DNA from: Hydrolagus colliei
Lineage: Eukaryota
Assembly (NCBI GenBank): GCA_035084275.1
Contig: CM068750.1
Location: 9,734,001 to 9,798,000 of the forward strand
Length of the DNA stretch: 64,000 bases
Direction: 5' to 3'
A program made the translations under genes and the position numbers. Positions 1 through 64,000 of this stretch are shown piece after piece. Position 1 is the first letter of the stretch; the number at the start of each line of letters is the position of its first letter. Below the pieces are notes generated by a model. The model saw only the letters and a list, made by a program, of their open reading frames with translations. It searched no databases and had not been told where the DNA came from.

Positions 1-70
1 GGAACAAGAGCAGGCTATTTAGTCCATCGAGCTGGTTCCACCAGTTTATTAGATGTTGACAGATTTTTAA
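1..70 (-). mobile_element. Degenerate CR1-type LINE/SINE 3' terminal fragment
   Basis: ggaacaagagcaggctatttagtccatcgagctggttccacc resembles, from memory, the reverse complement of chondrichthyan CR1 3' tails. Confidence 0.45.
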
Positions 71-1289
71 TCTCAATGCCTCGCCCGTTTGCCTGGAAGT
101 ATTGTTTTTGATTTGCATTGCTGGTGTTAGACTGGTTATATTAGTCAGATACTTGATTGTATATACATGCTGAATAAAACGTTTTCAAGTATTGTGACTG
201 CACAAGTGCTTGTTTCAAAGCAGCCCCCTCCCTCCAGCCGATGGTGCTTTACTATTTGAAGGATAGTAGAATGATAAAAACATGTGATCAGTTGTACCTA
301 CTAACATTTTATTGGTCAATTGAGGGGATCACAGGTAGCTGAATAGCTGAGTTGATGTATTACATGACATTACTTAGCTTCCTTGTGCTTGACTGTAGTT
401 GACACAATGCTATTGTACAGTATTCAGATTTTTATGCTGCGTTTGCAACTTCTGCACTAAATCCTATAATGGGCATATACAGGTTTGTAGTGAATTAGAT
501 AGATTATGAAAAGCATTGTGCTTTGTTTTGTGGTCAGCCAGGTGTCTTGACAAATGCAGAAACCCATCACCACGCTTAAGAGTATCCAAACCAAGCTGAG
601 ATTTTCATGAACCCCACCTATACATGGAAATTCCAAAGATATTTGTTGGAATGGAATGCGCACTCTCTCCTTGGTGGGGATGCATCCTGCTTACCTAATT
701 CTGAAACATAGTAGATGATAGATAGCCATAGTTAGCAAGAGCCAGGACTTGGGGATCCCAGAGTGTGCATCGGGGTACCGTTGGAATCTAACCTGCTAAA
801 ACTGCATATTTTTTTCATTGGGAGTCCCTGCCTGACCAGGTTTCTCACTGCTTGTCCTTCAAGGACCATCCTACTTGTTAGGGATTTGGCTTGCAAGACT
901 AACGAGCTGAGTGGGAAGAATCTCTGCCCACCCCCCTCCAGTAACTGGTCTGCCCTTCCGAGGGCTGCTGATGAGCCAGCTTGGCTGTCTGTTATCAGCA
1001 GGGCCCTTGACCCACGTGACTCAGTAACTGGACCACTGAGACTGTCACAGAGAGCAGCCTTGATTCTGTCATTCCTTTGCCAAACACGTCAACTTGTAGC
1101 CAGTTCAGCTCCAAGAGGACCCCACTTACTCCACCCGCCCCCAGATGGATAGTCACCATATGTATGTGTACGTATGTATATGTGTGTGTGCGTATGTATA
1201 TATAATATACATACACACATACATATGCTATTCATAATATTTCACAATATTTGCTCAACCAAGTAGTAAAGTAGCCCCTCTGCCATGTG

Positions 1290-1486
1290 ACACCCCACAT
1301 TCTCAGTACCTTTGATGGCCAAGCTTCAGTTTCTGTGTCCCTGTGTCCTTTCTGACTTAAAGTCCCTTTCAAATCCTACAACGTCAAACATGCCTACAGT
1401 CACTTCTCACTTGTTTGGAGCCCCTGTAAGGTACTCTGCAACATTACCACTATGAAGGACGCTATATTAAATGCAAATTGTTGTCA
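1290..1486 (+). mobile_element. Degenerate L2-type LINE 3' end
   Basis: Ends tgtaaggtactctg...gacgctatattaaatgcaaattgttgt, similar to the tails at 8041-8085 and the reverse complements of 16611 and 37541. Confidence 0.5.
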
Positions 1487-4400
1487 TTCTGCATATGTGA
1501 GGCTAAATAGAGACTGTCACAATGTTATTGCGGACATCACAACATATATATCATTTTTGTTATAGTCACAACTGAACCCGATTCTATATATAGACACGCC
1601 TTCCAGTTGGGTTCTTGGATAGGGACCAGGAGCAGGAACCCAGATTTCTCTCCTCCCTCCCCAACACTCCATCTCCCGAAACCGGGTACTTGTTCCAGCA
1701 TTCTTATTATCATACATGTAGAAATAATTCGACTGATTTAAGACAACTATAGTTTTGTCCTGATTTATATAGCTCAGTTCAACACCAGCATCTAATTAGT
1801 GAACTGATGAGGATGAGAATTTAATAATATACTGCTGTTTATCAAGGTAGCATCAATTCTAACTGTCTGGGGCGCAGGCTTATCAACACACTAGATTTTT
1901 CTCCTGGTTGAAATAAGTACCCTGATTGTAATCAATTAAGTGTTTATTCTGGACATTTTGTTAATCACCAATTATGGACAGTAAGTTCAGCGCTTGTGAT
2001 CACACATTGTACGGAGGATACAGATACCCAAAAAGTTGAATTTTGCAATCTATATTTGTACTATTCAAATGCGTTCCTTCTCCCTCTACCTCAACTGCTC
2101 CTGAATGACATTCATTGAATGAGATGGAACCTCAGGACACTCATTAGCCTGAATTCTATCTGCATCTTTCACACCGTGGCGCACTCGTTTGCGTCGGTGG
2201 AAACGAATGTCAGCATAACATTTTAAAACTCAAAATAGAAAAACGTCCTTTAGATAAAATGCACCATGGAACTAGTGAATAAGGAAAATATACAAAATAA
2301 TTGTAGCCTTAAGTCGACTCCCTTCTTTTTAACTCTTGTTTTGATCACTGGGGAAATGAATATTTGCTACATTCCAAAGGTAGCTTTAACGTAGCAAATC
2401 TCAATGTCATTTAATGCCAAATTTCAAATGCATTTATAGATGTAGAAAATGCACTGGAAGCGCAGAAGATAATAGGGCAATAATTAGCATAAATAAATCA
2501 GTGAGGTGTACTGCATTGTTTTATTGAAGATGAAGCTTAAAGACAGATATAAAGACTTAACCTTTTTTTTAACCCTTACATGCTTACCATTATGTTTCAT
2601 CGCTCTTAATTTGATATAAGTAGTCACCAGTAAAAATTTGTTTACCATTTAGCAAGAGTCTTTAGGCTCAATGTAGTTGAATTCTTAATCCTGCATAAGC
2701 ATGAAGCAAGCAGCAATGGCTACAGTCCTGTTGCTTGATGTGGTGTGAATGGAGCCGCTTTCTGTCAGTAACATGTGGTCTCTTCACTGGAGAGCCTGCG
2801 TAAATCCTGTGTAAATAGAGGGAGACTAACAAAAGATGAGCCCCTGCAGCTCGAAGCATTTGGAGCCATTTGGGGGTTGAATGTGCTAAATGCTGCTTAT
2901 ACCGCCTGAAAAGTTGAGGAGAAAGGAGCATAAAATCCCTTTTTTTTTCTCTGCTGTTACCCGGGGGGAGGTTGTTCTGGGCCAGAGAAGCCCGAGGTAA
3001 GCCTATGAGGAGTGTTTTTCAGTGCTCCTTTGAGTGTAAAGAAGGTGGCATGGGTCACTGTCTCCTCTTTAACGTAGGAAAACCCACGCAGTTCGTAAAT
3101 GTTGCATACAACAAAAGAGGTGCAGCTGTTATACAGAACTCCAGCACAGTAGGCCATGCCCTGCTGAAGATCTGGTCACTTAAAAATCTTACAAAAATTC
3201 AATTTTAACACACAAGAGCATGCAGCACAGCGGGACAGAAAGAGAGACTAGTAATTAGAGGTTCAGGTAATGGTTCATTTGGTCAAACTGACAGCAAAGT
3301 ATTGTAATTTTTAAATGACACCGAGTTGATAAGATTTCAGCCTAGTTTTATGTATTGAAATGGACCAAAAAACATTTTGTTTTTCAAGGTAAACATAAAT
3401 TACAGGGGGGTGGGGAAGAAATTACTAGAAAACAGCAAATTACCTTAAGCCTGGAAAGTACAATATTTTGTAGCATTTACATTGAAGAAAACACAATCAA
3501 GAGGTAGATTAGAGATGATATGAAATGAAGTTTGTAAATGATCAAAATGACATAAACAAACCAGGATTATTTTAATTCAAAAATAATTTTGTTGAATACT
3601 AGTACTAAAAATTACATATATTTTACTATTTTTTTGCCACCCCTGACTCTCCCAATCTTGTTTCCTAATATGCACACACATTTTTGATGCCAGCTTTTTT
3701 TAGGTATAGAATTTTTCTCTTCCCCAGGCACAGCTTTCCAAAACTGCCGTAGGCTACAATACAGCACCTCAGATCCCCAAGGCCCATTGCCTGACTCCTA
3801 ATAGCCACTCTCCATCTGTGTCACATGGACAGATGATAAGACCTTTCCAGTTTCTGTTTTGGAGAGTACATCCACACAGGTTAAAATGCCATAGTTGCCA
3901 AGGAACAGTCAGAAGCCATTAGCATTTGGGAAAATTTGCCCTGCAGCATTCCTTCCTGGCATCTTGGAAGAGCGGTGTAAATCACCAGCCCTCTGTGGTC
4001 GGCAACTGTAATGAGGCTGTGTGAATGTTTCTGGTCCAGCATCATTTTTATGATTATTTCCACCTTTTTGGCTCGCCTTCATGATTCACTTTCGTTGAGA
4101 GGTAGCAAAAGTTAGTGGTAGATGAAGGGTTGTGCACTGACATTTGTGCAGATGGAGGGAGCTGCACTGCCTTGGGGCTGGGTGGCTGTAATGAAGTGGC
4201 TTGTCAGTCTGTAAATACTGGGGTCGCCTCTTCGATGTGATGGAGGGTATCACATTGCAGTGAAAATGGAAACGTCAATAAAATTAATCTGCCAACTCTT
4301 TGCTGTGGGTTTTCAGATTCTGTGGTTGGAGAGGTAATTTTTTTTAACTTAGTATAAGAGTTGCTGTGGAAAGGGCCTCGTGTAATGTAAGTGTTCGCAA

Positions 4401-5696
4401 TACCAATCCCGGTAATCTTAAAACTAGAAGACAGTGGTAGAATTAGCTACTGGGTTTGTAGCATTCCTCAGGAAGCTATGCAGCTCTGGCTACTCTGAGT
4501 CTAAAGTTTATTGTTTTAGGCTTTCCTGAACAAGGTTTTTACTTAGCATGGGATTTATGGCATTTACTGCTAATGAATGTCTATTCTTAAATTACAAAAC
4601 CCACAGTCTCAGTGTAATTTCCAGATGTCCATCCAGAACCTCAGGTTCTTAAACACCAGCAGGGAGCATAAACTCTACACTTCTCTGTTTTCTTCTTTCG
4701 TGTGGCTTTAGGCTAATGATGTGCAAGAAAAGAACACAGCAGTGGAATAAAAACCCTGATGCTGTTTCAGTATTCTTCATTTATTTTGCATTTGATTATA
4801 CTTTGGGTCTGTTCTTTCTTCTTTCTTTTTAATGTTATTGGTTCAAATATTAATGCGGAAATATGGTATATATAGGTACTCTGATTGATGCCTCTCAAAA
4901 ACAGGAGGACAAGCACGTATGAATTTTAAGAAAGTACGAGTCCTGGATTGCCTTGGTGCAGAGTTTTTTAGATACATAATTTAGATGCCCTCTAGGCAGG
5001 CTTTCAAGGCATTTTTGCCTGAGGGTAAAGAAAAATAACTATGACTGTTAAAAGTAAATGATTTTTGCTAATGCACAATTAATGCAAGGAAAAGCAGAAC
5101 AGTGGTGAGAGCTGATGGAGATATCTCTGGATTTAAGAATGTATCTTGTATTGATATGTACCTAATTTTCTTAAATATAATAGTTGAAAACAGTGTGATG
5201 GAGGGATACAGAGGGTGTCATCCCATGCAAATACAATGGGAGGAGGGGGTGATGAGCTGAGGTATGTTTTGTGCAATGAGGCATGACATATTTACCTAGA
5301 CCTTATATGAAATCCCTGTAATACATTTTTTGCTACTTTTAAGTAGCATTTTTTTAGTTAGAAACTCTGCACCTAAGCCATCCCACATACTTAGGGAATG
5401 AAACAAAATTCTAATTGCAGGTTTTGAACCATATATCAGTTTAGTTGGCAGAGAGCTATTTCACTATGTCAGAAGCACAGTAATAATTGAATTAATGATA
5501 CATGTGTGTTCATGTGAAGTTTATCAAAACAGCATTGGGAGACTTGGTGCCCACATTAAATATTATTCACATAACAACCCAGTATTTTAATGAGAATTTT
5601 TTTTATCAGCTTTCATTACTTCAAATCAGTGTGCAGTTCTGAATAAAATTCAATTAATTTGCATGTTATTAGTTTTTTAAAACTCAGAATGTGTAA

Positions 5697-5936
<240 letters not shown>

Positions 5937-7481
5937 TGAAGTCCCCCAAAATGTCTTAATGCTTAGAAACATTGTCTACAATTTAGTTGCCTATTAACAG
6001 ACAGGAAATCTTAATATAATGATAGATAATGTGTGTGTGTGTTTCTATATATATAGTTACTCTGATTGCTGTCTTTCAAAAACATTCATTCTCTAAACCT
6101 TTCAGTGTACATGATAAAGTTCATATATAAAAAAAACTATGAATAGGTTAACACGAGGGGAAGCACGTGAAACAGTTCTTTCGCATTGTGTCTGATGTTT
6201 CTGGTCAGAGCCTTTTTTGAGGAGATCAAAAATTACTTCAAGGAAGAATACATTTCTAAAAGAGGGTCGAAGTGAAAGAGACAGAGAGAGAGAGCACAGT
6301 TTATGATTGTGTGCTGTATATATTGCAAGGCTCTGAACCAGAAATTTCTTTTGTTATTTACTGGAGAGGTACAGTTTAAACATGAATGATGCTGTAAATA
6401 TTTAACTTTTTTTTGCTTTGATTCCATTAACCCATTAAGAACAGACTTCCCTGGGGATTGCATTATGCATGGACAGGGTCCCCAACTCAATCAGTTGTGG
6501 TGAGGGAAACTCAAATATTAATTTTAATCACATCATTCATGTCAACAGGGAAACTGATCCGTTAGCAACGAGACACCCACCGCTTCACATTTTATTTGTA
6601 CCCCAGATTGTGGATTCTGCTTTCAGGATATTGACAATAGAACTTCAGTGAAAGTATTCAGGGTCATAGATTCAGTGCCACAGAGCAACATTTCAAGCAC
6701 TTCCACTAAGTGTTATATATCATAGAAAAATATTTAATGAACTGTTTTCAGAGGCAGAATTTCAATGGCTTCTTCAAATTTGGGGCAATTACCTCAGGGA
6801 ACTGTGCTGTTAGCTCCTAACTGGAAGGTGAAATGACTGGTGGAAATGCTCACAAAGTTGCTTCATTCAGGCTGGTGCCATTGATTATTGGTCAGTTAAA
6901 TGCATTAAATAGTACATGGAAGGAAGATGTTCCAATAGGGTAGACAGGGAGCAATCTGCTTTCCTCAGTTTGCATCACCTGATGGTCATTTTTGGAATTG
7001 AATCTGCGCCATTTAAGAAAATCGCATTTTATTATCTTAATTCAGCAGTGGAGTGTCGTGCCAAACCGCTTAAAGGGAGAAAGAGAAATTAAAGACAAAG
7101 ATTAAAAAAAATTCAAAAAGCTATGTAGAATATTCCTGTACATGAATACTCAACTGATATAGTCTTGTGCTATTCAATATTATCCAGTGTGGATATATCT
7201 CTCAATTGATATCGTGTTTAGCAAATAGATTGGTCAGGCATTGACATCATTATATTTGTTCTATTAATTTATTTTTGTTGAATACACTTTTTTAAAAAAA
7301 AGTATAGTTTTCTAAACAAAAAATTTCCAAGGGTTTATTTTTCTAAAATCACAACCTTTAGTGTTTCCGATGTGATGATGACCGAATCTTAATGAATTAA
7401 CTTTAGCATTAGATGTTTGAAGTCGGATTTAGTTAAAATAAATTGTTACTTTGGAGAAATACTTGAATATGATATCTATTA

Positions 7482-7677
7482 AATAATAATCCCTGCATAA
7501 CACATAATAATAATGTGGTCACTCAATCCTCAACTGTTTTTGGGATGTCGCAGCACACATTGGCTGTTGCGTTTCATCCAAAAAACACAATCACAAAACT
7601 TTACAATATATTCTGTGAAGCATTTTGAGATGTCTCGAAGGTGTGATTAGGTGCAATATCAAATGCAAGGATTATTA
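7482..7677 (+). mobile_element. 5'-truncated Deu-type SINE copy
   Basis: Collinear with the 3' halves of the copies at 7783 and 62176 (caatcc..actgttt.tggga..., tgaagc.tttgaga, aaatgcaaggattatta). Confidence 0.8.
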
Positions 7678-7713
7678 CACCTCACTTGTTCAGTCATTAT
7701 TATTTTTGTTTCA

Positions 7714-7782
7714 AAAATAATAAGAATTTGGTCACTTCAATCCACGACCTGTTGTGCGATACTGCTGTGCGCAGTTAGCTGC
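7714..7782 (+). mobile_element. Internal fragment of the same SINE family
   Basis: gtcacttcaatccacgacctgttgtgcgatactgctgtgcgcagttagctgc matches 7924-7975 and 62316-62362. Confidence 0.7.
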
Positions 7783-8085
7783 TGTCCTGCAGCTCAGTGG
7801 TTTGAGCATTCGCCATACAAGTGAGAGACCAGGGTTCAATTCCAGGCAGGGTGAAACCTTGGCCAAGTTTCTGTCTTCCACATACTTAATAATAATCCAT
7901 CAAAATAAACAATAAATAAAGTTGTCATTTCAATCCACGACTGTTTGTGGGACACTGCTGTTTACAATTGGCTGCCACATTTTGCCCACATATATACAAT
8001 CAATTCACTTTACAGTATATTCGGTGAAGCGCTTTGAGATATCTAGAAGACGTGAAAAGCGCTGTATGAAATGCAAGGATTATTA
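7783..8085 (+). mobile_element. Full-length tRNA-derived SINE with Deu-like core and (TTA)n tail
   Basis: A box agctcagtgg at 7791, B box ggttcaattcc near 7832, core gtgggacactgctgt...aattggctgcc, tail aaatgcaaggattatta; aligns end to end with 62176-62471. Confidence 0.88.
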
Positions 8086-11000
8086 ATAGTAATAAAGTAC
8101 ATTAAGTTGCATTAGTTGATGTACAGTACTACGACAAGCAATTCAGGCTCCAAGATGTTGAATACAGTATACCAGTCTGATACTGCAGCTGGGAAGCAGC
8201 TGCTTCCTTTGTAGCAGCATGTGCAGTGAAGTGTGCAGTTCCTGTCATCACCTGCATACCTTTAATCAAAAAATATTTAATCTCCACACAGCTCAAACTT
8301 TACAGCAATATTTTCCACCTGTAAAATTAAATTACTTTGTCACTTTTTTTTGGCAGATATTGCTTTGTATAACTGTCTTAAGAAACGCTATCAAATTTTA
8401 GTGACCTGTTAAAAATATGACCGCGTAGGAGAACCAAATTTAATGGTTATAGTTGATCAAGCACTTTCAAATTACCATAAGTGGAGTGAGTGCACTGTGC
8501 AGGCAAAACAAGCTAGCACAGATTTAATGACAATGCGTTTGGGGTGAGAGTAAAATTACCAAGAGGAGCAAGAAAATAAAACAAAGGTGACAGAGAGAGA
8601 AAGAAAAAGAGACAATGACCAAAAAAAATACATGAGCAGGTGAGAAAATAGAGGAAGTGAATTGTTACATAGCCTTGCACTTCCAAATTGCTTCTTACAG
8701 ATCTGAGTTTCCAATCTTAACTGAGTCATTTGAAAGAAACAACAAGCAGGGGTGAAGTGATCCGTGAGAGAGGGGAAAGGAAAAACATCTCTGGCCAATT
8801 CTTGGTCAGATTCTTGTGGTTATTTTAACAGGATTGTTATCAGTGGTCTGAAATCGGATTGCATGGGGCAAAAAGTAACTTTTAAAACATGGGAAAGACA
8901 ATTGAGTGTGAGCTCTACAATGAGCTGCCCAGATAGAGATCCCGCTTTTGATCAGTGCACTTTATCTGTTCTAAGTGACCTGCTGATTTTGCACCAATTT
9001 AAAGCAGGTTTCCAGAATTGGTTTGACTGTGTGGAGAAGAAAATATCCAGGGTAAAGTCAGGGTGTGCCTCACGCATGTAAATGCACGGATATGTTTTTA
9101 ATTAAATCTCTCTAATTAAATCCCTTTGATTTCTCGCTTCATGTATCCGAATTTTGAAGAGGATATTTAGTTTACGCAACTGACCGCAATCTTAAGTGTT
9201 ATAATGGGGAGATGGTTGAAAATTTACAATGCCTCTCTCATCCTTGTTATCTCGTTTTATGCTTTAGGACTGCTGTTTAGAGAAAGTCTGGAAGCAGAGA
9301 TTTAGAGTTTAGCTCCTTATATTACATCATGAAGATCCAGGCGAATGGACAGTGGATTAGTTTTCTCTTCTCTCCTTTTCTCTCTCTCTCTCTCTTATCC
9401 CCCTCTCCCCTCCTCCTCGTATTCATGATGTAATGTGAGAGGGAATTCTGCACAAAATGTCTGCTTCCAATCAGTAGTTCTAAACCAGGGAAATAAGATG
9501 ATTAAGAGACATCCATAAGTCTTCAGGTATTTTTTTTCCTTCATACCACTTCATATTATGTAACAATTCGGTAGAACACACTTCCCTCCCCTTCCAGCAT
9601 TTTGTTCCATCCAGTAGAAGTTTTTTTTAAAAAAAACAAGTTACACAAAGTTTTTTTTACTACTGTACTTAAATCAGTGAGGTTCTGAGTTCAGGTCCTG
9701 TTTTAATCACGTATGGATTTCCTTTATCACATGCATTCACCTAGGGTCAGTTACAAAAAAAAGAGAAAATCCTTCCCTTGTTTTTGAAGATCAATTTACA
9801 GTATGATTTCAGACTGTTTGAAAGTCTTATTGATGTTTGAAACTATTAAAGTAAATCATAAAGACTGGGGGAAAAAAGTGAATATTGGATCCCTATTTCT
9901 TATCTGTCATCTTGATGCAAAGACATTATTAGTAAATAAAGATATATTGATTATGGCTCAGGGGTCAGGATTAACCAGAATGGTCACTGTTTGGTTGTAG
10001 CAGTGGGTATTCTGCCTTGCAGCTATGGCCTTTTCGGAGGTCAGGTGCCCTGTGCCCATTTGCACAGAGGAATTAGACAGAACATGNNNNNNNNNNNNNN
10101 NNNNNNNNNNNNNNNNNNNNNNNNNNNNNNNNNNNNNNNNNNNNNNNNNNNNNNNNNNNNNNNNNNNNNNNNNNNNNNNNNNNNNNNNNNNNNNNNNNNN
10201 NNNNNNNNNNNNNNNNNNNNNNNNNNNNNNNNNNGCAACAGCAAAGCCCCGAACCTTGCCATGTGCTTATTATTCTCATCATTATCAAAATTACTTCACA
10301 GCTGTTCTTTGCTACATCACCTCAGCTGGAGATTTAGTAACCTGTAAAATGTTTTTAATTTGGAGTCGAGTGAGTATTACTCGGGAAGCTGCTGGGAGGT
10401 TTTTTCCTGTCCTGAAGGGCATGGCTGTGTGGTGTGCAGACCTTGGCAGAACCACCCACCATAGTATTTTATATCTACGTGCAAGTCACAAAGTTTCATT
10501 TTCCTGTCTACTACTAAGTCTCAACATTTCTTATTTTAATTGAATGATTGTGTTTCCCTTTGACTGAAGTAATGTGAGAAATTTCCCATCTGGCTATGCT
10601 AATGCAAACAAGTGTACAACTAACAACATGCTACAATTCAATGCAAGTTCTCTTTATTGTTCTCCCATTTTTAAATACATTGTTTTAAAGCTTTTTTCCC
10701 CTCTTTGTGAAGGCCAACCTGTTCTTGTACTACAGTAATCCCTTCCTTAAGGAGTATTGTTTTTCACATCAAAAAGACTAATTGAATTATCTCATTAATT
10801 TAATTTGTTAAGCAAATGTATTTTACCATCTCAGGATGTGCTCTTGCAGGGAGTGTCCTAAGACTTTTCTTTTCAATGGGTCGTTGCTGCATTCTAGCAT
10901 TCATGCATTCATTAGCTTTGTAGGAATAAAGGAACACTAGTTGTTTTTTTCAAACACCCAAGCAGCATGGAGCAACTTTTCCATCAACCACAGGGGTCTT

Positions 11001-14000
11001 TCTACATATGTTCTCAACTCTGAGCCATTGTCACCTACTCTGAACAACTCTGAGGGACAAAAACAACAAAGGCTTGCCACAACAATTCTCAGCAGTTAGT
11101 TTAATGTGGCAAAGGGGAAAAAAAATGAAATAAAGTACAGTTTCCAGTAGTCACTGGTTGCATTCATTTTACCGCTTTGTTTTGTTACCCTGAATAAAGG
11201 TTTTGTGTCCTAACTCATAATGGGGGGTGGGGGAGTGCAGAATGAAATTGTACATGAATGGTACTTTAACGTGTAGATATTACGTTTTTCAAACGTTGAA
11301 CATTGAGAGCGTCAGATAAGTTATTCCCAACCACGTACATCGAGTGAACCATATTCAGATGTTTCAGCCTCACTGCAGCTGCAGGACACTTGCATACTCT
11401 GGAATTATGCACGCACATTGTTCTATGACTATTTTTTTCTTAAAATCTGCTGAATTAAGTGAAATCTAAAATTAATGAAGTTGCTGCAGGGTTGCACTTT
11501 TGCTCAACATTAACACTGAGTTAAGCAGTGGTTTGGTTAGAACAATTCTTTAAGCCAAACAGCAAAGGTATTTGAGTGCACGTGACCCAAGATTAAATTT
11601 TATTCATTGGGAGAAAAGGGTCCTTAAATGGTATCTTAAGAAGCCATAAGACCTCTCAATTAGCCCCTCTGCTTACCTTGATTTTCCTCTCAAGGACTCC
11701 CCTGTATGCTTTTGTAAAGAACATATTTGAACACAGAAAGAAAACAGGAAGTGCTAAGCCACGAAAAAATCTCTCACCACCCTTTAATGCTGACATCAAT
11801 TTTCAGATAGTTGTTCTTATCTCTGCTACAATAAACATGTTGAGATGACTTCAATTTCAGTGCAGTGGCTCTGAAATTACTTCAAAGAGACTTTACAAAT
11901 CTTTGCACTCAAGAGAAGCGTGTTTATATTCATATATTTAGAATTAAACTTTTTTTTCAGGCTTTCCTGTTAGAATATGACCTCCCTTCTCCCTCTGATA
12001 TATGAAGAATTAATCTTTTAGTCGGCTAATGTTTAAATTTAATTGAAGATAAAATTATTGAATTTAGCAGAATGTGCACTATCCTAAATTGGTATAAAAA
12101 TGAAGACAGAACGAAAGTGAGTTGGAAGATCACAGGGACACAAAATGTATTCTGAAAGAGGAAAATCGTTGAAACAGTTTATGGGAAGTTAAATTATGAC
12201 AAATACTGGTCATTTGTACAATTTCATTTCTGTCTCCATGACGACCCTGTGGTGATGAAAATTATCATTAGGTTTGATACAACACACATGGCCTTTGAGC
12301 TGTTAGGCTAACAGTTAACCATGTTACACATGGCTAGAGGCAATCTTATCCTAGGAGAGGATGTTTGCTTGACACAAAGACCAGTCCACCCATTATAGCA
12401 TGGACATAGGCTTTAGCACACCCTGTTTGACAGACTGCCCTTTTTCCAGCATTAGTTCAGCAGGGCCTCTTTTACAATCTGCCTTGTTTCAGGAGTGGAC
12501 TGCAGCTCAACAGGCAGTGCTGATAGTTAGGTCTGTAACTTAGAGAACACATCTGCTCATTGTTTATACGAATTATTGTCAAAGTTGCATTTTGGACCAT
12601 TATTATCATGTTTTGTAGAATTTCAATTGAAGTGAAGTGCAACTATTTATTAGATATTTACTTTCTGGAGGTCATTATTATAAGCACACGATGTATCGAG
12701 CGAGGTATTGCTAATGTATGCTTCTTACACAGATTCTAATGTTTAAAAGTTTTGAATTAATTACGGCCCCTTTTTAACCCATTCTGTTCCATTGGCCAGT
12801 TTTTTGTCTAGAGGGGATGGGGTCACCCAGACTCGGAGCTGATTGAGGCCCCTAGACTCATTTGTCATGTGCTTGTTTGCTGTAGGGACTCGATGTCAGC
12901 ACTCTGGTCACCCATGGCAACCTAGGGACAGTTCGGTTGTCACAGACCGTGTCTATAGAAAACTAAATGTTCCAGAGCTCATCAGTCACACAGCTATCAG
13001 ATAATTATGGTGAAGGCCACCAAAGCCTCTGCTTTTATCAAACAAGGTTCTCTGCAGCCTTTTTGTGCATTGGAAAGGACAGAAGTCAACACTGTCTGCC
13101 ATCTGTTGTCTTTGTGCTGTTTTCTCACATGAAGTAATGAAGCTATGAGAGGGGGTATTAACCCTTAGAAGATTGCAGTAACATTGAAAATTTATGGGGG
13201 CCGAGGGGTGACTTGAATCAAATATAAAATAGAATGGGATTCTATTACACATCTTCAGAACTTTGTTTTAATTCTCAGAGCCAGCTGTATAATATGAATG
13301 CAATAGTAGCAATATTTTATGAAGACAAATTAAACTAGTACCATTTTGGACATTGAAAACCCTTATACTGCTCTTGATAGAATAGCTAGGTTCTTTGATT
13401 TGTTTTCATTGTGTGTGCTCTGAATTGTATGTGATGGTGGAATACGTTTTTTTTCCTGGCAACTTATAGAGTTAGCAAGTTGGGCAACAATGCCTCTCTT
13501 CCACCCGCCAATATTTGTTTCTCTTTTACTTAAGTCAGTGTACATTTTCTTTTAGATATTTCTTTTAGATATTATAATTTTGCGTGCCTGCCACAAGTTT
13601 TTTTTCAATGTCACTGAATTTCAATATATAAACTACAGTATACGGTTTGTCTGTTATTGTGCTGCCTATTTCTTGTGTCATTTACCTCTGCTCACCACCC
13701 CTGCCCCCAAACCTACTCACCTTCCTTATCCAAAGTGCTTTTTGCCCCCCAAAAAAATGTTTTGCCTCATTAATGGGGACAAACCAATAGGTTTATACCA
13801 TCAATGCAATATAAATGTGGATCCCAAGTAAAATTTTCTTGGCATTACATTCAAGTCTAATCCTAGTATTGAGATGTAAACCACAACAAAGGTGTAAATA
13901 TACATTCTGAGAATAATAGCTGGTTCATTGTAGATTTACTGACAGAATCTGAAATGGCTAAAGCTTTAGCCTAATTTCTAATGAACAAATGATTCATATG

Positions 14001-15594
14001 GCGAGTGACAAGTAGAAAATGATAGGCAGTAGCTGGAATTATAATACTGCTAGAAATATTAACAAGTCTTCAGCATTTATTTTTCATTTACCTTAAGATG
14101 TCTCATGCTTTACAGATCACCTTCTATATAAAGTGCTACCGTAGGTAAATCCCAAATCCAGCTTAGCTACACTTCAAAGAGCATAAATATTTTTGAACTA
14201 CTAGAACTCAAACACAGTGCTTATTGATGACTTTATCTATAACGCTCAAAGAATAGAATGGGAAACTTCTGAGCAAGGGATGGTATCAAGGGATGATACC
14301 TTTTTTGCAGTGTGGTTTTTGAGAGATTTGAAATTATGGCTTACAGTATCTATTGCTACCATTTAGTGTTTAATAAATGATCAATGTTGTGCAGTAATCC
14401 CTTTTTGTGATTTTATGTACACTTTGAAGACGCTGTTCCTCCAAACAGGTGTTCATGTATATATTCAGTGTAGACAGTTCTTATGTCTATTTTTCATATG
14501 CTTTTCAGTTTTTAAAGAATCTGTGTGAATTAATCATAATTTCAGATGGCAAAAAATGAAGATGCAATCCTTTTTATATAAACCTGCAAGGTGATTAGCT
14601 TTATGAAGCCAAATACATTTTTACAATAAATATTATTAGGTACTGCATTAGTTCCCAATTTGATGTGCAGAAAAACATTGTAACCTTCTGTTTAATTCTC
14701 CAAAACTCCCCAATTCGCATATTAAAAAAAAACTAATGTTAGTGATCTAACTAACGTACCATGTAATATCTAGCAAATTGCAATTCTGTCTGGAAAAAAT
14801 TTAAACCCCATTGTGTTGGAGTATATATAGTTAGAAAATCATCATAAAAATATTCTGTTTTACACTATTGAACACATAAACTCTTAATCATGTTGCCCTT
14901 TTGCGATAGTTGAACTCGTACTCAAGGTGTTATTTGATTGTTCATTATATTGCAAGGAGACAAGTTTGATGATGAAACCAAACATTGTTGTAAGTTTACA
15001 GCAAATTCTGCAACAATTGATTTCTGCCTCAGTTTGGTGTCAAGAGTTGCAAGTGATGAGGGGTATTGTGGCTGCGCCAGCCTTCGCAGAGCAGGATTGC
15101 GGAGTTTTTTCAGCGCTGCTGGAGGGCGTTGTTGACGAGCTGCTGCTTTCAATGTAGTTGCCATTAATCATAGGCTGCCATGTTGTGACGCAGGTTCTAA
15201 AAATGTACCATTGAGATGTTGTTATGTGCTGGAGGCCTACAAACAGCACAGGTCTTTGATATTCGTCTCACACCAGGGTAAAGAAAATCCAAAGCAAAAG
15301 TGCAAATAGACAAGGAACAAAAAAAGTAGAAAAATCAAAAACAGACACAGAGACTGTATAATGTTTGATTTACTGTTGCTGTTACAAATCGTTACCATTT
15401 GGCTTGAAAATGAAATGCTGCCTGTTACATTTAAACATTTTTTTGATTAGGGAGTACATTACATTGGTTGTGATAATGGAGGGGATGTCATTCAACACTG
15501 GCTTCACGTAACCTTTGGAGGCCATAGCCATTGAAAAAAGTGATTATAACCATGATATAATTTTTGATACAGTGTAACTGCTAAACCATTCTCC

Positions 15595-15656
15595 TTTGTG
15601 TATGCATAATTGTAAACTGATCAGAAAAGCACAGTTTACAATTATGCATACACAAA
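15595..15656. repeat. Perfect inverted repeat, 25-bp arms and 12-nt spacer
   Basis: tttgtgtatgcataattgtaaactg / atcagaaaagca / cagtttacaattatgcatacacaaa. Confidence 0.95.
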
Positions 15657-16610
15657 AACTACTACAGAGGTAGCGACTATGAATATTCATTGGTGCCTTC
15701 GCCCCTCCTTTCTTTGGGTCCGTTTAGATTTTCGGATGTCAAAAGCAAGCTTGCACAGGCTTCTATGACACCGTTCACAGTGGCCTCAGCAACCCTTTGC
15801 CAGTAAAGAAAAAAACCCTGTAATTATCCACACTTTTCTGAGTTCCCCCTTAATGTTCATTATTTAAACCAGCAGCAATTACAAGTTCAAAGGGGTTTAG
15901 AAGGCTAGCAACCTGCATAATCACTGCCAAATTAAGCGGGACTCATTCGTCACAGAACAGTACACTCTGAGCAGTGAATCATGCATGCAGTGACAGGCAC
16001 TGATTTACATGAAGACAGAAAGTCATGGCCTGCCGAGGTAGGGTTGAACAATTCTCTATCCTCAGTATCCTGGTGCGTGCCCTATTCAGTTTGTTTTGAG
16101 AGAGAAAATCAGGCAGAAAATGCAGATATTGCTTGCATCCAGGTAAACACAAGCTACTGTAATTTATACTTTCTCTTGCTATGGCTAGCTTTGTTAGACA
16201 CACAGTAGTCTAGTGACACATTGAGCATTTGAGTTGATGGACAGTAAATGAATGCTGTGTGCATATCCAAGTTTCTGCAGCTACTGAGATATTGAGCAGT
16301 GTCTATGAATGGTGTTTCAGGTGGTGATTGAGGATTCCAGGGGAGAATCTCTGTGATATCCTATTACAGCAGCGAGTGACCAGGGTCAAGCAGAGAACTC
16401 AATGAGCGGGGGAGGGGAAGGGTTTATCAGGCATTAGGTTTTATCAGGCCTAAGTGCTTCTTTTCTATGATTTCTATTGGTTTGAAATGGTTTAAGATTT
16501 TTAGAGGGCAAATTGCAGTAAACTTTCTTCCACACAACATTCCTTCATTGTAAATTCCCCTACACAATTATATGATTACAAGGCAACTTTTTAAAAAAAT
16601 GCACAACCGC

Positions 16611-16667
16611 AACAACAAAATTATACTTGTATAGCACCTTTCGTGTCAGGGGGACGTCCCAAAGCAC
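16611..16667 (-). mobile_element. L2-type tail of a LINE or SINE (element may extend to ~16990)
   Basis: aacaacaaaattatacttgtatagcacctttcgtgtcagggggacgtcccaaagcac is similar to 37541-37600. Confidence 0.55.
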
Positions 16668-19324
16668 AAACTCACACAGGGGGGATGAAATTGCTTGCAT
16701 TCAGTGTGTTTTTTTAAAAAAGAAATCTCCCATATTTTTCATATACACTGAATATCCCCTCAGTCACTATGGGTTATTGCAACCCACAGGACACAAGGCA
16801 GTGCCTTTCTTTGCCTGATTCGCCAGGAGGTGCACTTGAGCGACATGGGAAAGATTCCCTTTCAGGCAGTTTTGCATCCCTTCTCCTGACTAGTGGCTGA
16901 GACTGGCAAACTCACCCCTGGGAGAGCCCAAGTACAAATGTCAGTCAAGACTGGATTCAAATTCAAGTTTGCTAGTTAGTACTACCGCATTATAGCGAGA
17001 AATGCTCCTTTCTGTCCCCACCCAAAGATTCCTCTCTAATATACTGAAACATTTTTAGCTCACACAGCGTGTAACACATTGTCTCAGGGTTTTTTTTAAT
17101 GTTTGCTTCAGGATTATGTGTGTTTGAGATACAGTAGTTTTGAAAATTTGCATCAAAAGAGTTTTGTATCAAGCTTATAGATTTCAAACAGAAAGAAAAG
17201 GTGCTGGTTGTATTTTCTAGGTTATGGTTTTGAAATGCCTTTTGGTGTTTGTTCAGGATTTGAATAATGACTACATTTATGGTAGTCAAGGAGAAAGACT
17301 ATGGGTAGCTAGCCTGTCTGGTAGCACGAGACGTGTCTATTAATCATGTAGCCAGGTCAGATCATGGCTCTAGCCACGATGAGTGGAAATAAAAATGCTG
17401 GCAATCCCATATAGTGGTCTCATAACATTGTGTTATACAGTAATTTTTCACAGCTATAAGTGTATTAGATGCTGTCCACAACAGCAGGCAGTCAGTAGAG
17501 GAAACCTAGATTGCTGTTTCCTTTTTACCAACCACTTCTCTTACAACAAAATAAAAGAAGGATCATTATGCTGAGGACAATTACTACTGGCGCCTAGGTT
17601 GAAGATAGAATTTAAGGTATTGCCTGCTGGTCAAAGTCTGCAGTTGATAGCTGGACTATATCATTAATTATTCTGATGTCAAGTAAAAAAAAACAGCTGT
17701 CTTACACCTCTCGTCAACAGGAATTTAGCATATGCCATCCAAGCTCTCTGTTGACGGTTTTGTTCCATTCTTCCAATATGGTTTTGAAAGTTGTTGAAAA
17801 GAATGAAGACACTTGTCAACAGCATAGAGCTTGAGGTTTATCAAATCTGTTTCAGACCTATTATATATCCAGCTCAAGGGCTAATGACCTGCTGGTGTGC
17901 TCAACAATTTAGTCAGCTTTACTGGAGTTGGTAATGATCACAATGGTAGAACATCAGTATTGTCATGCTAATAACAAAGAAACATAAAAGACCAGCAGTC
18001 TTAGCTGGGGTATAGTCAGTTGCTCTTTTATTACCTTTCATAATAAAAGATAATTTGATAGAAACTAAAGGGTCAGAGCTCTTGTGTGTTACCAATTTTT
18101 CATTGCTGTAAGCTGAGCTAGCTGATGAGCAACCTCCAGGGAGGAGTCAGCCTCACTTTAGGCTTCCTGTTAGACTGGACTGGGAAAAATCTAATGAAAG
18201 AAAAGAAGCAAATGCTGATTCTTCAAGTGAGAAATACTTAGTGCTGGAGTATTTTAACTGAAATATTTTTGATGTTGATAATTTATTCACACTACTGCTA
18301 GTTATGCATTATACTAATAATTACAGTGTTTGATTAGCTATCCTTGTTTATTCGATTTAATTTCTGTGGTTCAGATCCAAACAAATTACGTCTGTATTCA
18401 GAAATGTCAGTTTTCAGAAATGCTTGATATATGCAAGAACATTTAATTATCTTCAGTTGCCTGAAAGAAACCCCCGTATATGCAAATTGTATTAGGTTTG
18501 GCCCTTTCTGCCTCAAACTAAAAGCAGTTTCTTCAGGGTTAAAAGTACAAGCTGTCCCCAAATTAGTTCATGGTATTAAAGTGAGGTATTCATTAGGTGT
18601 TCAATGCATGTGGCAACTTGCAATTTCCAGCTAAAATCACTGTCAGACATTCAAGTTTGCTCAATATGAATCCTGTGGTTCATAGCTTCAGAAAACTGAG
18701 TAAGGAGGTAGTATTTTTACTACAAAAACTCAATGAGAGAAAATAGATTCCGTCATTACTTTGTCAGGATAAGATCAGACTTCCATTTTAAAATTTGAGG
18801 AGTCCAAGATATACCTCTTCTATAGGTTGAATAATGAAACTGTCTTCTTCAAACAGGGCTGCCAGGTGCATGCTCTACACAAAACGAACACCTTCCCCCA
18901 CTACTAGAAGAATGGGTTCAGATGCTTTCTCGCCATAATTTTGCTTATTCCTCTCCCATTAGACCATCTGGTATTGAGCACCTATTTATGAGACAACCAG
19001 GCATCAATTGGACATTGTTTCTCATAACATGAAATTACAAATTAAATGTAGTTTCAAAAAATTATGTTCACGAATATTTTCCCCAGTTATAGTGACAAAT
19101 AATGATAAATATCATGGAACAGAGAAAATTGAGTCACGTGTTGGGACAAAGTCGTCAGAATTTTTTTTACCCTCTTTACAGGCTTTCTGTTGGAAATTCT
19201 CAACAAACTGACCTTTGCTGGTTTTCCTTTGTAGGATTATACCACCACTACAGAAAACAGACTTTGCAACCTGGTAGTATAAAAAATATACTCTCTTCAC
19301 AATCATTTTTGAACTCCCCAAATA

Positions 19325-20041
19325 CAGTAGAAGCCCTTTTATCCGTGACTCGAGGAACCGGCACTTCCATATAACCAGCACACCAAAAGAAAAGTCCCCA
19401 TTTGATAAACCGGAACTTATCCTGAACAGTGGAGCATTTGTAAATGCATAAATAATAACAGAATATTATATTGGTACTTATTGTTAAAACTACTCTCTTG
19501 TGCTTCTCACCTTTACTAGTAGATGCTGCGCTTGAAGCTATGATGCTGCGGTTGAGGTTTATAGTCCAGCGATTCTTTTTAAAATGGAGCACCCCAAGCA
19601 GGTGAAAAAAACGGAGCGCGATTTTAAAGCCATACTAGCGGCAAGCTGATAACGCTAGCTGATAACCCACATTGTCACGCAGGTGCGGTATTTTGGTTTT
19701 CCGCTGGTAGGGCTATCGGCTTGCCGCTAGTAAAGTCTCGAGACTTTAAAATCGCGCTGCCGTTTTTTTCACCCGCTTGGCATCCTCCATTTAAAAAAGA
19801 AACGCTGGACTGTAAACCTCAAATCAGTAAAGGTGAGAAACAAAAGAGAGTAGTTTTAACAATAAGTCCAATACAATATTCCGTTATCTGTTATTATTTA
19901 GTCTGGTGTGGATGGTGTGTGTTAAAATAACTTTTTTTTTGTTGTTGTGGGTTTTCGGCCGCAGACTGCCTGAATATCCGGCAGGTGCTTTAACCGGCAT
20001 TCGCCAGGTCCCATGGGTGCCGGATAAATGGGCATTTACTG
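19325..20041. mobile_element. Non-autonomous Tc1/mariner (pogo/Tigger-like) DNA transposon, ~717 bp
   Basis: TA flanks at 19323-19324 and 20042-20043. Left end CAGTAGAAGCCCTTTTATCCG versus right end reverse complement CAGTAAATGCCCATTTATCCG. Elevated CpG, no transposase ORF. Confidence 0.88.
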
Positions 20042-20560
20042 TAGTTCAGGCCCTCCACATCACTTCTTACATTATTATTCTTGGCTAGTCCCCAACCAAT
20101 CTCCGACAATTGTTTCCCCTGCAAGATCTGTTGTATTACCTAGTCTCTGCTAGTTGATAGAGAGTGATAGTCAATTTTAAATGCAAGGATTATTATTATA
20201 ATATTAGGGCTTCTCCACTATAGTAAAAGAATCTGAAAGGAGTTCAATATGCTTATACTGGTGAGAGGTTCCAGTTTTTTTTCCTTTCCTCAGAGGTTAA
20301 ATGCCCTTTCATTTGGAGGTCAACTGTAAAACTTGATGAAATTAATCCCGACTGTAAAAGGTGTGTTTGAGTGCTGTGACTTAATCCCACAACCAACCGG
20401 TTTTGAAGGCAAGCAACCCTTTTCAGTCTCTTCATTAGTTCATAGTAATTGTTGTCTCACTCAGATTGCAAGGTGGAACATTACATTCACATCCAATAAG
20501 CTCTGTTTGAGTTTTTTTAATAAATAAAGTGAGTGTATAATCTTAATGGAAGATTGAAAC

Positions 20561-20684
20561 GGGGGAAAATTCCGATGAGTATTACGCTCATTGCCTTTGG
20601 CGAAGTAGACCACTAATGGGATTTCCCATTATAATCACACACCACCAAAGGCGCTGTGTGTAACTCTCACAAGAATCTTTACCC
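20561..20684. mobile_element. Degenerate ~124-bp palindromic MITE-like element
   Basis: Left half gggggaaaattc..tgag..ttac..gcctttgg..taatggga aligns without gaps to the reverse complement of the right half (gggtaaagattc..tgag..ttac..gcctttgg..taatggga). Confidence 0.65.
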
Positions 20685-23600
20685 AAAGATTTCTTTATCA
20701 GTCTGTTTCTAATGCCCCTTTAACTACAGAAGTGATGTGATAACCCTTCCAACAGAAGAGTGATTCAGACCGCAAAACCGGAATTTTATTTCCTGTTGCA
20801 ATTCACTCCCGTCTGGAGCTGAGGACTGCTCTGTACATGTGCTGAATTGCACAAATAAGCACTGAATGCCAGTTAATTTTTTTTAATGTGGAAGAGCTGG
20901 AAGTGGTAAAGGCCGAGGACCAAACAAAAAAAACCCTTCAAAGCAAGGCCTGCCTGAAAACTTTTCAAATGTAATTTTAATTTAAGTTTAAAGTTAATCT
21001 TAAAATAAAATTGGGTGCAGTAAAGCCCGATTTATACTGCAACCCCAGAGGCAATACTGAAACCATTAGATACACAGGTGGTTTCAGCAGAAGTCCCCAA
21101 AATCAAATCACAGCTTTTAAAACCATACTTTACAGCTCACTTTTGGTGTCAATTTGTCACTGAATCAGCACTGAACATGCACTCTTGAGTAAAACGGAAC
21201 CTTACAAGTCCAAAACTCTTCACCTGAATATTTTCCTAATGCTGTTTCCATCCCTTTATGTTAGCAGCAAATCAATGCTCTTTTTATTGTGTTCTATATT
21301 TGAAGAGCTGCCAGCAGAGGTTTCTGGTAAAACATCTCGTAACCACTGACTGGAGGTGATTTGCATGGAAACCACTAATGTTTGAGGTCATTATTGGCTT
21401 CTCCTCAAAATAAAAACCTGGGAATTCCTTTGATGCAAGGCTTGCAAACAAAAATACTGAAATTTACTTCATGCAAAGATTTGGTGCATTATAAATTTGT
21501 GTAAAAAAAACTGCTAAGCTACAGGCAGGAGTAAATCTGTGATCCCTAAATAAAGTTTGCCATGTCGGTGTTTATCTGTTTTACTGCCCACGCAGTAGGC
21601 ATGCTGAAATAACAATTGCTACACCAGGACACTGGTGTTTGCTGTGTTCTTCTGGCATGTAATAACTCGATCTGCTTCATGCAGACAAAATATATTAAAA
21701 GTATGGAAGAGTGAAGTTTGCGCCCCAGGGAGAAGGAGAGATAATGCATTGAAATTGTTCAGAGGTAGTTAGATGCCTAATGGTCTAATATGTGAGCTAT
21801 GTGAAGTCCAGTGTCTGCCTGTCATAAATTCTGGTTACACTGATCCAGTAATTTAGGGTACAGGATGAAACTGTCAACCTTAGCCATCAGTGCTTGCGAT
21901 CTATGATTCAGATTTTGTCTGTTGAGCAATTTTTTTCATAAGAAAAGTTTTTCTGTAGAAAGCAGGGAACAGAGGGTGATTTTTCCCCTCTACTGTGAAA
22001 ATTATTTACAACATTTCCCTAATCAGTGGAATTGAGGGTTGTTTAATTTACAGTATTTGTGGGGTGTGGGAAAAGGGGATAAAATGGATCAGTTAAAATA
22101 CTGATCTGCTTCGTAAAGCTTAACAGAGATGTGAACAGCCAGCCAGAGTTACGCTTTCAGCTGTCGGACAGGTGAATGCGCCATCAGTGGTAAAATGCCA
22201 AATTCTGCAATGTTATTTTTACAACATTATTTTTGATATCAGCGCAACGCAAAAAAAGCTAAAAATTACACCGTGTAAAAATGACCGTATATATCATAAA
22301 AACAAAAATAAGTAGATAGGAATAATCCGGATGGAAAGTTAAAAATAAAACCAATCTATATTTACCATGTATACATCCCATGGGGTGGGGGTGGTGGAGA
22401 TGTTTCTGTTGGCTAAATCCTTTTTTGGAAAAAAAAGCTTCACAGATTGGTACACCTGAAATCACTACAGATTACACTTGGCAGCATTTGTTACATTATT
22501 TGTGAATAGTTTTCGCATCTTCAATATAAAAAAAAGTTATTTTGTGGACTAGTCAAAAGTCTCTGCTTGTTTGGAGAATTATGGCTGGGTTTGTCTTTAA
22601 TCAGATTTGCCTCTGTTGAGATTCTCGGGTTTACAATGTGTGCACGAGCCATTCAATTGGTGTTGATGTTTATCCAAAGGACTTGCTGATTGAGTGAAGT
22701 ATGCATTTTCTATGAATTTATGGCTACTGGGTAACACAGGTAATTTATAGATTATTTCCTGTATTTCGTGGACATTTCACTTTTTAAAAAACATATGTTA
22801 TGGCAACAACTGGACATTTATCTCCACACATTCATTATACATGCATGATGATACTGGGGGATGACAACATTTCACCTTAACCTCATAGATGAGTACTGAT
22901 AGTACCTTTCTGTATGAAGCCTCAGGGGTATTTTCACAAAGTATGCCAGCCACAGACTCAACTTGAAAAGCAAATTGATAGCAAACCTTGCTCTAGAACC
23001 TTGCACCATCTCAGTGAACATAAATTAATGGTGTAAAGCAAACAGACATCTGGCTGGAAGCCTGGCAGGAGCAGGAGAGGAGCCAGCTATTGTTGAGGGG
23101 GCAGTACTGTATTCTATGCAGGAGCCCTGTTCAGAAAAGCGCGACGTTGCTGCTGGGTTTTGTGTATGGCCTTTGAAGTGTATGAAATGATAACTGTTCT
23201 CCCCCCACCTCACCCCACCTCTCTCAACACAATTGCTAAAGCTATTAATTGTAGCTTCCATAATTGTGATTCTGTGGCCTGCAAGCATAGTTGAGCCAGC
23301 ATGCAAGTCAAGCTATTTGCTACAGTATGAATGTCTGAGTTTTGCTACCTCTCCATGTTTAGTAGTAAAAGCCTGCAAGGCCAAGTGAGTCATGCAACAT
23401 TCCTGCCTGTTTTGGGCTGTTGTCAGGAAGTAGCAATAGTCTGATCCACAAACTGTAAAGCATAAACTGACACAGCCAGTTGAGAATCAAAATAATTAAA
23501 TCTGTGCAGAAAAAATCCTGAATCAAATACAGAGAAAAAAAATCAATGCTAATTAATTAGAAGTCATCATTATCTTGACAATGGGTTCAGAGGGTGGGTA

Positions 23601-24777
23601 CTTCAGTTTAAATTTGCTGCAATAAAAGGTGAAAATGAATATCTGGTTAAATGTGTACATTGTGTAGCTACTATTTTACACCTCTGAGAATGCTTCATCA
23701 GTGTAGAGTGGTTCCAGGACAGCCAAACCTATGACCTGTGTCCTTAATTCACCACAGTCTGGTTCCACAATGATGAAGTGATCCATCATCATTGTTACTA
23801 TATTCTAGCATGTATTCCACTGGGAAACTTCAATTGCTACAGGATGGCTAGGCCAGAAAATGAATGGGTTAGAGATTTCAAATGGCCATATACATAACAT
23901 AAATGCATTACCTGGAGATGTGTTGCTTTTCCTTCGACAGTTAATCTTGGTTTTATACTAACACCTTATTGTCATCTCTACTGTCATTTTACTGGAATAC
24001 GTGGGTTTCAGTAGAGTGAGAATGAAAATTGACTGATGATTTATGGGTGAAAATACATATGTTAATAATATATAGTAAACAATATGTGGGGTGCTGCAGT
24101 CCAGAACAGTGGTGATACATGGATAAATTATTCAGAAATATGTATTTTTCGTCAATCAAAATTTTTCACTTAAGCCTTTTGATTTTATCCACTGCTTTTC
24201 TTGATGAAATATCATTTTTGTTTGTCTAAACCATTAATTATCTTCATTACTGAGTAGAAAATAAAAGACAATTACATTGTTTGGATGAATTCTGGTGTTA
24301 GGAAGGGTATTTATCACTGTGGCATAGTGCAGCACCTGACAATGGACGATTGATGACCAGGAGTAGACCAAGTGGCTGAGGCAGCCTTACACAATGCAAA
24401 TTACCAACTGTGAATTTAGATTCATCCTATTCATTTCTTTCGCCTCTGCTGAAAACTATTAGTGGTTTAGTAGTAGCGAGGGGTCATTACTAATGTGGAC
24501 AGGGTAAGATGAGGAAAGCCTTCTGCAATTACATGGCTTTCGAAAGGACTAGAGGCCGATCCAAAAAAGTGTCAACACCTAGAAATCAATATAATTTATT
24601 TCATTTCTAAAAATCCATATTTAGTGAGCATTATCTTCCATCTCTGTGATTTTTTGGAAAAAAATATTGAAATGGTATGCCTTTGTCACTTAGATTGGAT
24701 TAAATTAGCACCATTTTTATTTTATGCCTCTCTACATCTATTACTGATATTTTTGTTATTCATTTTAATTTGTGCAG

Positions 24778-24854
24778 CATCCATACCCATCAGAGGAGCA
24801 GAAGAAACAGTTAGCCCAAGACACAGGACTCACAATCCTACAAGTGAACAACTG
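24778..24854 (+). CDS. MEIS2: MEIS2 internal exon (~exon 9): TALE loop and helices 2-3
   Basis: tgtgcag acceptor ends 24777; 77 nt encoding HPYPSEEQKKQLAQDTGLTILQVNN(W); gtgagt donor at 24855, phase 2. The ORF track shows this region in a different frame. Confidence 0.97.
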
Positions 24855-27800
24855 GTGAGTGACATATCTCTGTTTTTCTGCTGGAGGCACTCTTTGATTT
24901 GTAAATAACACAGTCTTTTTCCCCCTCAGATATGAAACTGTTTAGTGCACAAACGTGCAATACCAGACTGGAGTGTGCTGGATAGGAGATATCCAATTGT
25001 AGCTTCAGTTTAAAAAATAGAGTAGTATTTCAAAAGATAGTGCAGTTTTCTCTCCTCCTCCCCTTGTCGATTTAAAAAATATTTACTCCACTTCTTCACA
25101 TTTTACATGTATGATATGATGGATTACTGCCACTGCAGTCACAGAAGTCATCCCTTTGTAGATGGCTTAACATATAACTTGGAATGGGGGGAGGGGTGGG
25201 TGGGGGGGAAGGTTGGATTAAATAAAATGATCACAGTACCAAAGAAATGATACAGGAATTACTTATCAAAATACTGGCTGGGTTTTATCTGCAGCTTAAT
25301 TTTGTTCAGTACATTCTCGGGTGATGTTCAGATTAATTGAACTGACAGTTTCCTTTCAAAATTCAGGGAAGGTATTTGCACGGATTTCAGGTCTTATACA
25401 AACTTAATTACATGGAACCCCATTTNNNNNNNNNNNNNNNNNNNNNNNNNNNNNNNNNNNNNNNNNNNNNNNNNNNNNNNNNNNNNNNNNNNNNNNNNNN
25501 NNNNNNNNNNNNNNNNNNNNNNNNNNNNNNNNNNNNNNNNNNNNNNNNNNNNNNNNNNNNNNNNNNNNNNNNNNNNNNNNNTTTATCGGACTCCGTGCCT
25601 GNNNNNNNNNNNNNNNNNNNNNNNNNNNNNNNNNNNNNNNNNNNNNNNNNNNNNNNNNNNNNNNNNNNNNNNNNNNNNNNNNNNNNNNNNNNNNNNNNNN
25701 NNNNNNNNNNNNNNNNNNNNNNNNNNNNNNNNNNNNNNNNNNNNNNNNNNNNNNNNNNNNNNNNNNNNNNNNNNNNNNNNNNNNNNNNNNNNNNNNNNNN
25801 NNNNNNNNNNNNNNNNNNNNNNNNNNNNNNNNNNAAAGCTTAGCCACGGCCTTTTCATGCTAGTGCTATGTAGAAGGCAATGCGCCTAGCTACAGAAGCA
25901 GAAAATTGAGTTGCTTAGGTTCTGTCAGGATGACTTATGCAGAAATAAACTGCCAAACACGAAGATGAAAGACAAAATTACGGAATTGTTTTGCAAACAG
26001 TCGTAATTTTTCACAAAAATCAACAATTATATTTATGCCTTGGAATGGATTTAGAAATGGCACAGGTTCAAGAGAAGTTAAAGCTGTTGGTTTGACAAAG
26101 TAATTTGATTTAACAGTTTACATGATGTCTTTTTGAGATATGATGTGCCTCTGTAGATTTTTGTGTGTGCTAATTTACTGTATCTTAAGGAATTGGGGAC
26201 GCTGAGAGCCAGCTGCTCAACTATTACACTAAAATTATAGGCTTGACGTTTGTCAGCTGACATTGTAATTTCTTTTAATTATACACAACACTTACGTAGG
26301 TTGGCAAGTTGAAAGTCAAAAGTGAAGGAAGGGTTTTGTTTAAAAAAACAAGGGAAAACATAACACTTGTCACTGAACCAATCAGAACATGTTTTCAGTA
26401 TTCAAAAACCACCTGTCCAGCATATAGGGATTGGACACTTCTCTATAAATATATATATTATCTATATACAGTATATATTATACATATAGCAAGCGACTAA
26501 ATGAATGGGACCCCCCCACCGAACCTCCACCTCATTCAATGTAATTCTTGTTTACTGAACTAAACACCTTTTTGCACAAAGTGCTTTCACTGTAATCAAT
26601 TTTAAGAGCTTCCTTATTTGATGACAGCAAATTAATGGCCAGTGACAGTGAGCTGCAGCAGTCGTTTTTAGTTTCCAGCAACCACACGAGAGGAGAGATG
26701 CTGAATCATTCCTTTGTCTCAGCCGCACAATCAAGGCTTGGAGAAGCTACAAGGAAGCACTGTTTTGATATCAGCGAGTGCTGCATCATTCTCATCCAGC
26801 TGGCAAAACTGGGCTGGTGATTCCTTGGAGTTTACCTAAATGTTCATTTGTTATAGGAAGAGAGAGAGAAAGACAGGGAGCAATATTTAGACTACGCTGT
26901 ATAAAGAGAAGCTGAAAATGTTGTAAAGCCCTTTGTATTGCCATCAAAGATTGATCAAATGCGCTTTGTATATTACATACGTTTGCTTACTTTTTCCTTT
27001 AGGTGGGATGAAAGATTTTGTTGTTTCAGTTGTTAATTTTAAAAGATGTACTTAATTCTCTGAGGTGTGCATACTTAGAGGAATTTTAGTCCTATATAGG
27101 ATTTTAAAATCGTATGGCACCTGAAGACTGAGGTTTTGCTTTCTAGTGTCAAATTACTGTTTCTTTTTGAGTTTATCTGCTTGTTGGGAAAACATCTTTG
27201 GATTAAATTATGACTCGTGGGAAAATATTGTGGTGGTTAAATCCAGGCTTTTGCCAAGAATCAGTGTTTAATAGCATATGGTGTGAAATTTATCTTATCC
27301 CTCTATATGATGAATGATGACAGATACCAAATTCTGCATGCATGCACAGATTCAGTTCATCTTTCTGGGTTATGCAGTGGTTAGTTAGTATGTGCTATCT
27401 GTTATCCATCCGGTCAAAAAAATATATAAAAAAATAATTTAGTTCTGAATAATGGGAAGAGAATTTATAATGCCCTAAATTGGACTTTGCAGCATGGATT
27501 CTTATAGTACAAACACATGATTCCATGCTGCATTTGTGCATTGCAATTTTATTTTATGAGCTTACCAACCACTAGTATATACATCTTTTAATAGCCTCAT
27601 ATTTATTTTTTAATCACGGGATGACAGCGACAAATCTGCAAAGTTTTAAAATAAACCTCAATTTTAAAGATTTAATATGGTAATTAATTAACTTTTGTTA
27701 ATTTATCTGTCTAACATAAACCAGGCCTTGATACCACATTAGTCATTATGAGTGTTCAATATCCTAAATTGGAAAATTCTCTCTCCACGTCCTGACCAAT

Positions 27801-30800
27801 ATACAAGGGATAATCGAGCCAACAAGACTTATCTTTTCCTAGTTGTTTCATCCTAATTCTGACATTCTTAAGGATTTCGCTAAAATGTACGTCAATTATA
27901 TGAAAATGAACAATGATTATGATACCCAATCATTGTTAAAATATGGCTGCCAGTTCAATATTAATGGACAAGTACCAAAAGAATATATCAAATAATTAGC
28001 ATCAAAAGACGGTAATAAGTAGCTTATTAAAATCCATGGAAAGATTTTCTGACCTTAGTACTCTGAGGAATACATATCATATGACACAGAAGTCATCTTG
28101 CAATATAAGCACCCTCCTTGGGCTCCCTGTTGGATCACCTGTCTATGACATTTAATAAGCTATGTGTATGATTTATTGTGTGCCCTTTTGACAAGATCTA
28201 AAAACTGAAATGTTATAGTCCTTGCTGGCATCCAGTACTGCTTTCATTATACCCTCATCTAATGGAAGTGTTACATTTAGTCAAATGGATTATATGTAGA
28301 GTTGTGCAGATCCTGCACATTCCCTGTAGTCGTCATTCAGAGCATAATAAAATTATGCTATCAATTTGCTATGAAAGGAACACTAGGGGTCAGTGACTTA
28401 TACCCCAGTGTGTTTACACTGTAATCTTCTGCATCTCAAGCCTGTGGTGACACAAAGTACACGGGTTCAGTTTACCAACTTCTTAATGGAACCGAAAGAT
28501 TAGCCAAGTAGGATGTCAGTGTTAAACAGATATGTTCTGGAAGGTTATGCACAGTAACAGTTTTAACTCTTCAACTTTGCAGTTTTGTGATGGAAATGCA
28601 ATGGGAGAGACGGAAACATAGATGAGATGGTCAACCCAATTTTAATCATGCTGATTAGGAGACTGGTGTTGCCACTAGATCCTAGAATTAACTGACTTTC
28701 TAACTAGGACATTGATTGCAACTATTGCTTTTGTTACACATGGAACTCAGCAATCACTACTGGATAAATTTAACTCAAAGTATTTTTTCTTCTCAAAAGT
28801 CAGGCAGCTGCCAGTTATTACCAGAATTTCTACCTGCATTCGCATCATTAAATCACTTTGCAGCACTTTACACACCTGATCTTTCTCAGTCCAGACAGTG
28901 GTATATTGCTCTGCATCCATGAATTCCCTCATTGACCACTGACTAGTTCCCAAATGTGTGCTTTATCATCTTTTGTCTACCCCACAACTCATGCCCCATC
29001 TTGTACTTCATGCCCTCAGAGACGGCTAATTTTCCACCCTCATGGATTGTTCTCTCCTACTTCAAAAACATCAGTTCTTCTTGTAGGTAGAATATGAATG
29101 ATTTTCAATACATATGCATACAGAATGGTGGAGTAATTTAATGTATAGATATTTTGTATAGATACCTTTACTTTATATTTTTTGTTTCCCTTTTGATATA
29201 TGGTCTATGCCTACAAGGGGTTGGGAATATCATCTGAATTCGATGACACTGTAGTAATAGATCAATATTTTGTTCCTCTATCCTTCCCCCCTGCCTTCCC
29301 AATGCCATCACTTGAATTCAAAAGATGGATATTGTGGCACTGTTTTTCTCACGTCTCTTGTTAACGACACGCCAGCATGATGCACGATTTAAGTAGTGGT
29401 AAAATGGACAATGTCAGCCTTCCCTTCCCTTTAGAGATGAAAACTCTGTTGCTATTGTGCTGAGTTCCATCCAGGGGTCCGGTCTAGAACCGATAACTCA
29501 TTGAACAGAAAGAGGCAAGTTGAAGGGACTGGCGGCTCTGGGACTCCTATTCACAGCCTCCTGGTTGTGAGCTAAATGCTTAAATCAATTGAGATCGTAG
29601 GTTCCCTTTTTGATTGTATTCAAAGAAAAGCTTTTTGATTAAACTAAAAATATCCTTACAATTCTTCATAGAACTCCAATAAAAAAATGTTGACTGCTAA
29701 TCACTAGCAGGAACGACCCACCTGTTACATAGAGCTTTTGTTATTTCACCATTGTCTGACAATCATAAATCTTGGCTTGGTAATGGCCCCCAGAATTGGT
29801 AACCAAGTAGATTTAGAAATGAGCTCTTGTTATAGAAAACAGGTGGCAGCAGTGATGGCTTTGTAGGTATGTGCACCTTGTATTAATAAAACCTTCAAAT
29901 AGCCAAAGCAAAATGCAAACTGATACTTAAAGGAGCCATGTCATCTTGTGTGTGGGGTGGAGAGGGTGACATGTTGCCATATCATTGGTGTTAGCTTGGG
30001 AGCAATCTTTGCTGTGACTATAATGGCTGGAATTACATCATACACCAAGTTAAATCTTTCTGTTGAAAACAGCATCAAACAATCATGGTCATAGTAGCAT
30101 TTCACCTGCAAAGAGACTGGTTGCTTACTGTCTGAGCAGCAGTCAATGATCAGATGACAGCAGTGACATCAGAATCATGTCAAAATGTTATGTCAATGGA
30201 TGTTTACGGCTTGTAATTCTGAAATGCCAGATCACATGGGCTCTTTAATACTTTAAGCAAGATGTCCTAATATCTGAAAAATGTGAAACGAGAACAGATT
30301 ATTCAATTGCTTAGAGGCAGGTTGAAATTATGAGCTAATATTGCAATATTATAATATCTGAACAGGGAATTTATATTAAAGCTGGATTTTTTTTGGGGGG
30401 TGGGGTTGAGGTAACATGTTTTTCTTAATATCTGCAGCATCAGTTGTGTGATCCAGCATGCTTAGAGTCAATGTGACACACCTTGCTTGCATAAATCAAC
30501 TTTAATTTTAAGGTAGGTGGCAGTAAGAAAACCGTATTCAATATAGATAGAGAAAAATAGACTGAAACAGAGTGAAGGATGCAGTGTACACAAATAAGCA
30601 GCTTAATGCATCTTGGCACACAGTGTAAGCCTTGTAGGAGCTTGGAAAGCCTGAGGCAATCTGTGAGTTGAATAGCAATTTTATTACTTTGTCATTAAAC
30701 CAATTTCACAGCAGTATTGTTTGTTAATGAGCAGCAGCAAACGAGTGAAGATGTCACACAGTGGAATAGCAGTGAGATTTGTGGCCAAAGACTGCATCAT

Positions 30801-33615
30801 TCAGATGAAAAGGCCATCGAAGGCTATAAGCTATAATAAAGAACAATTTTTTTAAAATAGTAGTGTGTAGAGTCAGACAGGTATTTTTTATCTAACAGCT
30901 GTAGGAATAATGTATGTAAAATTTCAAACACAATAACCATTTGCTCTTAATTCTTTTAGGGGGAAATGCTTCTTCTGCTCGTCTCCTAAGTGCATAAGTT
31001 TCATTTTTTTGTATCAATATCTACAAAATATTACAATTGTAATGTACAGCCTTGGAAAAAAGACTGGATACTATTATTTATTATATTTTTAAAGCATCGT
31101 GAAAGCATTATTTTAGACCAAAGCTATATTTTGATTTGATTGAGTGTGCTAACTGCAATATTGTACAAAGTACATTTTACTTTAGGTTGATGCACATTGT
31201 AAATAAACTTAAAGGAAATATTGTAAGTTAAGGCAAATTTGAAGATGGGCAGTGTCTCCTGAAATAGCCTTCCTATAGAAAATATTGCTGAGACATCCAC
31301 AGAATCTTACGGTAAAGTCAGAAATGTAACTATAATACCGGCAAAACAGGACCAGTTGTTGGAATTACACACATTTCTATTATACTGCACCTTTGTTACT
31401 GCACAGATAAAACTATTTTCTGAACCAGAGCTCATATTTATAGTCCTGGGAGTTCAGAAAGACTTTTTATGCCTGGCAGGACAAGAACCTCTGACAAACC
31501 ACTGGCTGACCTGTTCTAGTTGGAAACTTTTCAAGCATATCCTCCTCCTGGGGCATTATTGGATAGAAATGCCAGATAGATCAATTCACTTTTAGATTCC
31601 TACAATGATGTGTAGCTCATTTGAAGTATATATATTTTTCCACATTCTTATCATCTGAATAATTGTCAAATGCAATGTATGCATAAATATCACATTTCAA
31701 AAGATAAATAGCTAACAGTACTGCTAACAGCGTTGGATATTGCAGATGTGAATTCAAGAAAGGAATCTGAAATCATTATTAGTTGTTTACCACCTGTCAG
31801 TTTTACAAGTGATAACATGCTCAAAAGGAAGCGATCAGTGACATTAAAATTAATGATGGCAGGGCCTGTGGCATACAGATATATAGGTAAAACACTGTTT
31901 TGGTAAAAGGCAAGGATAAATTGAATTAAAGATTCTAGCCAAGGTCTGATCTTATCCAATGTAATCAGACATTCTGATGTGTAGTGTGGTTTGAGAACAT
32001 GTTAATTACTCTTGTTTCTTCACTACTGGCAATGGATTTTGAACAGTCAGAGAGAGAGAAAAAAATACATTCATTACATAATCAGCTCAGTTGTTTTATT
32101 TTTGCTTAAGGTTGCTAAGTTACCACAGTAGGGTTTTGTTTCACTCTTTCCCCATAGAGATGTTTGAGGGCTTCAAACAGTTTTTTTTAATCAGATAAAA
32201 CTTTAGGAGAAGAGGAACTAAAAATATTAACGTGCATCAGACAGCTAGTTAGTTAACAGGCTGTCACCGCAGGGACCGAGACTAATAGTCACCTGTCTTA
32301 AGTGATTAGGTCTAGACATCAGTTTACTTATCCCTGGTGTACGAAACTGTGGTCTACATTGGTCAAACGTTAATGTGCAAGGGGAGGTGGGATGGTTGGC
32401 GGGTGGGAAACAGCAAAATAATCTGCATTTAAAAAAAATCAGTACAGTAAAACATTTCAAATGTATTTTCTGTTGATATTGTTTTCCTTGTGGTTAAACC
32501 TGCATTGGATCAACTCAACTGAATTTTTTTTCCAAAAAAGTACTGAGCAGATACTGTATTCAAATTCTTTAAAACATTTTTATATACATAACTGCTCATA
32601 CCACTTTCAAAATAACTGAATCACAAGTTGTTTTCTTCTTTTTATTTTGTTTAAATACATTTTTAAATCAAAACACATCAACATTTTCAGATTTGTTTTA
32701 AAAATCAGCTGTTGAAGTGTGCATAAACATCCTATCGATGGAATAGACAAATCTAAAATAGTGTCCCCTTTTGAATGCTGTAGAACTTCACATAAATTGT
32801 AGCGAACAAATATTTTTTTACACAAATATGACACTGTATCAGCATTTTATACCAGGACACGTGGCCAATGTGGCATGCATATGTGGTAGTAAATTCTACA
32901 GTATTAAACTTTGGCAAGTGCACATATCAGTCAGTCGCAAGTATAACTAGTTTGTGAGGACATTGCGTGTATTATTGCAGTGTTAAAAAGATAATGGCTT
33001 GGGGAAAATCACTTGAAAGACAGCCTATTATAAACAAGGAAGGGGCAGGGGGAGGCAGGAGGTGAAAGAAAAGAAGATTATTTCATATATACTCATACTC
33101 CAAAGGGCATGGGTGTTTTGCTTTACAAGGTAGAGTGCACTTTATAAAGGATCAGCAATTTTCTACAAGATGTTAGCAAGCGGAGTTGAAAAACCTATTA
33201 ATGTTTTATAAATTAGAAAGCAATACGGTGAAGAGTAGCTTTAACAATAAAAATATTTGAGACTTAGCAGAAATGAAAAAAGGGGAGAAAGTGGTGCACA
33301 TTTACTAATGTTGTTTGAATCTGAAAATTTGGCCTTAGGGATGAAACTGACACACTAGTTCGGCAACCAGTATCTGCTTTCATTTGCACACAACAGTTAG
33401 GCTTTGTGGGCTTTGCCTTGGGATTTATCTGATTGGAATTTTTTTGCCAACTCTCGTTACCCCCCACCCACCTTCTCCTTTCCTGAAGGCACTGAAACAT
33501 TCTATGACTATACCTTCAAGTAACTCACTAAGATGATCATTCTTTAGGTGATCTTGTATAGCGAGTGTCAGAAAGGAGATTACCAGATCTGATCACCCTT
33601 CCCCCAGATAAAATT

Positions 33616-33792
33616 GGTCATTGTTTTCATGGCTGGATCATGGGACATTGCTGTGCGTAAATTGGCTGCCATATCAAATCTAAGGATTGTTATATTATTA
33701 TGTTCACCCACAAATAGTCACTTTTCTTTACACAATATTCTGTGAAGCATGTGGAGACATCTTCCCAATGTGAAACATCAAATACAAAGATT
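33616..33792 (+). mobile_element. Partial, rearranged Deu-type SINE
   Basis: tgggacattgctgtgcgtaaattggctgcc core plus tattctgtgaagcat...gagacatct tail segment. Confidence 0.65.
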
Positions 33793-34654
33793 CTAGAAAT
33801 ATCATCACATTTGATCTAGGTTTGGTCTTCACCTGACATGCCTTGTGCAGGAGGGTCTCAGAAAAGCATCTAGTCAGAGAAAACTAGTTGATTTCCCTCA
33901 TCCCCTGCCATCCATGGTCATAAAGGACAATGGATGTTTACCATCTACACCCTCACCTAAATCATTGCAAACATTATCAAATTTAGCTTGAGTCCCTTTC
34001 CCTACATTAGTATTTTCTATTATAGCCTGGGTTATTGTTCCTAAAATAATTACAATACAAGTATAAACATGATTATAAGTAAAGCAATAATGCCAAGTAC
34101 TAGATTTCACTCTTATGCACTCTTAGTGCATTGCTTGGCAAATGCACAACAGTTTTCCCATATAGACAATGGTTCACAAAGAAGCTCAGGCTGAATGAAT
34201 TGGGTGTTTTATATGACTTTTGAGTATGGTTTATAGCGGAACAATGTTGGACACTATTGATCAAACAATTATCATTTTACCCTCATCTTGTATAGAATTG
34301 CCCTGTTGCCGTTACTCAGCAAATAGTGATTTTGAACCCCAGCAATAGATAGTTCAGCGTGTGTGCTGCCTACTATAATGACAGAGCAGCAACTCTCTGT
34401 GGAGTCAATCAGTCCCATAATTGAGATATTTTCCACTCTGCTCCTGATTCACTGCTCTTATTCTGAATGACACTTGGAGGAGTACTTGGAGGTCAGGCAC
34501 TTCAGTTTATTGACCTGAAATGGTGGTTGCAAAAAGGTAGGACAAGCAGCTAATCACAAAATAGAAACAAAGAACAAGATGACAAGTACAATGTAAAAAC
34601 AGTTTCAATCTGTTGCCAGAGTAAAGATTCTTTTAAGATTCCTAGATACCTGTG

Positions 34655-34696
<42 letters not shown>

Positions 34697-34698
34697 TA
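34655..34698. repeat. (TA)n microsatellite
   Basis: About 22 TA units with one interruption. Confidence 0.95.
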
Positions 34699-37540
34699 GT
34701 TGAATAGTATACAAATATTGAGATCCAAACTCAGCATATGAAAGATTTAGAGTATTTTGATAAATCCATTAATGTAATCTCTGATCCAATCAAATAACCT
34801 AACATGAGTGCTTGAAAATGGAGCTGTTAGGTTTACTGTGTAGTTATAAATGATAAAACATTTCATTTACGCATGAATGGTTGGCAGAAAATTCTACTGG
34901 GTCCCAAACTCTTCTCCAGAAAACCCCAACTCCGTACCTTAAGAATTACAAGTTGCATGGAAGTACATCAATACACCTCAAGTGGAAAATTTACCCTTGT
35001 AACATAAACATATCATGGTAGAGCTAATTTATCCTTAGCTCTATTAGGAGTTCCCCTAAGAAAAGGATCTGCACTCAGATTTTTTTTTCTTTCTTTGGAT
35101 CATGGGAGATGTATGTGACTGACTTACAGACAGATGTAAAGTAACCTCTCTAACCCCCTTCTTTGGGCCGTACAGACTTCATAAAAAAATGTTTGCTACT
35201 GTGATTAAGGTATTAGAGGTCAACAGAAATATGAAGTGCACTTCAGGCAAGATTTGCCATTGGGGAAGATGGCACATTCTTTCTTGGTATGGAAATAGGT
35301 AGTGTGTGTACAGGTTGGATGTAGATAGTTGCCACAATAAGGCTTCTTTCATACAGGTGTGTTGATGCCTCAGGCTTATTGGCTGGAGTCCATTGAATGT
35401 ACAGAAGTTAAATTGAACAATAACAACTGAATCTCAAAAGGTGAGTGTCAGAAGAGATGCCTGAGAGCTGTCTCTGAGCCAACCAAAGCCTGTTGCAGTT
35501 GTCAGAGCTTGTTGATGTTGCAGCGAACAGAGCAGTTTTCCACCAGATTTTGTGGTTCTGCCTTAGGAAAGAAAGTAAAATAGAACAGAAGAACAAAGTC
35601 CCGGTACATAAATCAGCAGCTGCTCTTCGCCAGATCAAAGAGTGACATATTCACTCCTGGTCTGCTTGTCCACTTTAGGTGGTTGATAGACAGCTAACAG
35701 CTGGCCTACTGCGGAAGAAGATACAGGGCCATGTCATAACTTTCATAATATTAACCGATTATTTAATCGCAATTGCAAAGAGAAAAATAAGGTCAAAAGG
35801 AAAAGCAGTACAGCATTAGAGCATACTTGGTTTAATCTAAGATCTCATTCCATCAATTGCTTCAAATTGTGCCAAAACTTTTTCTGTTTAATATGTGCTG
35901 GTTGATTTATTTAGGTAAAATCAATATGTTTGGATCAATTATTTTGAATATAGGTCTTCTTCGCCCTCCCCCCAATCAATCGAATAGACAGCCAAATTAG
36001 TTTTAAAATCTTTATCAGCAAAATTTACTCATCAAACAATCATCCATTGACTGAGAAAATCTCCTCTCCCATTGGATTCCCTACAATTACTTAACTCTTA
36101 TCTATAGCAATATTTTGCAGATCTATTAGCCAGTTCAAAAGATATTCTTTAAATGTTAAACGTGGCTGCCCCAATTATTTTTGCCATACAATATTCAATT
36201 TCATCTGTAGAATAGGATTTGCTGCATCAGATTACAATCAGGTTTAAAGTACGGTACTTGATGTCTTGAAATGTACTATTTATTTAGAAAATGTATAAAT
36301 AATTAACCAACACAAAAACCCTTGGCAACATTTTAATTAACTGTATTGCAGAAGTATCAAATTTAATGCTTTCACTACATTAATCCAAGTAGGTTTTGGA
36401 GCACAAAATGTTTATTAAAATTAAGTATGATTAATACATTAGATCTGTAATCATCTACCAATTAAAAAGCAACAGCCAATTTAGAAATCTGGCATTCCTA
36501 AGTAATAACACATTCAACAATATACAAAAATTAACATTTCATTAAGATCAATTAAATTGTTTTTGAAGAAATTCAGAACTTTCATAAAGCAAGACATCTG
36601 TAGCTGAATATCTTAATTCATGAATATTAGTTCAGGGAGGTAGAAAATTGCAGAACGGATGATTGGTTACCCTGAACCTCAAAACATTAAGAACAGACAG
36701 GAATGTGGATTTTTTAATGCATATTGTTTACCATTGATACATTGATTTTATAAAAATAGTACTACAATATGACAGTATATTGAGAAAATAGCTCTATAAA
36801 TATATCATGTACATTTGAAGCATGAAGACTTAGGGGAGGAGTTAAAGGATGTGGACAGGATTTCCTTTCTCCTCCCCTCCCCCCCTCATTGCTTGGATTA
36901 TTCAAAAAAGCATTCTTGTATTTAAACTCACTTTTCATGGCTTGGAATAACCAAAAAAAAATACCGTGGAATAAGATTTTAAATTGCTCCCACCCAACAA
37001 ATTTAGAGCTGAAACAATAATTTAGCCATTATTATTGACTCATCCAATAAGTGGTTTTCTGAACTGATCAGACCAGCAAGGCCAGCAATACAGTTGACCT
37101 TAATGCTCCTAGACTTTGGGTGGGGAAAGGGTTGTGTAAAGTAAAATCAGTAGAGTTTCCCCACTGCTGATAGATATCTAATAACTTCAGGTAGAAAGCA
37201 CAATCATGGATCTCAGGAACTAACTCGGCAATTTTGCTTCCCGACCATTGAATTGCATGCCAATAATCACTTTCACACCTCACCCATAAAGAAGCCACTC
37301 ACATGGGTGGGGTACTGAAAGAAGACTGACATATACGCTATTGTAAACATGTCGGCAACTTCAGTGCAACAAATGAGAATATGTTTTATAAGCAAAACGT
37401 TTTTTCTGTTTGCTGAGGTGGTATAGTAAACTCTTAATATCTAGCAGGTGCATTAAATATTAGCAATAGCCCAGTTTACACAGATCAGGATTGAGGATAT
37501 GTGTACAGTACAACACAAAATTGTATTTGTAAAACATCTT

Positions 37541-37760
37541 AACAACAATAAAATTACATTTATAGAGCACTTTTCACGTCGGGAGGATGTCCCAAGACAT
37601 TGAACAGTCAGGATCAGGACCCAAGCAAGGAAGATGGGCAGGGTAGGGGTGAGGGGAGGCAGAGAGGTGGGAGGGCAGTTGAAAGCAGTCCAAAAGGAGG
37701 GTCTTGAGACTAGCCTTGAAGTAGGCAAGGGAGGAAGCAAGGCAGTAGGAAGAGGGTGAC
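37541..37760 (-). mobile_element. Degenerate L2-type LINE 3' end
   Basis: aacaacaat...tttatagagcacttttcacgtc...gtcccaagacatt, followed by aaaaggagggtcttgagactagccttgaa, typical of an antisense L2 3' region. Confidence 0.6.
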
Positions 37761-40700
37761 CAAACTCAGAAACAACAGGGAATGGATTTGATATACAGTC
37801 TACAAAAACAGAGAGGGGGAGGAAAGGGAGGAATCTAAACTGTGATCCACTGCAAATCTCCTTTGATACGTTTAATGCCGTGTTCCCACAGTGTTAAAGG
37901 TGACTATGTCTAAAATGCCCTTCAGAAGGCCATGATATATCATTAGCATCCTAGAGAGATGTTCAGGATCGGTCTTAGCCAAGCTCTCCAGGCTGAGATA
38001 ATGCATCCAAAGCCCATCTGTCACAAGGCTGATGCCAGTGTTGTTTTGTAAGGCCAGATGTTAATGAGATCATTGTAACTAATTCTATTGGTACAAGAAG
38101 TCATCCACACCTTCTCCCACATCGCTCGAAAGTGAATAGATACAGCTTCTATAGAGGCTTCTCAGCGGTAAATAAAAGCACTGGACAATGTTCTGGCTAT
38201 TGTGACATTGCGGCAACCACCACAACCTTCCTCAACATGTACAACAGATGCATCCTTAGCAAGCTGGGGAGAGCATCTGGGGAACAGACACATGATCCCT
38301 TCAAGGGATACAATGACATACAAGTACATTGGAGTTAAGTGCAATCTGCTAACTCTCCAATACTTGTATCCTGAACTATACGGCCAATTCTGTGGAAAAA
38401 TAGCACATAGTGGTCAAACCGTAGTAAAATAAACAGGAAGGGACAATGTTCTTGATGCTTTGCAGGAATGCCATGCAGATTGAGCATTGGGGCAGAAGAA
38501 TTAAGACAATGGTACTTTCTCATATAAAATGTGGTTCATTGACAACCACATTAGCATTCTGTGCTCCTCTAAACCAACCAAATAAAATCACCATCCTTTA
38601 CCCACTTTTATAAAAATAAGAGAATACTTTTTTCATCAGCTAAACAAGAAAATGTGCTCTGAATTCATCTGCTCGATTGCTGCACATTAATCCTTTGTGC
38701 TGCAGCATCAAACTTCGATTAAAATATCCACACAGTGTTGCAAAAGTACTGAATGCGTCAGTCAGTTAAACTCAATACAGAATTAAGCCCACTGCTTTAG
38801 CAACCCAGCACCTAACAAAACGGCGCAATAGAAATTCTAATAAAGGAACATGACAAAGCCTCAAGAGTGAGCATGCCCAAGGTATAATCTAAAATTGGGG
38901 ACACCCAGCAATAAATCTGATCGCAAAATAAATACCTAAATCTTCTACCCATTAGGAGAAAGTCCAGAGTTTTACAGTTTGACAGCATGTTAACTCTTTC
39001 GTAATGGAGATTTCTGTATTTATTCTTTTCATTTACTTGACAAAATTACTGGAGGGGAAAAACTTGGGTGATAATTGCTTCACACCGACTTACGCATTCC
39101 ATAGTTTGGACACCAACACTCCCTGTTGGACCCTCACCCTTTGACTGTACCAGACAAGAGGACCTGCATTCCTAAAGCAGGAGAGCTTTGGCGTGTTGCA
39201 ATTGCACTCTTTGTCTGCTGGGTTAGCTGTTTAAAGAGGGTAAATGACAAAAGTTTACTGTTCAAGATTTAGTTTTTTTTGGACATGCATTAAAGCGTCA
39301 TCTGCAATCCATTTCCATTGGAAGAGAGCTTAACATAGGACTGTAATATTCAAATAAAAAGGAGCCTACGCCTCCTCACAAACCCTAATTGGAGTTTCAA
39401 ATTTGATTTGGATATTTCCAATAAAATATTTGAAACTATGACTTAATATGGTTCAATATGACAAAAAGTACAGATGTGAAAAAAATCTACCAGAAAAACT
39501 GATCAATGAATACTCCCATTTCACGCAGTGTGAAAATTGCCCTCGCAATATTAAGAATGATTAAAATTGTAAGCATTACAAGGGCTAGTTTTAAACATGC
39601 TCCACAAGAAGACGTTAGCAATGCAGCCACATGGAGTAAACATCACACTTCCACCAAATATTTGTTTAAACTTGTTGAAATAGATGAGTCACCCACGGAA
39701 TGTAACTGGCCTGAGATTTCAATGTGGACAGGATTAATATTGTGCGGTTTTGCTCGATTGCCTTTGAAAGACTTAAACATCTTGGAAATTTACCAGCATT
39801 TAGTTGCCTCTCTCAGTAGATGGAACAAGTTGGGTAGAATCCATAATAGGGCAAATTGCACAAAGTCTGCAGAGGGTTTGGGATTGTTGGAGACGATACA
39901 CTTTTCCAATTCCATACCTATGAAAGGGCTTGCAGGCTGGCTGGATTGTGCTAGCTGTGGATCCTAACAAAACTGGTTTTGCCATTATTAAAAAAAAATC
40001 CACCCTGATAAATTACTTTTGGGACACAAATCAAACAAACAAAGAGCAGAGTGTTCACTTTGTAACGGAATGCAAATGAAGTTATTTTATAAAATGAAAT
40101 TATCTCAAAATAGTGTCCAGACAAGCATTTTTATTAAAAAAAAAGACAAGTAGTTGATTCTGAAACTTTTGCTGGATTATTCATTTCCTTTTTGACCAGT
40201 TATTGATAAATAAAAAAACCAAAGATTTTTTTAAAAAAAGACTACCTGGCTTTTTAAAAAAATGGAACTAAAGAGAAACCACATGGGGGTGCTATATATA
40301 GGGCATAAGGGAAAAAAGTGCAGAATGTTAAGGGAATTACCTTCCTCATGATTTCTCCATTGGATTGGAAGACAGGTGTGTCGATGGGGAAAGTAACATG
40401 ATAGGGTAGAGGAATTTGCACCTAAATGTAAGCAGCAAAGAAACTGCTTACACAGTTTCAATATTTGCATATAAAGTGAACTTAATACTTCAATCAGAGA
40501 GGAATAATTCACCATCCAAAATTTGAAACAGAAGTTCATTCTGACTAAAACAAAATGTCCCATTTTTTTTAAAAAAAGCTACACCTGGCAGCACATTACA
40601 CCACATTATTTCAGTTTAAACTGTATTGGGGATAATCTGTAAAATAGACGATTTGTGTAACTAGTATATTTGCTTTTTTACTCAAGCTTCAAATATTTAC

Positions 40701-43700
40701 TCGCAGAAAGATTTAAATCAAGCCGTCAATGGGACTAGCATTCTGCTTACCATGCAAGCATATTTTGTTGTCTAAATGTCAGAGTTCACCAGTATATAAC
40801 CAATATTCTTCGTAAGCCTTTCATTCTGTGGCAGGACTTAAAAGACACAGTGTTCAGTTTATAGGCCAGATTCCAGTAAACAAGTACATTTCACAAACCG
40901 GTTAAACAACTGGTTTAAGAGGATGGTTTGCTTAAGGAGAAGAGAGCAGCTAGTTTTGGCTATGCTCCAGATAAATATGGATTGCCAAGAAATTTTCTCA
41001 TGGTAAGAAAGCTGGCTAAAAATAGTAGGTTACCAGGTGTTGCATTTAGTATGAAACAGAAACAGAGTGGGGATGACTAAAGAAATGAGTACTGTACCAT
41101 TAAATCCCAGAAATTAACCCTATGTGGAGAGTGATCGTATTGCAGTGAGGGTTAGCCCAGAGAAATGACTACTTCTGCTGTTGAGAGCAGCCAGTGAATG
41201 CATTAAACAAACCTTTGTAAGCTTTCAGGATTACATCATTTTGAACTTGCAACCGACAGCATTACAGTCTTTGGATCATTTTTAAAGTGTCCATTTGAAA
41301 TCTGACAGTAGAAACATGCTTTAACCTCCACACATGTTAAATGGACCACTGTTCTGGCTAATGTAAACATTCTGATGAGTATCCAAAGATATGACCTCTA
41401 TGTGACCCCTTAACCTTGCCTGTAATTATTTGTTTGAAGACAGTATGGAGTTCCCATGCTGAGAGGGGGACTATAATGGCTTGCAGCTCTGTGTGCAAGT
41501 GTGTATGAGGGAGCAAGAGAGACTTATAATAAGGAGACTACCAGATGTAAATAATAAAAATGGTTGGGGGTAAAAAAACTAGTAATTTAGTTCAGCCCAT
41601 TACTTAGAGAATGTCAGGGAGAAATGAATGGGGGAAGGGAAAGAGGAGGGGTGCATTACTCTGTGATGTGATACAGGGCCACGTGAAGCTCCCTTCTCAT
41701 CTCTAGAGCTTTTTTTTGTCATGTGCACACACCATTAGCAGCTCTTGGGAGGAGAGAAAACAGTCTTATCTGCCTGGTTTGATAATCTCAATTGGCTGTA
41801 TTCTGATTGATAAAAGGGAGTGTAGCTACAGAGCTTTGAATCAACTCCCTATGGGACACTGCCCATTAGCCTTGCCAGTGAGACTAGTATGAAGAGGGTT
41901 AGTACGCGCAAAATGAGCAAGCACGGACACCAAAAGATCTAAAGCATCATTTACTCTACACCTAGAACCCTTTTGAGCACTGACAGTCCTACGCACATCT
42001 TTTCTTTCATTTGACATCTGAAAAAGTAACCTGAGAATTTCAAAAGGCAACATTTTACACTACAGTGCGCAATAAATTTAAAACAGGACACAAAACTACT
42101 GGATATTACTTTGTTTGTGGTGTTGTATCTTTTAAACAATTGTTATACATTTACATTTTGGAACCCCAGACCTCAACTGGTTAAATTTGGATTTGTTCTC
42201 CCTTTTCCAGCTGTTTCAAATCAAAAAATGTGCAGTGTAAACAGTGCAAATAAATGTACTCATGCATTGGATCATAGTGCAAGCTCGCAGCTATTAATGC
42301 TGTTTTTAAAGGCAATAAGAAAGGAAGGTGGGGAGGCACCATTATACTGATAACAGGTTAGAGCAGCCTGAGCATTGCCACAGTGAAAGTGTTAGTTCAA
42401 GAAAACGTCAGAGGTGGCTGGCCAATGCAGCGGTGCAACACTGCAAAGGAACATCTGGCAACAGAGTGACAGGCCTCAGCATTCCTCTTCCATCCCCTCC
42501 CCCCCCCCCCCCCCCCCCCCAATTTGAAAGTTCCTGATCTTAACCCTCCTACTAATGGCTGCTCACACAGCCAGCCCCATAGAGAGCATTGAAAAAAAAT
42601 CATATGAGTCATCTCAAATGATAGTATCATGGCTGGTCAATTTTACCATTGGTCCAACACGGTAACAATAGTAAAATGTTTTTCTGAATAGTTTCGAACA
42701 CCCAACATTTTTTTTAAAAAGAGCCAAGTTGTTTTTTTTACAGCCAAATTACCTCCTTAGTTATTTAGATCTCCACTCCTTTGCATTCATGAGCAGATGC
42801 TTGGAGCACAATCTGTCCTACTGTACCTGGTCAACAGGGAGTGCCAAGCACATCTTTCCCACCCAAGAACTGGGAGAATAGACATTGAGGTCACTCAAGT
42901 CCCACTCTGCAGCAGTGGTTTGCAGCACCATTCTACTGATCCATATTAATAAAATGCTATTACATTATTCTTTACTATCCTCCTGCTGTCACTTGTACTA
43001 CATTTGCTCAGTCAACTCAGAGGGTGGAATACAGACTTGTCCATGGCTGCCATGAATGTCGATTGGGCAATGGGATATGCACTTTGGGGGCAATTGCAAA
43101 GTGTGCCATCTGGTGGCTTGACTGTGAATTGGCAACAATTCAAACATCAGCCAAAGATGGGTCCACCATTTGGGAATCAATCCTGACGTGGCGAGAGCAA
43201 CAGAACTTCCTCTATAGAAGTGTGATCATCACGCAAAAGCTGTACTTTTATTGTTTCAAGATTGTAGTTTTATAAATAGGCTGCAAACTCTTTAACAAAT
43301 TTAGATGGATTTTTGTTCCCTCTAATCTGTCCAATTACATGTGGCGTTCAAACCTCCCCATAAGGCCAATAAGTGCATCCAAACCTTGCTTGCCTCCCTT
43401 TCCTCCAGATGATATCACATCCCACATCATGCAGATAACCTGATCCTGCGGGCTACTTACTCCAATGCTATATAGTGGCAAGCGTGCATGCTAGTGAGTA
43501 TGAAATCAAACTCACCTCCCTCTTCAATTACAAAAGAGTCTACTTCTGTATCTGAACAGGACGATTTTATCTAAGATCATTGTGGAACAGCTGGTTTGTT
43601 TTCCAGTGATTTGATTTGATGAAATCTGTAAATGCACGTTGCAAAGAGAGTTTCACCATTTCCCTGAAGATCAGTGGCTCTCTTCAGTTGCTTAGTTAGT

Positions 43701-44229
43701 TTTAGTGCCTGAAGCAGGTTTTTAGCTGGATCTTAGGCAATACACAAAGCTGTGTTGGGTGACATTTTTGGAAAACAATGATACAACACATACCTTTAGG
43801 GAATTTGACTGGCATTTGTACATTCACAGAAAAAAAAATCATAAATACTTCAGAAACATCAGCAAGATTATCAGATTATGTAGCTTCCAGTTTAAAAGTT
43901 TGCGCTTACTTTAAAAGTAACGTATTTGACCGTAGCAATGCAGGCTTCAAAGTCCTTCATAGGATTAGATTTTTGTTTCCTGGTTCATTGTGATCCATTT
44001 CTACACATTTCTACCCTTCCCCCAGCATCACAGCTATGAGACATTTGTTACATGCCATTTGAATGAGTTATATTCCTTGAACTGAGTTGGTCATAAAAGT
44101 AATGGAGTACCCTGGCTCCATTTCAAATTCAAACTTTTGGCCTCAGCATAGAGATTAACATTTTAGGTAGTAAGAAATATGACAGTCTTTTCCCCCTCTC
44201 TTTTTGTATACATGGGTCAATGTGTGTTT

Positions 44230-44278
44230 GGGGGAGGGGGGGGGGGAGGGGGGGGGGGGGGGGGGGGGGGTGGAGGGG
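44230..44278 (+). repeat. Poly-G tract
   Basis: About 49 nt, almost all G. Confidence 0.9.
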
Positions 44279-45308
44279 AAAGAGAGGATAGCAGTTAAAT
44301 TAAATCCAGATTTATGAATAATTTCACATAATCTTTAAAGAGTGGTGCCTTTAATTTTAGAGAGTGGAAGACAGCAATTTGATGATAGCAACCAAGCTTT
44401 AACAACGACAGACTGGCAAAAGAAAAATTGTGGATTGTCACAGTTTTTAACAACTTGTTTTGTGTGGGTTTTGCAAAGTAAACAACCCATTCATACGAAT
44501 GACACTTAAATTCCCCACAAGCATTTTATTTGTAAAGATTATGACAGGTTATTTATTTGCTCTGTTATTTGTAAAGAGGATTTGGTTTGGAAAAGAAAAC
44601 AATCGCCGACAGCCTAGACTGTTTTAATACCACAAAAATAGAAATAATACATAGCCACAAACAATAAATGCCTGCATACTTTGTTTCCAGTCTTAAAACA
44701 AAGTTCTTTTTGGAAACTGTAGAAAACAAACATTATGGTTCCAACATTTTTTAGTACCCACATTTCTGATGGGCATTTGCCTTTTTTTCTGCCCTGGGTG
44801 TCAAAATCTTGGTTGAAAAGGTCACTGTTGCCAGTCACTAACCTCTAAATGACCCCCCTGACTTTACAGTCTAAAACTGCAGGAGCTGTGATTGAGCAGG
44901 AGCCTTTCTGTACCAGCACTTATTTGCTGCTGTGGTGATAAAACTTCAGACAGCCTAATTGATGGGCTTGCTGACATAACAATACCTTGTGAAAGCAGAG
45001 AGTGGCAAAGCCTGGTCCTCATTTATGGACAGCTGGAAGGGGAGTTGCACCCCCTATGATGAGAAAGCAACCCATTTGAGACAATGAACTTTTACCATGT
45101 TTGTGCCTCTTACAGAAGGTAGTGATTGTTGCTTAGAAGGTTGAAGCTTAAAATGTTTGAGAGTGTTTTTTTATAGAATAAACAAGTGGCAATGTACAAT
45201 TTCTGAACACCTTCAACAAGTTGGAGTTATGAAATGATGATAGTTCTCAAATCACAAAACAATGAAAACTGTACCCTTTTTTTTTCCTCCTTCCGTTACT
45301 TTTTTCAG

Positions 45309-45367
45309 GTTCATTAACGCCAGAAGAAGAATAGTACAACCCATGATTGACCAGTCAAATCGAGCAG
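45309..45367 (+). CDS. MEIS2: MEIS2 internal exon (~exon 10): end of recognition helix, GC-AG donor
   Basis: Long pyrimidine tract and tttttcag acceptor; 59 nt encoding (W)FINARRRIVQPMIDQSNRA; ends CAG|gcaagt, phase 1, compatible with the next exon. Confidence 0.95.
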
Positions 45368-46466
45368 GCAAGTCCCAAGTAGTAACTGTATTCAAGTCCC
45401 ACAGGCGCAAATCCTCATCAAGTTATTCTTCAGGAATTCCTTCACCTGGTAAATAAACTGGCAACCAGGTATTCTGGGGTGCTTGTGGTCCCAGAATTCC
45501 AGTGTTGGGAGCAACCTCACTAATTGGTGCTAATTGGAAATCTTCCACCCTCACTTTACTAAGCGGCTTTTATTTGTAAAAGGGTAATTGGTCACATGTC
45601 TTCACACCCGAAGCAGCATGTGTGTTTGTGTGTTTGTTTCTTTCTGCTGCTGAATCGTTGCTTCTCTTTTGCCCTGGCACTAATGCCTACCTTGCTATCA
45701 CAACTCCTTGATGCAAGCACTTATTTAGTTCAGTGCTGCTAGTGTTTACCACTATTAATGATATCTTCACCACTGTTTAAATGATTCCAGTTAGAGCTCA
45801 TATAAACACAGATAATGAAACTGCATTTTCTGTTCACCGGGTCTGTTTTGGCCATTTGAACAGGACATCTCATTTCCTGTTTGCCTGCAAAGTACATTCT
45901 TCCAACAGTTTTAGCTGGATGTTATAACATTGCTTTTGTTTATGAACCCCATTGGAAAATCTATAAAAAAAGTCTGATTTGATTTCCCCAAAATCTGAAT
46001 TTAATTTTGTTTTTGTTCCTAATCAAAGCACATTTCCTTGTGCTTCACCACGGAGTTGTGTTTTTCTGCAATGGTTTGGGAAACGCCTTTTCTAAATATT
46101 GGTTGTAATTGTTGTCATTCTGAGTGCTTGTATTCAGTGTTAATTTCTGCCTGGTGCTTTGCTTAAGACATTATAAACTTATTTATGTGAATTTTACACA
46201 ACATGTCCAAAATGCTCCTCTCTGGCCTTTTAGTGCAACTTTGCAATTTGAAAAAAAATAGCATAGTGTGAAACCAAATAAAAAGGCCAAACATCATAAA
46301 CATTTGTTGTGCTAGCCAATAAATAGCTATGAGTTTATTTAAAGGGAAAGGAGGAGTAAGCCTGACTCCTGTCTAATAAAACCCAACAACATTCTTACAA
46401 CATGAGATGTTTTGTAACCTAATTACACAAAATGCAATGACATAGAGTTAAAATAGAGTGGGACTG

Positions 46467-46560
46467 TAAAGAAACAGGCCATACAACCAAACTAGTCTGT
46501 GTTTATTCTCCACACGAGCCCCCATCTATTCCCCTCACTTATTACCCGCTGTTCTCACAC
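46467..46560 (-). mobile_element. Degenerate CR1-type/SINE 3' tail fragment
   Basis: gaaacaggccatacaacc...gtgtttattctccacacgagcc resembles, from memory, antisense chondrichthyan retroposon tails. Confidence 0.4.
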
Positions 46561-47143
46561 GGTAAAACTTTTAGTGATCATTATCTGTTATTTTATTAAT
46601 ATGAGCTAAATAAATTCATCAATATTTAGGGCAGAATATCCTCACATTTACGATACAGACATACAATTTAAAAAAAACTACCGAGTCAACATTACAGTTA
46701 TTTATGGAGGAAAAGCAGTGTGACCATAACCAGCCAATTAATATCAACATGATGAGGTAATAGACCGCATTCAAAAGAAAAAGTACCTCAGGATAAAAAA
46801 GGTTACATGTCTTAAAGGCTTTTGGGGGAGGAGAGATGTATTCTGCGGATATTCTCTTACCTCACTTCATTCTGGTCTAACAAAAGGCACCTGCTATTCG
46901 CACCTTTAAAATAGGTGGTTTGCTGGGCGGGCGGAGGGGGGGTGGGTGATAGTTACATTTGTCAGGCATAGGGAGTCAGAATGGTTACAAGATAGATACT
47001 AAAAGTAGCTGATAATGGTGCTTCACGTGTATGTTTCTGCTGTTTGGCAGTGTTTACTGTTTCAGTCGGAGCTGGGACGATTGCTGATTGTTTGGTGTGT
47101 CTTTTTTTCTTTCTCCTCTGTGTCCTCGTTTGACTACAATCAG

Positions 47144-47254
47144 GTTTTCTTCTTGATCCTTCAGTGAGCCAAGGAGCAGCATACAGTCCAGAGGGCCAGC
47201 CAATGGGAAGTTTTGTATTGGATGGTCAACAACACATGGGAATTCGGTCTGCTG
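47144..47254 (+). CDS. MEIS2: MEIS2 exon ~11 with tandem acceptors at 47144 (long) and 47165 (short, lacking GFLLDPS)
   Basis: aatcag|GT TTT CTT CTT GAT CCT TCA G|TG AGC...; encodes (G)[36 protein letters not shown]; gtaagc donor at 47255. Confidence 0.95.
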
Positions 47255-47511
47255 GTAAGCCATTGCACTCTTTCACACCCTAAATATAGCCTCATCACCT
47301 CCTCTATCCCTCCCATCCACTTCACATACCATGCCCCACCATAACAGGGTTTCCTATTCTGCCTGCTGCCTGCCTTGCCTGTCTTCTTTGCACCCATGGG
47401 GAAACAAATCTTTCAGATAAAGAGATTTGTAAGGAATTTTCCGCCCCACAGATCCTAAAATACAAAAATTATAAGGGATCTATTTCACCATCTCGGTAGT
47501 CGACCTTGCTG

Positions 47512-47645
47512 NNNNNNNNNNNNNNNNNNNNNNNNNNNNNNNNNNNNNNNNNNNNNNNNNNNNNNNNNNNNNNNNNNNNNNNNNNNNNNNNNNNNNNNNN
47601 NNNNNNNNNNNNNNNNNNNNNNNNNNNNNNNNNNNNNNNNNNNNA
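47512..47645 (+). other. MEIS2: N block that probably hides the alternative stop-containing exon (~exon 12) of MEIS2
   Basis: 133 Ns followed directly by a|gtaagt, a consensus donor. Position matches the short alternative exon of mammalian Meis2a/b, and no such exon was seen elsewhere between 47255 and 49999. The exon sequence itself is not visible. Confidence 0.7.
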
Positions 47646-49999
47646 GTAAGTACGATCGGTTACTATAATATAATTTTTAATTTTATTCCCCCCATTTTAT
47701 CTCCTTGCCCATACTTGCATGCTGATCCAATGAAAGGGCCAGTTGTAATTCTTTATCTCATGACATTTGACACCATTTCACAAGCTGAAAAGGTCAGCTA
47801 ACTAATTTACAGTATACAGAGCAAATAGGCCTGTAATTCGGTTTAATTATGAAGCCTAGAGAACCAAACTCAACCAGCAAATGAACAATTGGGACATTTA
47901 AGGGAAAAGAAACATCTTGAGGGCACCAATTGACTGAGAGAAATTAACCAGGCTTCATGAAGCGATAAAAACGAGTAGTGAGACTGTCCTTTGAGTGACA
48001 TAAATCTGTCAGGAGACGATTGATGCATGAATTATCTTATATGCAAAGATGAAATGCTGTAATTCACAATCCACTCTCTGGATCTATGGCACTGGTGACA
48101 CGATGCATTTCACACTGGGAATTCTTTTCCTGTTTCTCATTTTTTGATCCATTGTCTCCCTGTGTGAGTTAAAGAAGTAAGAACATTTAAAAACAACTAC
48201 AAGCAGACATTAAAAAAAGACTGCAATGAAGGAATGGATTTTTTTTTTCGTGGAGTTAATTGGCTCCAGCCAAAATGATCCATCAAGGAGAGTATGTCCA
48301 CTGCGTATGATGTTTGAAGAATTTCAGATCCAGCAAACAGCAATATATTACATCATTTGAGGCAACGGAGCGTTCGTTTATTATCCAATAACTTAAAATT
48401 GTTACCATTGAGCTTAATGCTTACATTTAAAAAAAGCTACTTTGTTATAAAATAATTTCCAATCATTTTACACTTCAAATTGTACTGTGGTCTACTTACA
48501 AAAGAAATATGGCTTTTACTGCAGTCACTTGACTTGACCTGATTTGGTTATGTAAAATAATGGTTATATTTTCATGCGAGATCTTTGAGGAGGTCACTAT
48601 AGCAGATTACTGATGGAATCAACTTCCTTCCTCCCTCCCTCCCTCCCTCCCTTCACTAATGCAGTCAAAAATATAAAAAGCAATGTTCCCTAAAACAGCC
48701 ATTGAGACAACATTTTCTCAGCTTGGATAATTCTTAATATAGGCAATATAATTTCTGGCCTATTTAATTACATAACATATTTTATGCTTCATAACCAATT
48801 ACATTAATAGCTTAATACAGGCAATATTATTATTTTAGTTGATTATGCAGCCACACAATATGGTATATTTGGTACTTAATTATCATCATCCAGTGAACAT
48901 GCCGCTGTGCTAGAATAAACAGAGCTGAGTCGGACTTATTACACAGTGCAGACTGTATTATTGCCTCAGTATGCTTTTACCACTGCAGTTAATAATGTAC
49001 TGCAGATCCACTTAGAACCACAAGAGCTTACAAGTCTTTAGATTACCAGCTTAAAGTGTAGGGAGAGAAATCTGCTCTGCAGTTCTGTTGGTAAATGCCA
49101 GCGGATAAATAGAAGCAACCTTAATTATCTCACATTTAGTTTGAATTGGAAAATATCTAGATTGAGTTATTTGTATGTATATAATATATATATGAAAAAA
49201 GCTCCAGCTGGATGCTCTGATCTGATTAACATTTATAGACTGATTTTTCCTACCGTAAGCAAACTTCCCACGCCTTTTCTGAGTTACAGGTATGCAGCAC
49301 TGAACTTGCTCCATGATCTCACATTCGCCCTACCGCTCCCCCCCCACCCCCCCCCATCCCCACCTCACCTCTGCTTGCTCATGATGCAGTAGAAAGTCAA
49401 TCCAGACAACCCACCCAACTCAAACCACGTTCAATAAATGAGGGAACGAGATGCAATTTCCCTTTTATTATGGAAGCCCAAAGAGATTTCTTACCTTCAA
49501 GTGTAACTCTTTGGCATTGCTATGCTGCATGTGTGAATGGAAGAATTCCCACTCCTGCAGATTTCTTATGTGCGAATGGTTTACTTGGTCTCTTACTCTG
49601 TTTCTCTAATGATATCTTCTCTGGTTCTACTTAATCGTCATTACTCTGTTGTCCACTGTATTTCCTCTCTGAAATCTGATATATATTTGGTGACATGAAC
49701 CAATGAATTTCACATGACCTTGGAGTGAAATCAAATGCATAGTTATTACATTCATCATTGTAACAACATTGACTACGGTAATTTTGAATTAAATGTTTGT
49801 GAATATATAATGAATAGCATATGTAATAAGCATCAGTTTTAATATAACTTCTATATGTGCCAAGACACGTGTGTGCTGGCACACAGCAGAATTAAACATA
49901 ATTGCAAACAATTATACAGTAGAATTTATTTTTAGGAATTGACTTTTACAGATATCTGAAAGACCTAACATACTATAAACGTGATTTATGTCTTTGCAG

Positions 50000-50286
50000 G
50001 TTTACAAGGCATGCCAGGGGACTTTGTATCTCAGGGTGGTCCTATGGGTATGAGTATGGCACAGCCAAGTTACACTCCTCCCCAGATGACCCCGCACCCT
50101 GCCCAGTTAAGACACGGACCCCCAATGCATTCATATCTCCCAAGTCACCCACATCACCCATCCATGATGATGCATGGAGGACCCCCGCCTCACCCTGGAA
50201 TGCCAATGTCAGCACAAAGCCCCACAATGTTAAATCCTGTAGACCCCAGTGTGGGAGGACAAGTTATGGACATCCACGCCCAATAG
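50000..50286 (+). CDS. MEIS2: MEIS2 last coding exon (long Pro/His/Met-rich C-terminus)
   Basis: tctttgcag acceptor ends 49999; (G)LQGMPGDFVSQGGPMGMSMAQPSYTPPQMTPHPAQLRHGPPMHSY...VGGQVMDIHAQ; TAG at 50284-50286. Confidence 0.96.
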
Positions 50287-51405
50287 TATAAGGGAAATAA
50301 AGAAAAAAATGTAAGACTTTTAAACTTTGAACAGATGTTGACACTTAATGGAATTCCAGACGAGATGTGATTTTTTTTCTTTCAACATCAAGCAGAGGAC
50401 CAACGGCACAAGCCCAGGCTATTGTGAAGTCAAAGGCTTTCTTCACGTGAACTTACCTTCAATGTAACGTTCCTCTGGAAAAGACTGAAAGATTTATTAC
50501 TACTGTAGTATAAATATAGGAACTAAGTTAACTTGTACATTTCTGTTGATCACTCTATTTCTGTTGCTTCCAATAGTTTTTAGAAAGAAAGTTATCCTTT
50601 TTCCACACTATGTGTGTTGTTCCCAAAATGGTTGACCTCGAACAGCAATGGAGCCATGTTACAGGACAGACTGTGCCCACGGTAGCCAACCTGCCATAGA
50701 GGAAAAAGCTAAGGCGAAGAAAATGTAAAGACTTTGCTGGATGCGGCCAGAAGCAAAGGTTTTAAGAATGTGCTCACATACCTGATTTTTACTGGAACAA
50801 AACGTGCCCTGTAGTTGCAAGGCCTATTCAGGGTGAAGAGCCCAAGTCCGATCATGTTTTGGAGGTGACTCTTCTTCAAAGAGCTTGTTGATGGAAACCT
50901 GAAGGTGAATTAGCAGCTTCCTTCTATGGCTGTGGGCCATAGCATTGAGAAAAAAAAAACGTTGTCACATGGAACATAAACAGGCAACGGTGAATGAATG
51001 CTCTTGGGCAGAATTTTCTTAGTGAAAGATCCTTTTGTTGGTCTTGCACCAAAAAACAGAGACCTTTTTAAATGAACTCGAATAAAACTGCTTGGAACAA
51101 GCAAGAAAAATACTGTAACATACTTCGTACAGAGAGTTCAGTATATTAATTGTTACATGTTAGATATCTATGTGTTTACCTCAATGAGAAAATAACGAAT
51201 GTTTTGCTAGTATCAAAATCTGCTGTGGAATTGGTATTGTATGTCAATGAATTCCTTACTTTATCAGCACGTGTCACTAGAGAAAAAAATGCTGTTTCCC
51301 TTGCGAGCTTTGTCAGATTACATAAATACTTGTATGAGGACTGTGACGTATGTTTAAAAGGTGTTCAGTCACAAAATGCCGTAATAAATATTTCATTTTT
51401 AGATT
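50287..51405 (+). other. MEIS2: MEIS2 3' UTR
   Basis: Follows the stop codon. AATAAA at 50296, 51081 and 51383; the last is followed by a U-rich tract (tttttttt tctgttttat). Confidence 0.75.
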
Positions 51406-51420
51406 TTTTTTCTGTTTTAT
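51383..51420 (+). terminator. Likely main polyadenylation signal with downstream U-rich element
   Basis: gtAATAAAtatttcattttt followed by a T/GT-rich tract. Confidence 0.7.
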
Positions 51421-54400
51421 AACACAACTGTATGGCTTCAGCTTTCTTGGACTTTCCTCCACAAGTAGATGCTGCTAAAAAAAAAGGAATCGGACCTTTT
51501 CCTTGGTGTGTGTGCTTTATTTTCCCCCATTCTCTTTTTCGGGTTTACTCTTCTTATTATTCTTCTTATAAAATTAAAACACTCCCCACCTCACAAGCTG
51601 GCATGCTGCTGATAACGCTTCCAAACAGAAACAGTTGGTCTGTAGTTTGGCCAAGGCGGTGAGTGACATTAAAAAAGATTGTGTCCTCTTTGCTGCAGAT
51701 GTGTGTGTCTGTGTGTGTGTCCACCCACTAAACCTAAATACAAAAGGGCGAGGATTTCAGTTCCCAGCGTTGGGAAGAAAAACACCAAAATCGGTTTTTT
51801 TTAAAAAAAAGGGCCCAAGGCACGTGAAAGAAGAACTCGGGTTCTAAAAGAGTGAAGCGTATATCACAAGAGTGTGTGCGGGGTGTTTTTTTTCTAAAAC
51901 AAAACCCCAAAATAATATAAAAAAACACGAGCGTGTTCATTGCATTGCCACACAAATTAAATGTTTCAAACACTTTGCATCAACGCCCAATGGTAAGAAG
52001 TGCGGCGTCTCACGCTCTGTTCAACGTGAACTAGTTTTTTTTGCTTTTTTTAAAAAAAAGAGAGAGAGAGAGCAAATCTCGCAGTCAGGTAATGTAATAC
52101 AACAATCTTCCAAAGTTCATAAACTGCTAGTCTCCACACACACACATACACATACACACAGCTCACACACACAACAACAACAACAACAACAGCATTGTAA
52201 GAGCATATTGCCTACCGTGTTTACATTCCTCTTTAAATATTTGATGTGACTGTCAAACTGCTCCTACTTTGGTCAGGCAGGAACACGGCATCCGTAAAAG
52301 GCAGTGAGTCTACTTTCTACTTTCCGCCAAAGAGCAAACCTGGATGCTCGTGTCAAGTACGGTTTATTTCAAATAACTGTTTTTATCTATTATCATTTTT
52401 TTTAAAATGGGGTGAGTCGTCTCCCCCCCCCCCTGCACCCCATTTCCGACTGCTCCAAATAGTAGAGAAAAGCCAAGCGTGCGTATAAAATGTGCAAATC
52501 AGATTGCCCAGTATTTGAGTAGAATTGTAATGTATTTAAACGCCGGGATTCTCCCCCTGCCCTTCCCCCCCCCCCCCCCCCCCCCCTCCCCCACTCCCCC
52601 ACTTTGTTTACAGAGCTTCTTATTAAAGTTTATAAAGAAAAAAAAGCAGCGTGGATTAATAAACATTAAAAACAAGTGTGTGTACAGAGAAGGACGTTTT
52701 ATATTAGAAATCGTTTGTACTTGGATGAACATTATAGGCATGTTGAAATCCTCTCCGTTTTATCCTACTTGTATCTTGAAGCGTGGGGTACGTTGTAATT
52801 TTGTATTGTAAGACATTGCATTGCAAGCTGAAAATCCAAACCTCGTTTACCGTGTGATTTCTTCCTTTTTCCTTTTAAAAAATATCCAAAGTTTTCGGAC
52901 GGTTTCTTTGACTCTTGCTTTTCGGGTAAAAAGTGTTGCATTTCATTCACAGTTTGTATCTAAAAACAAAATCATTCGTTCAATGCAGTTTCAGTTAATA
53001 CAGCTTCTCCCTCTCAGTGTGTTGTCAACAACATGCAATCCTCACGGCAATGCTTTCTATGAAAACTTGGGTTTTGAGTAGTAATCTTTGATCTGAACGC
53101 CCAGAAATACTTATTAGTCGATTCCTTATTGCTGGTCTCTTCCCAAAGGCACCTATGAACTTGCTTTCGCCTGTTTAAAAAGAGGCAGAAGAGTATTTTA
53201 TAATTCGAAAATTTCCAATTCAATCCCCTTTTAGTCAATTAAGGCGGAGTGTTCAATTAATTGTGTAAATGATTCCATTCGTTGCACTGGGACATTTTTC
53301 CTTGTTATAAATAAATAATTTAGGTTTCCATTTCTATTAAAATTTAGCATCCAAAAGTTGGATTATTTTGTAACACCAGGCAATAAAATGCAACAGAGAG
53401 GCGCTCCCGAGCCTGTGTCAAATTCTCCTCTGTTGTAGGCATTCTGGATCCTTTCTCTTTAACTTAGTCAGTGTGTAATAAACTTTATGCAAACTTAACG
53501 CCTATTTTTGAACAACGGTTGTGGTTTATTTAAAATAAAGGCTAGTTGGTACTTTTGTTGCGATAGTTGGTCTTCACCCGAAATTTCTGTGTTGTTTTTA
53601 GTTTAAAAAATATTTGTTAATAAATTAAAGTAATCAGAATATATCGTCGTTTTTGTACGTGGAACGTCTAAGAAAATGTGATGCAATTTGCCTATAATAT
53701 GTTGGATGAGATAATGTGCAGGTTTAGAGTGGGTGCTTTGTGCATAAAGCTTAATGATTAGGTGAATTGTGAAATGAGCAACTGGGTGCCCCGTTTAAGG
53801 CTGTGAGAGGGGTTTATTGGCCTTTTTTTTGGCTTTTGATTTTAAAGTCACAAAGAATGATCGATACACGCCATGAAATTGTACCCTTCCATGCCCTTGA
53901 GCATTCTTTACCCGATTCGGTACATAAATAATTTGTAAGGCTAACGTCTAGGTATATATATATATAATAAATAATGTGAATAATAAATATATCAGTTTAT
54001 ATAAATTCTACTTTCCAAAAATGCGGGGCTGTTTTATTTAACAAACCGATCAATCCACACAAAAAGAAACCTTTGGTGCTTCCTGAAATCATTTTAATTT
54101 TGTTATGAAGGTGATGGCAAAATGAATCGGACTGTGACCCGCCAATGTAACACTGGAAAGTTTGGGGGCTGGAGAGATTTTGCATCGACTCTGGCTTTAT
54201 GTGTATTCTTGAAAAACAATTGATTAAAATGAAACAACCAGTCCACCTAAAGTAATTTAGAAGAAAAATCTATAAAAAATCAAAATCCCAAGAAAAATTA
54301 ATTTACATAATTGACTATTGGAAATGCAAGACAATATATATTTTATCGCAGTAAATAAAATAAAGTGCGGTCTTCGGATTCAATTACTTAAATCGGTCTA

Positions 54401-56395
54401 AATAAATAAATAAACAATCGTTGAGAGGGTACAAGGAACTGCAAAGTTTAGTTTTTTTTAAAACAAACTCGACTACAGGTTTGTGTTCAGAGAAAAAGAA
54501 TATGGTAAAATCAACCGACGGGAGTGGGGGGGGGGGGGGGGGGGGGGAGCAGTAAACTTGAACCGTGTGTAAAGATTTCTCTACATTTTGAATTTTTTTT
54601 ACCAACCATTTTAGCTATAAACATGTTACTATGGAGATTCTGTGTATCCCAACCCCTAGAGCCCAGAGTGGGTCAGAGAAAACGCCGCTATTTCTGGAGA
54701 TCATTTATCACTGTCACCAGATAATGATTCCCGCAGCAACCTCCTATTGATGTGTATAATTGCATTATCTCATATGGAATGATCAATGAAAATGGGAGCC
54801 AGGCATGGGATAATCAGCAAACGCCTGCAACAAAAAAACTTCTAGGCTCTTTTCAAATATACAAAAAAAAACTCTTTACAAACTCGATTCGTGTCTCATG
54901 ATCTCAGCTTCAACCCATTTGTTTTTGGAAAAAAAATCCAAAGAGCTTTCTGTTTTTACACGGCTCGAGAAGTCCTCACGTTAAAAAAAAACGACCAATA
55001 TACCAACAGAAGAAAACGAATCAATTTCGGATTGTGTTACCGCTTCTCACGGAAGTTACTGTATTACAAATTACCAATGAACGCTTTCTCTGAGGAAACT
55101 TACGCTTTATCTCATGGTTCCAAGTGAATCAATACAAATAAATGGTGAATTCCAGTTTTATTGTCTTTCCCCCACCACCACTACCTCAAGTGTATGTATA
55201 TATATATGTATGTGTGTGTGTGTTTGTCTGCATGATCACCTGTAATATTTTTTAATCTGTCTCACCGTTTTATTTCACGATATGACAGTGTTCCTCTTTG
55301 TCTTGTGTGTTTAGGTTTGCAGTAAATTGAGGCTTTATTTTCCGCGTTAAAACCGCACGCATCGCCCCGTTACACCTCCCGCAAAGCAAGGTTTAAAACT
55401 AATTCCGAAGGTTCCTATGTTACTAACACAAATCGTGCGATTGCGGCCGTTATCTCCAATTTAACACGATTCCCTCCGTTATATGGATACCGCAAATATC
55501 TCAGCTTGAACATCTTTCACGAAAGAGAAAAAAAAATGACACCCCGTTTTCTTTTGCTTTAGTTTCCCTTGCACTGAAATGAAAAGACATTCTTTGCAAA
55601 GTTGCAAAAAAAAACGGGAGTCGACGGTTAATCGTAACATGTTGTGGTTTTTCTGGTGCGAAATCATTGCAACGTAGAAGAGATAAGTTTAGCCTCATTT
55701 TTTAAAGCCAAAGTCTTGCAAACTGCTGTGAAGTCACGCCTAATAACATCGCATCTTATTTGCATTCGGTTAAACTGATCTTGGTACATGAACAAATGCG
55801 AACGCTTGAATTAAGTTTTATCACATGCAGATTTCTGCTTTATTGTTAATGTATTGCACACGATTTTTTTTAAACCTCATTTATCAACACAGTAAAGAAG
55901 AAATTCACATTTACCGAGGCTGTACATTACACCGTTATTGGGCATCGGTGTTGCACTGTAATGAAGCTTATTTAATAGTTCTCCATTGTTCCGACATGCA
56001 TCGTGCTCGAAATTTCATTTGGTCTTAGCCTGACTGACTGTTTTGTCTTCCAATGTAAGATTGTGCAGAATCGTAGATTTTTTTTAAAAAAAATCAGCTT
56101 TAATGTGGAAGTCGGTTCGTTGCAGAAAGCCAGCCAGCTTCCAGATCCAAACTGAATTTAGCATTGTTTCCAACCAATCTGAAAATTTAAGGCGAAAAAA
56201 TATTCACGAGCTGTTTATAGGTGACTTGATGGAAATTCAGGCCTAACTAGAGCTAGTGTTTTACCCGTTTTTGTTTTGTTTCCCATTCATTCATTCATCC
56301 CTTATCTGGACGTGTATACAGATATCCCTTATCAGTTTCAAAATCACTTCCACCTCTTTCCACTGTACGGATCTTTCTGTGTAAGTGTAAATCTG

Positions 56396-56426
56396 GAGAG
56401 AGAGAGAGAGAGAGTGTGTGTGTGTG
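56396..56426. repeat. Compound (GA)n(GT)n microsatellite
   Basis: Seen directly. Confidence 0.9.
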
Positions 56427-59352
56427 GAGACGACGACGACTGAACACTGCAATATTTCGGCTATCATTATTTTGCGAGAAGTGGGGAGTGGGAGAGGTGG
56501 CGAGGTGGGGGCGGGTGGTGGCAGATTGACCCGTTTAAAGCTAATAATGTACATTTTTATTGGTCCTAAAAGCAATCTATAGATCTATAGGTGACGTCAA
56601 TGTGTATTCGGTATGTAGGGCTGGAGACGTCACGAGGTTTCTCAATGTGGTCTAGTGTGAGATGTAACACTGAACCCAAAGAAAACCATTGGAATTGGAG
56701 AGAAGACTGACTGACTGACTGACTGTGTGTTCAGGGAAACTTGTCATCCACCGTGTATGTTACGTGCATGTATGTAAACGCGGAAGTGTCTCGTTACAGT
56801 GAAATTTCACCTCCTCCTGTTCTTATCGTGTGAAAACTTCGGATGCCCTTTTCTATCCAAACGGATTGCACACGGATGCATTGGGATGGCCAGCCGTCGC
56901 GTTTACCTGAACACTATTTAGGAATGGATGCGATATCAGCCGAGTAAGTCGTGAGTTTGCAGTCGTACTGTGCTAGCTGGCGAGTAGCTGTCACGACTGA
57001 AAGGTTGGACAAAAGATAAGGCACAATGATTAAAACGATACCAAGAGAGCGCGTTTACTGCATCCAGTATAAACAATCAGAAAGCCAGCATTTCCTGGCG
57101 GCACAAACCTGATTAATGTATCTCGGTTCTTATTTAGAACAAGTTTAAAAAGCGTCAACAGATTATTACCCGCAGGAAGGTCCAAAATATTTTGCATAAT
57201 TATCCCCAGTGCGTAAATGCCAACTCTTATTTGCTTTCGATGATCAAGCCCTGAGGGGGGGGGGGGGGTGGTGCTGAAATAATCTATTTATTACTTGTAA
57301 TATTTTCTATCTTTACAGGCATTTCGGACTTACGCGGAGATTCAGATCTGATAACACATATGTCTTTACCAAAGAACAACGAATACAGTTTTTTTTAAAA
57401 AAAGGTTTCTATTTATTGAATTAGCTCAACACTTGCCATTTAAGAGCCTGTATTTGAGAACGTTTAATTGGAACTGGCGCAAAAAGAAAATCATAAAAAA
57501 TAATACTAATAATTCCACTATAAAGCAATGCAAACGCACGTTTAAAAAGACGCATCATTCCCCATTAGCAATCTGATATACACACACACACACACATGCA
57601 TGCATGACGAATGAAAACGTATGCCGCTCGGTTTGAAGAATACTTACTATCAATATTACATGGGCGATTGCAAAAGAATGTTTTAGGGAAAAAAAAGTCT
57701 AGGGCAGCAAAGGAAAGCAACCATGTGCCTTGCTATTAGAAGTACTGATTAATAACTAGCGGGATAATGTTCACAGCCTTTTCTGCCCGACTGCCCTTTT
57801 GAATTAGAGACGATTTCTATACTCTCCAGAGTGTCTATCTTCCAGGAGAATGAGTGACGGATTTTCCAACCCCCCCACCACCCACCCACCCCTCTCCTCT
57901 CCACTCTCCTCGAACTTTAATGATGTAAATATTCTAATTAGTAAATCACTCTGCTGAAGGCAAGAACATGATATTCAATCGCAAGCTCTGCAAAAAGAGA
58001 GACTGAAGTTGATCATGCACCTTTTACTCGAATAATAGAAAAAAAAGATCTGGGTTAGGGGGGTGGTGGTGGGGTTTGGGGGGATATGTTTTTTTGGGGG
58101 GCGGGGAGAGAGGGAAGAGGAGGAGGTGAGGGGGGGGGGGGGGGGAAACAATAAAAAAAAAATAAAAAGTTGAGATAAAGTTGAGCCTCAAGCTTTTGCT
58201 GAAAAATCTTAGCCATTTTCAATCTGCTAAGATTTAATTAGAAGCCCCGGGCGCGACGCTCAAATGAAGACCCCTTTTTCTCATTAGTTTCCCATCACTA
58301 ATCTTGGGTGTTATGTTGGCTTAAAGGTTGTCAACATTTGACCAATTCCGAACCCCCCCCCCCCCCCCCCCCCCCCCACCCACCACTATAGCTCCGGGAC
58401 CTGCAGAACAAGGGAAATAAATCGTGCGCGAATCAGCGGAACTAACAGGCGCAAAAATGTTGATAATTTATCGTTACAAATCGTTGTATTTCTTACAAGC
58501 GTAATATATATATTTATATTTCTCTCTCTCTCTCTCTCTCTCTCCATAACAAGAAAAGGGCTATTAATGTTCCCGCGGGTAGTTTAGGGCTAATGCCTGA
58601 TATTAATTGCGACATTGTATGATAACTGTAAATAGCAGAGACCAGCGAGTTTGTGAGATTGCAGGCTGGGTTTTGTTGGGGAAGGGGACGGGGAGGGGGT
58701 GGCGGGGGTGGGGGGGGGAGATTTCCTTGTGTTGTGGGCTATGTGAAGGGATGGAGGGAGGAAGGGAGGGAGAGGGAGTGAGAAAGTGAGTCAAGGGAAT
58801 GACATCCGAGCTCCCCCTACCGACCAATGCCATTGAAACTGATCAAAACTGACCTGCAGCCAACAACCTACCTACAGCCAACCTACTGACTTACTGACTA
58901 ACCCAACACGTAGAGGGGGGGGGGGGGGGACAGACACCCACAAGCAGCAGCACAGCGGTTCATAATGTTACTAATCACGACAGCTTTAAATAATCCATTA
59001 TGTACCAACACATAAAATAATGCAACAACAGCAACAACAACAGCAAACCAGAGGAGGTTAGAAGCACACTTGCCAGACTGTAATCAACCTGGTTGCTAAT
59101 CCGATCACCTTCACAACCCAGTGCGAAGCTTTATACAGGTATGGGGCGGGGGTGGGGTGTGGGGAGAGTAGTATGTCGGCCTCAGCTAACCTCGAACAAA
59201 TCATTTTTTAAATATATATTTTAAAAAAGTGTTTGCGGACAGACATTCACTGGGTTCGAACACAATAGCAATTTAAAAGTACGACAGGATCAAGCGAGGC
59301 TTTGATACGCGGCTTTTGTTATGAAATTTGCACCCCAAAAAAAAGCTTGTTT

Positions 59353-59372
59353 TGTGTGTGTGTGTGTGTGTG
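59353..59372. repeat. (TG)n microsatellite
   Basis: Seen directly. Confidence 0.9.
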
Positions 59373-59805
59373 TAGGTGAGAGAGTTCCCACATCGGAAAT
59401 CTTCTGATCGAAAGTAAATGGTAACTTACACACAAGGAAATGTGTTCATTGAACGCACCTTCAAGAAGAATACGTGGAAACATTGCTGTGGTGGGTGGGT
59501 GTGGAGTGTGGGGGGGGGCGAGAGAAATGCTAAGTTTTTTTTGATGTCTTACATGAAATCAAAGCAGCCCGGTGGCGTGTGTGGAGTAAAGTTCGTCCTG
59601 TATTGTGCGGGTGGGACAGAGAAGCTAGAAACCCCCTCCCTCAGTACAACAGTCCCGTCTCTGGCATTGACAGCTTTACCTGTGCAGTCAGTCCAAATAC
59701 AGCTCAATGAGAAATAAATACTGATTTGACGGAATACAATAAAAGATGATTCAAGGAGTACATTTGTGGAAGGATGGCTTGTCGCCCTCCCCCAGGCTTA
59801 AGATA

Positions 59806-59836
59806 ATATATATTATATATATATATATATATATAT
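59806..59836. repeat. (TA)n microsatellite
   Basis: Seen directly, with one interruption. Confidence 0.9.
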
Positions 59837-59941
59837 TTAAATTGGCTTTTAAAATGTAGAACCCATGGTCCATTTAGCGCAGAAAAAAAGAGCTGATTTT
59901 CTCACGGGAATGGCTAAAGATCAAGAAAGCTAAACACAAAT

Positions 59942-59966
59942 ACACACACACACACACACACACACA
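59942..59966. repeat. (CA)n microsatellite
   Basis: Seen directly. Confidence 0.9.
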
Positions 59967-62175
59967 GTGCCGATCCTAATTCTAAACCCCACACGGTATG
60001 ATTAAACACATTCTCTATTTCAATTTCATTCGATCCTGATCACACCTGCACTGTGATCAAATTTTTTTAAAAATTAAATGGAAAAAAATATTGTATACCG
60101 TGTGCTTAAGATCAGAAGGTTGAATCTTTTTTTTTACCGATTGGAAAAGCAAATGTGTTTACTGTGAACAGTGGCTTTAAAATATAGAGCCAACCTCACG
60201 GAAGCAATATCAGCATTCAATCGTTTATATATTAACCAAACACTCCACTGCAACAATTGCAGTAACTTAACACCGACCGTGCTCAGGTTAAAGGCTGGGG
60301 GTTTTAAAAAAAACATTACAACACTGCCCGCAATCGTCTCAAATAGCGAGTACACCTATTGTTAACGTTTATATTGGTAGCGGTGGAGGCTTGCAAAGGG
60401 AGTGTTTGTTAAATAATACAATTAAGCAGATCGTTACAAACATCTCTCGAATCGCAACAGTCTTTGCAATTATTTGTCTGCCTTAAATGAATGATATGCT
60501 TGTTGCACGAATGTCTGGCCAAGGCAAGGGGACTAAAATAAATGGTCATTTCAAGTAGGAGATCAAAATATGTTCCCTGCAAAGGTTATGGTACTTTGGA
60601 CTTGTTTTTTTTTCCTATTGAAATGTTTTGCAAAAGATAGATTTATACAGTACATGACAAACGCACTAAAGATCTTTTGTAGAGACGTTGAACCATTGTT
60701 CAATTGAAGCTTGTTCCTCACAACTCTTTTAAAAATAAGGAGAGTGAGTCAGACATCAAATTGCAGACAAAGAAACAACCTGTTAACCAAAGCAGATGAA
60801 GAGGATGACAAAACAGAGAATGAAATTGCAATGTTGTAGAAATTCAAGGGGATTAAAGTTCCACCCTTTGAAAACTTCAAATTACACTGAGGTATGAAAA
60901 AGAGAGGCAAAACAGACTTAGAAAAATAGGAGTTTATTTTAGAAACAAAAAATGTAAAGTTAAAATTCTGAATTCTACCAATAGCGGTGTATTTATATAG
61001 TTTTAAAACACATCTTATTCTATTCGATTACATTGGGTCATTGAAGACATTAGGATTTTTTTTTGCTATCAATGCAGTTTCATGGTTTGTGCAAATTGAT
61101 CCCTAAAGTAAGAAATCCAGAAATCTTTCAGAGGGAAATGTAATCCTTGAGAAATATATTACTTGCTTTGTCCATCTGAATTTCACAAATCTATATTTGT
61201 CCCCTTTCAGGTTTAGTCTTATGTATCCACCTTACAAATGGAACTCAGTTCACATGCTGCCTGAGGAAGAACATTTGAAAACACACTACACTTTCTGTTC
61301 GCACTTCAAGAAAGAAAAGGGGGTATATCTGTTAAGATACTAACCCTCGGAGATGCTTGCCATAAATAGAACGAGGCTAAGAGTTCAGAGTCGTTCTTGA
61401 AAGAAAGTGCCATAAATTCTTTAATTCTGAAAAATATTTTTTGCTTCATTCAGAATCAATACTGAGCCATTAAACATTGCATCAAATGTTCAAGCAGCAG
61501 TGACATTTGGCAAGAAAAACTCTAAAGTAATGCATGCTTTACAAACCGAGGTATCAGGTAGCAACACTGAGTTAAGTACCATACTCTCAGCAACAATGAC
61601 AGAAGATATTAATATACTGGAAATGGATGCCAGAAGGAAGAGTTTTAAAGGGAAGCTACACTTGGCGATGAGTAGCCCCTGTTAGCAGCCGGAAGCAATG
61701 GTGCTGAAAAGCTATAGCTGGTGACAGGAACTTTTTTTAAAAAAAGCCTTGAAGACTGCAGCTGACAGCAATACATAGTTTTCTAATAACAGATAGTGTG
61801 ACCGATGATATTCCACCCTTCATTAAATCTAATACTGTTTATAGGTCTATTAACTTTGATATTATAGTACGTTCAAGTGACACGATTACCCCATGATTTT
61901 AGTCAGAGTGAAATAGTCTTGGTAAAATACTCGAAAATGGGGCGGGGGAATTCTGTTCAACTAATTTTTAATAATTCCAGTTAATTTCATGCATTCACCG
62001 ATGGATTGAGTTGAGTGAACAGTTTGCTGCCCAATGATGTGCAATCAAAATACAATTGTTGAAATCAAGTAGAAAATAGCTTAGAATCTAGAAATATTTC
62101 ATTCTTCTGCAAATCAACTAGATATGTTTACATCAGGTACATATTGATAATTTATATAATGTTGTTAGCTAAATA

Positions 62176-62471
62176 GGACTCCTGTAGCTCAGTAATTAGA
62201 GCACTCACCTCGCAAGCGATAGACCTGGGTTCGATTCCCAGCAGAGTGAAACCGTGCGCAAATTCTCCTTACTTGACACACCTGATAATAATCCCTCAAG
62301 TAAAAAATAAACCTTTTCAATCCATAACTGTTTGTGGGACACTGCTGTGCGCATTTGACTGCCGCATTTCACCCCAAATGTACAGTCAATTCACTTTACA
62401 GTATATACTTTGAAGCACTTTGAGATGTCTAGGAGATGTGTAAAATGCTATATCAAATGCAAGGATTATTA
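62176..62471 (+). mobile_element. Full-length tRNA-derived Deu-type SINE
   Basis: A box tagctcagtaa, tRNA-Ala-like loop ctcgcaa, consensus B box ggttcgattccc, core gtgggacactgctgtgcgcatttgactgccgc, tail aaatgcaaggattattat. Confidence 0.9.
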
Positions 62472-62594
62472 TATATAAATATTCTTGAGAGGAACAATAT
62501 ATCAAAACCTTTTAAAATCTATTTGTTTGTTCTCCCAAATACTTTCCATTTTGTTTCCCCATTTAGGTTAAGATGCTAAAGTGAGTGCACTTAT

Positions 62595-62915
62595 CGATAC
62601 ACTGCACCTTAATTTGTTTAAGATGGTTTCAAAAATATAGAACAAGGGGACATGATCTTGAACTCTGAGGTGGACGGTTGAGTAGACAATTTGTAGTTAT
62701 TTATTTTATCCTGAGCTGTGAATTTGTGGAATAAACTATCCAAGCAGGGTAGTGAAGGCAGCTTGTATCAGCATATCCAAGAGGGAATTGGATAGCTATT
62801 TGGCGAAGAATATAATTGAGGTGAGATAGGGTGGTTAGGGTCCTTTAAGAATAGATATTTTAGTTTTACTTTGGGGAGACAGATGGATCACAATAGTCTT
62901 TTCTGGTCCGGTACA
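62595..62915 (+). mobile_element. CR1 LINE 3' remnant (decayed ORF2 C-terminus and 3' UTR)
   Basis: Broken translation RTRGHDLEL*...AVNLWNKLS...KRELDSYL matches the CR1 ORF2 C-terminal pattern TRGH...WN.LP...FK..LD. Confidence 0.8.
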
Positions 62916-64000
62916 GTTTCAATGTTCCTGTACATCCTCTTCCAAGTAGGAGAAGCACTTGGGTTAAAGGTTCTCCATTCCCAGCTCGAGTGTTACTGCA
63001 GTCAGCTAGCAAGAAGTGTGATTTAATGGCATCAGGAGTTCGATGGTATTCCCTTTCTTTCCTCCTCTGTCAAACAAAAATACAACACTCTTCTTTGTGT
63101 TCTTTTCCATTTAGTCGTCTGACAGATAACTGACCAAATAGCCGACTGAATGAAAGCAGGTCTGAACGACATGCTGCCCTGTGGCTTGAACTCTTAACTT
63201 TCTGTTTGGTAGCCAAGCATTCAACTGCTTGAAAAACTGGCCACCCTATGTCAACTGATCTGTTCACACAAGTCAGCCACTCCACGAGTTGAAGAAATAT
63301 ACTATATGAATTGGTAAACAAACAGCGAGGGATATACTCAGCTATTCGTCAAAATCACAAATGGCCTCATACTCATATCCTTCATTGTACTGAATGTTTC
63401 AAAACACCAAACTTTGATGTTGTGTTTTGTACGAAACTGTGCTGCAATTAATCACTTTAGTTAACAAACAAAATGTAAGCCTGTGATATTCACGATGCAG
63501 AATCGTCATCGATGTTATGGTTTGAAACATTATAATAAATATTTCACTAAATTAAAATCAATAAATAATCATATGCACATGACAAGTGGAAGTTTATAGA
63601 TGAGATGTTGCTCACTTGCCTTGAGTGATGATCTGAAATCTAAATAAAGCAATGCAAACTTTCTAAATAAGACTTGGCTTTCAGTTTTGATTACAATATG
63701 TGACAAATGCAGCACTCGAATATTTATTTTAAATAACAAGGAACTGACAGCTCTTGTTGGGAAAGTGTTTCTCAAAATACAGAAAGTTGTAGGTGGATAT
63801 TTGTTTAATCAATATCATAGTTGGCACTCGCTTACACCTACGGAGGCCGATTCCACTCCCAGCTATTGAATTGCATTTTCCTAAATCGCACTTTTAATCT
63901 CATCTCTCAAGAATGTCATGCTGCTCGTGAGTACTATTCTTGTACGAGCCTGGAGAGGCTAAGGGACACAAGCAAGAATGCTGAAAAACTGGGTCAGGCC

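Follow-up and report, generated by a model that had tools for sequence, protein, structure and literature searches.

Directly downstream of exon 10 of the Meis2 gene of the cartilaginous fish Hydrolagus colliei lies an 81-nt stretch that is very probably the Meis "exon 10′", an ancient optional coding segment already described by Irimia et al. in 2011 (PMC3140891). Intron 10 of this gene is probably spliced from a proximal GC donor in most transcripts and from a distal GT donor in a minority of them, with the latter adding 27 residues after the homeodomain. Inclusion of the segment is probably low in Hydrolagus colliei, as in other vertebrates, and the peptide may serve as a basic linker, open to phosphorylation, that modulates regulation or the contact with DNA. 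In evolutionary terms the segment is not an "insert": it is ancestral sequence that has become skippable.

Splice-site layout at exon 10 of Meis2

The window, by which we mean the whole 64,000-nt stretch of DNA analysed, contains Meis2 exons 8 (5721..5867, ends approximate), 9 (24778..24854, start approximate), 10 with its extension, 11 (47144..47254) and 12b (coding part up to the stop codon, 50000..50286, placed by tblastn and sequence), all on the + strand and mapped by tblastn with shark and turtle Meis2 queries; no exon 12a was found in the sequence that could be read. The constitutive part of exon 10 (45309..45367, acceptor AG at 45307-08) encodes the end of homeodomain helix 3. Exon 11 has two acceptors, with first exonic bases at 47144 and 47165, 21 nt apart.

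Intron 10 opens at 45368 with a GC donor (45368..45369), which is likely the default donor and whose context, CAG|GCAAGT, agrees at 8/9 positions with the U2 donor consensus. At an offset of 81 nt, and in the same phase, stands a GT donor (CTG|GTAAAT, 45449..45454, GT at 45449-50) that agrees at 7/9 positions and scores best among the five donor-like GTs listed in 45368-45480. Two hallmarks of exon 10′ are therefore present: the segment (45368..45448) lies directly 3′ of exon 10 in a Meis gene, as placed by tblastn, and it is bounded by two in-phase 5′ splice sites of which the upstream one is GC. A weaker in-frame GT inside the segment (45422, offset 54, 6/9) could yield an 18-residue variant.

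Past the GC donor the reading frame stays open for 27 codons (basic, then Ser-rich), continues as Gly-Lys and closes at a TAA (45454-56), which sits inside an AATAAA (45452..45457) overlapping the distal donor. The GC donor, the in-phase GT donor 81 nt on and the TAA within AATAAA had all been claimed in an earlier sequence-only reading, and every coordinate it gave proved exact. From base composition an open run of 27 codons is expected by chance with p ~0.15, and openness alone is weak evidence; we judge the segment real because it is conserved in the Meis1 paralog and across animals, not because its frame is open.

Probable identity with the published exon 10′

Irimia et al. describe an alternative donor within exon 10 of Meis genes, the upstream site being GC in 46% of the genes studied, and an exon 11 with a 21-nt alternative acceptor extension (PMC3140891). 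According to the same source, 10′ is uninterrupted coding sequence in non-bilaterians, is always included in nematodes and often in amphioxus and hemichordates, and has very low inclusion in vertebrates (zebrafish, frog, lizard, chicken and mouse); it has been lost at least nine times, with at least six losses in vertebrates, and its function was left open in 2011. The Hydrolagus gene is alike in the alternative donor internal to exon 10, the GC upstream site, phase 1, the conserved coding sense and the adjoining 21-nt acceptor pair of exon 11. We made the match from the text of that paper and from cross-checks (the exon 11 acceptor pair, the Saccoglossus and Nematostella peptide, and a 42-nt variant). 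Proteins of Saccoglossus, Nematostella, a nematode and a tardigrade carry a homologous 10′ peptide, which is thus kept as far as cnidarians, and a Glandiceps protein (P0119) has 13 residues vs 27, that is 14 codons fewer, in agreement with the intermediate hemichordate splice site, 42 nt shorter, reported in PMC3140891.

The main text of Irimia et al. has no match for "shark" or "Callorhinchus"; in the cartilaginous fish studied here, Meis1 and Meis2 each retain the segment intact. That text also has no match for polyadenylation, and the parts of it considered here say nothing of synonymous-site constraint. The pairing of a weak GC donor with a nearby GT donor resembles GC-AG alternative 5′ splice sites at large, and in human and mouse GC-AG introns are over-represented among alternative 5′ splice events (PMC7242645); that source, in the parts considered, treats the general class and holds nothing on Meis2.

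Comparison with the Meis1 paralog

An exon 8 search of the genome gave four matches, two in Meis genes and two in others. The latter are homeobox genes, L008 (G000:C37:5059500-5069400) and L006 (G000:C6), whose translations look like Pknox/Prep, so that the comparison is between Meis1 and Meis2. The read-through after the exon 10 homolog of L008 is also basic and is not clearly homologous to 10′.

The Meis1 paralog (G000:C3), whose exon 11 is identical to that of Callorhinchus Meis1, repeats the arrangement of the window: a GC donor, 81 nt, and an identical GT nonamer. The two genes agree at 64/81 nt in the segment vs 31/100 beyond the distal donor, past which intron 10 shows no similarity between the paralogs except simple repeats. 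Exon 11 of the window, for its part, shares a residue with Callorhinchus Meis2, and both agreements point to a probable chimaera-type cartilaginous fish. Intron 10 measures about 13.5 kb in the paralog (G000:C3:110333765-110347226; L007, L010, L014) vs 1.8 kb in the Meis2 of the window, and in the vertebrate genes tabulated by PMC3140891 it ranges from 0.09 to 1.8 kb.

Synonymous codon differences between the paralogs number 3/14 in 10′ vs 44/79 in the pooled exons 8, 10 and 11 (23/43, 11/17 and 10/19 respectively; Fisher p=0.022), in a post hoc count that covers one paralog pair and 14 sites, excludes the donor-overlapping codons of 10′ and includes exon 8 as a control. Non-synonymous differences amount to 9/23 in 10′, 0/18 in exon 10, 2/47 in exon 8 and 8/29 in exon 11, and the argument from synonymous sites is limited by exon 11, where such change is just as frequent. 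Looser constraint on the protein combined with stricter constraint on the nucleotides is typical of alternatively spliced regions. Relative to the constitutive exons, 10′ has changed less at synonymous sites and more in its amino acids, from which we infer that RNA-level signals setting donor choice may account for part of its persistence; the lower synonymous divergence suggests such a role, and codon bias or chance could also give it. Window positions 45385-45399, within a run of codons identical base for base in Meis2 and the Meis1 paralog, contain a UGUA word (TGTA, 45387..45390), a candidate element 62 nt upstream of the AATAAA.

Inclusion and skipping in other species

Two protein searches were made, one with exon 10 plus 10′ (204 proteins, 120 of them listed) and one with a Meis1-type query (135 proteins, 120 of them listed), along with look-ups of 20 clusters (at most 15 listed members of each). 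The 294 proteins collected include several isoforms per species and were chosen for holding the segment, so that no inclusion rate is derivable from them; database isoforms are automatic models, and since most cluster members lie outside the listings, the protein sets cannot prove a truncated model absent.

Spliced joins of exons 9 and 10 that enter the segment are present in 141 of the 294 proteins, and 63 of these 141 join exon 11 after exactly 27 residues; most of the others are irregular models or invertebrate forms in which the length differs, and not one of the 141 terminates at Gly-Lys. The 27-residue join is seen in Meis2 models of Chiloscyllium, Hypanus, Pristiophorus, sturgeon, turtle and birds. 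Predicted shark and ray Meis2 isoforms (P0005, P0123, P0125, P0141) join the segment to either exon 11 acceptor, with P0005 showing 89% identity to the window over exon 10 and 10′; these are automatic models of other species, and among those listed none ends at the distal donor. Within a shark and ray Meis2 cluster of 52 members, 3 of the 15 listed include 10′ and 12 skip it; 10′ is likewise missing from P0134, the single Callorhinchus Meis2 model among those listed.

Some Meis2-type 10′ segments are degenerate yet open (P0013, P0022, P0044, P0061); one of them, P0044, comes from a wolf Meis2 model with 10′ included, although PMC3140891 reports that coding sense has been lost in mammalian Meis2. 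Frame shifts within or after 10′ occur in ray Meis2 models (P0070, P0136, P0138 and P0140, from Mobula birostris and Narcine), which suggests either decay of the segment or assembly errors.

These comparisons bear on the rest of the sequence-only reading. Its mention of similar extensions in predicted vertebrate Meis isoforms was right, and the distal donor is kept in the paralog and in the models of relatives. It had also envisaged three outcomes, of which normal splicing and the 27-residue in-frame insert are borne out (PMC3140891; shark, ray, sturgeon, turtle and bird models), whereas the stop/AATAAA outcome is improbable: it is not conserved in the paralog, and none of the 141 proteins ends there.

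Alternative explanations

One possibility, to which we give a minor share of belief, is that the segment is a vestige: the distal donor would hardly be used here, and the sequence would be kept mainly for regulation at the RNA or DNA level, as signals for splicing at the weak GC donor or as an overlapping enhancer. Low synonymous and high non-synonymous divergence between the paralogs would fit, as would the very low inclusion and the at least six losses in vertebrates (PMC3140891). Against this, both paralogs, as well as models ranging from sharks to mammals, retain the length of exactly 27 codons together with the distal donor, and several positions (throughout the first half and at Lys-15) hardly vary among 29 distinct vertebrate-type segments; nor does folding of the segment as RNA give unusual stability in either paralog (z -0.32 and +1.02).

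It is improbable that the main function of the segment is to supply an extra nuclear localisation signal (NLS) or PKA site. Although 25/29 of the distinct vertebrate-type segments have at least 3 basic residues in the core and 20/29 contain [RK][RK]x[ST], none of the 29, nor the segment of the window, matches the K-K/R-x-K/R core, and RRxS/T is found in 9/29; canonical full-length MEIS1, moreover, is described as having an NLS of its own, one missing from the homeodomain-less form (PMC13379096), and responsiveness to PKA has been mapped to the C terminus (PMC2707216).

The third alternative is a composite terminal exon, in which neither donor is used and cleavage after the AATAAA gives a Meis2 ending 29 residues past exon 10; we consider it unlikely. 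Such a protein would keep the Pbx-binding domain and the homeodomain, lose the activation region and dampen Meis targets, and we infer that it could act as a dominant negative. By the same account, 10′ would survive despite rare inclusion as a double-duty terminal exon, where splicing and cleavage compete at the overlapping donor and AATAAA to give a DNA-binding Meis without its activation region; this, too, we hold to be quite unlikely.

The stop codon itself may have a simpler origin, as it would arise from the letters of the donor: in phase 1, G|GTAART reads Gly-Lys-TNN, and a frequent stop at Gly-Lys is expected for that reason. In the window, 5/13 occurrences of GGTAART run on into a stop. 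Among 19 vertebrate-type read-throughs (invertebrate ones left out), Gly-Lys is followed by a stop in 9, by Tyr in 8 and by Trp in 1, all of them (18/19) compatible with T-initial codons, and one is a Gly-Asn-Lys case. The stop and signal are not conserved: the paralog reads Gly-Lys-Tyr with AATACA in place of AATAAA and the stop is absent in 10/19 read-throughs.

The word AATAAA occurs 61 times on the + strand between bases 1 and 50300 (1.2 per kb), including 5 times in intron 10, and GTAAAT in the window continues as AAA in 5/36 cases and is followed by some listed hexamer variant in 14/68. The hexamer at 45452 is canonical, with one UGUA 62 nt upstream, 12 GT/TG steps downstream and no TTT run. 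In favour of cleavage there, it is the only one of the 5 in intron 10 with a UGUA at most 100 nt upstream, and its 12 downstream GT/TG steps compare with a mean of 6.85 and are reached at 4/60 AATAAA sites; AATACA, the form in the paralog, is a weak poly(A) hexamer variant and also speaks for this alternative; the downstream context of the paralog, A-rich and not GU-rich, speaks against it. The AATAAA at 45452 is not beyond chance, and the truncated form put forward in the earlier reading probably results from the letters of the splice site.

Retention of the intron without cleavage would place a stop upstream of further exon junctions, and a transcript of that kind is likely a target of nonsense-mediated decay. 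The meis1 models of 10 teleost species (P0112, P0161-P0168, P0256) do read through the distal donor, to end 32-63 residues beyond exon 10, but their tails run in differing, unconserved frames, as unspliced-intron models would, and such artefacts explain them no less well than a genuine last exon. Two published observations also speak for a terminal exon: genes with GC-AG introns have more alternative last exons (PMC7242645), and the C terminus of MEIS1A, which truncation would remove, carries a PKA/TORC-responsive activation domain (PMC2707216). A truncated, homeodomain-ending Meis form was not found among the papers listed in a literature search by title and start of abstract, with most subscription journals outside its scope. 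Known homeodomain-less Meis isoforms are alike in being truncated with altered function (PMC13379096; PMC3157405), but they lack the homeodomain, whereas in the form considered here it would be retained and the loss confined to the C terminus; the main text of PMC13379096 mentions neither exon 10 nor intron 10, and the parts of PMC10735318 and PMC4901127 considered hold nothing bearing on the segment.

Significance

Exon 10′ is real and already known as an optional segment; the synonymous-site signal between the paralogs is one small new point, suggestive of constraint on the RNA. A terminal-exon role, if true, would answer the question of function left by PMC3140891 and would explain both the synonymous conservation around the UGUA and the teleost meis1 read-throughs, and the truncated form, if real, would be a built-in Meis attenuator, relevant to work on patterning and leukaemia. 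For the preferred reading, that of an ancient and optional exon 10′, the new data point is a cartilaginous fish in which both paralogs keep the segment intact, and it follows that the losses reported for Meis2 of mammals, frog and zebrafish came about secondarily.
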